A DNA stretch of 64,000 nt from Octopus vulgaris (lineage: Eukaryota): NCBI GenBank assembly GCA_951406725.2, contig OX597816.1, positions 95,232,001 to 95,296,000 on the forward strand, written 5' to 3'. Made by a program: the position numbers and the translations under genes. The notes below the pieces were generated by a model, which was not told where the DNA came from, searched no databases, and saw only the letters and a program-made list of their open reading frames with translations. Positions 1-64,000 of the stretch are shown here, in pieces; positions within the stretch are counted from its first letter, which is position 1, and each line of letters begins with the position of its first letter.

Positions 1-21
1 CAATCACCACTACCACCACCA

Positions 22-612
22 TTTTTTATGCTGAATTCCTTCACTTCCCTAACTGAAATGACTAGTTCTATCTGTTTTGGACACATTACTGTTTGTTTCA
101 GTTCTTACAACCATCCAGCATCCTTCTTATGCTCCTTGTCTTTGTTCCAGATGTCACACCGGAACCTTTGACTTTCAATGTTATCTGGTATCAACTTTTC
201 ATCTGTACACACTCCATTTATTTCTTTATAGGATCTCTTCTGATCTACTCTGAATAACCTATTCTGCTGGTATCCCTTCATTCTTTGGTCGTATCTTACT
301 ATCTTTGCTTTCTTTGCAACGAGGCGCTGTTTCAGTTCCTCCATTACCAATTTCGGGCCCTTTCTTTCAATATCATACTTGCTGTTCAGTGCCCTGTATT
401 TTCGTTAGCTTTTAAGATCCTCCTCTTTTCGGTCTAACACAGAAATGTCCTTCGAGAATATATCTGACCTTACCTGTACTCTGCTTTTCCACCATGGATA
501 TTTTCTTTTGTCTGTCGCATTATATTTCTTTTTCTTGACGTCAACACCCACATTTTCTGCTACAACAATACTTGCTGCCTTGATCAAATTGCATGTTTAT
601 GTGATGTTTTTA
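22..612 (-). mobile_element. R4/Dong-clade LINE fragment (family B), region N-terminal to the RT, degenerate
   Basis: Minus ORFs 105..350 (EELKQRLVAKKAKIVRYDQR..QNRLFRVDQKRSYKEI) and 405..587 (IKAAS..PWWKSR) align by eye to ETIKQKVSAKAARIARYEKR..NNMFKNNPKNFYRKI of the adjacent plus-strand element. Contains stops and frameshifts. Confidence 0.8.
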
Positions 613-1422
613 AAGAAACATGAAATTAAAGAAACCAGCATGGTTGAACGTGATACACTCCCTAAAATCCGCAACTCTAACCAAAACATGAAAATAATTG
701 GTAAAATCCGGCTTGCACTTAAGGATATAATTTCAGCTAATGATGTTGATATCACAAATCTCAACCACCTATACTATGCAGCCGCGAAAATCTCAACGAC
801 CCTATGTGGTGTAAAGATTAGAAAACGGCAACATTCCCACAAAAAGCCTTCTTGGCAAGAACGTTTGCAACAACAAATTAAACTATTTAGATCTGACATT
901 GAATATTTGAAAAACCTTAAGGTTCACAAGACTGCCAAACCTACAAAAACCCCCAAATTACTGAAAAAATACAATATGAAAACTATACTTGATATTGATG
1001 CCACCATAGAAACCATCAAACAAAAGGTATCTGCCAAAGCTGCCCGCATAGCGAGGTATGAAAAGCGTGTTAGATTTTTCAAGGACAACAACATGTTCAA
1101 AAATAACCCCAAGAATTTTTACAGGAAGATAGGAAAAACAGCGTTTACTGTAAGGTCTGTACCATCAAAAGAAGTGCAGGGATTTTGGAATAAAATTTGG
1201 GCAGAACAACACACAACGAAAAGACCCCTGGATTGACAAAATATCTACAGAACTGGACTCCTTAGAAGAGCAAAAGTGGGAGGGTGTCAAGGTAGAAGAT
1301 ATAAGATCTGCTCTCAGGAGGTCAAGCAAATGGAAGTCTCCAGGAAAGTATAAAATTCCTAACTTCTGGCTGAATGCCTTCCCAGAGAGCCTGAACTGCA
1401 AACAGAACTGTACAATGATGTT

Positions 1423-2784
1423 TTGCAACACCCTAGTATGATGCCTCCTTGGCTAGTTAATGGGTTAACATTCCTGCTTCCAAAAAGTGAAGAAACAAAT
1501 GAACCAAAAAACTATAGACCCATAACCTGCTTAACAACTATGTATAAAACGCTAACATCTGTCCTGACGGAATATACTTATAGTTTATTAACAGACAGCA
1601 GCATATTCCCTAATGAACAGAAAGGATGTAAACGTGGATCCTACGGCTGTAAAGATCAATTACTCATCAATAAGATGATCTTAGAAGATTGTCACAAACG
1701 ACACAAAATCTTATCAATAGCCTGGATAGACTATAAAAAGGCTTTTGATAGCCTACCACATAGCTGGATTAGGAAATGCCTGGAAATGTATAAGATAGCA
1801 CCGACTCTGCGAAACTTTTTGACTGTAAGTATGAGATCATGGAGAACCACACTAACTCTGAACAGTGACAATGAATCCCTAAATGCTGGTGATGTAAAAA
1901 TTTCATGTGGTATTTTCCAGGGTGACTCACTGTCACCACTCCTCTTTTGTTTAGCCTTAATACCTCTCACAAAACTGCTCAATGACGCGCAGTACGGGTA
2001 TAAAATGTTTGATAAAAATATAAATCATCTCATTTACATGGATGATTTAAAACCTTTTGAAAAAAATGACCAACAACTCAAGGGCTTACTAGCGATAGTC
2101 AAACAATTCAGTGACGACATCAGAATGCAATTCGGCCTCGATAAATGTGCAAAAGCTACCTTTATCAAAGGAAAAATGACAGAAACATCTAACGTTAACC
2201 TCGACCAGCAGAATGCCATAAAAGAACTAGACCCAGCGGAGAGCTACAAGTACCTAGGGGTAATTGAAGGGAACGGAATAAGGCATTCAGAGATGAAGGA
2301 AAGGGTCAGGAGAGAATGTTATCGAAGAGTGAGAGCAATACTCAAGACAGAGCTGAATGCAAAAAACAGGATCGAAGCGATCAATGTATTAGCCATACCA
2401 GTCGTGACTTACAGTTACAATATCGTTAACTGGTCAATTACTGAAATATGTCAGCTTGACAGAAAAATACGAAAACCGATGACAATGCATAGAATGCACC
2501 ACTCTAAGGCAGATGCAGAACGACTTTATCTAACAAGAAAAGAGGGAGGGCGTGGTCTTTTACAACTGGCAATAACAATGAAGATTGCTACAATTGGCCT
2601 AGACACCTACCTGAAAAAGTCTGAGGACTGGATGTTAAAACTTGTCTCAAAATATGAAAACAAGAAAGCATCATACTCAGTAACAAAACAGGCAAAGGAA
2701 TATCTAAGTGAATTCCGAATACAACAAATTTCGGAATTAGAGATAGACATACAAGAAACAAGCACAGAAAAGCTAGGCGCATGA
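1423..2784 (+). pseudogene. Reverse transcriptase part of the R4/Dong ORF, frameshifted from flanking segments
   Basis: 453-aa ORF with the RT motifs including YMDD. Frameshifts near 1165, 1395 and 2775 split the original single ORF. Confidence 0.9.
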
Positions 2785-3593
2785 AAACCTGTGCCAAAAC
2801 TGCGGCCTTAGATATTCTGAATAATAAATGGCAAGAAAAACCTCTCTATTGCAAATACCCAAAGAGAGCGAATAATGCAGATATTGACAAAGCCCTGACC
2901 CATCAATGGCTAATGGCCTCTGGCTTAAAATCTGAAACAGAAGGGTTTATCATAGCAGCTCAAGATCAATGCCTACCAACAAGAAACTACCAGGCCAACA
3001 TATTAAAGAACGGCAGTAGCCCAACGTGTCGTGTATGCCGACAACAAAATGAAACCATTGATCATGTTGTCTCCAAATGCAGTCTTCTAACGCCTACAGA
3101 GTACCTCAACAGGCATGATAGAGCTGCACAATATATTCACTGGGTAATTCGCAGAAACCTGGATTTGCCCCACGAAAAAAACTGGTGGGAACACAATCCA
3201 CCTCCAGTGCCTGAAAATGACCACATCTCACTCCTCTGGAACTTCACCATTCAAACTGACAAAAAGATAGATGTAAATAGGCCAGACATCATATTGAAAG
3301 ACTTCAGACAAAGAACATGCCTCCTCATTGATATGACTGTCCCAATCGATATAAACGTATCTGTCAAGACCTACCAAAAACTGAGCAAATATAAAGATCT
3401 TGAAATAGAAATCAGCAAAATGTGGAACCTGAAGACTAAAACAATACCTGTTGTCATAGGTGCCCTGGGAATGATAGCGAAAGGGGCTGATTGCTACCTA
3501 ACTCAGATACCAGGAAACCCCAAAATGGCAGAACTTCAAAAGATAGTGCTCATGGGAACTGCTCATATCCTACGCAAAATACTCTCTATGTAA
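2781..3593 (+). pseudogene. Zinc knuckle and PD..D restriction-like endonuclease part of the R4/Dong ORF
   Basis: CRVC-x6-IDHVVSKC, RHD, NRPDII, K..KY..L, IPVVIGALG. Confidence 0.9.
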
Positions 3594-3785
3594 TCCCAAG
3601 GTTTAAAACAAACTTTTAAAAAAAATGTATTTATCAGACATTCACTAGTATAACACCAAAAATAAACCCCAAATATATGGCACACTAGGCATAACAACAA
3701 CGTGAACTTCCAACCTGTTGTCTGTTGAGGTTTCTGGGTGAGACTTGGAGCCATCTTGTACAGACAAAGCAAAAGTCAAACATAG

Positions 3786-3801
3786 AATAATAATAATAAT
3801 G

Positions 3802-3852
<51 letters not shown>

Positions 3853-3900
3853 GTAATAATAATAATAGTAATAATAATAATAATAATTATCATTATTATT
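3786..3900 (+). repeat. (TAA)n microsatellite, tail or target of the Dong-type element
   Basis: Directly visible, immediately after the 3'UTR. Confidence 0.95.
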
Positions 3901-3994
3901 TTCAAGATAAATACTCAAGCTATAACTCATAATACTGCTAGTGTTGATTTCATAAGAATAGTTTCTGTTGTTGTTGATTCGGTTTCGTATTTTT

Positions 3995-4470
3995 GAGTGT
4001 GTGGTTTTGAAAGAGCAGGAAAAAGATATGAACACGAACTAGAGGCTATAGCAGATTATAAGATCTTATAGGACTTCCCATAAAGACTGATCACACTGTT
4101 CAAGCAAGAAGACAAGATATGATTATAGTGAAGAAAATAAACAGTGTAAGATCATAGACTTTGCAATTCCTTATGGTAAAATAATCGATATCAAAGAAAG
4201 TGAAAAAATATTGAGAAATATCAGGCTGTAACCAGAGAGAAAGTGGAAGGCTAAAACAACATTTATTGGCCCAGCATCCAAGATGCTATCTAAGAGACTG
4301 AAAGACATTGGAATAGAGACACATGTTGTCAACCTGCAGAACAGAACGATCTTGTATTCAGCAAGAATATTAAGAAAAGATTCTTGAGATCTGAGGAGAC
4401 CCATTATCACCAAAACCGAAGGTAACTTTCCTGCTAATTAAATTAACATGTAATAGCTTTATATTAATAA
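3995..4470 (+). mobile_element. Degenerate 3' end (endonuclease region) of another R4/Dong-clade LINE
   Basis: Broken translation YKIL*DFPIKTDHTVQARRQDMII..CKIIDFAIPY..EKYQ..LKDIGI..LQ..ILYSARILRK, followed by an AT-rich degenerate tail. Confidence 0.75.
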
Positions 4471-4471
4471 A

Positions 4472-5350
4472 ATAGTATCTTCTTTATTTGCAATTAAGAG
4501 AGCACAAAAAGGTTGAGCATGGTTCATATTCCTTTACAAGTGAATCCCGAAAAAGTTGATGGCAGGTTGGCTAAACAGGAGGTGTCTGTCTTTTAACCTT
4601 TTCAGTCCTGTCCACTACACAACCTATTACACCAAATCTACCAGGCACAACCTCTTACACCAAATCCAGACAGATTACACCAGACAGATAAAAGCTGCCA
4701 GTATATCTCGGTCAAAGGGAAGCAGACTCGTACAGGTGAACAACATATCTCTACAAATCAGCAATGCTTGTGCAATGCACGAGGGAGTATATCTCGGGCA
4801 GGCTCTACTGATGGCACTTCCATGTCTGTAGAGTTTATCCCATATCGGTAATGCCCCCAATCTCAGCACTGTCAGATAAAAAGTTTCTGGAATTATCCAC
4901 GAGCATCAGCTCGAAAGTCCTCAGAACTACCTATCCAATTGATTTTCGTCGACGTTATGAGTCTCCCTGAAAACGCGGTCCTTCTTGCTCAACTTCAAGC
5001 CTTTAAAGAACACCTAAGTGGAACTTCCACCGTCCACATTGATTGACTGGTAGACGGCTGTATGTGCTTGGTGACTCTCTAGGTATCAGGCACATTGCAT
5101 CTGTCTGTACTTGATCTAGGACTGCAGCTGTGTCAAAGAGACGAGCTGTGGAAAAGCGGGTCTGTCAAACGGCGAGCGCAACTGCTCATCGCCAACGAAA
5201 GGCTCCAGTTATAGAAGCTTCAGTTCATGTCTGCTCACCATCAGCCACAGCATACTCATTCTTCCATACAGTGAGTGTTGACAGCATCTGAGGAGTGAAA
5301 CACGTCGTCGCGGTAAAAAAAAAATGAGAGCAGGAACTCCAGTTGGTAAC
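4472..5350 (-). mobile_element. Old L1/Tx1-clade LINE 3' fragment, related to 18810-20175
   Basis: Reverse complement aligns by eye to 18920-19500 (tgctgtcaacactcactg..tggctgatggtgagcagacat vs tgctgccaacacccgtta..tggctgatgatgtgcagatat). Translation GALPIWDKLYRHG..ACPR. AATAAA near the 3' end. Confidence 0.75.
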
Positions 5351-6674
5351 ATATAAAGTAGGGCAAGGCATCACGGTCAAACATTAATATATAACGGAGG
5401 CGAAATAAGCATTCGTTACCTCTACTCGACCTCTAAGGAATAGTTCTCTTTCGACTCATTTCTAGGTGAGACTGGGCAATCAACTCGCTACTTCATCAAA
5501 ATTAGTGCCTATCAGATCTAACACCAGCTTCTATGCGAAGAAACCCCAACCTCAAATTATAACAAGCCATCACATTTATTATTAATATAGATACACCATA
5601 GACATAAAGACAAAAAGCTAAAAATTAGGTATGACATCTCTACATCATTCACAACACGAATAGGCAAGAAAAAATAAATCAAAAACTAGGAAGGAACATT
5701 CTAAAATCTCACAAACACCATTTGCAAATACATTATAATTCTATTCAATTTAGTTTATTCTCACACATAGTTCAATAATTAAAATATGAGCAAATTACAA
5801 AAAATTAAGTCACACAAAATAATACATTGTGGATGTCTTCAGTTGATATTAAATGCAAAGATAACGAGAAAAATATACCTTCTTTTGATTAAAACAAATA
5901 TGAACGTGTATTATTTGGATGTGATTATGAAGCTGGCGCACTTTCTGGTTACACATTTCCTACACGAAATGCATATTGTATTTTATTTCACAAGTAATCT
6001 AATTACTGTGGTTTAATTACTGTAACAATATCACTAACCATTATACTTCATGTATTTCGTTAGATTTACTTTATTCAGCACGATAGAAAATTTATCAAGT
6101 GTTGGAGCATACACACCAGTAGGTACCACAACATTTATCGAATGAAAAGTAGTACTTTCGAATATGTATAGAGATACATCCTTGAATCGAGTGTAATACA
6201 TTAAATCGTATCTTTGCATAAAGTGAAAAAAACACTAAATTTGAGATCTATATGCCCGTATACAATAGACAATGATAAAATTTGCATTATTTATTCAACG
6301 CTGTAGGGTATCCTCAAGCAGTTGACTCAATCACAATAAACGAGATTCAAATATATTTTAAAAATTCTACGAGTAAATTGCTTTTAGAAAGAGTATTATG
6401 CAAAACGATATCTGCTTTACAGTAACGCAACTATTACTGAGATGCATATTCTCATCATGAGGAGAATCAATGCCTTAAAATTAAGAAAATGTGTACATTT
6501 TGTTATAAATACATAATTCATTCTATTACTAACTGTCTTAGCTATATTAATGAAATATTTTTAAAAACTTGGATCGCTACTCATTGACTCATTTATATAA
6601 CCCTGATGTTGTTTTCTGTAACTACACCTGCATCTCTAATACTATTTGTTGTCTTTGGATTACTATGACCTCTT

Positions 6675-6705
<31 letters not shown>

Positions 6706-9699
6706 TGAATATATACGGCTACTACAAAAGTCGAGTTCACATCACAAAAGATCATTGTGACAACTTTTTTTGCTACATCAAAGAGTCCTACTATGAAGTT
6801 AGTTATACTAATGTAACTTATCTAATATGTATATGCCGTACATAGTCATGCGTGTGTGTGTGAAAGAGAGTGTGTGTGTGTGAGTGAGAGAGAGATATAT
6901 ATATATATATATATGTTTATATGTATGTATGAAAGTATGCATTACTTACTGAATTTGGAGGATAGAGCAATATTTATGAATCTAGCAGGCTCACCGAAAG
7001 CAGTGAGCGAGATATTGTCAGTCTCCTGCTTAAATTGATGCTTATATCTGAAGAACAGATATAAGCAGAGAGTAGATTCCAGATTATTACAGGAGCAAAT
7101 CCTTTATACATACACGCATGAATGCAGACATACATACATACATACATACATTAATACACCGACACACACGCACACATACACACACGCACACACACACTCA
7201 GACACACAATTATCGAAAAAATAGACAGTAATTAAAATGATTCTAATAATGATATCTTGATTTTATATAATACTGTGCTAAAAACTTTTGCAAACCCAAA
7301 GTAAGATACATCAAATAAATCCGTCTCGTTGGATTTCGTTACAAGATAGCGATAATGGTGAAGTACTTGACTTTTACTGAGGCAAAAAGAAAAAAGAAAA
7401 GAAAAAGAAACAGAAAAATCACTCCCCTCCCTCAAAAGATAGCTTGAACAAACAAAACAAAACAGGTTATTCTTTCGTAGAAAACCTTCATTTATTAAAA
7501 TTTCCTCGATTATAGTTTCTGCTACCTGACATGTATTACATAACGAGCTAATAGGCCTATAATTTTCTTAGATATTAATTTTTTAATACATATTAGAATA
7601 ATTACTGCCCGAATCCAGAGACAAGCTAGCTATATCGAATAAACAACTAAATTAAAATATGAATGATGATGGATATTCCAATTCATAAGCAAAGCAATTT
7701 ATTACCAGATTTTAAAATAACTCATATAAGGTAAAGGTGACTATAAATTAAAAATTTCTTTCAGAGAAAATGACATTCTGTTCAGGTATTATCGAGGATG
7801 GATTTCTGCTTTTATCGTGCACAAATACAGATGCAAAATATTTATTAAAAATTTTGTTCTGCTTGTATCTTCTTTTGCAAGTCAGAATTATTGTTTTAGA
7901 ATTATACTAGTCTGGAAACAATATATTCGATTCACCCTAAATTTCACGCAGAGGCTTTGGTCCCCACAGAAAAATATACAAGAACATAATGAAAATGAAT
8001 TTTAAGGGCTTGAACACAGTTCACACCTTCACAGGTCCCTCTCGCATAGCATTTACAACCTAAGTTAACGAAGCCAGTATACTCAATATGTAAGTTGACC
8101 TGGACATGTATGAGGTACACTTTGTTAGCGTAGTAAGCTTAATTTATACAAATCTTTGTTACTTTAGAATTAATCTCCAGAACAGTAATTACACTGCTAT
8201 CCTAAACGCTATCCTTCCTATCCAGGCCATAATGATATAAAAACTTATAAACAGAAAAAAGAGAGCACTGTGTAGGACGCAATCTAGAAATAAGTACAGA
8301 CGAAGATATACTGTCGAGTTCACCTCTGATAGAGCAGTTGAAAAGATGTAGCATGTCCAGAATACCAGACTGCACACTATTTATTCAGACACTGAATTCG
8401 AAGTGTACAAAAGTGTCCTTAATTTATCAGAACCATGTTGCATCTGGTGCATTGTATCTGTAGTTTGCCTATTTCTTAATCAATGTTGGTAAAGTTTATA
8501 CACAGTAACTACAGAAACAGTAGCATTCTTGAGACTTATCGACGAGGAGAAGTGTTTCCGTAAACGGACAAAAATGTCTCCAAAATACTTGACACTCTCT
8601 GACAATGGCGATTGCTCCAAAGATAATGAAGAGGAAAAAAATAGGGGAGGATGAGGAAAGGAGTAAAAGAGGGAGAATAATGTGCATGTAGATGAAACGG
8701 CGACTAAATGCAAGTTACTTTGTTGTCATAAGAGTTAATTTTAGAAGTGAAAATACTAGTTAAACAGTAAAATTTTCTTTTAAAAGAAAATAAAACACAA
8801 AAAAAACAGCAACGCTGCCGGAAGTCGTTAAAAATATTTTATCGGATATTTCCTTATGTTAAGCAGCAGATGTGTTTGAAACTAACCCGTGATCAAATGG
8901 TAATAAAAACAGTTCAATTTGCTAAATTAAAATCATTGAAATCAGAATAGTAAAGACAATGAAGAACAGATTTTCTTTTCAAAACCTTTTAAAAAATATT
9001 TTAAATAAAACTTTTAAAAACGCCAATGTTATAAATCCTGGAAAAATTTTAAATTGGAAAACTTTTAAACGAATATTTGTTTTTCTACGACTGCAGATTT
9101 ATAATCCCCAAACAAACCTCGTTTAAAAACCAAAGCGACGCCGTTTTATCATCAGTTTATTTTTTCCACACAATTTTCTTTTTACACTTTTCACTTGAGG
9201 GTTACCTCACTTTACACATAATAAATTGCTTCTCTCAAGAATTTAAGCACAATAATTAGATCAATTATAGTTCCTTGAATAATAGCGACTGCGATATCAT
9301 GCTCCTTCTTGTCATCGACAACGCTATCCTTCTCTTCATTTTCATCAATAAGATTTTTTTTAACATGTAGACACTATTTCTAAATTTACTTGATGATGAA
9401 GGATTTTGCATTTAAGATCATGGCTTTCTCACAAATATAAGTAAAATAAATAAGCAAATCGGATTTTTTCCCGCTAAGAACATTCCATGATAGAAATCGT
9501 TATGAAAAAAACTGTATCAACACAAAAACTTTAAAAGCAATAATAGCAGCGGCTATGACAACATCATCGGTAATGAGGATTTATTATCTACGCAAAAAAT
9601 AAATTTACGAGGTAGACAAAGAAAATTGTGTTGCACTATGACGTAATTGGAGTAAAATGGCGCCAAACGGCAATGATAGCACCAATAATAATAATAATA

Positions 9700-9870
9700 A
9701 TATCTGGCTTAGCCATAGTCGTGTGGTTAAAAACTTCGCTTCATAAATGCATGGTTCTGGTTGGATTCCACAGTGTAGCGACTTGAACAAATATTTTCCC
9801 AATTTAAGTGCAACAATATCCTGCAATGAAATTTAGCAGAAGGTACTAAGTGGAAGCCCACCCCGTATGT
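9700..9870 (+). mobile_element. Degenerate tRNA-derived SINE, 5' part (related to family A)
   Basis: gtgtggttaaaaacttcgcttc..catggttctggttggattcccac and gaagccc followed by (TATG)n, as in family A. Confidence 0.5.
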
Positions 9871-10449
9871 ATGTATGTACTATGTATGTATGTATGTATG
9901 CTCTGGGTATGATTTTAAATTGAATGCAGTTTAAAGTGGGGCCTCGATACGGGAGATTCAAGAATTTGAGGAACGTGGAATCATCACTTAGCCACCATTT
10001 TCCAAGGTTTACTCTGACCCAGAATAGTAGCACCTGTTAGGGTCTTAATTATGGGTTAAATAGCATGTTAACCACCAGGAATAAAAGACCGCTAGTTCTC
10101 GTTATACTTCTTCCTAGGTGAAGGTAAACACGAATAAAAATCCCTGAAAGGCTGTTGGTTTCTAGTCGTCTTAATCTCTGTTGTGCCACTAGTGTTATAG
10201 TTTATTGTCCTGAAAAGTGGGTTTAATGTTGTACAACACTTTAGCCACTCTAAAGAAATTCACGCATCGGGACTACTTGGGCGGACATACTGAGTTTAAG
10301 AAGTGGTCGTATGAGGCCACGAGTTGACAATAGCCATGTATGTATGTATGTATGCATGTATGTATGTATGTATGTACGTACGTACGTATGTATGTATGTA
10401 TGTATGTACAAGTGTGTGTGTGTGTGTTCGCATACATGAAAAACAAAGA

Positions 10450-11494
10450 GCAGTCAAATATATGAAGAGATTAGGGTGTATAATATAGTTTAACGACACG
10501 TATTCCAACAAATGATGACCGTGACACTGAATTTCAGGTAAAGTTGATAATAAACACTCATCAGATAGTCACCAGCAGCCATCTTTGACAGTGTTCAACT
10601 TAAACCTATGACATGCTTACCTGAGGAATATAGGTCGTGAGCTTTCATGCCTGGTGAACACAGCGTCCAAGAAAATCCTCTGGTGGATATGATTAAGTTG
10701 CTTCTTCCGCCTTTTTATATCAAACTTGGTCTAATGAAGAATTTCTTGAAGACCATGGACAAAAATTGCGTTGCCTTTCAACACTTGTGCACACTGCTCC
10801 CAGCTATGAGTTCTGCTAAACTCAAGGAGGTAATCTTTGTCGGATCTCAGATCCGAGACATACTGAAGTATAAGGACTTCGAGGAGCTTCTTACCTTAAA
10901 GGAACTGAGAGTATGGGAAACAGTTAAGTCAGTCATGGCTTCCTTGGTAACACACGGGTACTAGATTACCAAGAGTGTATCAAGAAGTTTTTACTGTCTT
11001 ATGAGGATATGAGATGCCGAATGTAACTCAAAATTCACTTTCTCCACTCCCACCTCAACTTCTTTCCAAATGCTTGGAGCAGTGAGTAATAGAGAAATGT
11101 TCCACCAATATATTATTAAGGTGGAGAGCTACTACCAAGGCATATGGAACCCCAGCATGATGGGGGACATTTGCTGGATCATCCAAAAATCTCACTTCTA
11201 ACTGTCTGATTTATTATGCGTTGTGTGTATTGTATTATCCAATAAATTTAATTCCATCAGTGTTCTGTATCTATGCTGTTTTTTTCTGCAATATGCCTTT
11301 GTAACAGATGAATTAGACACATTATGGTTTTTATGCAGTGTAATTAAAATGGGATATGTGAAAGCAAAAATAACTAGAGATGATAGAGCAAAACTATTCA
11401 GAAAATTGAATTCACAATACCAAAATTAGTAAAAGAACCCCACTTATTCACATCCTTGCCTCAGAGCAAAAATAAAATTTTGCAAACCAATGTA
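10450..11494 (+). mobile_element. Internally deleted Chapaev3-like (CMC superfamily) DNA transposon
   Basis: LLPPFYIKLGLMKNF..SAKLKEVIFVGSQIR, then broken LKIHFLHSHL.FFP..GAVS..FHQ..YQG.W. Terminus-like caaaaataaaattttgcaaaccaatg at ~11467-11493. Left boundary uncertain. Confidence 0.75.
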
Positions 11495-11519
11495 ATCATT
11501 TTGACATCTGGGCTTTCAA

Positions 11520-12250
11520 CTCTGCACCACTACCGGCAGATCTGAGCCTTGGGATTATGCGGAGATGAAGTGTTTTTTGATCTAACTACTCACTCCCTGG
11601 TATAACTTTTCTATATAAAGGACGATCTCTTCATCCTCCTCATTAGATATAATGGCAGTTGTGAGCCACCAGATTCTATTTCCGTTTGAACATTTACCCA
11701 AGGACATATTTTTGAAGGCAAATCTCATGTTTAAAGTACTAAAATGCTTAATAAGAATGGGAAAGTTTTTGTGATGCCATCATCGCCTTTCAGGAACTTT
11801 TGGTCAGTGCATGAGGTAAACCTATTTTGGTGTTCATGTACCTGCAAGTTACAAAGTTACAAGGCACCTATATTTATTACCCAATACTTCAGCTGGTAAT
11901 AGCAAAAACAGAAAACAAAATGTGCATTTACCTTCCATTCTTATGATATTTCTGGTTTTCCTGAAAAACTCCCTGTCTACATGTATAATGGTACTATTGA
12001 AGTTAGCTTTACACTGTAGCAGCAGCATGAGCGCTTGTGTACTGCCCACATTGTAGTTTTTTATACTTTTAACTACCCATTTTAGTTCACCACGTGATGG
12101 TCACATCCATTTAGTGTTGCTTGGACGGCCCACATCTTTAACATGATGGATTAGCGTCTGTTCGTTAGTTATAAAATGGGAAGTTCTGGATCACTAAGTC
12201 CTCAGGCGAGAGAGTTTTGCTACCTGGGACCTTGACGTGAAAACAATATT
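11520..12250 (-). mobile_element. Possible highly degenerate 5' (APE endonuclease) part of an RTE-type LINE
   Basis: Weak translated hints only (NIGAL; NEEDEEIV..EKL). Confidence 0.3.
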
Positions 12251-13320
12251 GATTTCAATTTGTAGTTTTCAGTTTGAACAGATTTCAAACCAGAATCCTT
12301 GAGGTTATACTTAGTGTTTTGCCAAACTTTGAATACAAGTAACCACAATTATTGTGATACTGTATTTCAGGTTTTTCGTTTACCTCTATTCTACATTTTA
12401 ATGAACATATAAATATATATAATGTTTTGACAACTCAACTGTCTTAAAAGTTTGCGTTATTCAATTTCTGAAGTTGTAATAAATGTTTGCTTGCGGTCTA
12501 TTGCAATTTGTCTCTGAATTTGTTTATTACTATCCATTTTGAATTCATTTGACAAATCTTACTTCAATTCATACATCCACATACATACTTACAGCTACAA
12601 CACTATCTAAGACTGTCTTAGCAGTAGTTGTTGTTGTTGTGTGGTAGCGAAATCGATGCAGCAATTGCTCATTGCCATGGAAGCACATAGATAGTGATGG
12701 TTGTTGAGCGGATTCATTTATGCCTCAACTAAACAACTGTTGCTGCCGCTGATCATTATTCTATATTCGTTGCTACACAGGAATTGCCACACATTTCTTC
12801 ACTCAGAAATTTTGTTTGAAATAGTTGTCCCACGTCGTCGTTAAAGCATGCAACTAATCTCCAGGTCTTATCAGCATTTTCGTGTTTATCCTCGCCGCTG
12901 TTGTAATTGTTAGCGTTGCTCTTTTGCTGTTGCTTCTGCTGTTGTTACTGTTGCTGCTGTTTTTTAATTGTTGTTGCAAATTTTATCTTCATATAAGGTT
13001 TCTGAGGCTGGAACGCCTTCTCTATATTTCCTTACTCTCAAATTCCCCACCTTTCTTTTATGCTTTCTCCTCTTCTCTCGTTGCTTTGTAGTTTTGGGAT
13101 GCACATTATTATTACTTGTTATGTACTTTAAAATTTTGATGTTAAAAATCGACCTAGCATAAATTTCAAATTAAGAACGCACATATCTTTCCGGAGGGTA
13201 ATCTTACAATTAAATTTGACTGAACAAATCTTCTTCTGTACCTTATTATACAGGTTAAAAAGAAACGAGTTGACGGTCAATGTGACATCCTTATATGGCG
13301 GTTTAAACAGCGGCAATAGT

Positions 13321-13421
13321 CTTCTTCTTCTTCTTCTTCTTCTTCTTCTTCTTCTTCTTCTTCTTCTTCTTCTTCTTCTTCTTCTTCTTCTTCTTCTTCT
13401 TCTTCTTCTTCTTCTTCTTCT
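13321..13421 (+). repeat. (CTT)n microsatellite
   Basis: Directly visible. Confidence 0.98.
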
Positions 13422-13469
13422 CTACCTATATAATAATCTGCTTGTTCGTTCGCCAATTATACTTTAGTA

Positions 13470-14280
13470 AGCTAGGGAGGTGGTGGTGAAGTAAATGAAA
13501 GAAAAAAGGAAGAGAAGAAAGAAGTGAGGAAGAAGTAGGGAAAGATGTAAAATAAAGTCAAATTCGTCACGTGGTTAGTTCAAGGGAAAGGCAAAGAGCG
13601 AGACAATAAGAGCGTGATGCGATTGTAATCGATTATTTATTGGTTTGAACGATATTTCGACAGCTCGCCTGTCTTTTCCAAGTTCAAAATGTAAAATGAA
13701 GAAACTAAAAAATATAGAAATTCAAAAATATGAACGAGAAAATCCTGTGTTTCTACTTTGATAGAATAACACCATCAGTTTTCAATTTTGCAACTCGCAT
13801 AAAGGCAAATAAAGGAAAAAAAGGAATAGAAAAAAGAAAAATGGAAAAACGATATTTAGCCGAACAGTTGTGTGTAAATGTGATGAAATTCACTTGGCAT
13901 TTTATTCATTCTTCCAGGGCGTGATGTTAGTAACTCACAAACATATTTGTCTTTATGGGATTTCAGGTATGAAAGTATAGTAGATTCGGAATATTTTCTA
14001 AGAATGTGCACTTTGCAGCCGCTTGATGTAAAATGTTCGGCAAGTTCTGTCGGACTACTGCTGCTGTGCCTGGTGTCATAACTGTACCCATTGAATCTTT
14101 TGTTTAATTGTTATGTTGTACAGCCAACATAAATCAAGTTGTGTTCGGCGCATTCTTCTGTGTACACGTCCAACTTTCCATATAGATCATAATATTTCTG
14201 TTATTATTTGTGATAGAATTCACTTGACTCATGTTGTTGCACAATGAACAGGGCCTGTCTCTCTTGCGGCTGTTTTTCAT
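13470..14280 (-). mobile_element. Penelope-like element remnant: GIY-YIG endonuclease and 3' terminal region
   Basis: Broken translation PCSLC..WTCTQKN..ECAEHNLIYVGCTT*QLNKRFNG..TELAEHF..KVHIL..DKYVCELLTSRPGRMN. Hammerhead-like fold followed by AATAAA at 13635-13687. Confidence 0.8.
13644..13687 (-). ncRNA. Minimal or variant hammerhead-like motif
   Basis: Minus strand: tttgaac-TTGGAAAA-gacag(gcgag)ctgtc-GAAA-TATC-gttcaaa. Stems I and II are perfect but the core deviates from CUGANGA. Confidence 0.45.
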
Positions 14281-14685
14281 GGTGCAGCGTTTAGAAACTC
14301 CAATGTTAACACCTGGCTATGATACTCCCCCACTACATCTACTCGTGATCAGCGATACACATCTCGTCAGACATCAAGGGACATGCTCAAATGGTTAAGG
14401 TCAAACAACTGACTAGCAAACTTGTGGTATTGCGCAGAATATTTATTGTAGCCTATATGTTATACCAAGACAAAACAATGTACATGATAACACTTTCAAT
14501 AAAACCGAGCTGCCAGAAAGATTAGATCAAATCTGAAATTACGAACCAGGAATTAAGAAACCACAAGAACAATGAAAGGAAACTATATTATAATGTAAGC
14601 CACCTCAGGGAATTGACATGGCTTACATTCCCGGACGATCCGCCATTCTACCGCGTTTCATTCTAACATTGCCACTATCACTCCT

Positions 14686-14855
14686 CCTCCCTTCCCCTCC
14701 CATCCACATCCACCTCATCCCCTCCCCTCCCATCCACATTCACCTCATCCCCTCCCCTCCCCTCCACATCCACCTCATCCCCTCCCCTCCACATCCCCTC
14801 CCCTCCACATCCACCTCCCCCTCTTCTCCCCATGCTGCTGCTGCTACTGCTGCTG

Positions 14856-14927
<72 letters not shown>

Positions 14928-14945
14928 TACTGCTGCTGCTGACGA
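14686..14945 (+). repeat. ~30-bp C-rich tandem repeat followed by (GCT)n/(ACT)n
   Basis: Unit ccatccacatccacctcatcccctcccctc repeated about 3-4 times, then (ACT)n. Confidence 0.9.
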
Positions 14946-15558
14946 TGATGTTGATGATGTTGCTAGTGGTGGAAATAGTGATGGAGATGGTAGGGTAGGA
15001 ATAGTATTAGTGTTGACGGTGTTTGTATTGATGGTGATGTTGTTCTTCGGGATAATGTCAGTCACGACATTAATGAGTGCTGAACTCTGTAATCAATAAA
15101 TACATTCATTCAGGTTCATTTAAAATTAGTAATCAACGAATAAATAAATAGCTAGCCACTTACAGCGTCACCTAATAGTACAGGCTGCCTTTTGAACTTT
15201 GAACAACGAAGGAAGTCTGACATGACAGAAATTCTCTAGTAGAACACACAAATATTTGTAAAACATTTGTGTAAATATGGTAATGTAAGGCAAAATGATA
15301 ATGGGAGATGAGTTTCCACGTAAGGTAAACAACGGGAATTATTGGTCACACCATAGTAAAGACTTTGCCTTTTTATTTTCAGGGTAGTTAGATATTATCG
15401 AACAAGTATATTTGTCTAAAGTCAATGATCTGTTCGAAATAACAAACGCTTTTGTACGAAGACCATCACGATTCGAAATCGAAAAGGAGACATGCGAAGC
15501 TTAATTTCAGATCATTTGTTACTAGTCGAACATTATGTGAATATGTTCCACTTATTAA

Positions 15559-15952
15559 GGCGGCGAGCTGGCAGAATCGTTAGCATGCGGGGCGAAATGC
15601 TTAGAGGTATTTCGCCTGCCGCTACGTTCTGAGTTCAAATTCCGTCGAGGTCGACTTTGCCTTTCATCCTTTCGGGGTCGATAAATTAAGTACCAGTTAT
15701 GCACTGGGGTCGATATGATCGACTTAATCCGTTTGTGTGTCCTTGATCGTCCCCTCTGTGTTTAGCCCCTTGTGGGTAGTAAAGAAATAGGTATTTCGTG
15801 TCTTTACGTTCTGAGTTCAACTTCCACTGAGGTCGACTTTGCTTTTCATCCTTTCGGGGTCGATAAATTAGGTACCAGTTGCGTACTGGGTTCGATCTAA
15901 TCAACTGGTCCCCTTCCCCAAAATCTCGGGCTTTGTACCTGGAGTAGAAAAT
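15559..15952 (+). mobile_element. Dimeric tRNA-derived SINE (family B, Meta/MESC-like central domain) with a 17-bp TSD
   Basis: A/B-box-like head (gctggcagaatcgttagc..gagttcaaattcc). Central gtcgactttgcctttcatcctttcggggtcgataaattaagtaccag occurs twice. TSD aatatgttccacttatt at 15540-15556 and 15953-15969. Confidence 0.9.
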
Positions 15953-18809
15953 AATATGTTCCACTTATTGAAAAACCAGAGTCTCGTTGTGAAAACAGGA
16001 AATACACGCTGTATGTTTTCATCGCCAGGCACAAACCGTTGCATTCAGTGCGGAAGTCAAAGCACTATTATGCTTTTCTAAAAATAATTTTCCATGTAGT
16101 TTTTACTTTGTTGGACTGAAATTATTATACACATTTTGAAAGTAATAATCCTTCTCTATTAGTTACTGCAGTTAGAACAGCTACGAAACCCAACCAGACT
16201 AGCTCAATGTTAAAAGCGTAGCTGTAGCTCTTGGGATGGAACTGGTAAAAAAGTAATAAAACTAGAAAATAAAGTTTATACAAAATAAATGCCCACAAAG
16301 TTGAGTTCGTTAGTGTAGCGAGTTGTAATCTATTTTATTCTAAAACAGAATCAACATTAAACGAAGTAATGAAACCTAAAAATTTAGATACAATTGACTG
16401 AAGGAGTGAAAAACACGAATAAGAAAGTAACAAATACAAAAATATCAAAAGCACTATAAATGACAGCAAAAAAAACCCACTATGACCAATAACAATAGTA
16501 AAATCATCATAATTATCAGCAACACATTTTACAGCCGGAATAGTAGTAACAGTGACAACTACTGCATCAATGTCATCATCATCTTTGATTCCACGCCGCA
16601 AATTACTTTGTTAGTTGATTTACTCATGTAAGTAAATTTGATTACAAGTGAATTTTATTAGAAGCTCCACATTTGATGGTGCTTGCTGCATTGAAATTTT
16701 TTGTTTGAAAGTGTTATATAATGGTGACTTTATATTTTAGACATCAGACGTCAGCGGTAGTCCGTGAATTATGCGTCTCAGAGAGATCATATTTCTTCGT
16801 TATTTTTTCATAAAACTTCTGATATATTTTATTTATGAGCAACAAGGGAATGAAGAAATTATCAATGAAAATATATGAATGGGGGTTATTACTAATTTGT
16901 TAGAAGATAAATTCTCATTAATATTCTGGGTAGTCAATAGAAAGTAGTCAAAGAATCACTAGAATGATTCTCGTGATGTTAAAATTTAATTGATACCCTC
17001 TACCATTATTATTATATATGTGAAGGGTATTCGTTATGCGTAAGAAAGTCGTATGACATCACTATAGTAAACAAGTCATTTTCATCAATATTTCGAATCA
17101 AGATGGAAATGAAAATTTAGGTTATATGGTGAAATTAAAAATAACAAAATTGTAGTCTACATAATTACTCTAAAGTCTTCAAAAATTATATCATCCGTGT
17201 AGCAAATGTAAAGATAAAATTACAGATAATAGTAAACACCTGCATCTTTTGACCCTATATTATGATTTTTAACCAATAACAATGTTGCTAGAGAGAAGAC
17301 TAAATGTTCAACTCTGAACTCAGGTTATTTTGTTAAACAGATACCCCATTTTGTTGTAGGTAGTATTCTTTATGGAATATATCATTATGCTGAAAAATGT
17401 CATTGTATTTTGTTGATTGAATGAATTATGCTGATTGCATATAATGAAAACTGATTAAAAGTTTATGACAGGAAGGAAAGAAAGTGAGAGAAAAGGAGGG
17501 AGAGTGACTCAATGTTTGAAAGCGAGACAATTTTTATTCAGTTGAGTATCATATACTTTCACGCATTGAAACTATTCTAATAGTCGGCTTCTTAACTCAG
17601 ACATCTTTCTTCCTGTCGTTTCATATACAAAGATTATCTAGATGTGAAGGGCTTTTTTGTCCATTTAAAAAAAATTTAAGATGTTAGTGTGAGATTTGTG
17701 AGATAAATATGGTTGGTATTCCTAGCAGGCAAAACAACTTTGTAGAGATACCCTTGTTAGCTTATGTAAATGTATTAGTGCATTAGATCATTTAAATTAA
17801 GGTTGGTCATAATTATTCTTATAGAATGATGATGAACTACTCCGGTCACCGAGAAAATAAATACCAGCAATGTAATCATAAAAGCTTTAAAAATGTCTGG
17901 CATAGGTGTTGACTGCTTTTATATTCATACAGCTATTTATATCTGTTAGAAAGTGCCTCGCAGCAGGAAGTTCTAATGACTTAGCAGTATTATAAGACAG
18001 GATATATTTTGGAAGAGTTTGAAAGAGTAAAACTGAAATGAACAATGAAATATTGCAAGAAGAACTAAAATGCTGGCAAATTGACAATAGTAATATAAAT
18101 TTGAATGATCAATAATGATAATATTTTACTCACAAAGACAATCTCCCTCAAAAAGTTGATTAAGTGATCATTCAGTTTCCAACGCCGATAGAAATAATGC
18201 CTGTCAGGTTAGAACGATAAGTTCAAGTTAAATAAATGGCATAAAATCCTGTAAATAGAGAAGAAACGATGCCAAATATTACTCAATAGAATAATAATTT
18301 ACTTGCAGCCAAAGTCGATAGAAAGTAATTAATGTCGATATATGGGTCACAAATTCTTATAGGTAGTCTTTGTATGTAGACAAAACTGATGTTTAAATAA
18401 TAATAGAGTAGGTTTAATTATTTTATTCTCGTCAAGCTTCGTTAGCGTAAGTATAGCTGTTACTATTGATTGTTGGCTCCGTAGTAACAGATTACTATAT
18501 AGACATGTTCGTAAAACGCACTGAGTGGCGAAGGGAAACGATATTAATTGATAATTTAAGCATAAATATATGCTAACCAGATATTTAAAATAATATAACG
18601 ATGGGTTTGATTGGTTCTAATGAATTCAGCATAAAAGAATAATCACACGATTATTAGAAAAAAGATTAGGTGTTCAGGTGACAGTTGAACATATTTTACC
18701 TAAGCAAAGCAAGGGAGAAAACTTCGAGCGGTTTAACTAAATAATGAGGACATCTTAATAAACGCAAATTGACATGAGAACCAGATAAGAGAACAAGAAA
18801 ACTAAACGG

Positions 18810-20175
18810 GACCGAGCCTACAAAAAAACTGTCCCTAAAAGGTCTGGTGGAGGTGGCGAACGCGTAGATCATGTCCATCATCTACTACCGCCTGACCGTC
18901 GTGCCTTGTCTCAACTCTACCATCACCAAACTGGAACGCATTCTCTGCCGCTTCTTGTGGAAAGGATGCGTTCCGATGGTCAGTCGATCCGTTTGCTGCC
19001 AACACCCGTTAAAAGGATAGCTGGGCATGTGGTGGCTGATGATGTGCAGATATGCGCTGAGACTGCGACATCTCCAGCTCTACGTAAACGACTGTGAATA
19101 GGTGTGGTCGCCGTTTGTGAGGCGCGCTTTCCCTCACCTCATCTCCATGGCCGAACTGCAATCGTGGATCAAAAAGAGGCTGAGGAAGGGCGAATGGCAC
19201 CGCGAGTGTTACATTGCTCTCGAGAAACTATGCCGTCCCAGGTCGACCTTGTGCGACTGCAACACAACCAAAGCATTCTATAGGGGCTTAGTGGAGGGGA
19301 GGTGCGGCGACAATCTCGCGGCGAACCTGGGCGTCGACGAGGAACACCTGACCCGCCTGTTTAAAATGACTTTCTGGCGGGAACCTATGGACAACTTCCT
19401 GAGATTACTGGCCTGGTAGTGTTATCGAGAAGCGATGCCCGTTCAGAACAAGCTCTACAGGCTTGGCTCGAGAAACCCGGGGCCGACCTGCCCGAGAAGC
19501 GGTCAGAGCGACGAAACCGTTCTGCGCGCACTCTTGTAGTGTCCAACCATTTCCGACCTGTGGGCGTATGTCGAGCGGCCGCTATCGCGTGTGGGACGAG
19601 TCGGTTGATCAACCGAGTCTCGCGTGAATATTTTCGCGTCTCCTTCCTTCAAACGGGAAGGAAGAGCTATTTTTATCGTACTTGTGGCTATGGGGAAAGA
19701 ATGTGTATGGTGGACGCGTCTGAAAGGTCTAGAGACAAACACTTTCTTCACATCAACTTATTCAAGTATGAAAGAGGGAAGTCTTGTCTAGTGAATGTTT
19801 CAAAGAAAAAGAAAAAAAGGTGGGTGAATGTAGCAAGGATGGTACGTGTGAATGACGGAGCCACCTTGAGCATAATCCTATGAACCAGAAAAAGAAATGA
19901 AAAAAGAGAGTCACTTACTGTAATGTGTTTTTTGCATGACATTATTGCCCGAGGTTACTGTGGATAAACCTAATCTGTTTCCCCTTTTTACATTATGATA
20001 TTTCTGTGATACACAATCCCTATTAATCGGGTTCCTTTTTCCCCTTTCTTTCCACGATCCCTTTTAATCGAAATTCTACCCCGCCTTTTTTCTCCTTCTT
20101 TTCCAAAAATAAAAGCTCTACTTTGTATTTTGTCCCCTCTGTGTTCAGCCCTGTGTAGCTAATAAAGAGACGTAT
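18810..20175 (+). mobile_element. 5'-truncated L1/Tx1-clade LINE (post-RT region, CCHC knuckle, 3'UTR)
   Basis: Broken translation KLSLKG.VEVANA..IIYYRLTVVPC..KLERILCRFLWKG..CCQHPLKG.LGM and TCPR.GQSDETVL.AL..CP. GC-rich body, pyrimidine-rich UTR, AATAAA at 20161. Confidence 0.85.
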
Positions 20176-20602
20176 CTATATAAGGGTTAGTTGGCCGGGC
20201 ATACCTGGTTCAACAGCTTAGAGTGATTCTAATAAGCGGTAGTCAGGGCAGTTGAGCAACTATCCCGCTATCTCTGAGCCATCGTTAACAAGGGAAATTG
20301 AATCCGGTGAAAGGTGGTGAATGAAGTGGGGGGGAAAAACGAAGGAATGTAATGAGGAAGTTGAAGGTGTGAGGGTGAGATATGGACTGGGGGAGACGAG
20401 ACGTACATTAACAATCTCAACTCAATTCAATTGACAACCATTGTTAATCAGTTTGTATCAGTGCCAAAATTACATTTGAATACAGGCGCAAACTCATACA
20501 CATACACGCACACACATGCACACTCACACAGACTCACATATTCGTAAATTCAGGCAAATACATATGTATACACTAGAGTATATACATGAAACTGATTAAG
20601 AT

Positions 20603-20638
<36 letters not shown>

Positions 20639-20659
20639 TTATATAAATATATATATATA

Positions 20660-21070
20660 TATATGTTTTTGAGGGACACTGATGTAAAACCAGCGGCTTC
20701 ACTTGATTACTGGTCATCTCGATTCAGCCTGACGCTAGATATTAATCATGGAGACACACAAAGTGGAACTAGTTTAAGTATTTATCACTTTAATACGTTG
20801 ACATACAGATGTCTTTTTAGGGTTAACCTCATCTGTCATCCCATCAACTGAAAGTTCTATGGCAATAGAAGAGTGGTGATGTGTGCTGACCTAAACTTCT
20901 GGAAGCACACAGTAAGTTACAACTTTCCTCTGTCACTTACGCTTCAAATCATGCAGATCTGCAACAACACTAAATAGACATCTGAGAGTCGTCGATGGAA
21001 AGACAGGAATGCTATTGACAACGAGGAAGCACAAGGAAACGGCAATAATTTGTGAAAATAAAGCAATCAC

Positions 21071-21072
<2 letters not shown>
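20660..21072 (+). mobile_element. Degenerate RTE-type LINE 3' end with a C2H2-finger remnant
   Basis: FLCHLRFKSCRSATTLNRHLR near 20925-20987. Terminus resembles that of 22100-22680 and runs into (TG)n. Confidence 0.45.
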
Positions 21073-21106
<34 letters not shown>

Positions 21107-21654
21107 TAATAACACCCATATACATACGACTTTAGATATTAATGTATAGAGTACATAAAGATTTATGTATATCGAAGCATATATGTGAGTTTTATTTCTG
21201 TATATATCTAACACTGAATCTATATTATAGAATTATATAAAATATTTAATCGAGCATTAAGCACGTCTGCTTTGTATGATCACTGGATTATGCACCATCT
21301 TTCCAACGATAATTTGCTACGTACACATCTACGTTACTAGAGTAGCTATACATAATTATGAAGATATATATGCTGATAATGATAACTCTCAGTGTTCCTC
21401 ATAAAAATACTCCACTTATTCTACAAGCAGCTCATCAATTAGTTAGTTGTTTCATAGTCGTCTGAAAAGGGTAAAGAAGATTTCTTATTCGATGCCAGTT
21501 AACTGTATCGTCCTACACACTTTTACAAAAATCAATTACTATAATAAATAAAATTCCATATTTTTATAGCAGCAGTTATTTTATTATATATATATATATG
21601 ATCTATGAACTATATTATATATATATATATGTTTATATATTATATATTATATAT

Positions 21655-21685
<31 letters not shown>

Positions 21686-21687
21686 CG

Positions 21688-21792
21688 TTTAAATATTTGT
21701 TGTGCAAGATTTTTATGTGAAGTCGTGTGTTGAAACAGATATTGTTATATTTCGGAATTGGCTAAACTGGCAATATGACCATTCCGAAATAT

Positions 21793-21800
<8 letters not shown>
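21688..21800. repeat. Fold-back element between (TA)n tracts
   Basis: Perfect 20-bp inverted repeat atattgttatatttcggaat (21739-21758) / attccgaaatataacaatat (21781-21800). Confidence 0.85.
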
Positions 21801-21856
<56 letters not shown>

Positions 21857-22045
21857 AAATTTTGAGACGTCATAAGAACTTAGAAACTTCGAGATGAACG
21901 TGAAATAATGTATATGGTTTTAAATAATAGCGTGTAAGTATTGGATTAAAGATCCTTTGGATAGAAAAAATGTAAGTGTGCACATATTTACATGCTATTT
22001 GTAGCGTTATATTACATATGCTTTATGTTTCAATGTTCCAAATTC

Positions 22046-22099
<54 letters not shown>

Positions 22100-22104
<5 letters not shown>

Positions 22105-22680
22105 TGCCTTCTCCTGATGCAGAGTTTGACCCCCTCATGTACCTACACCTTAGAACCATCATGACACCTGATGTGGCTTTTTAAACCAGATGATATTCTG
22201 AAAAGACTGCCACATGGATTGCATATCCGATTTGGACCACCAAGAGCTGCAGTTAAGTCCTGATCTTTGTGGATCTTAAAATATCTTTTGAGGTCTCCGT
22301 TAGATTTGCAAACCTTCTGGCATACATTGCATTGAAAAGTGTGCACAGACATGTAGGCATAATAGTTGGTGGAGGTTCGTTTTCCATGGGTTCGCAAATG
22401 AGATTTGAGCCCAGCAAAAGAAAGGCATGGTCTGTCACAAACTGTGCACACAAAAAGGTCATTGTGATTCACCTTCTTGATCATAACATTCTTCCTTAAA
22501 TCTCTTTTGAGTCTTGCATGCATCATCCTGGCCTCTTCAAACGCTTTCACTCCACTCCACACTTTTGTTCGCCATCCAGCTCGATCCGAAGCAAGGGTTT
22601 CTATGTCCTCTGGATTCATTCCAAGTGACTTCATACTAGTCCCTACACCGTCATTAAAACGTTTTTCAGGTTGATCCCAT
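22100..22680 (-). mobile_element. RTE (BovB-like) LINE 3' end encoding three C2H2-type zinc fingers, (TA)n tail
   Basis: KRFND..LASDRAGWR..GVKAFE (typical RTE C-terminus), then CTVC..H..H, CNVC..Y..H, CNPC..H..H. Short UTR ending in (TA)n. Confidence 0.8.
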
Positions 22681-25600
22681 AGTGTTTGTGTGTGTGTATG
22701 TGTGCTTGTGTGTGCGCGCGCGCGAACTTGCTTTAATATAATTTTGGCAACACCAAAATAAATGAGTTGCAAATCCGATGGATACTCAAACTCTTTTTTG
22801 TGTCATCAAAGTATTCTCCAAAGCAATTATAGAGTAAAATTACAAATAGTTTTTTATAGAGTTAATTGATAAGTTTGTATCAACCTCAATAGCTTTTACA
22901 CTTAAAAGAAAACAAGAAAAGTACATGTTGACACAAGTACTTACACACCCTTCATCCACTACCAGAATACTCGTAATATTAGGTAATCATATCACAAAAT
23001 TGTCATGTCTTGGTTGAGAATAATGTAAAAAGAGAAGACAAGTGAGATAAAGAGAGAGAAAGAGAGGGAAGGAGAGAGAGAGAGAGAAAGAAAGAGGGAG
23101 AGTGTGAGAGTGAGTTCATGCGTGTATGTGTATGCTGAATGAACAATTACCTGTTATATAAAAGAAATCCGCTTGTATTTGTCAACCAACTAAACAACAA
23201 GAAACAAAAGATGACGCCAGTGAAGAAACCGAAGTCGGTTTTCACCTTTGTGAAAACGGAGTCATATCATGCAGCTGTCATAAAAATGCAATCATTGAAA
23301 CAACTGTAACATCAAACGAAAACACAATCCTTAGAGAATAAGAAAATGTCCTTGCATAGTGGCAACCGATCCAAACAACAGAAAAGAGAGATTGCAGATC
23401 TATGGAAGGAAAAGGGAAAAGATAAAAGATTTGATGTTGGGTAAATGTGTAGCAAACTGCATATAAAGAAAAGCAAAGAAAATAAAACGCATCATTGTTT
23501 AGTTAAAATCTTGTCACTTCGAATTTACCATTTACATCATTGATTGACTAGAGACTATTAAATAAAACTTGTGCAAGATCCTTTGGTTTATGTCTATTTT
23601 ATTCAAAGAACTCGACAGATTTATTGCTGCAATGTGTAGTTGATTGTGAGTATTTCTTTTGTGAGTACTGCTTGTGACAGTTGAAATATTAACTTGCTTA
23701 CTACAGGGCATTAATATCGATACGATTTGTATGAGGCCTGTAGATGTAAAAACGTGGGAACAACAATCAATTTTCCATTTCATGAAAGTACAGTCACTGA
23801 CTCCGTATGAGGTACACATCACATATATAACATTACACAGTGTATAACAAGATTCAGAAACTTAGTGAATAAAGTTTAGGCATTAGTGCTTTGAAATCAG
23901 AGCATAAACTAATCTAAATGTCAGTTAATATGAGATGCAAAGTAATTTTTCTTTTTGGTTATACAATCTTTCAAGTTAGCAGATATTTGGACAAAAGAAT
24001 CCATTCTCTATTTTCAAACCATAAGTACATAGCTGGAGTAACTGGAAAGATTTCAATTCAAGTAGTTTAGATCATAATCATATCATAAATTGTGTTGCAG
24101 ATTCTTCGGTTTTGTATTCAATTTATTTGGGTTCTACAAAATTCTCATTCATACATTTTATGTAATAAAGCGAAAATATTAATGATAGAGATAAAATTTT
24201 CTATCGAAACTATTTTAAAGAAATGATTGCCATTAAATAAGTTTATTTAGGAGAATTTTTGACAGAAGAAATAATAGCATTTTATGATTTCTGTAAATGT
24301 AGTACATAAACATCTCCATAAAAAGTAAATCTTGCGTGCTGATCATTGTGAATCAGATTAGATTTAACCAAGTTGAATTTTGAAGAATTCTTAGTCGCTT
24401 TTTTTTTTTATATAATGACGTTCATATTATTTAATTTTCTCTTAGCATTTATGTATCACTTAAAGTGTTTTTCAGAAAAAGAAAAAACTACTAATATAAA
24501 TTTTAGAAGCATAGTGCATAAGAAATGCATTTGTTTTTTGAACAGAAGTTGCAGCTATATATTCTAATGGCTTGCATAGCAATTTCGACTGTTTTATTGG
24601 AATATCTAGCCCTTACATTCAGATATTATATTAGGTTTGTATTATAAAAATTAGATATACTTTGTAAAAATTTATTAAAGCGGTATATTTAACATACATA
24701 TGTGGTTTTTTCCACTGTCTTGTTACGATGAAAAAGAACCTATGTCATCAAATATCACAGACATTAGACGCGTAATTGTTGGCAGAGTTATTTTGTTGGA
24801 AAAACGATATCATCTAGCAACCAAATGTCGTCTGTTTTCTGTTAATTCAGTGTTTGAATATGTGCATATGCGTATTACACCGAGCTTCATATCGCTTTTT
24901 CAAGCAGCGTTTACACCTTGGAGGAAATATCGTTTTACCTTGCCCTAACAGCCCCTAAATTGATACGGGCGTAGTATAATTGGCAGTAGAGAAAATGCAC
25001 TTTAATACTCATATTAAATTCTAGCTTATTGAAGAAAGAAATGTATCTAATTCCCCCATTTCTTCATAGCTTTCATATATGCTATTATCCAAAAATTTGA
25101 AATTAAATTCTGCGATTGCTACCCAGAAAGCGTCCCAACAGTGTTAAGTAAACTCACAAGCACCTCACTTTCAGTTACTGTTCTTATTTTAGGCTCACCA
25201 ACGGTATTTGCCTTCAGATTCTCTCGGCTTAGAGCAGGAAATTGTCCACATATATTCGAAAGAACCAGTTAACATGTCTAAAGTTTTAACAAAATGTTTC
25301 ATTAAACTTACATTGATATCAAGTACTAGGAGTAATGTGCTATATAGTTTTTACGAAGAGAGTATTCATAATATTGTTTTTTCCAGTATCAAAGTCCCTT
25401 TTTTTTCAGGCCATTTCTTTCCCACCCAGTAGTTTCGTTTCTTTCGAGGATTCTATAAACACAGGGAATAAGGAAATTTAATGCAACCGTTCAGTTGACA
25501 AAGCAGTATTAAGTTCATTGTCAAATCCTTATATACTGTCGAATTGTATTCAAATTATTCAAGTCATTTCAGTATCACTCTCATACTTCCATCGCTTTCT

Positions 25601-25767
25601 TTTGTATGTACAGACTGGTCAGTCAGCACAGATACAAATACATTCCATTACTCAACAAAATGATTCCTACTGACATCCTATTGCTTTTAACAAATCATTA
25701 ACATCACAATAATAAATATTTCCAGCTTCCACGCTAAAAGAATGCAACAGAGACTTTCCCTATATTT

Positions 25768-26144
25768 TATACTTTTATTTGTTTCAGTCACTAGACTTTA
25801 GTCATGCTGGGACACAGCCTTGAAGAATTTTAGCCGAACGAATCAACCCGAATGCTCAATTTTTAAGCTTGACCCTTATTCTGTCGGTCTCTTTTGTGTT
25901 CTCTAAGTCACAGGAGCTAAACAAACCAACACCGGTTATCAAGCGGTGGTAGGGGACAAATTCAGACACGCACACACACACACGACGGGCTTCATTCAGT
26001 TTCCGTCTACCAAGTCCACTTACAAGGCTTTGGTCGCCCTTAGGCTATAGTAGAAGACACTTGCCAAGGTGTCACGCAGTGGGACTGAACCCGGAACCGT
26101 ATGGTTGGGAAGCAAACTTCTTACCACACAGGTACGCCTGCGCC
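25768..26144 (-). mobile_element. tRNA-derived SINE family A, full length
   Basis: Head tgtgtggtaagaagtttgcttccc..ggttcagtcccactgcgtg, central (TG)n, tail ..gactgaaacaa. Multicopy in the window. Confidence 0.9.
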
Positions 26145-27644
26145 TAATCTAGCTTGATAAAACTCAAATATTGTTTCCAGACCTGCCAAATTATTTTAAT
26201 TCAACCTTGGTCCCAATAATTCTCGAGAAGATCTACATTTAATATAGATTTGGTATAAGTTTCAATCGCTCTTGATTTAGCAGGTCGCATGTAAGTTTCA
26301 TTCTCAATGATTCTTTCTGATATGCAGCTCACAGATTCATCGATGGCATATAACTTATTAATTACAGAAAGATTTTGTTACGATGAAGTAGAAATCTTAG
26401 GGTTGGGGACGAGTTTGGTGTAATCGATTTTCGATATGGACTCTGAGATATACACAGAAATAGCCATCATACAAATATAGCAATTTTCAAAACGCTATCA
26501 GTTCTCTTCAGATCATTATCATATCCCTTTTCTTTTTCCTTTGGTCCACTGTCTGAGAATTGCTATATAGTTTCAGTATACTGTGTAAAGAACCCAATGT
26601 CACCCCCAAAATACATAAAATTTGGTATCCTAAGAATATTTTTAACAAATTGATTTACTGTCGCAAAAAGGATTCGCAAATTTAACAGAATATATCAAGG
26701 CAGAAAATCCACTCCCTACGTCTATATCTATTAAAAGTTTATTTTACTCACATAATCATTCAAAGTTTACACTTTGTTCTTCACTAGAAGGAGCTTATGT
26801 GCTTTACAGCATTTTCCCATTCAAAACCAATTTGATTTGATACTTACTTTATCTTAAAAGGTACGCTTTTGGTTCTATACTATACTCCATATCTTATAAT
26901 GGTGCAGGTATTTGTATATATTTTTATTATTAGTCTATTACCCGATTGTTTTGTCCTCTGATATTTTCACTATAATATAGCAGCTAGGCAGTTGTGCTAT
27001 TTTGTATTTTCATTGAATAGAATAGTCCAAAATATCGAATAAATAGCATTATTAATTTTTCTGAAGTGTCAAACACTGGTAATTTTGCACATACAGGTAC
27101 GACTTCGATTTTCTGGAAACTTTTGTCCTAAGATTTTGCAACTTTTCCGAACTAGGAGTGGTCATTTTAGTCAACACAGTGTAATTTAAACAAATATTTA
27201 ATTCACTTAAATAATTAAATGCTACAACGGTATTTGTACACTTGAATAAATTAGTGCGGTTTATAAGAGATTCCAGACTATCAGTGTTCGAAAAATTGGT
27301 GATGTACATACAGTGCTGGCGAATAAAATTGATATGTTATACAAAAGGTTAGACAGAAGGTGTCTTAAGATTAGTCTAAACCCAGTTTACATAAAATGTT
27401 TCCAACAAATGATATATATCATATCCCTATTGAAGGAAATTCTCACAGTGGTGGCTGTATATTCCTATTCAGAAAATTATCCTCTGTTTACGTAACACCT
27501 TCAAAGTACAGGGAAAAACACCTGGTGAAAAAAATTCTCACCTTTTGTTATGGTCTGTGGAACTTATAAACTCCAGTGCTTACCGCAAGTGAAAATACAA
27601 CTACTTCAACTCTCTCTCTATCTCTCTCTCTTTCTCTCTCTCTC

Positions 27645-28052
27645 TACTCTTTTACTCTTTTACTTGTTTCAGTCATTTGACTTCGGCCATGCTGGGGCAC
27701 CGCCTTTAGTCGAGGAAATTGACCCCAGGACTTATTCTTTGTAAGCCTAGTATTTATTCTATCGGTCTCTTTTGCCGAACCGCTAAGTTACGGGCACATA
27801 AACATACCAGCATCAGCTGTCAAGCAATGTTTGGTGAGGGGGGCAAACAGACACACAAATACAAACACATATATATATATACATATACATATATACGACG
27901 GGCTTCTTTCAGTTTCCGTCTACCAAATCCACTCACAAGGCTTTGGTCGGCCCGAGGCTATAGCAGAAGACACTTGCCCAAGGTACCACGCAGTGGGACT
28001 GAACCCGGAACCATTTGGTTGGTAAGCAAGCTACTTACCACACAGCCACTCC
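27645..28052 (-). mobile_element. tRNA-derived SINE family A, full length
   Basis: Same architecture. Tail ggcggtgccccagcatggccgaagtcaaatgactgaaac plus (gtaaaaga)n. Confidence 0.92.
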
Positions 28053-29579
28053 AATCCTTTTCTCATTTTTTTTCTCTTGCTTTTCCCACTCTGTTCTAAA
28101 TTTCGCTAATGCTCTTGCTTTTTCTTTGCCTTGAAGAAAAATGTTCAACCCTCATTACTAACAACTCCGTATTTTTCAACCCTCTCGAAATTAGGGTGGA
28201 AGAAGGGAGTCAGCTATCTACATTTCGGACTTGGTTCCAACGTTTGTAATTGAGTGAACTCTAGTAAAGACCCCGTAGTCGGATCTAAACCGAATGACAA
28301 ATTACGTCAAACATTCAGTTACTTTTATAGAGTAACGTATGAAAAAATAAAACACAAAAAAAAAACTTGAGTATCGTGTTCGAAGGGAAACAAAATTTAC
28401 CTATCTAGCTCTCAATAAAAGCCTGTGGCCCTATTAAAAGGTAAGTATAATTATTACAACGTATGAGCGTGAAACAAACTGAAAATGGAGAGACACTGTT
28501 ACAATATTTACAACATGGCATTTCAAGTGTTTCTGCTGGAATATAAATAACATTCAGTAATATCTTTCCTAAAATTATGTTTTTGCACTTGGAGGTTACC
28601 ATTTTTAGGGTTAATGATCACATTTAACGTTTGTGAAATTGCGAGTGTAAATATTCTGAGAAACACATTTGAACATTGGGTTAGGTCATACATCTCACGC
28701 GTATTCAAAGATCACAAATTCAAATAATATTGCTGAAATGCCTGAAGTGTTAATCAACTAAAACATAACCGCCATATTCATTGCAAAGCTACGATTTACA
28801 GCTTAAGTAGTGACTCCCTCTTAAAATATATTGATTTTCTGTTGCTTTAATCAAGAAGGATCCATATCTCTAATATCTACAATATCTAAGGGACGCTCCT
28901 GTGCAACAGAGGTAATTATTTGGAAACAAAGAATAAATCTTTCAAATATGCACCAACACACATACAAACGCAAACGCTCATGATATTCAGAATAAATTTG
29001 ACATATTATCAATATTGTGTCACTTTAATTCATAACTGAATTGTAGCTTTCTTTCTGTAAGATTTTTAATAAAGATTGGAGATTTATTTTGTTTCATTTA
29101 TGCAATAAATATTTAGCTGACGAAGATGGACAGTCTACTTAAGAGAATAATGCAAAAACAACAAACAAGCCTAAAAAAAAAGGACGAAAAGTAAAACCAA
29201 GTCTTCATTTTACAGAACAAAATTTCTGAATAAGACAAATAAGAGAGAAAAAATATTCTGTTTTTACGATAAAATATCTTATTTTTTATTGTTGCTGCTG
29301 CTTTTAGCCCCAGGTTTGCTCATAACAAAACGAGAAACGTCGATATATTTTCATAAAATATATGATGTACAGTATTTATGAATAAAGAAGAGGAAGTGAA
29401 ATAGAAATAATGAATTCATTACTTACAGACCAAAAATATACACAATGTACTCACACGAAAACTTTAGAACAGATGTATACTTGTCTTTATATCTGTACAC
29501 ATACATATACGCATATATACACACCTAAAAACACATATAGACATATTATAGATATATGTATATGTATAGATATATGTAG

Positions 29580-29770
<191 letters not shown>

Positions 29771-30264
29771 ATTTATTGATACCTACTCTCCTGGACACTT
29801 TTTCCCGCTTGGGTTAGTATATTTTTCTCTGCTCTTGTCTTACGTTTCCTCCACGTAATTTTCTAGTACTCTATTACTGTACCAATCCTATTACTTTCCA
29901 CAAAGAAAATTAAAAACAAAAGAAGACAAAAGAAAGCGAATAAAAAAAACAAAGCAAAAACAAAAAAAGAAACAGAATTGTATTTGTGTATAGCACTGCG
30001 ACCGGTTTAGTATAATTGGTTAATTTTAATTAATTTAACTTTAAATTTCAAGCTTAATCTTATCAATCGCACTAAGAAGGTATAAACCAATCCAAGCCAT
30101 AAAATTTTACTTCTCTCGAAAAACTTGAGTTGTCGTTTCCTGAACTCGGGACGTCAATATCTCAGCTCCGATCTCACCCAGTAGTTTTGCTTCTGCCGGT
30201 GATATATATACATATTCATATTACATATATGTGTAAGAAAATCTCATCCCGCAATCGAAGCAAT

Positions 30265-30446
30265 GAAATAGCCTACCTGGTCGCTCGACACGCTAAAAGT
30301 AGCAGCCAAAGTATCCCTTACCTAAATCACACGCCCATTGTACGTAATGTCCTAGATTATCCCTGAAAAGACGGTTTGCTGAAGGCTAGAATGTCTTTGA
30401 TGATAGGATTGCAGTATCAGAGTTAATTTGAGGCTAAATAACAACA
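30265..30446 (+). repeat. Unclassified interspersed repeat with CAA-like tail (similar copies near 42820-42990 + and 17650-17735 -)
   Basis: Shared agtagcagccaaa..aaatcacac..gaatgtctttgat..ggctaaa motif order. Confidence 0.5.
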
Positions 30447-31239
30447 TTCTGGTAAATTTCTATATCAACACCTGCATCTTTTTCACTAAGATCCCACCCC
30501 AAATTCATTTTTTACGTGAATTCACCTCCTAATATGATGCAGATCCTTTATTTTGGTTCGGAAAAAAGGGGTGGGGGAGCACCCCATTCCCGGAATCATT
30601 GGAATTCTTTTCTTTCGTTGAATGAATTCCTGTGACCTCCTAATATCGAAAAATTAGGTTACTTAAGGTGAACCTGGTAACTGATGTTTTTGGGGTCTTG
30701 TTGTTTGTAACTTTTGGTGAGCCATGGTGCAACCAACAACATGATAAAAATCCCTGCCATTAATTTGGTGTGGATGGGTAATATCAAATAATCCAATCAC
30801 AACATATATTTAAATTAAACACGAAAAAAATTGAAATATTGTCATTCAGTATTTTATAAGGTAAAATCTTAAATTATTAATTGACACATTATTAATTATC
30901 TTATAACAGCAATGCTTAGAAAAATCATGGATTAAATGGAAAAATGCGAGCATGAAATGTAATATTTTTAAAGATTATAAACCTGGAAAAGTACAGGACA
31001 AGTTATTACACCTATAAAAGTATAGGACAAGCTAGTACTTCTAGTAAAGCAAAGAATAAGAAACATTTTACTTAAAATATTACAGCTAAATTTAAATTTG
31101 AATATTACAGCTTATTTTATTATAGTTTACAAATAACGCTATGCATATTTAATTGAATGTATAAGTCATAATTAAACTAGTTACTGTAGAATAATTCAAA
31201 TGCGAATGGTTCAAAATCTGCGAGGCAGCTGTTCCGGAG

Positions 31240-32140
31240 AAAGTGGTGTCCTCTAATTCGCCAAAAGAAATTTGACCAGGTGTTTGCATTTGCTGAAAAT
31301 CTTGGATCTGGAATTCAGTAGTACTATAGAATTTATAGATCTAAAAAGAAAATGTGATCTTTCAGTTATACGTGAGGTGCATTTCTTAGATCCATTAACA
31401 TGTGGCATTGATTTCTCTACGAATCTCCACTTGATTGAATGTGATAAGCAGATGGTCTTCAAACCCCAAACGTGGCTAGCCAACTTACTTTTGTCGATGT
31501 GCCGGAAAGAAGATAGGTGGTTTGTATATAACGTCTTTTGAAATCGCCTTTACATAACCCGATGTGAATTTTCTTTTCAGTTAGGTTATCTTGAAGCGTT
31601 GCTCTGACTTCTGCCTCATGTACGACGGAGTTTATCACATACGTCTTGTCAAGTGGGCAGGCTTCAAGGTCTTGACAATTAAAACTACTAGTGTGCTCTT
31701 GGTGACGCTTACGAGTAATAATGTTCTTCAACTGTATGATATTTTAATCTAGCGTCTGTTATGTACATTTAAAAGAAACAAAACTTTCTTGCCTACGTTA
31801 GTTTTAACATTTAGTGAGAAATTGTGTGTGTGGAGAAAAGTATATTATTTTCCTATGAAAAGTATATTATTTTTCCTATTTTGTGTTTCATATTTCTACT
31901 TGAAGGTTTGTAATATATCTTATCTTGGAAGCCACTGTTAGATAGGGAACTGTAATAGTTGGGGCTTCTTTATCAAATATTTATTTAGAAGTGAGATTAG
32001 ATATCCTATTATAAATATTAGCTTTTAGGCTTTTAAACACTACAAGGGGTGGCAGGACACTTTGTGTCTGTAGGAGAGCTTCTCTCGTTTGGCTTACGGT
32101 TTATAAGAGCGAGAGTCTAGATATAGGGAAACATGTAAAA
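31240..32140 (-). mobile_element. Penelope-like element fragment (RT C-terminus, Cys linker, GIY-YIG endonuclease; Neptune-like)
   Basis: Broken translation RKPNE..SCHP..NRISNL..RKIIYFSP..FSLNVKTNVGKK..IKISYS; FNCQ..ACPLD..VVHEAEV..IHIGLCKGDFKRRY; IKWRF..LLNSRSKIFSKCKH. Confidence 0.88.
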
Positions 32141-32332
32141 AAAAATCAAAAAAATAAATTTTTGGCAAAACTGATATTGGAGCCAAATTGACTAAACGTA
32201 TCAATGAGATTTTACTTAAATTTGTCGAGAGTGTGACCATCAAAGCCCTGAGATATTCTCACCCCATCATTTTGGCATAGACTTCCGCGCACGTGCGCAC
32301 ACATGTGTATATATGTATATGTGTAAATATAT

Positions 32333-32389
<57 letters not shown>

Positions 32390-32537
32390 AAAAGCAATAA
32401 AGATTCAAGTTAATTTAAATGAATTAACTTGAATATGGTACCTAACTTAGATGCACCAAAAGAAAACTATACTGATTTAACAATACAGTAATGTGGGGTG
32501 ATTATAAGCGAGAAAGAAGCAACAAGAATGGATAGGT

Positions 32538-32628
32538 TTTTAGTACAATCGTTTCATACAAGGACAGGCTTTATTAAAAGTTGCAAAAATTACAGCATAT
32601 AAACGTGTCCCGTACTCATCAGCTAAAA
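32538..32628 (-). ncRNA. Type I hammerhead ribozyme (P1 left arm)
   Basis: Reverse complement of the 32878-32967 motif. Confidence 0.8.
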
Positions 32629-32877
32629 TACATGTGAGTTCTCTAGACATCCTAGTGGTTGAGGCTATACTCATGAAGTAATGTAGATAATTAAGTAACA
32701 TAAACAGATTTCCAAAGTTCATTAAAGTTCATTAAAGATGATGTACAGTCTTATCATAGAATTTTAAAAAGTTTTAATAGCATCACAGAGAAGGTGACCT
32801 GTTTATGTTACTTAATTATCTACATTACTTCATGAGTATAGCCTCAACCACTAGGATGTCTAGAGAACTCACATGTA

Positions 32878-32967
32878 TTTTAGCTGATGAGTACGGGACA
32901 CGTTTATATGCTGTAATTTTGCAACTTTTAATAAAGCCTGTCCTTGTATGAAACGATTGTACTAAAA
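32878..32967 (+). ncRNA. Type I hammerhead ribozyme (P1 right arm)
   Basis: ttttag-CTGATGA-gtacgggaca..tgtccttgtat-GAAA-cgattg-TA-ctaaaa: 6-bp stem I, core, stem II, short stem III, GUA cleavage triplet ending at 32961. Confidence 0.82.
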
Positions 32968-32991
32968 ACCTATCCATTCTTGTTGCTTCTT

Positions 32992-32995
<4 letters not shown>

Positions 32996-33062
<67 letters not shown>

Positions 33063-33103
33063 CATATATAAATATATATGTATATGTATATACAACATAT
33101 CCA

Positions 33104-33198
<95 letters not shown>

Positions 33199-33200
33199 AT
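32996..33200 (+). repeat. (TA)n plus (ATCT)n microsatellite
   Basis: Directly visible. Confidence 0.95.
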
Positions 33201-33679
33201 ATTCCCAGACTGCATGTATACATATATATTTGTAAATGTAGTTATGGACACGTAGTTATGACTGCTCTCAAAGGAGAAAGCGTGTGCGACAAATCTTAGT
33301 GAAAGCTGGTGCTTTAAATTCCGTTGCCAAATAATGGACGTGTGGGAAGTGAAGTCACGTGACTGATACACATTGCTCTCACAATTTTTTGAAATAATAC
33401 ACTGAACGATATTGATTTTTTTAGTCTAGATTGCTAGATACTATAAAATATATATACATGAACAACATACTAATACTATACTTTACAAAGGCTACATACT
33501 TTTTTATAGATATGTGCTAGACAAATGATGCATATTATAATAATGTGTAGGACAGTATCGTGATGAAAAGCCATAGATTGCTGCACAAAATGCAACAAAT
33601 GCAATCTGTGTCCAACACTCGACAGTGTAATCAACTGGGTCATATATATGATTGCTTACACCTCAGCACTCATTATCAT

Positions 33680-33846
33680 GGTGCAGTCGTGCTTGTGTGG
33701 TAAGCCATTTGCTTCCCACTGACCTGGTTCTGAGTTCCGTCCCACTGTGTGGTACCTTCAGCAAGTTACTTCTACTATAGCCCCGGACCGACCAAAGCCT
33801 TGTGAGTAGACTTAGTAGACAGAAACAAAAAGAATCTTGTCGTATA
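33680..33846 (+). mobile_element. SINE family A, 5' half
   Basis: Aligns to the head of the 27645-28052 copy and ends at the central microsatellite. Confidence 0.85.
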
Positions 33847-33897
33847 CATACATACATACATACATACATACATACATACATACATGAACGCACGCAT

Positions 33898-33949
<52 letters not shown>

Positions 33950-33978
33950 AAGAAAAAAGCAACAAGAATGGATTAGTT

Positions 33979-34069
33979 ATTCAGTACAATTGTTTCATAC
34001 GAAGAACAGCTTTATTAAAAGCTGCAAATATTGCAGCAAATACAAGTGTCCCGTATTCATCAGCCAAAA
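33979..34069 (-). ncRNA. Type I hammerhead ribozyme (P2 body arm)
   Basis: Minus strand: ttttgg-CTGATGA-atacgggaca..tgttcttcgtat-GAAA-caattg-TA-ctgaat. Stem III is palindromic. Confidence 0.8.
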
Positions 34070-35500
34070 CACATATGAGTTTTCCAAGCATCCTAGGGGG
34101 TGAGGCTACACTAATGAAGTATCGAAGAGAGTTCTATAAAAAGTTAGATTGTAAGCAGAATTCAAAAGTTCTCTAATGATGCACACTTTTATAAAAGGTT
34201 TTAAAAAAAGTTTGTTAGCTTCACAGAAAAGGTAAATCCATCCATAATAATGCAGATGTAATTTCCGGAGATATGAGGAGATATTTCATACTCAGAGACG
34301 ATGAATTTATCCATAATAATGTAGATGTAATTTCTGATATATGAGAAGATGCTGATCCCATTTCTGTTCATTTCACAAAACTACTATGCTAGAAGAAGAG
34401 ATTGACTATATTGGCTAAAAGAAGTTAGTGAAGCAGAAAACCGCCCAAATAGGGCATTATGGGACAAATGAAAGGAAGGGGTGTAAGTACACAACCTACA
34501 AAGAATAGTTTATTTCTGTGGTGACAGAAAATCTAGGTCAGAGTTGCAGGAATCTGAGATTTATAAAAGAGAACATTACTTTTGACCAGCATACAGCTGT
34601 TAACTGCCAATCCTACATAGTTAAAAGCAGATAAAAGAATATAAAGAGAACAAAAGATAGTATCAAAGGGGTCAAAGGCTATCAGTAGAGGAAAATACAT
34701 TAAGAGGTTTAAGTGCAATACTAGAACGGGAGGTTATTTATTTATTTATTATTGTTACTATTTATACAAAAGTTTATACATTGTAAGACAGACTTTAGGT
34801 CTATACCTAGAGGTCAATTAATTTCTATAGTAAAAGGTGTGAGAGTATTGTTTATTCAAAAAATAGTGAAAATCATAGTGAAAATTCCTTATATTATTAT
34901 TAAGAGAGTAGCATTACTTATTAAACTTAGAATAGAATTAGGAAGTATTAGCAACTTATTTGATTTAAGTTGGGTTAATTAAATTAGATTAAAATTAGAT
35001 TAAATTAAATTAACTATATAGTCAATTAAAATTTTTGGCAACGTACAAATACTATTTATTTCTTTGTGTTCTAAAACAGGTACAGTTAAAAAGAAAGAAC
35101 ACCGGTGGAAGAGCTAACAGATATCTATTTAAAATATGTTAGAGTTTTGCTTTTTTAGTAAAAACAAGATAGACCTAGCTCCAAACGATTATTCTATACG
35201 ATTTTTATTTAAAATATTTAAGAGTCTTAATTTTCGAGTGAATACAAAATAGACATAATTCTATACCGTTATTTAACAAATTTTTATTTTTCCTATGCCT
35301 TAGAATTTCATAATTCTCCATGGAGCAGAGTTGGCAACCTACCCTGTTATTTCTATAAGGCATCGCTCTTCTAACTATTTCCCAATTAAAGTTATATTTA
35401 ATATTATTATTATTTTTATTATTATATTTAATATTATTATTATTTTTATTATTCATGAGTGTAGCCTCACCCCCTAGGATGCTTGGAAAACTCATATGTG

Positions 35501-35591
35501 TTTTGGCTGATGAATACGGGACACTTGTATTTGCTGCAATATTTGCAGCTTTTAATAAAGCTGTTCTTCGTATGAAACAATTGTACTCAAC
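35501..35591 (+). ncRNA. Type I hammerhead ribozyme (P2 inverted arm), stem I weakened
   Basis: ttttgg-CTGATGA-atacgggaca..tgttcttcgtat-GAAA-caattg-TA-ctcaac. Confidence 0.72.
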
Positions 35592-35832
35592 AACTAATCC
35601 ATTCTTGTCGCTTTTTTCTTGTTTATAATCACCCCACATTATTTTATGGTTAATACCATATAGATTTCTGGTGCAAATAAGTTAAGTACCGCATTCATGT
35701 GAATTCATTGGAACTCACTTGAATCTTAATTGTTTTTACTGATATATATATATATATATATATAAATTAATTTTTACGAATGAGTGGACAAACGAAAGAA
35801 AGGGGTACACAAAACATTTAGTCGTAGCTACA

Positions 35833-36320
35833 TATTATTATTATTATTATTATTATTATTGAGTGAGAAAATATACGAAGCCCAGTATACCCATTATGAC
35901 TACCCGTCTGATAAGGGTACACCAGGCACATGCATCACAACCATATGTGCGCGATATGGTGATCTCATGTCAAGATAAACAGTGCATGACCTTGCAGGTG
36001 GGGCCCAGTTAGAATTTCCTTCTGGTCAAGCAACCCATCCCGCTCAAAAGGTCCCTGATAAGGGTTGTTTAAGGATGTTGAGCGAAACACCCATGTTTTC
36101 AGATGTGAATTATTCAAACCCCAAAGTCCTCTTCCCCCTATTTTTCTTGGTACATACAGTCTGTCTGTGTCACTTTTTGGGTGGAGTGACTCATATCTCG
36201 TTAGCAACTTCCTTGTCTTTCTGTCTGAGCTGTTTATTTCATCTACTGTCCAATCGAAGGAGTGAAACCGCCCAGCTGTTTATAGCTTTGATCTTATTCC
36301 AAAATTTATTTTTCACAAGG
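35833..36320 (-). mobile_element. R4/Dong-type RT fragment fused to a non-coding (TAA)n-tailed segment
   Basis: NKIKAINSWAVSLLR..LHPKSDTDRLYVPRKIGGRGL (36320-36125), then ~265 nt non-coding, then (TAA)n at 35835-35860. Confidence 0.75.
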
Positions 36321-36404
36321 GCAAAGGATATGGGAGACAATACAGAGGCTGACAAATAGTAGGGGTTTACATATAATAATGAAATTTTTAAAAATACTGT
36401 TTTC

Positions 36405-36570
36405 TTTATTTGCGTACCATAACATAGTTATTCGGCGATAGGGAACGATGCAATAAGTACCAGGCTTAAAAAGTAAGTAGAACGGTCGATTTTTTCGACT
36501 AAGCCCTTCAAGACGCTGCCCCAGTAGGACCGCAATCCAATGGCTGAAACAAATAGAAGATAAGAAAGAA
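36405..36570 (+). mobile_element. SINE family A, degenerate 3' half
   Basis: aataagtaccaggctt..ggtcgatt..cgactaa..ccccagtaggaccgcaatccaatggctgaaacaa. Confidence 0.7.
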
Positions 36571-37332
36571 GAAATTTGGGCCAGTGAAATTGCTTGAATG
36601 ATTAACTCAGGAGAGTGCCGGATAAAATACCTTGCAGTATTATTGAGCTATATCTCTCTAGAGTCAGAATTTAATTTGAGATGTATTGAACTTCGCTGGT
36701 CACTCTTTCTAGCTGTTAAATTAAATTTAGCAGTCAAAGAGTAGGATCGATTTAATCGATTCATGATTTCCTTTTCAAAGTTTTGCCATTCTGCCTTTCA
36801 TGAAAATCAGTATAATAATACGCATTGGAATAATACATAGCACGCATAGTCTACGACTTCGAACCGGTTTCATTTCCTATAGAAGCTATTTCACGTCACA
36901 TCACTTACGTGATCACTACATTATGGGAAGCATGATAACGATAATCAATGATCTATTTTCCCGAAAATCGTGTGTGATTAGAAAAAAAGCCTTCACGTAC
37001 GACTGAGAGTTAAAGTATTTAGTATCATCTTTCCAGAGTGAGAAAAAATGACAATCAGTCAGATAATGGGATTCATAACTCGATCACAATACAATATATC
37101 GGTGTTATAGTTATAAATTTTGAATGAGGTTGAATAAGATGTAAGCTGTTGAAAAATTGTGGATATTCACTAGAAATGATAGAAGAATAATGATATGATC
37201 TGAGTTGACAAATACTAAATTGGAAAAACATAGTGCATACTCTTGTACTTTACATCTATACACGGCCGCGCATATATACATATATACATGCATACACTCA
37301 CAATCATATATGTGTATACATGTATATATATG

Positions 37333-37522
<190 letters not shown>

Positions 37523-37627
37523 TACCTATAATTCGTATTGCATGGCAACTTTGGCACGTTTCTTTTACTATAGTCTTGAGACGATCCATGTCTTCTGAGT
37601 GAATCTAATACATATATAAAAGCATAT

Positions 37628-37716
<89 letters not shown>

Positions 37717-37717
<1 letters not shown>

Positions 37718-39690
37718 TCTGTCTAGTTTCAGCTCAGAGCTGCGGCCATGCTGATGCACCGCCGTTTTGTTGCACAGTTATTACTAAGAGCCTCCTCTAA
37801 TATGTGGCACTTGGTGAAGAATGGAGTTTGATGTAGCTACCCTCATTTGCATCTCTTGCCGTGAGGTAGGTTCATCTGGGACTCTCGTCAGGAAGCGGTC
37901 CAGCTTTGATTTTAAAAAAACCCTACATCTACTTTGTGCAAGTTCGACAGACTCTTTGGGAGAATATTAAAGAGCTGTGGGCCCCTGAAACCCAGGCTGT
38001 TGCAGTAACTGGTCTTGAGGCATGATGGCTTTGGAACTCTGCAGTGTCGTCCCGTTCTGGCATTGGTGTAGCTTTGAATGCCAAAATTTGGCACAATTCC
38101 TTCCAGTATCTTCCTGATATATATTACTGCATACCTCTTCCATCTTCTCTCCAGGGAGTAGAGTCTTAGCTGTTTCATCCTTTCCCAGTAGCTGAGCTGT
38201 TGCAAAGAGACAATCTTCTTTGTGAATCTTCTGTGGATTGCTTCAAAGTCCGCTGTTAATTTAACACTGGTGGGTGACCATAGCTGTGAGCAGTAATCCA
38301 AGCGGCTGAGGACGAATGTCCGCCAGAGGACCATCATGGTTTCCTTATCGCTGGTTCCGAATGTTCTTAGGATCCATCCAGCCATTCGTCTGCACTTTGT
38401 CGCCATCCTGGTAATGTGCACTTGGAAAGAGGTATCATCACTCATGTCGATACCCAGGTCCCTCACTGGTTTAGACTCTGCGATTGAAATTCCTTGTGGA
38501 CCGGTTTACCCTGTAAGTTTCATATTCAGTTTTGGATGCTGGCAGCTCAGGGCTTGGAATTTTTCAGCATTAAACTGCATATTATTTTCCTCAGCCCATC
38601 TGTAAATTGAGTCCAACTCCTGCTGCAGGTGTGCAACATCACTAGGGTTCTGTATTTTCTGCGAGACTTTCGTATCATCTGCATAGCTTGCAAGGGTGTC
38701 TATCCGGGCATTTGAGGGCATATCTGAGAGGGCCACTTTAAAAAGCAGTGGTCCCAAGAAAGTGCCCTATTTGTGTGTTCATAGAGGTGGATCCCTTAGC
38801 CACTACTGCCTGACTCCTATCTTTCAGAAGGTCATGTAACCACTCTCTAAGTTTTTCAGCTATGCCAAAGTCACGCAGTTTGTGGCATATCATACCATGA
38901 TCCACCTTGTCAAAAGCTTTTGCAAAATCAACATTTGATTAGTTGAGTAACTGCCTCAACACCCAGTCATAATGTTGTAAGAGCTGGGTCAGGCAGCTCC
39001 TACCTGGTCGAAAACCATGCTGAGTATCACTCAGCAAGTTATTTTCTTCAAGGAATGCGATTAATTTCTTTCTGACTATCCGTTCCATGACTTTGCTGAT
39101 GTGTGAAGTCAGAGAGATAGACCTATAGTTTTTGGCATCTGTTCTACTTCCCCCTTTAACTTCCCCCTTCATGTATTGGGCATATTATTCCCTCCTTCAG
39201 CTTGCTTGGCAGTTTGCCATTTGTAAGAAAGCTCTGGAAGAGATTCTGGAGGGGTTTTGCCAGGGAATGCTTACACGATTTGAGGAGGATTGCTGGGAAA
39301 CCATCAGGACCAGCAGTTGAGTTTGTGTCCACTTCATCTATGGCTAGTAGTATATCTTCTTCGCTAATGTCAATGTATTCCATTGTAACTGCCTCGCTGG
39401 TTATAGGTGAGGCGGCAAAGAAGTCTACTGGTTCTTTCACTTGTGTGTTTCAACGGCGTGGTAAAGACACTTTTGAACTGATCATTCAGTATCTCACTGA
39501 TCTTAGTTGGACTGTCTGTGAGGGAGCCATCCTTTTGAAGGAGGTGTCCTATCTTGCAGTGTACTGAGGCTGTTTCTTTCGTGTAATGAAAGAAGGCCTT
39601 TGGGTTTGATTTAATGTTTTTTATAACCCAGGCTTCTTTGTCTGCTTTCTCTCTCAAATAGGATTGTTGCAACCTTGCTTCAGTTTTTGG
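37717..39690 (-). mobile_element. 5'-truncated CR1-group LINE (RT domain and 3'UTR), frameshifted with deletions
   Basis: AGPDG, NYRSISLTSHISKVMERIV, QHGFRPGRSCLTQL, DFAKAFDKVDH, GPLLF, YADDTK, RDLGI, SRLDYCSQLWSP, LYSLERR. 3' end runs into (TA)n. Confidence 0.92.
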
Positions 39691-39885
39691 CTGATTAGGA
39701 CCAGAAGTTCTATGAGCGTGGAATCATGAAGTTGCACAGAAAGATGGCGAAAGGTCATCGAACAAAATGGAAAGATTCTAGTAATCTTGTAGTACTCATA
39801 AAAAAGCTCTTTAAAGCTCTATAAAACATATAGAATATATAGTACACATAAACTTTCTCTCTCTCTCTGTCGTTCTCAGTCACAA

Positions 39886-39917
<32 letters not shown>

Positions 39918-40160
39918 ATACACACACACTTACACATATGCATATAACCAAGTAGCCACTTTATTCGGTTCGCAATCTCGAGGTCTCGGTTCCAATCCTA
40001 CTGCTGAAATTTTTGTCGTGATATCAGAATTTTTTTTATTGTTAAATAAAATTTCATCAAACTATTTCTGTCATTTATGAACTTATATATACGCATATGT
40101 CTCAGTGGAAGTTGATGGAAAACCTTGATAAAATGAAAACGACAGTGAGGAGCCGAAGGC

Positions 40161-40195
<35 letters not shown>

Positions 40196-40200
40196 AAGAA

Positions 40201-40237
<37 letters not shown>

Positions 40238-40696
40238 TCGGAAAGTGAATGTGGGAGAGTGAGGGGGAACGTTACCGCAGGGAGTTGAAGGAAATAAAGA
40301 AATGAAGGAAACTGTCAATATCATCTGAAAGATAAACACACGTATACTCACACATAAACTATCTTTCTCTTATTCTCTTTCTCTCTCTCTCTCTCTCTTT
40401 CTCTCTCTCACACACGCACACACACATGTATATAGGCAAGCGGTGATATTGTTCTTTTCGCGATCTCCAGGTCTTGGTGACGATGCTACTGATGAACATC
40501 TTTGGTATTGTCACGTTCTAAAGCTTTGGGTCAACTCCCAATTTTTGACTGAAACTGTAGATAGCCGGAAACTATATAGAAGCCCATTGGATGGATTATT
40601 CCTGTAATACAAATATACAATCCTGTTAAACACCGTGTAAAGCTAATTCAATGAGCAGAAAATTTAGCTGTTCGAACAACTCAATGCTCGTCAAAG

Positions 40697-40724
40697 ATCT
40701 ATCTATCTATCCATCTATCTATCC

Positions 40725-40792
<68 letters not shown>

Positions 40793-40807
40793 GTCTGTCT
40801 GTCTGTA

Positions 40808-40862
<55 letters not shown>

Positions 40863-40863
40863 A

Positions 40864-40893
<30 letters not shown>
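40697..40893 (+). repeat. (ATCT)n/(GTCT)n microsatellite
   Basis: Directly visible. Confidence 0.95.
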
Positions 40894-40894
<1 letters not shown>

Positions 40895-41767
40895 ACGCAC
40901 ACATACACATTGAAATCTCCCTACAAGGAACTACAACGCGAAGAGAAGGGACAAGGTGTAATCTCTCGTGATTAAACGGAATGCTATAAATTAATCTACG
41001 CATATAGAGTACACACACACTCACATGTATATATATATATATATATATATATAGTCGTTTGTGTGTGTAAATGAACATTTCTATTGAAGCATGAATAAAC
41101 CCTAACATAAGCTACTCTATTTTCCCTCTCAAATATGCAGTTCTGTCGAACATTATACCTCTATTGTATCACATACAATCATCTTTATCTTCTTTAAACC
41201 TTCTAGGAAACAAAATATTTGCACAATCTCCCTTGACAGGAACAGTAGATATTCAATCTACAGCATTCAGTTATTCGTGTGACTTATGTAAAATATTTTC
41301 TCATACATTAAACACTTTTGTAGTGGCTGTGAAGGTAAGTTTATTGTTTTCTATTACGTTTGCTGTAAACATTGCAATCGATACCTCAATGAAACCATTT
41401 TATTTTCCTCGCCTCACTAACGCGTTTGGGGAAGGTGTTAATTTCAAAACAATAACATTTCCCTGCAAATATAAATTCTTACACTTTGAGACAAGTCAAA
41501 CGAAACCAATGTTTTCAACATCATTTTATCTAGTGGAAATAATGTCTGTTTTTTTGGGTGGGGGGTAGTGGTTGTAGATGTTATAAATAAATTTCGTCCA
41601 AAAACTGGTGGCTATTAAAAGAAATTATTTGATATTTTCAATGTTATAAAATACTGTACGTTATTAAAAATATTGGAAATATTAATATCATGATATTTCT
41701 TTTAGTGAGGTTATCGTGTGTAGTTTTCATTTCTGTCTCTGAACAAATCGTATTGTGAGTGAGGGTG

Positions 41768-41988
41768 AAGGCGATCAGCTAGCAGAGTCGTTAGCATGGT
41801 GGACAAAATGATTTGCGGGCGGCATTTCTTGCTGCTTTACCTTCTGAGTTCAAATTCTTCCTGGGTCGACTTTGTCTTTTGAGGTTGATGAGATAAGTAC
41901 CAGTTGAGTACTGAAATCAATGTAATCAACTAGCCCGCACCCACCAACTCCAATAGTCAGGGCTTTAAGCCTATTGCAAAAAGAATTG
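41768..41988 (+). mobile_element. Degenerate SINE family B monomer with tail type 2
   Basis: agctagcagagtcgttagc..ttctgagttcaaatt..gtcgactttg..ataagtaccagtt..taatcaactagccc..gggcttt. Confidence 0.7.
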
Positions 41989-43506
41989 TTAATGAAGATC
42001 ATCCGGACAATGTGTAACGGTAAATTTTAAATATGGGGAGGTCATTGACAAAAATTGGAAATTTGTTAAGAGCACGATCAACACCTACACATTTGCACTT
42101 AAACCGATACTCACACATACAGACACACATACAGACATACATGAACAGAGACTGTATTGATTTTTTTGTCGTAAAGACCGTAGATCAAGTGGTGTCAGAC
42201 AAAGTGAGACCTCAATCTCTCTTTCATTGCCGTTGGTATTTTACTAACACTGCTAACGTAATCGGGAAATGATTGGGTGTTGAACATTTCTGTTCTTTCC
42301 TTCTCTTAACTTATAGATCTTTTGTGTTTAGTCATAAACAAAGTGATATGATTGATGATGATTTATTATTGATCTTTGATAAGGGTTACGTAATTGTAGT
42401 AGGGAGAGAAGAATGATCGATTCTGTAGAAACCCAGTACTTCAATGGTGCTACTATTTATCTTATCATCTAATTTATTACGAAAACCAGTTGTGAAAGGA
42501 AAACTATGCTTAACTGAAACACCTTCAGGGTATCATTAACATTTGTTTTTTATCGATCCCTTGACGATTAAAGAGCAAAATCAATATCAATGAGATTTGA
42601 ACTTAGAATGTACAAGAAAGATTTTACCATACTGCATTGATTGAGCAAGTGCAAAGCTACCTTCTGCTGTTACTCTTTAAATTGAATTCCGTATATTACT
42701 AGTACTTTTGTGATTGACTCTGAGGAAATAAACATAAATGTCGCCTTTGTTGGGGTTGGAACTCAAAACGTAATAAGAAGAGTTACTATTTCTCAAAATA
42801 CGTGTACCATTGTGAACTTCATAGAATTAGTAGCCAAATATCCATGAAATTACATCCTAAATTCGTAAAAAATGGATGCGCTCATAGATAATAAATTCCT
42901 TTAAAATAAGATGAGATGGGCGCAATGGAATGCTTTCGATTATAAGTTCACTCGATCAAGTTTGACCTGGGACTAAGCAAAAGCAAAAATTTCGTGATGA
43001 AAGTAATGATAAATAAAAAGTCGAGCAAATGATTTTAGCTAAATAGCGGCCATCGATTGGTTAAAATTCGAAAAATTAGACTACGTTAAACTTACAAATT
43101 ACAATTTTCTCAAGAAAGCCAAGAGAAAAAAATGCTTTATTTTGACACATTCTACCAGTATACGAAGTTTAAAAGTGTTTAGTTAACTAGAAATTGTGTT
43201 GAAAACTGCCGGTCAAAAGGAAAAGATCCTTATTATTATTATTCAAGGCAACGAGCTGGAATAATCGTTAGCATTTTATGAATATTTGTTTTCATAGTGA
43301 CGGTACAGAGAAGCTGTGAGAAATTCGCTGTTTCCTTTTCTCCTAAGAACGCCGTCTTTTTATAACATATATGTATTCTAAGAGTCACATAGATTTAGTT
43401 AGTCCTCTGCAGTCTTCACAACAGACATATTAGACACAGGTGAAATAAAAGGTAGAAAATAATGTCGGGGCGTAGACATTACAGCAATGCATAATTACAA
43501 TAATGC

Positions 43507-43605
<99 letters not shown>

Positions 43606-43615
43606 CATCTATCTC
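43507..43615 (+). repeat. (ATCT)n microsatellite
   Basis: Directly visible. Confidence 0.97.
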
Positions 43616-45429
43616 CATCTCCCCCTCTCTCTTTCATTGTCACATTCCACAGCATAGGTGATGTTCGATCTAGATTACAAAAAGAAAATCAAAGTAGTAA
43701 TAAAATGGCAATAATTTTGCACCTGTTTTTACAAAGGTTGTGCAGATTCAAATGAAAAATTACAGCTTTCATAAGAGCAAAGTGTAGATAATTATGTCTG
43801 TAAAGTCAGTTAAACAATTTTTGTATCGTAGAAAATGTATTATACCGAGAAAGTAATTAGTGTTAGACTTAATCTTTGGATGACACACTGCTTACAATAG
43901 TTTATGTATTTAAGGTCAAAAATGAAAAATGGAAATAAGCATACTTTTACTAGAAACTGTAAAACATGAAGTGCCACTAATTGTTACTCTTTCAGCTTAA
44001 AAAGTGTCTAATATTTTGAACTAACAAATATGTGTCTATCCTATTCGTTGAGTGTCACTGTCGAAGAAACTGTAGTATCTGATGTCTGCTGAAATTGCAT
44101 ATCGCGTGTGCTGTCAAGTCATTACATGAAATAAAATGTGGGTGTTTTGCTCCTGTTTGGTTAAATCTACAATGACACGATCGGTTGAAGAAGTTACACT
44201 ACGTAGTAGCATTGCATGCATAATAATCTATTGAAATGATGTGTGATGGCTGTGGAAGATGTTAATAGCATTTAGCTGAAAAATGTTAATATCAGTCAAA
44301 AATGGTTTGGTATTGATTTATTTCATTAAATTCTGCTTGTAAAAGTGAGAAGCCGAGGCAGCCAGTTCAGTCGTAGAGTTGAGGTGAGGGTTCTGCAAGG
44401 CAAAAGCAATCTGTAAATTATATCGACATGAAAACTGTCTGTGAAAGCTTCGGAAGAGGAACTCTGTGAGACGAGAGCCTTCTGTTTTTTTTTTGTTGTG
44501 ATGAAAGCTGCCGGCGAAAGTTGGTCAAGTGAGTGTCATCGAGTCGGGGTTCTGAAAAGTGAGAGGAACTAATGTTCTCTTAAAATGAGAGCCTTCGGTA
44601 AAAGTCACTGATGGAAAGTTTCTATGAGCTGAGAGAATTCTGTTCTTCTCGTTGAGTTGAGATCAGCTGAGTACAAGCTACTAGGAGACCTTACTGATTT
44701 GTCGGAACTAGGATCACTGAAAAGTGAAGTCTGCTTCACGAATTTTGTTGGGCTGGTAATTAATTCTTCGCCAGTTCAGTCTGAATCAAGGCAGTTTAGA
44801 GGCAATATTTGGTAAAAAGGATGTCGAAAACCTTTTTCAAAGGAATGCTGTCATTAGCGTTAGAAGTCTGGTGTGAGATATTTCCAAAAAGAATGATGTC
44901 ACTACAATATACCCAGCATCTCATGAAGAACTAAAACATTAGCTACAAATTTATTTTTCAGGTTGCCAAGTTCAGGCAAATCATTTCCAGAAATTACAAC
45001 TTCCCAAACGAACTATCAACAGGATATTTCTTTTCAAACAGTCTTTCAAAATTATACGTTCAAAACCTTCCTATATTTTCTCAAATATACACACAACTGC
45101 ATATGCTAATTTCATATCTTATTTTGCATCTGTTCTCCAAGTATAACTTTACAAATATTTCAAGCCTACATCAACCACATGGAAGCACAGCACCAAACAT
45201 GTAAGCATTTGATGAATACATTAACTCTCTTCTTGATAACAGTACTGGAAAAAATACAACTATAACCGTAACACCACTAAAGCATAAACATGCGACACAT
45301 ATACTCACGGCACACATCTACGCGGAGTTTATTGATGAACATTCAAACTTAGAAGACAAAAAAGCAAAATGACAAACACCTTAATCGATCTCAAATACCA
45401 TTTATGGTCGACAGAAACAAACGGCCAAA

Positions 45430-45655
45430 GGCGGAAGAAACGTTAGCACGCCGGGTGAAATGCTTAGCAGTATTTTGTCTGCCATTACGTTCTGAGTTCA
45501 AATTCCGCCGAGGTCGACTTTGCCTTTCCTCCTTTCGGGGTCAATTAAATAAATACCAGTTACGCACTGGGGTCGATGTAATCGACTTAATCCGTTTGTC
45601 TGTCCTTGTTTGTCCCCTCTGTATGTAGCCTCTTGTGGGCAGTAAAGAAATAAGG
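45430..45655 (+). mobile_element. SINE family B monomer with Tx1-like tail and a 14-bp TSD
   Basis: TSD aacaaacg(g/a)ccaaa at 45416-45429 and 45656-45669. Confidence 0.9.
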
Positions 45656-46061
45656 AACAAACGACCAAAATGGTCTACAAAAAATATATATTATGTCAGC
45701 TGAAGCAGGATATAACTAAGAAAAATGATATGTGATTCAGGCAACTTTGATCAGAAGACTTCGAGTGTACTATAAATGTACTTGATTAGAGACACTGAAT
45801 CTCAGTTTACGCCTGCTGCATGACTGCAGTTCCAAAAAAGTATGTGGTTAAGAACGGTCACACTACTCTCCCTACTTCAGTAACAAAACACACGAGTAGC
45901 TTAAATGTTTCCTTTTAACGATTCTCGTACGAGATTTATATACCCATTTAAGTGTTCTCTGATGGATACTTAGCTAAATATAAACCTCCACAGGCAATTT
46001 TTTTTTTACCAAACATATCTACATATCAGAGGATCTTATATGATGAAGGCTTTAGTTTATA

Positions 46062-46510
46062 TCTTGTATCTTTTACTTGTTTCAGTCATTAGACAGCGGA
46101 CATGTTGGAGCACCGCTTTGAAGAACTTTTAGTCGAATGAAGGGACTCTAGTATTTATTGTATCGGTTTCTTTTGATGAACCGCTGTGTTACGGGGGCGT
46201 AAACGCACCATCAACAGTGGTAGGGGACAGACATAGACACATACACACACGCACACACACACACATACTCACGCACACACACACTCACGCGCACACACGT
46301 ACACACACATGCACAAGCACACACACATACACACACAAATACACATATACAACGGGTCTCTTTAAGTTTCCGTCTACTAAATACACTTACAAAGGTTTGG
46401 TCGGCCCGAGGTAATCGTAGAAGACACTTGCCCTGCGTGCCACGCAGTGGGACTGAATCCGGGACCATGTGACTGAAAGGCAAGCTTCTTACTACATAAT
46501 CATGTCTGCA
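46062..46510 (-). mobile_element. SINE family A, full length
   Basis: Aligns to the other family A copies, with central (TG)n. Confidence 0.88.
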
Positions 46511-47319
46511 ATATTTTTATTTAAAAATAAAAAGATATAGCAGAACAACCTTGATGCTATTGAAAATCTAGATGACTACATTTTTATCAAATGAAGAAAG
46601 AATACGATCAAGATTAGTTAAATGCAAATGTTTGGAATAATGATCTCAAATCAATGTGTGGTATGAGGTTTTCTAAAGAGAGTTGCAATGAAAACGGAAA
46701 TAGCATGAAATAGGGTTGATTTGGAAAATAAAACCTTGCCATAGAATATGTCATGCTAATTAAATGCAGATGTTATTCCTAAACTGCATTGCCTTAGAAT
46801 AATACAGATTAATTGAAAAATACCAGCCTTCAATAAAAGATTGCAGTCTTCAGTGAAAGAATACAAAGAATAAAAAAATAAAAAAATAAAAAGTAATATA
46901 ATCTCTGAATATTTTTCTTCTTTGCTACCTAAATTGAAATTTTTCTTCATATTTCTATCGGGAAAGAATATGGCCAAATACGGATATTCAGAATTTCTAA
47001 AGTAATAATATAGCAGCAATGTGAATGTTATAAGATTTCTCACATCAAATATGCATAAGAAAGAGTTGATAGTCCGCTGTTTAGACTATGGGCGAGTAAA
47101 TAAGTTGCCCGGAGACAGCGTAGATATATGGTCAAGAAATTTGATGCCGTTACGACCGTGTTGGTGAGATGTTCGTTTTACACCTACCTGATGCTGGGTT
47201 CGGCATATAGTAAGAAACTGTGTGCAAGTCTCTAACATAATTTCTAGTTGATGAATGTCTTGGGATTTGAACAGTGAAATTCGGTAGAAAGAAACTGAGC
47301 AGATGCTCGTCGTGTACTC

Positions 47320-47600
47320 TTCTGTCGTAGACGACCGATGGAAGTTTTGCAATTACCTGCTGAACAACTTGCACAGATGACTTGTTCACAGTGACCAAAT
47401 CGGTATGCTGTACATAGGCTCACTCTTTTCATGAAATCGACATTGCCTGTGCAGATGTACGTTGTTTCACACATAAAGTGGTGATCGCGGAACAACGTGA
47501 GATAAAGCGTTTTACTCAAGAAGACGACTCATAACCTGATCCGGATTCAAAACCACGATATATGCAATCATGAGTGTAGCAACCCCTTAGCCACGCTCCC
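47320..47600 (-). mobile_element. Degenerate tRNA-derived SINE (head related to family C)
   Basis: gcgtggctaagggg..catgattg..ggttttgaatcc..cttgagtaaaacgcttta resembles the head at 59200-59318. Confidence 0.55.
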
Positions 47601-47700
47601 CCACTGTTAGTACATATACATATATACGTACATACATACGTATACATATACGAACAAACGTACATTCATATATGTAAGTACGTACAGTTTTTCTCTCTCT

Positions 47701-47778
47701 ATGTATGTATGTATGTATGTATGTATGTATGTATGTATGTATGTATGTATGTATGTATGCATGCATGCATGTATCTAT

Positions 47779-47871
<93 letters not shown>
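47701..47871 (+). repeat. (ATGT)n-(ATCT)n microsatellite
   Basis: Directly visible. Confidence 0.97.
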
Positions 47872-48043
47872 AATGTATGTGTGTGTATAGATACATACAT
47901 AGAGAAATAATGAATCAGAAGTCATGCAACCGTCCAAGGGATAAATGTATCCGTAGGCACTACTGGTGTATTACCTAACTATGTATAGGCCTTGCTATAA
48001 GGTTAATAGCAGTTGGTAATTTAAATGGTAAACCGTGATTTAG

Positions 48044-48180
48044 TATATTGCGATAAGAAAAGAAATGGAGCAACAATTAACAATTAGAAGTTGATCATTG
48101 GTATTAAATGATCATAGTTTAATACCAATGATCAACTTTTAATTAATTGTTGGTCCATTTTTTTTCTTATCTGAATATAT
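48044..48180. repeat. Imperfect fold-back palindrome next to a microsatellite
   Basis: gataagaaaa..aagttgatcattggtattaaa / tttaataccaatgatcaactt..ttttcttatc. Confidence 0.85.
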
Positions 48181-48341
48181 ACATACATACACAAAGGAAG
48201 GTGTATCTCTTAAGTATGTTGCCTTATAGTGATTTAGAATTTTGTCAGTCATTAAGTATAGTGCTTTAGTAGCTTTAGAGTTATTTTAACTCTTTTTATA
48301 GCATAAGCGGTGTTAGTCAGCACCCTCTGTCACATTTGTGG

Positions 48342-48380
<39 letters not shown>

Positions 48381-48383
48381 ATA

Positions 48384-48434
<51 letters not shown>

Positions 48435-48576
48435 ACACCGAGAATGTCTGTTAAATTTCCATGTGTTTATATTCAGTCATTAGATACTTTCATATTGACC
48501 AAAGAAGCCTACATGATTCAGTTGATAAAAATCAATAAAATTTAACCAATAAGAGAATATTAAGAGAATAGTAAAT

Positions 48577-49062
48577 AGTAGCAGCAGTACCCGGTGTTAC
48601 TCGGATTTGTTCATATTCGATATAAACATAACCACTGCTTTAAAATGATGCTAACAATTTACTGAGACTTGTATTTTAGCAATTCAGAATATAATTTATT
48701 TTGAAAAGCAATTCAGACGTTTGAAAATGCAATAAATATTAACTAATAAATATATAAAACTGTAGAACTAAAAGATACAAATTTAGTCTTTTTTTGTTTT
48801 TGGAAAAAAACATGTTTTTTTTTATTTATTGTAGTAATTTATATAATTACTTTAAATGTATTATATGTTTCTCAGTAACTCCACCCACTACCTATTGATG
48901 AGTTTAAATGCATCTTATTTCTAAATTTCCTTTATTTAGAAAATGTCAGAAAAATTTACATAGCTCCTGACCTTCCCCTTGGAAAATATTTCTTTATGCA
49001 AAATGTCAGCTAATAGTGTACTTTAAAAATTGCAAGATACGTTCACTGTTATATATTACGAT
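48577..49062 (+). mobile_element. Possible non-autonomous Helitron/Helentron-type (HINE-like) element
   Basis: Starts tagcagcagtacccggtgttactcgg (short hairpin near the 5' end) and ends ttatatattacgat. Pattern recognition only. Confidence 0.3.
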
Positions 49063-49879
49063 TAAATGTAAACGATTATAAGTTAACAATACAATACTGT
49101 ATTGACTACTTTCCTATTACACATTACAATTATAATTGTATACATTCTTGTTTTCGTTTGAAGTAATTTCTTCGTTTGGATCGAAATACACGCTTTCGTA
49201 GAATTATATTTATCTCTTTAGTTTTCACATTTTTCTGTCAAAATTAATGTTTATTTCTTCAAATATCTTAAATTAATCATGCATTATCATGTAGCTTTCA
49301 GGTCTTAATGAGATAACTGCTAAATTTTAGAATGATATTGTAGGGTAGGTGTGAGAGGCCACATCTGGCCAGATTAAATATGAAACAGGGAGAATATTTG
49401 GGCCGGATATTGCTGGTTGAAATACTAAAGGGTTATAAAAACGATTTGAGTTCAGCACTATAACGTAACGAAACTCAAATCGGATAGATAGTGTCTCTTG
49501 CAAATTCATTTTCTTTTTGTACGTAATCGCAGTTAGCTATACCGCAATAAATAACTACATTAAAGTTGTAGTGCATCACCTGAGAAAGGATACAAACTGT
49601 GGTTACTGGAAATAGGCCGATATTTTATTTACTCGGCCCAATATGGTTCTATTCGTGTAACAAGAAACTTGATTAAGATATATCAAAGTATCTATACTAT
49701 ATTGTCAGTGTCTGTAACATGATATAAGAGTGTGTAGTATATTTTGTTGCGCAACTACATGTGGTTCTTCATCGAGAAAATTTACGTAGTTATCTTAGTA
49801 TACTGCTATATTTTGTCATATTTTAGTGCATTTAAGCTTTAGAAAGACAATTACTGTTAAAAATGAAATCGTTCAGAGC

Positions 49880-50657
49880 CATGCAATTACAGGTCGTGGG
49901 AGAGGCAACAATATTGTTGCTAGAAAGGCTTCTAGAAATTAATGATTAAATGAACTTCCAATAGCATGTGTAGAAGCAGGTCAAATTTGTGAGAGAGTTC
50001 TCTAGACAGTTACCAACAGCAATGCAGACTTGGACATGATACAAAAAATTCAAAGAGCAAGGCTGTCTTTGCACGGCAAAAGGATCTGGACGACCACTAA
50101 CAGACGGCCGAGCGGGTTCGCCAAAAGCTCTTGCGAAGCCCCAGAAGTCCATAAGAAGAACAAGTCAAGAAACCTAGATTCCTCCAACGACAGTTTGGTG
50201 CGTCATGAGGAAACGCTTGCTAATGAAACCCTACAAGCTGCAGCTCGTTCAGGCTATAACGGCAGATGGCAAGCGAAAGCGCAAACAATTCTATGTTGAT
50301 ATGCAAGAGAAACTTGAAGAAGCTGAGCTCATGTAACGTCTTGTTTTCAGTGATGAGGCCACTTCTCATACGAATGGAAAAGTCAATAAGCATAATGTTC
50401 GCATTTGGGGCGAAGAAAATCCCCTATACCACAACTGAGCATGGAAGTGGCTCAACAAAAGTGAATGTGTTCAGCACCATCTCCAAGAAGCATTTTTATG
50501 GCCCGTTTTTGTGAAATCGTTCATGGAATCCACATACCTTTGGAAGAATATATTTTAGGTTGCTCAATATTAAGCCTATTTAGTTTAATTTGCTTTGACT
50601 ATGTAGTTTCTGTGATATTTACATCTCAAATGATATCAAATTTTTTGAAACATCCTG
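49880..50657 (+). mobile_element. Internally deleted Tc1/mariner-superfamily transposon
   Basis: Broken translation RSPQKSIRRTS..MKPYKLQLVQ..LVFSDEATSHTNGKVNKHNVRIWGEENP..KVNVF..YGPF. Right TIR-like ttttgaaacatcctg. Confidence 0.8.
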
Positions 50658-50729
50658 TGTATGTGTATGTGTGTGTGTGACTTCTAATCTTGTTTTATTT
50701 GCATCACTATCTGCATATCAGCTCAAATG

Positions 50730-52185
50730 AATTTCTCTTATGGCCACACTTTACTCCGTGGATCTAGTCCACAAGAAAGATTCCGGGGTCTAAATTCACT
50801 GTACTCGTTGCGAAACCTCACCTTACCGAAAGAATCATGGTACATGGCTTGTACAGCTCTCACTAACCACTCATCTATCCATAGTTTCCGCATCAACCAA
50901 CAGATACGGGATCGGGGGACCCTGTCAAAAAGCTTTCTCCATGTTAACGAAAGCCAGGCACAAAGGTTTATCTTTGGCTAGGTATTTCTCTTGTAGCTGT
51001 CTTACCAGAAATGTAGCATCAGTGGAGCTTTTCCCTGGCACAACCCAAACTGCACCTCGTCTTGACTGACTCTCCCTAATTAGTTGGGCTATAGCCCTTT
51101 CCGTGACTTTCATTACCTGATCCAACAACTAGATACCTCTGTAATTATTCGTATCTAATGCATCACCTTTACCTTTGTAGGAGTTGACTATGGTGCTGCT
51201 ACACCAGGTATTGGGTATGACTCTTTCATGTATCACCTGGTTGAGTATATGGGTGACTAGACTATAGCCGACACCGCCATATATTTTAAGCATCTCTGTT
51301 TTCATACCCTTAATTGCATTATCTATCAAGGTACTGTGAATTCGGATAGCTGTTAGGTCGACATTCGGCAGACTCTCTTTCTCCCACTCATTGTCTTCAT
51401 TTAGCAACCTTTCATAGTGGAGTCTCCAAGTCTCTCTCTTTGCAGCCTCATTAAATGCAAGTTAGCCATCATCCGTGCAAACACATTTCTCTCCTATGAC
51501 ATAATAAATCTCTCTCACACACTGTCTTGCAACACGAAACACTACAAGTCTTTGGTGTTCACGACACAGAACATTGGCAAATTTTTCTTATCTGCTTCCC
51601 TTCTGGCTAAGTAAACCTGTCTCCTTGCTTCCCTTCTGGCCATCTGGTACAACTCCCTGTTACCACCGTAATTCCAGTCCTTCCATGCTTGTTTCTTTTC
51701 CCTAATGGCCCTGTCAACTAAATTGTTCCACCACCACGTTACCTTGGATCGAGATGGGACTTTGCACCATCTACAGATGTGGTCAGTAGCCCTCATTCGG
51801 TTGTCCCATAGAAACCTGCAGTTGTCTTTCACATCATGTAATGCTATATCCCCTTCTATTTTGTCAAAAGCTTCGAGTAGTATGCCTCTAAATCTCTGTC
51901 CAGTCACAGGATACTTAAGCTTCCATACCCTTCCTATCCATGCTGGTCGTCTTCTGGGCATCCATTTAGCTCTGATCCTGAAGTCGCTAACTACTAATCT
52001 ATGTTGTGTGGTGAATCCTTCACCTGGGAAAATTTGGCATTTATAAGTAGCCATCTTTCCCGTTTCCTGGCGAGGATGTAATCAATTTGACTAGTGTGTT
52101 CACCAGATGGGTAGGTGAATAGGTGCTTGGCAGGTTTCCTGAAGTTAGTATTACAAACCATAAGATCATTCGCATCACAAAATAT
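50730..52185 (-). mobile_element. RTE-clade LINE fragment (APE C-terminus, tether, RT N-terminal half)
   Basis: NTNFRK..TY.SG..SQIDYIL, QHRLVV, WWWN, KGKGD..NYRGI, STDATFLVRQLQEKY..AFVNMEKAFDRVPR. Confidence 0.92.
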
Positions 52186-52410
52186 ATGCACATATACAAA
52201 TTAGTTATAAAGATTCAGTAGAATCTAGGTACGTTAGCACGCAGGTGGCAAAGAGTTCACAATGTGGTAAACAACAATAAAGTTATCAAGTGTCGGTAGG
52301 ATACTATAGATATTTAAGTACGAAATTTAAACCGTTGATCCGACTCTGGATTTGGCTCCATGGGTGGCTTAGTTATGAAAAGAGAACACAGATTAGCGTC
52401 TAAAATTTTT

Positions 52411-52471
52411 GATAGCTCTTTCAGTACAATTTTGTTGATATGTTCAATAAAATTGTACCGAAACAGCTGTC
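52411..52471. repeat. Imperfect hairpin containing a hammerhead 3' half (GAAA-cagctg-TC)
   Basis: gatagctctttcagtacaattttgttga / tcaataaaattgtaccgaaacagctgtc. Confidence 0.7.
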
Positions 52472-52536
52472 GTACATTTTAAGCGACTATACACAATGTA
52501 AAACCAAAAAGGAAAAAATCTATTGTCACTGGTTCT

Positions 52537-52685
52537 GTGATAGCACCTGAATCGCTAGAAATAAGAGTTAAAAAGCTTTCACAGCCACAGAAAGCACTAT
52601 TTCATATACCGACTGTATATAAAAATGTGCTTTCTGCGTGTTTAAGGGGTCTTAGCTCTTATTTCTAGCAATGTAAGTACTATCC
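52537..52685. repeat. Imperfect fold-back palindrome
   Basis: gctagaaataagagttaa..cagaaagcac / gtgctttctg..ttagctcttatttctagc. Confidence 0.8.
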
Positions 52686-52752
52686 TGCACCTTTAGTCAC
52701 AGTTAATGACAGTTGTGTGTGTGTGTGTGGAGGGGTATACATATATACAAAA

Positions 52753-52789
<37 letters not shown>

Positions 52790-52909
52790 AGGAAAACACA
52801 AAATGGAGATAAAATTGATGAATGGTAATTGATGTGCACCAATTATATTTTATTAATTAATTACACAAAGACAAAATCGCATCTTACTGCTGTTTCCGTT
52901 GGCGCCGTT

Positions 52910-52953
<44 letters not shown>

Positions 52954-53154
52954 AGATCCAGGGATCGAGGTGTAGGGAGAAGGTTAGCTGTAAGCAATCC
53001 GTAGTAAATATGAAAAAACAATTTTCAGGGACAATAGGGATTTATTGAGACGGAAGTTTGTGGCTGTTTTTTCGTATTGAAGTACGTTAAACTGAAAAAG
53101 GTTCTTTTTATATTTCACAGTAGGCGACCAGGGTTGCCGGGTATACGAATAAGA

Positions 53155-53375
53155 ATACAAAAGTTACAGAATGGAGTAAATAAAATCCAGGCTACAAATG
53201 TTTCATAGCCAGAAGAACCTCAGAAGCGGTAAATATCCAGACGAAATGTATACCGCAAGCTGAAGAGTACCCTGTGGTATACACCTCGCCTGGATATTTA
53301 CCACTTCTGAGGTTTCGCTCGTTATGAAACATATGTAGTCCGGATCTTATCCACTCCATTCCGTAAATCTTGTGC
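53155..53375. repeat. Diverged fold-back element with a truncated hammerhead-like motif
   Basis: ~95-bp imperfect arms. CTGAAGA at 53260 and GAAA-catatg-TA at 53326-53337. Stem I 5' strand missing. Confidence 0.75.
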
Positions 53376-53419
53376 GTGTGTATATATATATGGGTGTGTG
53401 TGATTGTGTATAGAAGAAT

Positions 53420-53557
53420 ATATTAATAAAAGGAATTCCAACCGTGTCTGATTTTCACGTTTTATTTACAATCTTATAATGATATATTATAAGATAATAT
53501 ATCATTATAAGATTGTAAATAAAACGTGAAAATCAGACAAGGTTGGAATTCTTTTTA

Positions 53558-53562
<5 letters not shown>
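53420..53562. repeat. Near-perfect palindrome ending in (TA)n
   Basis: gaattccaacc.tgtctgattttcacgttttatttacaatcttataatgatatattat and its reverse complement. Confidence 0.92.
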
Positions 53563-53603
<41 letters not shown>

Positions 53604-53614
<11 letters not shown>

Positions 53615-53768
53615 GAGGGCATTACTATTTATAAATGTCACACGCTAGGAAGGACTCTGAAAGCAAAAACTACCAAAATAAATAAACACAATATTTTGGT
53701 TGTTTTAACTTTAAGAGTCCCTCCTAGTGTGTGGCATTTATGTATAATAATGACTTCTATATAATATA
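53604..53768. repeat. Imperfect fold-back palindrome starting from (TA)n
   Basis: tatattatatagagggcattact..ctaggaaggactct..accaaaata / tattttggt..agagtccctcctag..aatgacttctatataatata. Confidence 0.85.
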
Positions 53769-55201
53769 AATAAATATGTCTAAGTGAAAAAATTGTAGGA
53801 TTTTTTTCGTCTTATGACGTTTTTCACGCTAACTATTTGATAAATTCTTATAAAGATTTTATCCTATTTTTAAGTTGTATATATATATATATATAAATAG
53901 GCATCATAAACTCTTAGAGAAATCATCAGGTAAAAGCATTCTGACCAGTTGTAATTTTATTACTGCTGGAGGCCATTCAGAAGCCGTGTTAATAGATCAG
54001 AAAATATGTTTTTCATTAAACTTTTTGGTAATGACTACTTCCTTCCAGTTATTCTAAGAAACCAAACAATTCATCAAAGACAATTTGCGTGAAATGATTA
54101 ATTAAATATAAATGCATGTGTTAGGCACTGTTCTGAAATCTAGGACGTAAACCCCAGAGGCAACATTGCAGTCGGAAAAGAAGCACAATACGTCAGATGC
54201 GATTGCAGTATTTAGCTTTTCAAAAAAAAAAAAAAAACAACAAAAAACAAAAGAAACAAAAAAATACAAAAAAAAAGAAAAACCAAATAAAAAACAAATG
54301 TTTTCTCTAGGATTTATGACAAAAATTTATTTGAGAGTAAGAAAAAATACATTTTCATGCATGCTATGTAGAATGTGATATTTGTGAGGTAGTTGTGGAA
54401 CCTCGTCATTCTCAGTAACGAACGAATATATTTTAGTCTCAGCAGTTTAAATGTAATGGACCTATACACAACTATGACCTATGCTATACTATGCTATAAT
54501 GAAGATTTATATAAGCACATAGCTTCTTACATTGAATAGATAAGAGATGTGGTTGTAGGATATCAATCTTTTCTCAAGGGTATTTATTAACTATACTGAC
54601 TTGAATCAGGTTTGGAGACGTAATGGTTATATCGTATATTGCATGTCAGTATAGAATATAATTAGCTATAATTAAGCATATTCAATGGAAATGTGAGATT
54701 GGTGGTAACTAAATAGGCAGCTCTCTGCATTATTACTAGTTTGAAGTATATTTAAGGTGTTAGACAGACGACCGCGGCAAACAAATTGAATTCATAATCC
54801 ATCCCGGGTACCTAACTTAAAATAGGCACATCGTGATAGGCATAAATTACGTCTGTAAGCAGCGAAACTGCTAACTTTAATAAACTATATCTTTTATTAA
54901 GTGGTGAATATAGAGTCGTTATGAACAGTTTTAATTTCATTTATACTTACAAGATTATTTCAAGTGAGCACTGAAAATCAATCAAATACTTGCCAATAAT
55001 TCAACTACCTAATTGGGCATACATGTTAATAACTACGAGAAGCATGATACTGGTAGATAAATGTTTTTAGAAAACAACCGGTACTTCAATAATGGTAAGA
55101 GTTAAGCCAAGATCTAATTTTAACTTATTAATATAACACTTTATTAATTTAGCCAGCTGCGCTTCTTAGATAAGACATCCCTGTAAATATGATATTAGAC
55201 T

Positions 55202-55251
<50 letters not shown>

Positions 55252-55279
55252 TATACGTACAAGGTTGGAATTTCTTTTA

Positions 55280-55336
<57 letters not shown>

Positions 55337-56198
55337 GAGGGTATATATATATTATATTGTACATATATGTACAATATATTACATAAAACTGTAAAATAGT
55401 TTTATACACAAGAAATAAATATGTAATATGCACATATTCAGATATGTAATAAGGGAAATATGAAAACTGGAAGACTAAACAAAGAAGAAATAAAGATACT
55501 TTAACTAAAAACCAATTATCTTTACCAGAAGATAATACCAAAGCGAAACTGAAATAATACTTTTCTATAAATATCGTTAAACATAATGAAATAATATTTG
55601 TAAGAATTGGCCGAAACTTATAGCTCAAACAATTCTTCATAGAGATTAAGATATGAAGCGGAATGTGTGAGCTAAAAATACAGGCTCTATTGTTGAAGCT
55701 ACAATTCATTGAAAATTAAAGAAGTCTGAGAAGAGGATAGTAAGACGTAATAACTGTTTTTGCCAAAACTTTACAACAGCTGGCAATGTTAAGCTAATGG
55801 TGTGTGAATATTTTAACGGATTCGTAGAAAGTTTTATAAAATATCTCTTAATATTGAAAATGTGTCTCAGATCATCAGGAAATCACTCGCATTTCGAAGA
55901 AATATGTTGCATTTAAGGAAAGTTAGTAATTCTTTTTTGGCAGATTTGCTCTATATAAAGTTGCGCATTTAAGCATTTATTTTCATATTACTTCATATTA
56001 CTCTATGTGAACAGCTGCAATAGAAAATGTGTGAATTTGTGTGATAATACACATTATCTCATAATAAAAATACTCATACTCATATATACATTCATACTAC
56101 ATTCATGCATACATACACAAATATTAATACTACACACACACGCACATACACACGCACATACACACACATATATAAATATATGTATATATATATGTATG

Positions 56199-56279
<81 letters not shown>

Positions 56280-56389
56280 GTACATACATACAATGAAAGA
56301 TATAAGGAAATATATCTCACACATGTAAGAATACGCGTCTACATACCTACAGCAGAGCACACACACATATAGACATAGGCGCATATATG

Positions 56390-57266
56390 CAGAGTGCGAT
56401 GGGTAAATGGTCGCCATTTTATATTCTTATAATGCATGCGCATTGTTTGTTTTTGATTTTGTCGTCTACACAGTATGGTAGGGTCGTCGGGCACCTTCTG
56501 TGAGAAAAACAGTGTCATGACGCACTTCACGCTGCTAGAAATTTGGGAACGATATGCTGTACTGCTAGGCATTGCTCTAATACGAACATTTCAGAGTGTT
56601 TGGATGTCAGTCTGAGGATAATGCAATCTGACGACGTGTACCGAGAGTGATACAAATTCAAACATCCAGTTAACATCATGGTGTTTGGAGTGATCACTAG
56701 TGATGGTGACGTTATGCCTCCATTCATATTCTCACACGGCCTCACACTCAACACGGATGCATGTATACCAAGTGCCTGGGGGAAGTAGTGCTGCTCTGCG
56801 TCAAGAGGGTGGCTGCTGGAAGACCCAATGTCTGCCAACAGGACTCGGAACCACGCCACACAAGCAGGAGAACCAAGTCATGGCTGTCAGACAATTTATT
56901 CGACCACATCATACATAAGATCTGGTCACCTGACTCCACAAACTCCAACCCTCTTGATTATTATTTGTGGGGCGCAGTCGAGCGAGAGACCAACGAAACT
57001 CCTTGTAACACCAAAGATGAACGGAAGGCAAGGATTATGGCAGCATTCACCAACTTAAACAAGGAAACTGTCAAGAAGAGTAGCAGGAGATTCCGAAGTC
57101 GTCTGGAGGCTGTAGTTGAAGCCATTGGCGATTTTATTGAATAAATTTTCTCTTTAGTATTTCAAGATATTTTTATGTAATTTTGGTAAATATATCTGTT
57201 AAAATGAGATGTCACTGTTATTTTCATTTTTGAGTATTTAGACAACAGCTTATTCACCGCACCCTG
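56390..57266 (+). mobile_element. Internally deleted DD37D (maT-type) Tc1/mariner transposon with both TIRs
   Basis: KHPVNIMVFGVITSDG, QQD-x37-D (NPLDY, counted by hand). TIRs cagagtgcgatgggtaa / ttattcaccgcaccctg, with TA at the right end. Confidence 0.88.
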
Positions 57267-57729
57267 TAAATGTAAACATTAGGATGTAAAGATGATGTGG
57301 AAAGTACGTACCTAATACTCTAAGTAGTGTTACACAATTTATTGGAGACCGAATCTCGAAATGTCTGACGTATTTTTTTGGAAATTGATAAAAAGTGAAA
57401 AATGAATTTTGAATGAAATAGATATACAGTTCAAATCTTCGAATATCATAGCGAAATTCTCGTTCGATAAAGTGGTATAAAAGAATTTTAATCTTTGATT
57501 ATGTGGTTATTACTTGGAAAGACAATGAGAGGAACGGGTGCCAGCACTCTGGGTAGAGCAGATAAAATTAGGCAAAACCATATAGTAGCCACGAATACAT
57601 GTTAATGAGAAAATATAAATCATTCACAATTATGAGCATGAATATTTTCCACGCATTGAGAAAAGTAACTGAAGTGACGGACTCTCGATTTTGGAGATAG
57701 CAGCGACCCATATTCCCGTTAGCAATACA

Positions 57730-57952
57730 CAGTAATTCCTCGAATATCGCGGGTATTACTTTCCAAAACACCCACGATAGGTGAAAATCCGTGAAATAGA
57801 AACAGTACTGTACTGTATATATTTTTTTTACTATTTTTATAATTTGTATGTATTTATTTTACTATAAATGCAAAACAACACCACGGAGGAATTGATGTAA
57901 GCTTAAATAATAAACTGCGACAAGTGAACCGCGATATGGCGAGGGATTACTG
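57730..57952. mobile_element. Tigger/pogo-like MITE
   Basis: TIRs cagtaattcctcgaatatcgcgg / ccgcgatatggcgagggattactg followed by TA. AT-rich non-coding interior. Confidence 0.8.
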
Positions 57953-58059
57953 TATAGAAAATCAGTACCAGAACAGGCTCTGGTGACGCCATTAGCCAGT
58001 GTTCCACTTTTCACTAATGAAAGAGGTTGCTGTGAATGCTCTTTCACGACCATTCGCAT

Positions 58060-58322
<263 letters not shown>

Positions 58323-59089
58323 CGGCATCAGTACTTGACTGGTGCTTCATTCATCGACCCAGAATGAAAGGTAAATTTGATCTTGGCAATATTTTAACTC
58401 ATCGAGCCAGAAAACAAGAACAAATGCCACAAAAAATGTTATCCGGCTCTAAAATTACTCTGCCAATATTTTATTTATAGACATTCTAATTCATTGTGCA
58501 TACATATGTAAAGACACATGTGTACATAACGGTGAAGACAGGTATATTTTTTCCTGTAAAATAAGGACTGATCGACTGCAAATGATATCGATTAGGATAT
58601 ATTGGTTCAGAGTTATTGATTGGACACAATTAACAAGTGTTAAGTTTAAAAGCGGTGGAGGACACGTATTGTACGTCTGGACAGCTTGGATGTTTAAATA
58701 ACTGGTGCTAAGTAAAGGTAGCAATTATCTTTGGCCTAACCGGTGATGGGTTCTAAAGAATTTCCGAGATTCAGTGAACATTTGTCATTCCACATTTATC
58801 ATTAGTTTTCACTCAAGTTTCTTCAGCGTAAAATATTTTACTTGGACTAGGCAAAAAGCCAGCCTTACAGAGCTAGCGTTTAACTGAGATGATCAATATA
58901 GCTATTTACCTTTACATAGTACCAGTTTTGTTGTTACCTAATATATAATACGTCAAGGGAAGTCTACAAGATAAATTCAGAACTAATGGAACTGGATTCA
59001 GAAACTAGGTGTCATCTAATTCATCTTGCTATCATTTTTAATAAACTATTAATATATTTAAATAAGCAAAGAAGTAGATAGAATTAAAA

Positions 59090-59318
59090 TCCTCCCCAAC
59101 TCATATAGACTTGCAGGGTAGGTCTCTTGGTTTCTATGGATTATATATATTATATATCTGGACGGGACGACGGTCCGTCGCAGGATTACTTGTTTTTGCC
59201 AGCAGAGTAAGACATGAAGTGTTTTACTCAAGAGGTCAACGCGTCTCTCGGTCATGGAATTGAAACCAGAATTTTACGATCATGAATCGAAGGTCCCAAC
59301 CACTAAGCCACGCGCCTT
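59090..59318 (-). mobile_element. tRNA-derived SINE family C (V-domain-like)
   Basis: ggcgcgtggcttagtggtt..ggtttcaattcc..cttgagtaaaacactt..cctgcgacggaccgtcgtcccgtccag. Confidence 0.6.
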
Positions 59319-59639
59319 CACTTAAATGAGCTAAATAACTAGAAAATACTAATATCAGAGAGTGGAATGCTTTATATGTATCAAATAAACAAAATGTTTG
59401 ACAGCATTGTTGTGTCTGATTTATGCAAACAGTAACAGTAGATTTGGTCACATGCAAATGGTATTGGTGGCCGCTGAGAATATGCTTGTTTACGGCATTT
59501 CTTACTGCGTTAGGATGATAGGCCCTGAATGCCGCAGAATAAGTGAAGTTACTTGCATTGCAAATGAGAAACTCGGTAGCATATTTCGAAATATTGTAGG
59601 GAGATATGTTTTGTAATGTAGAATGACATCTGTCTTTAT

Positions 59640-60020
59640 TTATTGGTAGAAAAGGCCCGGAATTTTGGGGGAGAGGAATTTTGTCGGTTAGATCAATCTC
59701 AGTACGCAACTGATACTTAATTTATTGACTCCGAAAGGATAAAAGGCAAAGTCGACCTCAGTGGAAGTTGAACTCAGAACGTAAAGACACGAAATACCTA
59801 TTTCTTTACTACCCACAAGGGGCTAAACACAGAGAGGACAAACAAAGACAGACAAACGAATCAAGTCGATTATATCGACCTCAGTGCAGAACTGGTACTT
59901 ATTTAATCGACACCGAAAGGATGAAAGGCAAAGTCGACCTCGGCGAAATTTGAACTCAGAACGTAGCGGTAGGCGGAATACCACTAAGCATTTTGCCCGG
60001 CGTGCTAACAATTCTGTCAT
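59640..60020 (-). mobile_element. Dimeric SINE family B, second copy
   Basis: Same internal junction aagaaataggtatttcgtgtctttacgttctgagttcaacttccactgagg as 15559-15952. Confidence 0.9.
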
Positions 60021-60024
60021 CTTT

Positions 60025-60275
60025 TATAATCAGCCAATGAGACATGACGTTGTAGCTAGGACACTCTATAATGAAATTCGTCGGAAGGATAATCCCGAGA
60101 ACAAAGAAATAAAACCCCACAATATGGTCGAAGCCATAGCCACTCATAATGGAAAGGAATATTGGTGGAATGTCCCAGTGACGACCGCAATAAAATGTAA
60201 GCACAACAAACGTGATATAATGATCTGGGATAGAGAAGAGAAACTGTGCACAGTTGTAGAAATTAGCTGCATGGC
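60025..60275 (+). mobile_element. R4-clade endonuclease fragment, inverted relative to the adjacent RT fragment
   Basis: MRHDVVARTLY..YWWNVPV..HNKRDIMIWD..CTVVEISC. Confidence 0.8.
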
Positions 60276-60331
60276 ATCTTTTCCATAATAATTTCCTCAT
60301 TTCGAATTCAAACATTTACTTCTCTCACATC

Positions 60332-60379
60332 GTCTCTGATGAAGGGATAGCCATAATATCCCAGATACAGATGTAAGAC
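60332..60379 (+). ncRNA. Degenerate minimal type I hammerhead (GAAA mutated to GATA) in a ~115-bp PLE-terminus-like patch
   Basis: gtct-CTGATGA-a-gggata(gccataa)tatccc-a-GATA-cagatg-TA-agac. Confidence 0.6.
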
Positions 60380-60394
60380 TATGTCTCTTTCCTT

Positions 60395-61362
60395 ATAAAT
60401 CAGGTACTTGATTGATATTTCCTGTTCCTGGATTGCAAGCACATGCCCTTCAAAGTGGGAGGTAATAATCCGGCTATTCGTCCATGATAAACTGCTGTGA
60501 TGATCGATGTTACTAATATCACGGAGCTTTCTGGTAACATGTCCATGCATAGTCTTCTGCTCGTATAGGCTCATCCTTTCATCTCATGATACGTTGCGGT
60601 AGAGTTGTGCGACTTCTTTGGGTATGTATTCTAGGTTATCAGTCAAAGAGTGTTGCTTAGGGAGCTGCCTTCCAAGTCTTATCATGTTATTAGCTTCATG
60701 TATGCAAACTTGGTCAAGGGATGCACTTCGACGCTTGGTGGTTAAAAGATGTTGCCGAAGGGATATGATGCGACATTCAAAGGCAGTCTGGATCGATGTT
60801 AAGCCTCTGTCGCCTTGTTTTCGTTTTATGTACAGGCGGTCTACGTCGCTGTTTATGAGGAAATTATGTGTGCTTGTTAATATTTTTTGGGTTTTCACAT
60901 TAATGTCTCGGATCTCATCAAGCGTCCAATCAAACAGCCTAAATGTTGAAAAGAGTTCTAGCATTGCAAACACATTTTGGGCCACTGTTTTATTGAATGC
61001 AGAGTGTTGTGAGGTTCAAAAGTTACTTTATTCGGCTGTAATACTCTTTAGCGACACTGTTTTGTTACAGGTGCCACTGTAAGATATATTTTCATCCACC
61101 CCTAGATACTTGTAGCGTTCCTCGTCAGATGCAGAGGAAACAGTCAAATCATTGACGAAGATGCTACTACTCTGATTTCTCCCTTTTCTTAACCATATAA
61201 CATCATTTATCCTGACCAAACACCAACCCTACATCCTTTGAGAATGTTGTAACTAGGTCAAGGGTCTTTTTCATCTCATGCATATTCTTTGCATAAAGTT
61301 TTAAGTCATCCACAAAGAAACAATGTGTAATTTTGGTATTTCTGTTTCTTTGTGAACCAGAA
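60395..61362 (-). mobile_element. R4-clade LINE fragment (RT catalytic domain to linker; third family)
   Basis: ITHCFFVDDLKLYAK..FSKDVGLVFGQDK, YKYLGVDE, NSDVDRLYIKRKQG.RGL, KTMHG, FEG..AIQEQEI. Confidence 0.88.
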
Positions 61363-61369
61363 ATATGTG

Positions 61370-61505
61370 AGTATGTATGTATGTATGTATGTATGTATGT
61401 ATGTATGTATGTATGTATGTATGTATGTATGTATGTATGTATGTATGTATGTATTTTTGTATGTATGTATGTATGGATGTATGTATGTATGGATGGATGT
61501 TTGTA
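61370..61505 (+). repeat. (TATG)n microsatellite
   Basis: Directly visible. Confidence 0.95.
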
Positions 61506-61946
61506 TGAATATATTATCTTGTCACGCACATAGTGTCTTTATTTCATTAATAAGCCCATTAGCTGCAGGTTTGCGTCGTCCAGGACAACGTCTCTTTTTG
61601 ATGCCTAGTGTTAAAACACTGAATATCTAAAATCAGGCAAGGCAATTTGCCTCGGATTGATATTTCACCGTCTTTCAGCGCTCAGCAGCACCGTTCACAC
61701 TCAAGTCATCACGGAACAAGCCGAATGGTTGGTCTGCGATATATATGCAAATAATGTAAAGTTCTATTTGCTGATGGCTATGGCATAGAGCATGCTGAAC
61801 AAAATGAAATTTTGAATTAAAAGCAGCTCTAATAATATCCATCTTATAGATGTCACGTATATAGTGTAGATGTTCTGTTTACGGATCCATCAGCAGCGGG
61901 AAACCGTCCGGGGAAATGTCCCTTGTTAGCGCTGCATGTATATATG

Positions 61947-61951
<5 letters not shown>

Positions 61952-62039
<88 letters not shown>

Positions 62040-62050
62040 GCACACACACA
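61952..62050 (+). repeat. (CA)n microsatellite
   Basis: Directly visible. Confidence 0.97.
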
Positions 62051-63725
62051 TCCATTAGGAGGTTTAAAAGTAAAACACCGGCGAAATTCAGAAAATCTGA
62101 TGTAATGATTAGAACCAACCAACAATGTAGTGGCTGAGCTTAGTTAAGTTTCAGATTCTTAGATCACGTGTCTCGCATTTGGCACTCATAGATAATCAAT
62201 CAAAGAAAACGATATGGATATTTCAGCTAATAAGACGAGACAACATCAAAGAAAGCCGAAACGACGAAAAGAACGTTTTTCTGCAATTAATGAGGACTCA
62301 ATTTAAAGGCGTCTTTTGATGTCGTTCTCTCAACTTAGCTTCCTGCTCTCGTCTCTGTAGAGATTAACTTTCTATAGGATTTCACATTTGAAGCTCTTTT
62401 ATCGCATTTATCGTTATATCTAAAATGATAGGACACTTGAGAGTTTCATTGATGTGAATATGTTACTATCTGTCCATCCAAGTCGATCAAATCAGCCAGC
62501 TGTCTAAATACTTATATATAAGTCTATCTATAATTGATATCTCGGTAGCATGAACGCACACAGACACATTCTAGCAAACGTGCCTCCGCCTACACGTACA
62601 TACATTCACGTAGGTACTCTCACCACGCCACATATATGCATGTATTCACACATATACAAGTTAAAGGGAAAAAGTATGCATGTATTTACACATATGCAAG
62701 TTAAAGTGAAAATAGACGCATAACTGGATGCTTAATAACATTCGAAACAGAATCTCGACAACTATTGATATTGATTTTAATTTGTATTAACAAGTAAGAA
62801 AATATTGCAGAACAAAGAGGGAAAAAATGTGGAATGAATACATCTTCAAGCCGTGCAACTTAGGTAAAACTCACAAAATTCGATAGCAAAGATATTGTAA
62901 TGTCAAAAACATTTAACACATCATAGTAATTTAAAATAATAAATAGAATCATTAAAGGCAATCCTGCGATCAAATGAATCTCGAAGAATGCGTACGGAAT
63001 TAATAATGGTCAGTTTGAACATTTTCAGCTATTTATCACTAAACTATAAATAATTGCTGAAACATAAATATTGGAAATCGATCTGCAGTTGAAGAGGTTT
63101 GTTTTGAAGCGAATGGAACTGTTAGAAAGAGAAAGAATGCTAATTAGGGCAATAAAGTACTTTGGTTTTCATTTAAGACTAGAACAAGCTGCAGCTGAGT
63201 TAGTTGATTGAATAACAATTAGCTTGTTGGTCGGTGCCGAAAAAATATTCAAGATTTCCACAGTTCCAGTACTTATATTAGTATCATGATGTATCATGTT
63301 ATGTGTTCTTGGCTGCTGTTAACTTGCTAATTAACAAAACTATATCTGTCAAGCTGTTACAAAGTGCAATAGTTTACTGATTAATGGAAGAGTTCTGAAT
63401 TGTAAGCAGCGGCACCATGAAATTGCTGAGGTTTTCGTTCGGCTGAATTGAAAATAAGTTTTGCTCTCTATGTGAATATAATAGAAGAGATAGTGGATGG
63501 ACATTTCTCTTGTCATTGTAATTTATCGTGTATTGATAAAATCTCTAACCCTGCAGAAATATTAGGTCACCTCAATTAACTTTGAGCTGATTCAATCGTC
63601 TTTGAGCTGTAGGATGGCCCAAGGAGCTGGAATCTAGATATCAAGATACCTATACCACTATTCATATTTCAAGGGATACAATCAACACGTATTTATAGTG
63701 GCAGACGTCTGATGTAGTAGAGAAT

Positions 63726-63868
63726 ATACATACATACATACATACATACATACATACATACATACATACATACATACATACATACATACATACATACATA
63801 CATACATACACATACATACATACACATACACACACATACATACATACAAAAATACATACATACATACA
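63726..63868 (+). repeat. (TACA)n microsatellite
   Basis: Directly visible. Confidence 0.95.
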
Positions 63869-64000
63869 TTCATAGTTCCTTGATGCTTTTCAACATTGTT
63901 TTCTGCAATATGTCACAATAATCCATTGTTCTCTCAATAAATGTGAGTCCTCCCACACGAGTTGCACTCATGCATTTCCAAAGCTAACATACTTCCACCG

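Follow-up and report, generated by a model that had tools for sequence, protein, structure and literature searches.

What produced the paired, oppositely oriented hammerhead ribozyme motifs found in two neighbouring (TA)n-flanked insertions of the Octopus vulgaris genome, and do these pairs act on transcripts that run through them? The insertions, P1 and P2, lie within a 64,000-nt stretch (the window; GCA_951406725.2, contig OX597816.1, positions 95,232,001 to 95,296,000 of the forward strand), by whose numbering all positions are given. It is considered very probable that they are two separate 5'-truncated insertions of a Penelope-like element (PLE), likely of the Hydra clade, each made of head-to-head copies of the element's 3' end, probably laid down by two (TA)n-primed reverse transcriptions, and that the hammerheads are passengers predicted to be sequestered. 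The features of both insertions are as follows.

32340..32387, no strand: (TA)n target tract to the left of P1
32388..32797, minus strand: P1 long arm, a 5'-truncated copy with 3' UTR end, hammerhead and tail (from alignment to P2)
32388..32502, minus strand: P1 tail, 115 nt, three predicted hairpins, ending 156 nt past the predicted cut
32538..32628, minus strand: type I hammerhead motif of the P1 long arm; core from 32622, predicted cut after 32544, stem I of 6 bp, helix II region of 60 nt
32799..32995, plus strand: P1 short arm, an inverted 5'-truncated copy stopping 34 nt past the predicted cut
32878..32967, plus strand: type I hammerhead motif of the P1 short arm; core from 32884, predicted cut after 32961, helix II region of 59 nt
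32996..33058, no strand: (TA)n tract to the right of P1
33907..33946, no strand: (TA)n tract to the left of P2, belonging to a very high-copy repeat (about 33680-33843) as its microsatellite tail
33943..35420, minus strand: P2 long arm with endonuclease C-terminus, 3' UTR and hammerhead, no tail, stopping 42 nt past the predicted cut
33980..34068, minus strand: type I hammerhead motif of the P2 long arm; core from 34063, predicted cut after 33985, stem I of 5 bp including two G-U pairs
34119..35204, minus strand: P2 3' UTR, about 1.1 kb, a region covered by multi-copy contigs
35205..35420, minus strand: C-terminus of a Hydra-type GIY-YIG endonuclease, about 65-70 codons, W..CxxC..E..LLN..CxH (homology search and alignment)
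35392..35451, no strand: P2 junction, where the endonuclease fragment meets the inverted arm, with two copies of a 30-nt AT-rich unit
35452..35742, plus strand: P2 short arm, an inverted 5'-truncated copy with tail (35628-35742), stopping 157 nt past the predicted cut
35501..35591, plus strand: type I hammerhead motif of the P2 short arm; core from 35507, predicted cut after 35585, U.C in stem I at 35588
35743..35764, no strand: (TA)n tract to the right of P2

The original prediction of two separate insertions, each flanked by (TA)n and each with inverted arms, was confirmed, as (TA)n borders P1 and P2 at both ends; its coordinates and motifs were correct to within 1 nt, with P1 starting at 32388. 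Alignment of the four arms, each oriented in the sense of its hammerhead, showed that each insertion consists of two 5'-truncated copies of one 3' end placed head to head. The P1 arms (32510-32707 and 32799-32995) are identical at 197 of 197 aligned bases, plus one 1-nt gap, and the P2 arms (33943-34118 and 35452-35627) at 172 of 176, while P1 differs from P2 at 47 of 284 aligned bases. Since the arms within an insertion are thus 98-100% alike, both halves of each insertion are attributed to one source variant, and each insertion to a single event. The P1 long arm, whose 5' end is placed around 32797 with a precision of about 2 nt, can be aligned with two parts of P2, 33943-34233 (76.5%) and 35439-35737 (81%), and the 91-nt "spacer" of P1 is further 3' UTR of this arm, alignable to P2. 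The pairing of the arms is real but they are asymmetric, as one arm per insertion (long in P1, short in P2) carries a 115-nt tail that the earlier description left out. Measured from the predicted cut, one end of each insertion lies at 34 nt (P1) or 42 nt (P2) and the other at 156 or 157 nt. The 1.1 kb at 34119..35204 of P2 is counted as family sequence because multi-copy contigs cover it. Two decayed tandem duplications were also observed in P2, one at 35120-35289 (74% over 91 nt), which copies the end of the endonuclease ORF, and one at 34224-34350 (81% over 59 nt).

Assignment of the family was based on the endonuclease fragment of P2. Its stop codon (35205-35207) is followed by 1.1 kb and then by a sense hammerhead on the same strand, and the GIY-YIG motif proper has been lost through 5' truncation. 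Searching the frame 35208-35420(-) among 1.84 billion representatives identified 54 relatives (E<=0.001, the best at 7.6e-9); the identity of the fragment to its relatives is 32-45%. When 26 of them were aligned with it, the pattern W..CxLC..E..LLN..CxH was maintained, the second C and the E being kept in 26/26 and the W, first C, LN, C and H in at least 90%. Pfam gave no match on the fragment; the predicted link between the P2 arm and a GIY-YIG C-terminus is therefore one that homology confirms and to which Pfam alone is blind. A word-indexed protein search for longer relatives yielded 65 candidates, of which none passed. The longest relative is a protein of Argonauta hians, with weak GIY-YIG and RT Pfam matches below the cut-off. 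A full-length relative of 708 aa (P0056, in the cluster of match P0027) possesses RWK, DKT, the RT core, CxCX5C and the terminal CxxC/CxH.

The hallmarks listed for the Hydra clade, in the available portion of its description, are RWK, DKT, a CxCX5C linker, a terminal CxxC/CxH, a divergent RT4 and no CCHH, and the supplement records (TA)n insertion for 26/27 Hydra families, one of them from Octopus bimaculoides (PMC8557442). P2 35208-35420(-) shows the clade's CxxC and CxH on either side of a conserved E and N, and insertion into (TA)n was found at both ends of both insertions. The RWK, DKT, RT4 and linker regions have been lost from P1 and P2 by truncation, and the window contains no RT of this family. 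The predicted Penelope-like identity is thereby supported and, through the C-terminal CxxC and CxH, narrowed to this clade: P1 and P2 are likely Hydra-clade members, a call that rests on the last ~70 codons of the ORF. Membership of the Naiad/Chlamys PLEs (N-terminal endonuclease, no canonical hammerhead) was rejected as the endonuclease is C-terminal and a hammerhead is present, and that of the non-LTR retrozymes (tandem direct repeats, non-coding) as the arms are inverted and P2 holds an endonuclease fragment. A 158-codon open frame (35205-35681) spanning antisense tail, arm and endonuclease was likewise discarded as a gene, its antisense frame being lost in P1. An annotation of Octopus vulgaris describes 30 recently active Penelope families and, in its available text, mentions neither Hydra nor ribozymes (PMC13282606).

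A descriptor scan found three hammerheads with an unbroken stem I, with cuts after 32961(+), 33985(-) and 32544(-); 30 Markov-sampled windows gave 1 match in total. The fourth motif (core 35507) was missed because of the U.C mismatch at its third stem I pair, at 35588. Of four full hammerheads originally proposed, three thus stand with intact stem I at the proposed cut sites, whereas the fourth (35585+) is mismatched. The type I hallmarks, a catalytic core and three helices with the open end in helix I, were observed, and 3/4 arms carry a canonical hammerhead with uninterrupted stem I close to the 3' end, helix II being unusually long (a region of 59-60 nt in all four motifs). No hammerhead occurred among the 73 Rfam matches at E<=1 (miRNA, snoRNA and one UTR model, mostly on simple repeats), likely because of the long helix II, which suggests that Rfam-based hammerhead counts overlook whole families. 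All four motifs contain an 8-nt self-complementary helix III segment with predicted homo- or heterodimer pairing of -5.8 to -6.4 kcal/mol, in support of the palindromic, dimer-type helix III expected of Penelope-like hammerheads. As a monomer the hammerhead fold is predicted to lie above the best fold by 4 kcal/mol in P1 and 7-12 kcal/mol in P2, and, taken in isolation, the hammerhead stretches have at most a slight folding advantage over shuffles (z +0.3 to -1.8).

The three base-pair differences between P1 and P2 that had been named are real. Of the wider claim that such differences mostly keep pairing, it holds that five one-sided changes still pair, but two to three pairs break and there are no two-sided changes. 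With two independent variants only, preservation of pairs did not stand out from random substitution (P = 0.11-0.17), the 15 core bases show no difference (P = 0.07), and conservation of structure between the P1 and P2 hammerheads is not significant. Among contig variants, 0 of the 40 substitutions listed (of 203) and 0 of the 12 indels listed (of 31) fall inside a core. A sequence-only model of the four arms, run over the window, recovered the four arms alone, the next best hit having E 0.011. Folding of the tail was stronger than in shuffles for P1 (z -5.3, 0/200 shuffles as good) and less so for P2 (z -1.9, 7/200); the consensus has 22 pairs with two two-sided changes, a borderline result against a random-substitution null (P 0.05-0.09).

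Contigs from four public runs with three organism labels were compared with 32250-35850 at 80% likeness. In run X1 the summed contig depth, which is not a copy number, was ~52 over unique flank, against 3e5-1.1e6 for P1, 4e4-1.2e5 for the arms of P2 and 1e3-1.2e4 for the P2 body. The P1/P2 family is multi-copy and skewed toward its 3' end. P1 is near an abundant variant, single contigs showing 2 differences from P1 over 166-233 nt (233 nt in one of them), and P2 has many sites at which most contigs depart from it. Neither the P1 nor the P2 junction is spanned by any contig piece listed, and the P1 junction is matched by 0 of the 15 joints listed (of 28). P2 was inserted in the microsatellite tail of the repeat at 33680-33843, an extremely high-copy short repeat (contig depth ~4e6) with further copies at ~25960-26140, ~27850-28045 and ~46300-46500, which we take to resemble an octopus tRNA-type SINE.

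A third head-to-head pair was identified at 53157-53373, with the same 3' core motif on both arms. This motif has 6 matches in the window against 0.08 expected, a figure to be read with the pattern having been drawn from P1 and P2, so that only two matches are new. On the plus strand a 5' core lies at 53260+, 59 nt upstream of the 3' core, and cuts are predicted after 53337+ and 53193-. The arms are identical at 82 of 101 positions (81%), and the right arm has a perfectly palindromic helix III. The insertion (52951-53375) sits between TA tracts and has one short end and one longer extension: the right arm begins within ~2 nt of the core and the left arm extends ~240 nt past the cut. Because similarity to P1 is weak (23/1000 shuffles as good) and the helix II base is not formed in the best fold, the pair is considered a probable decayed relative. 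Palindromes of 140-180 bp are also present at 53418-53566 (95% self-complementary), 53595-53777 (79%), 52539-52684 (73%) and 48044-48179 (85%), the first two adjoining a TA tract; these four may be other Penelope-like stubs or MITEs. Seven metagenome loci from a pattern scan were rejected as relatives, none having blastn similarity to P1 or P2 or a tblastn match. Hammerhead-like cores with long spacers, each motif seen twice and unrelated to P1 or P2, were noted among them at L001:3001-3086 and L007:3001-3086, and at L002 and L006:3001-3068.

How inverted repeats arise in Penelope-like elements was called an open task in the description of the clade (PMC8557442). For P1 and P2 the element protein would cut both strands within the TA tract; the two DNA ends would then prime downstream of the hammerhead cut site, at a distance of ~35-42 nt in one case and ~156 nt in the other, on two RNAs or on the upstream and downstream repeats of one partial-tandem RNA, and both cDNAs would terminate early before being joined. 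For an anole Penelope-like protein, cleavage and extension of both strands of AT-rich DNA have been shown in vitro, with reverse transcription starting from two internal positions that delimit the tail; the protein does so without need for hammerhead cleavage, which is itself protein-dependent (Frangieh et al. 2024, PMC11167929). The two end positions in P1 and P2 fit these two start sites. Within the parent element the hammerhead would form part of the repeat and act as dimers joined via the palindromic helix III, perhaps assisted by the protein, while in the P1 and P2 stubs it would be a passenger, held in a predicted 176-197 bp duplex on read-through. Target-site duplications are unreadable inside (TA)n.

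The inverted halves could instead come from self-priming, in which cDNA or antisense RNA folds back and is copied, a proposal made for rotifer Penelope elements on the basis of the palindromes found where copies join head to head (PMC3846280). P1 by itself also fits fold-back copying, its short arm lying fully within the long arm and its junction having a 7-nt near-palindrome at 32793-32799; its loop, however, is 91 nt and asymmetric, not a tight hairpin. P2 is the more informative, as its arms are non-nested: the tailed arm has 115 nt extra and the long arm 1.3 kb extra. Each arm thus holds sequence absent from the other, which excludes simple fold-back copying and favours two primings, and self-priming is regarded as unlikely overall. 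We infer two priming events per insertion from two loci, too few for a family-wide rule of two ends; non-nested arms like those of P2, counted genome-wide, would separate the fold-back and two-priming models. It has also been considered that P1 is a non-autonomous MITE-like or retrozyme-like unit, mobile as a whole 608-bp palindrome, in keeping with P1-like depth far above that of the P2 body and with contigs that differ from P1 at 2 sites in 166-233 nt. This is judged very unlikely, given that the spacer is ordinary 3' UTR alignable to P2, that the P1 junction went unspanned and unmatched among the contig pieces and joints listed, and that tandem direct repeats are the arrangement reported for non-LTR retrozymes (bioRxiv 10.64898/2026.07.22.740005).

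With two primings preferred as the origin, the remaining matter is whether the hammerhead pairs do anything at this locus. The original prediction held that transcription from either side would meet a ribozyme and would also form long dsRNA, affecting a host intron or supplying editing substrates. In such a functional two-way cassette, read-through would be cut by the paired hammerheads, and the duplex would act on a host intron or be retained as an editing substrate. Each insertion does have one sense hammerhead per strand, a duplex of 176-197 bp is predicted, and P1 and P2 together give two sense motifs on each strand, 2.6 kb (+) and 1.4 kb (-) apart, whose helix III halves are predicted to pair as an 8-bp heteroduplex (-6.1 kcal/mol). 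The head-to-head layout nevertheless means that the antisense arm is transcribed first in both directions. Four nascent transcripts, ended 12 nt past U16.1, were subjected to minimum-energy folding, and in 4/4 all 11 core bases were predicted to pair with the upstream antisense arm, with a cost of 117-134 kcal/mol for forcing the hammerhead. Since the antisense arm is predicted to pair with the core, a transcript would form either the duplex or an active ribozyme, and prediction favours the duplex, with most certainty in P1, whose loop is 91 nt. These folds are equilibrium predictions, and in P2, with arms 1.3 kb apart, the hammerhead could fold before the duplex zips. The long dsRNA of a read-through transcript is thus upheld as a prediction, while the same duplex is predicted to sequester the ribozyme that transcription was said to meet from either side.

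Further points weigh against a cassette. The stem I mismatch of P2 and the four differences between its arms are what neutral decay would give, and the layout is a routine product of Penelope insertion. Published metazoan motifs have shown no monomer cleavage and low dimer cleavage (PMC4209133). The proposed effect on a host intron found no footing, as no host exon was found in the 150 frames scanned of 178 that were stop-free, not of low complexity and at least 62 aa long, a length below which exons would escape; the matches were four RT fragments, one zinc-finger frame and one sub-threshold match. Elsewhere in the window, a long frameshifted LINE-like ORF set with RT-like sequence was seen at 409-3590 (+), RT fragments at 38509-39184 and 61206-61538, and weak blast matches at 24387 and 49064. 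The region 18600-20100, considered as a possible first exon, is by eye presumably a decayed LINE. One run, guessed to be RNA, has family contigs and no cover over the unique flank 33339-33580, a pattern compatible with either transcription or silence of the locus; A>G plus T>C changes made up 32/124 of the changed positions there and 41/146, 46/163 and 44/160 in the other three, in contigs that drop rare variants. The duplex could serve as an editing substrate if the locus were transcribed. The regulatory reading is weak, and a functional cassette is considered very improbable.

A broader, doubtful picture may be drawn, in which P1 and P2 belong to a young, very abundant Hydra-clade family with a long-helix-II hammerhead that standard models overlook, nearly every insertion being two-primed from the two ends of a structured 115-nt tail, so that thousands of near-perfect ~200-bp hairpins would silence their own ribozyme and feed A-to-I editing. 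If this were true, the genomic copies of such a family would be a direct record of the step that makes the inverted repeat.

Comparison with known systems places P1 and P2 among published forms, as far as the accessible parts of the respective papers extend. They share with Hydra-1_Obim and Penelope-13_HM insertion into (TA)n, a type I hammerhead close to the 3' end and the endonuclease CxxC/E/N/CxH signature (Craig et al. 2021, PMC8557442). Penelope-13_HM, in addition, has an inverted 5'-truncated copy and hence hammerheads on both strands, as do P1 and P2, and the short end at 34-42 nt past the cut is close to the values of about 35 and 45 nt derived from the positions listed for Hydra-1_Obim and Hydra-1_Ajap (PMC8557442). 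Judged by eye, Hydra-1_Obim is a family separate from that of P1 and P2. The helix II region of 59-60 nt contrasts with about 11-25 nt in the listed Hydra hammerheads, and the long end at 156-157 nt with about 87 and 114 nt in two listed Hydra consensi; a 3' UTR of ~1.1 kb, as in P2, is unlike that of the Hydra-1_Obim/Penelope-13_HM group, and long loop II regions also occur in the PLE-X1 elements of spike moss (PMC8557442).

The minimal type I hammerheads of metazoan PLEs have the same short palindromic helix III, a helix I of 4-6 bp and an enlarged helix II; in P1 and P2, which are predicted motifs, helix II is much longer and contains an inner hairpin (PMC4209133). Dual hammerheads on opposite strands, 100-700 bp apart, were described by Cervera and De la Pena in 2014 (PMC4209133), and an inverted repeat with a tail at one end was found to be typical by Arkhipova et al. 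in 2013 (PMC3846280). P1 and P2 have the same head-to-head repeat and single-end tail as Penelope insertions with an inverted pLTR and tail, although their tail is 115 nt with three predicted hairpins versus 30-40 nt in those elements (PMC3846280, PMC11167929). The asparagine-rich codons of the P2 junction unit (35392-35451), which is in frame with the endonuclease, recall the N-rich inserts of rotifer Penelope elements (PMC3846280). The opposite orientation of the hammerheads is no special feature but that of the usual inverted 5'-truncated copy (PMC8557442, PMC3846280, PMC4209133). A literature search, with most subscription papers outside its coverage, returned no paper on this hammerhead Penelope family or on two-priming in Penelope elements. 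The architecture is already published for the Hydra clade, of which P1 and P2 are the expected product and most likely ordinary transposon debris; new, if minor, are a long-helix-II family missed by Rfam, a structured tail of 115 nt and a likely third, older copy in the window.
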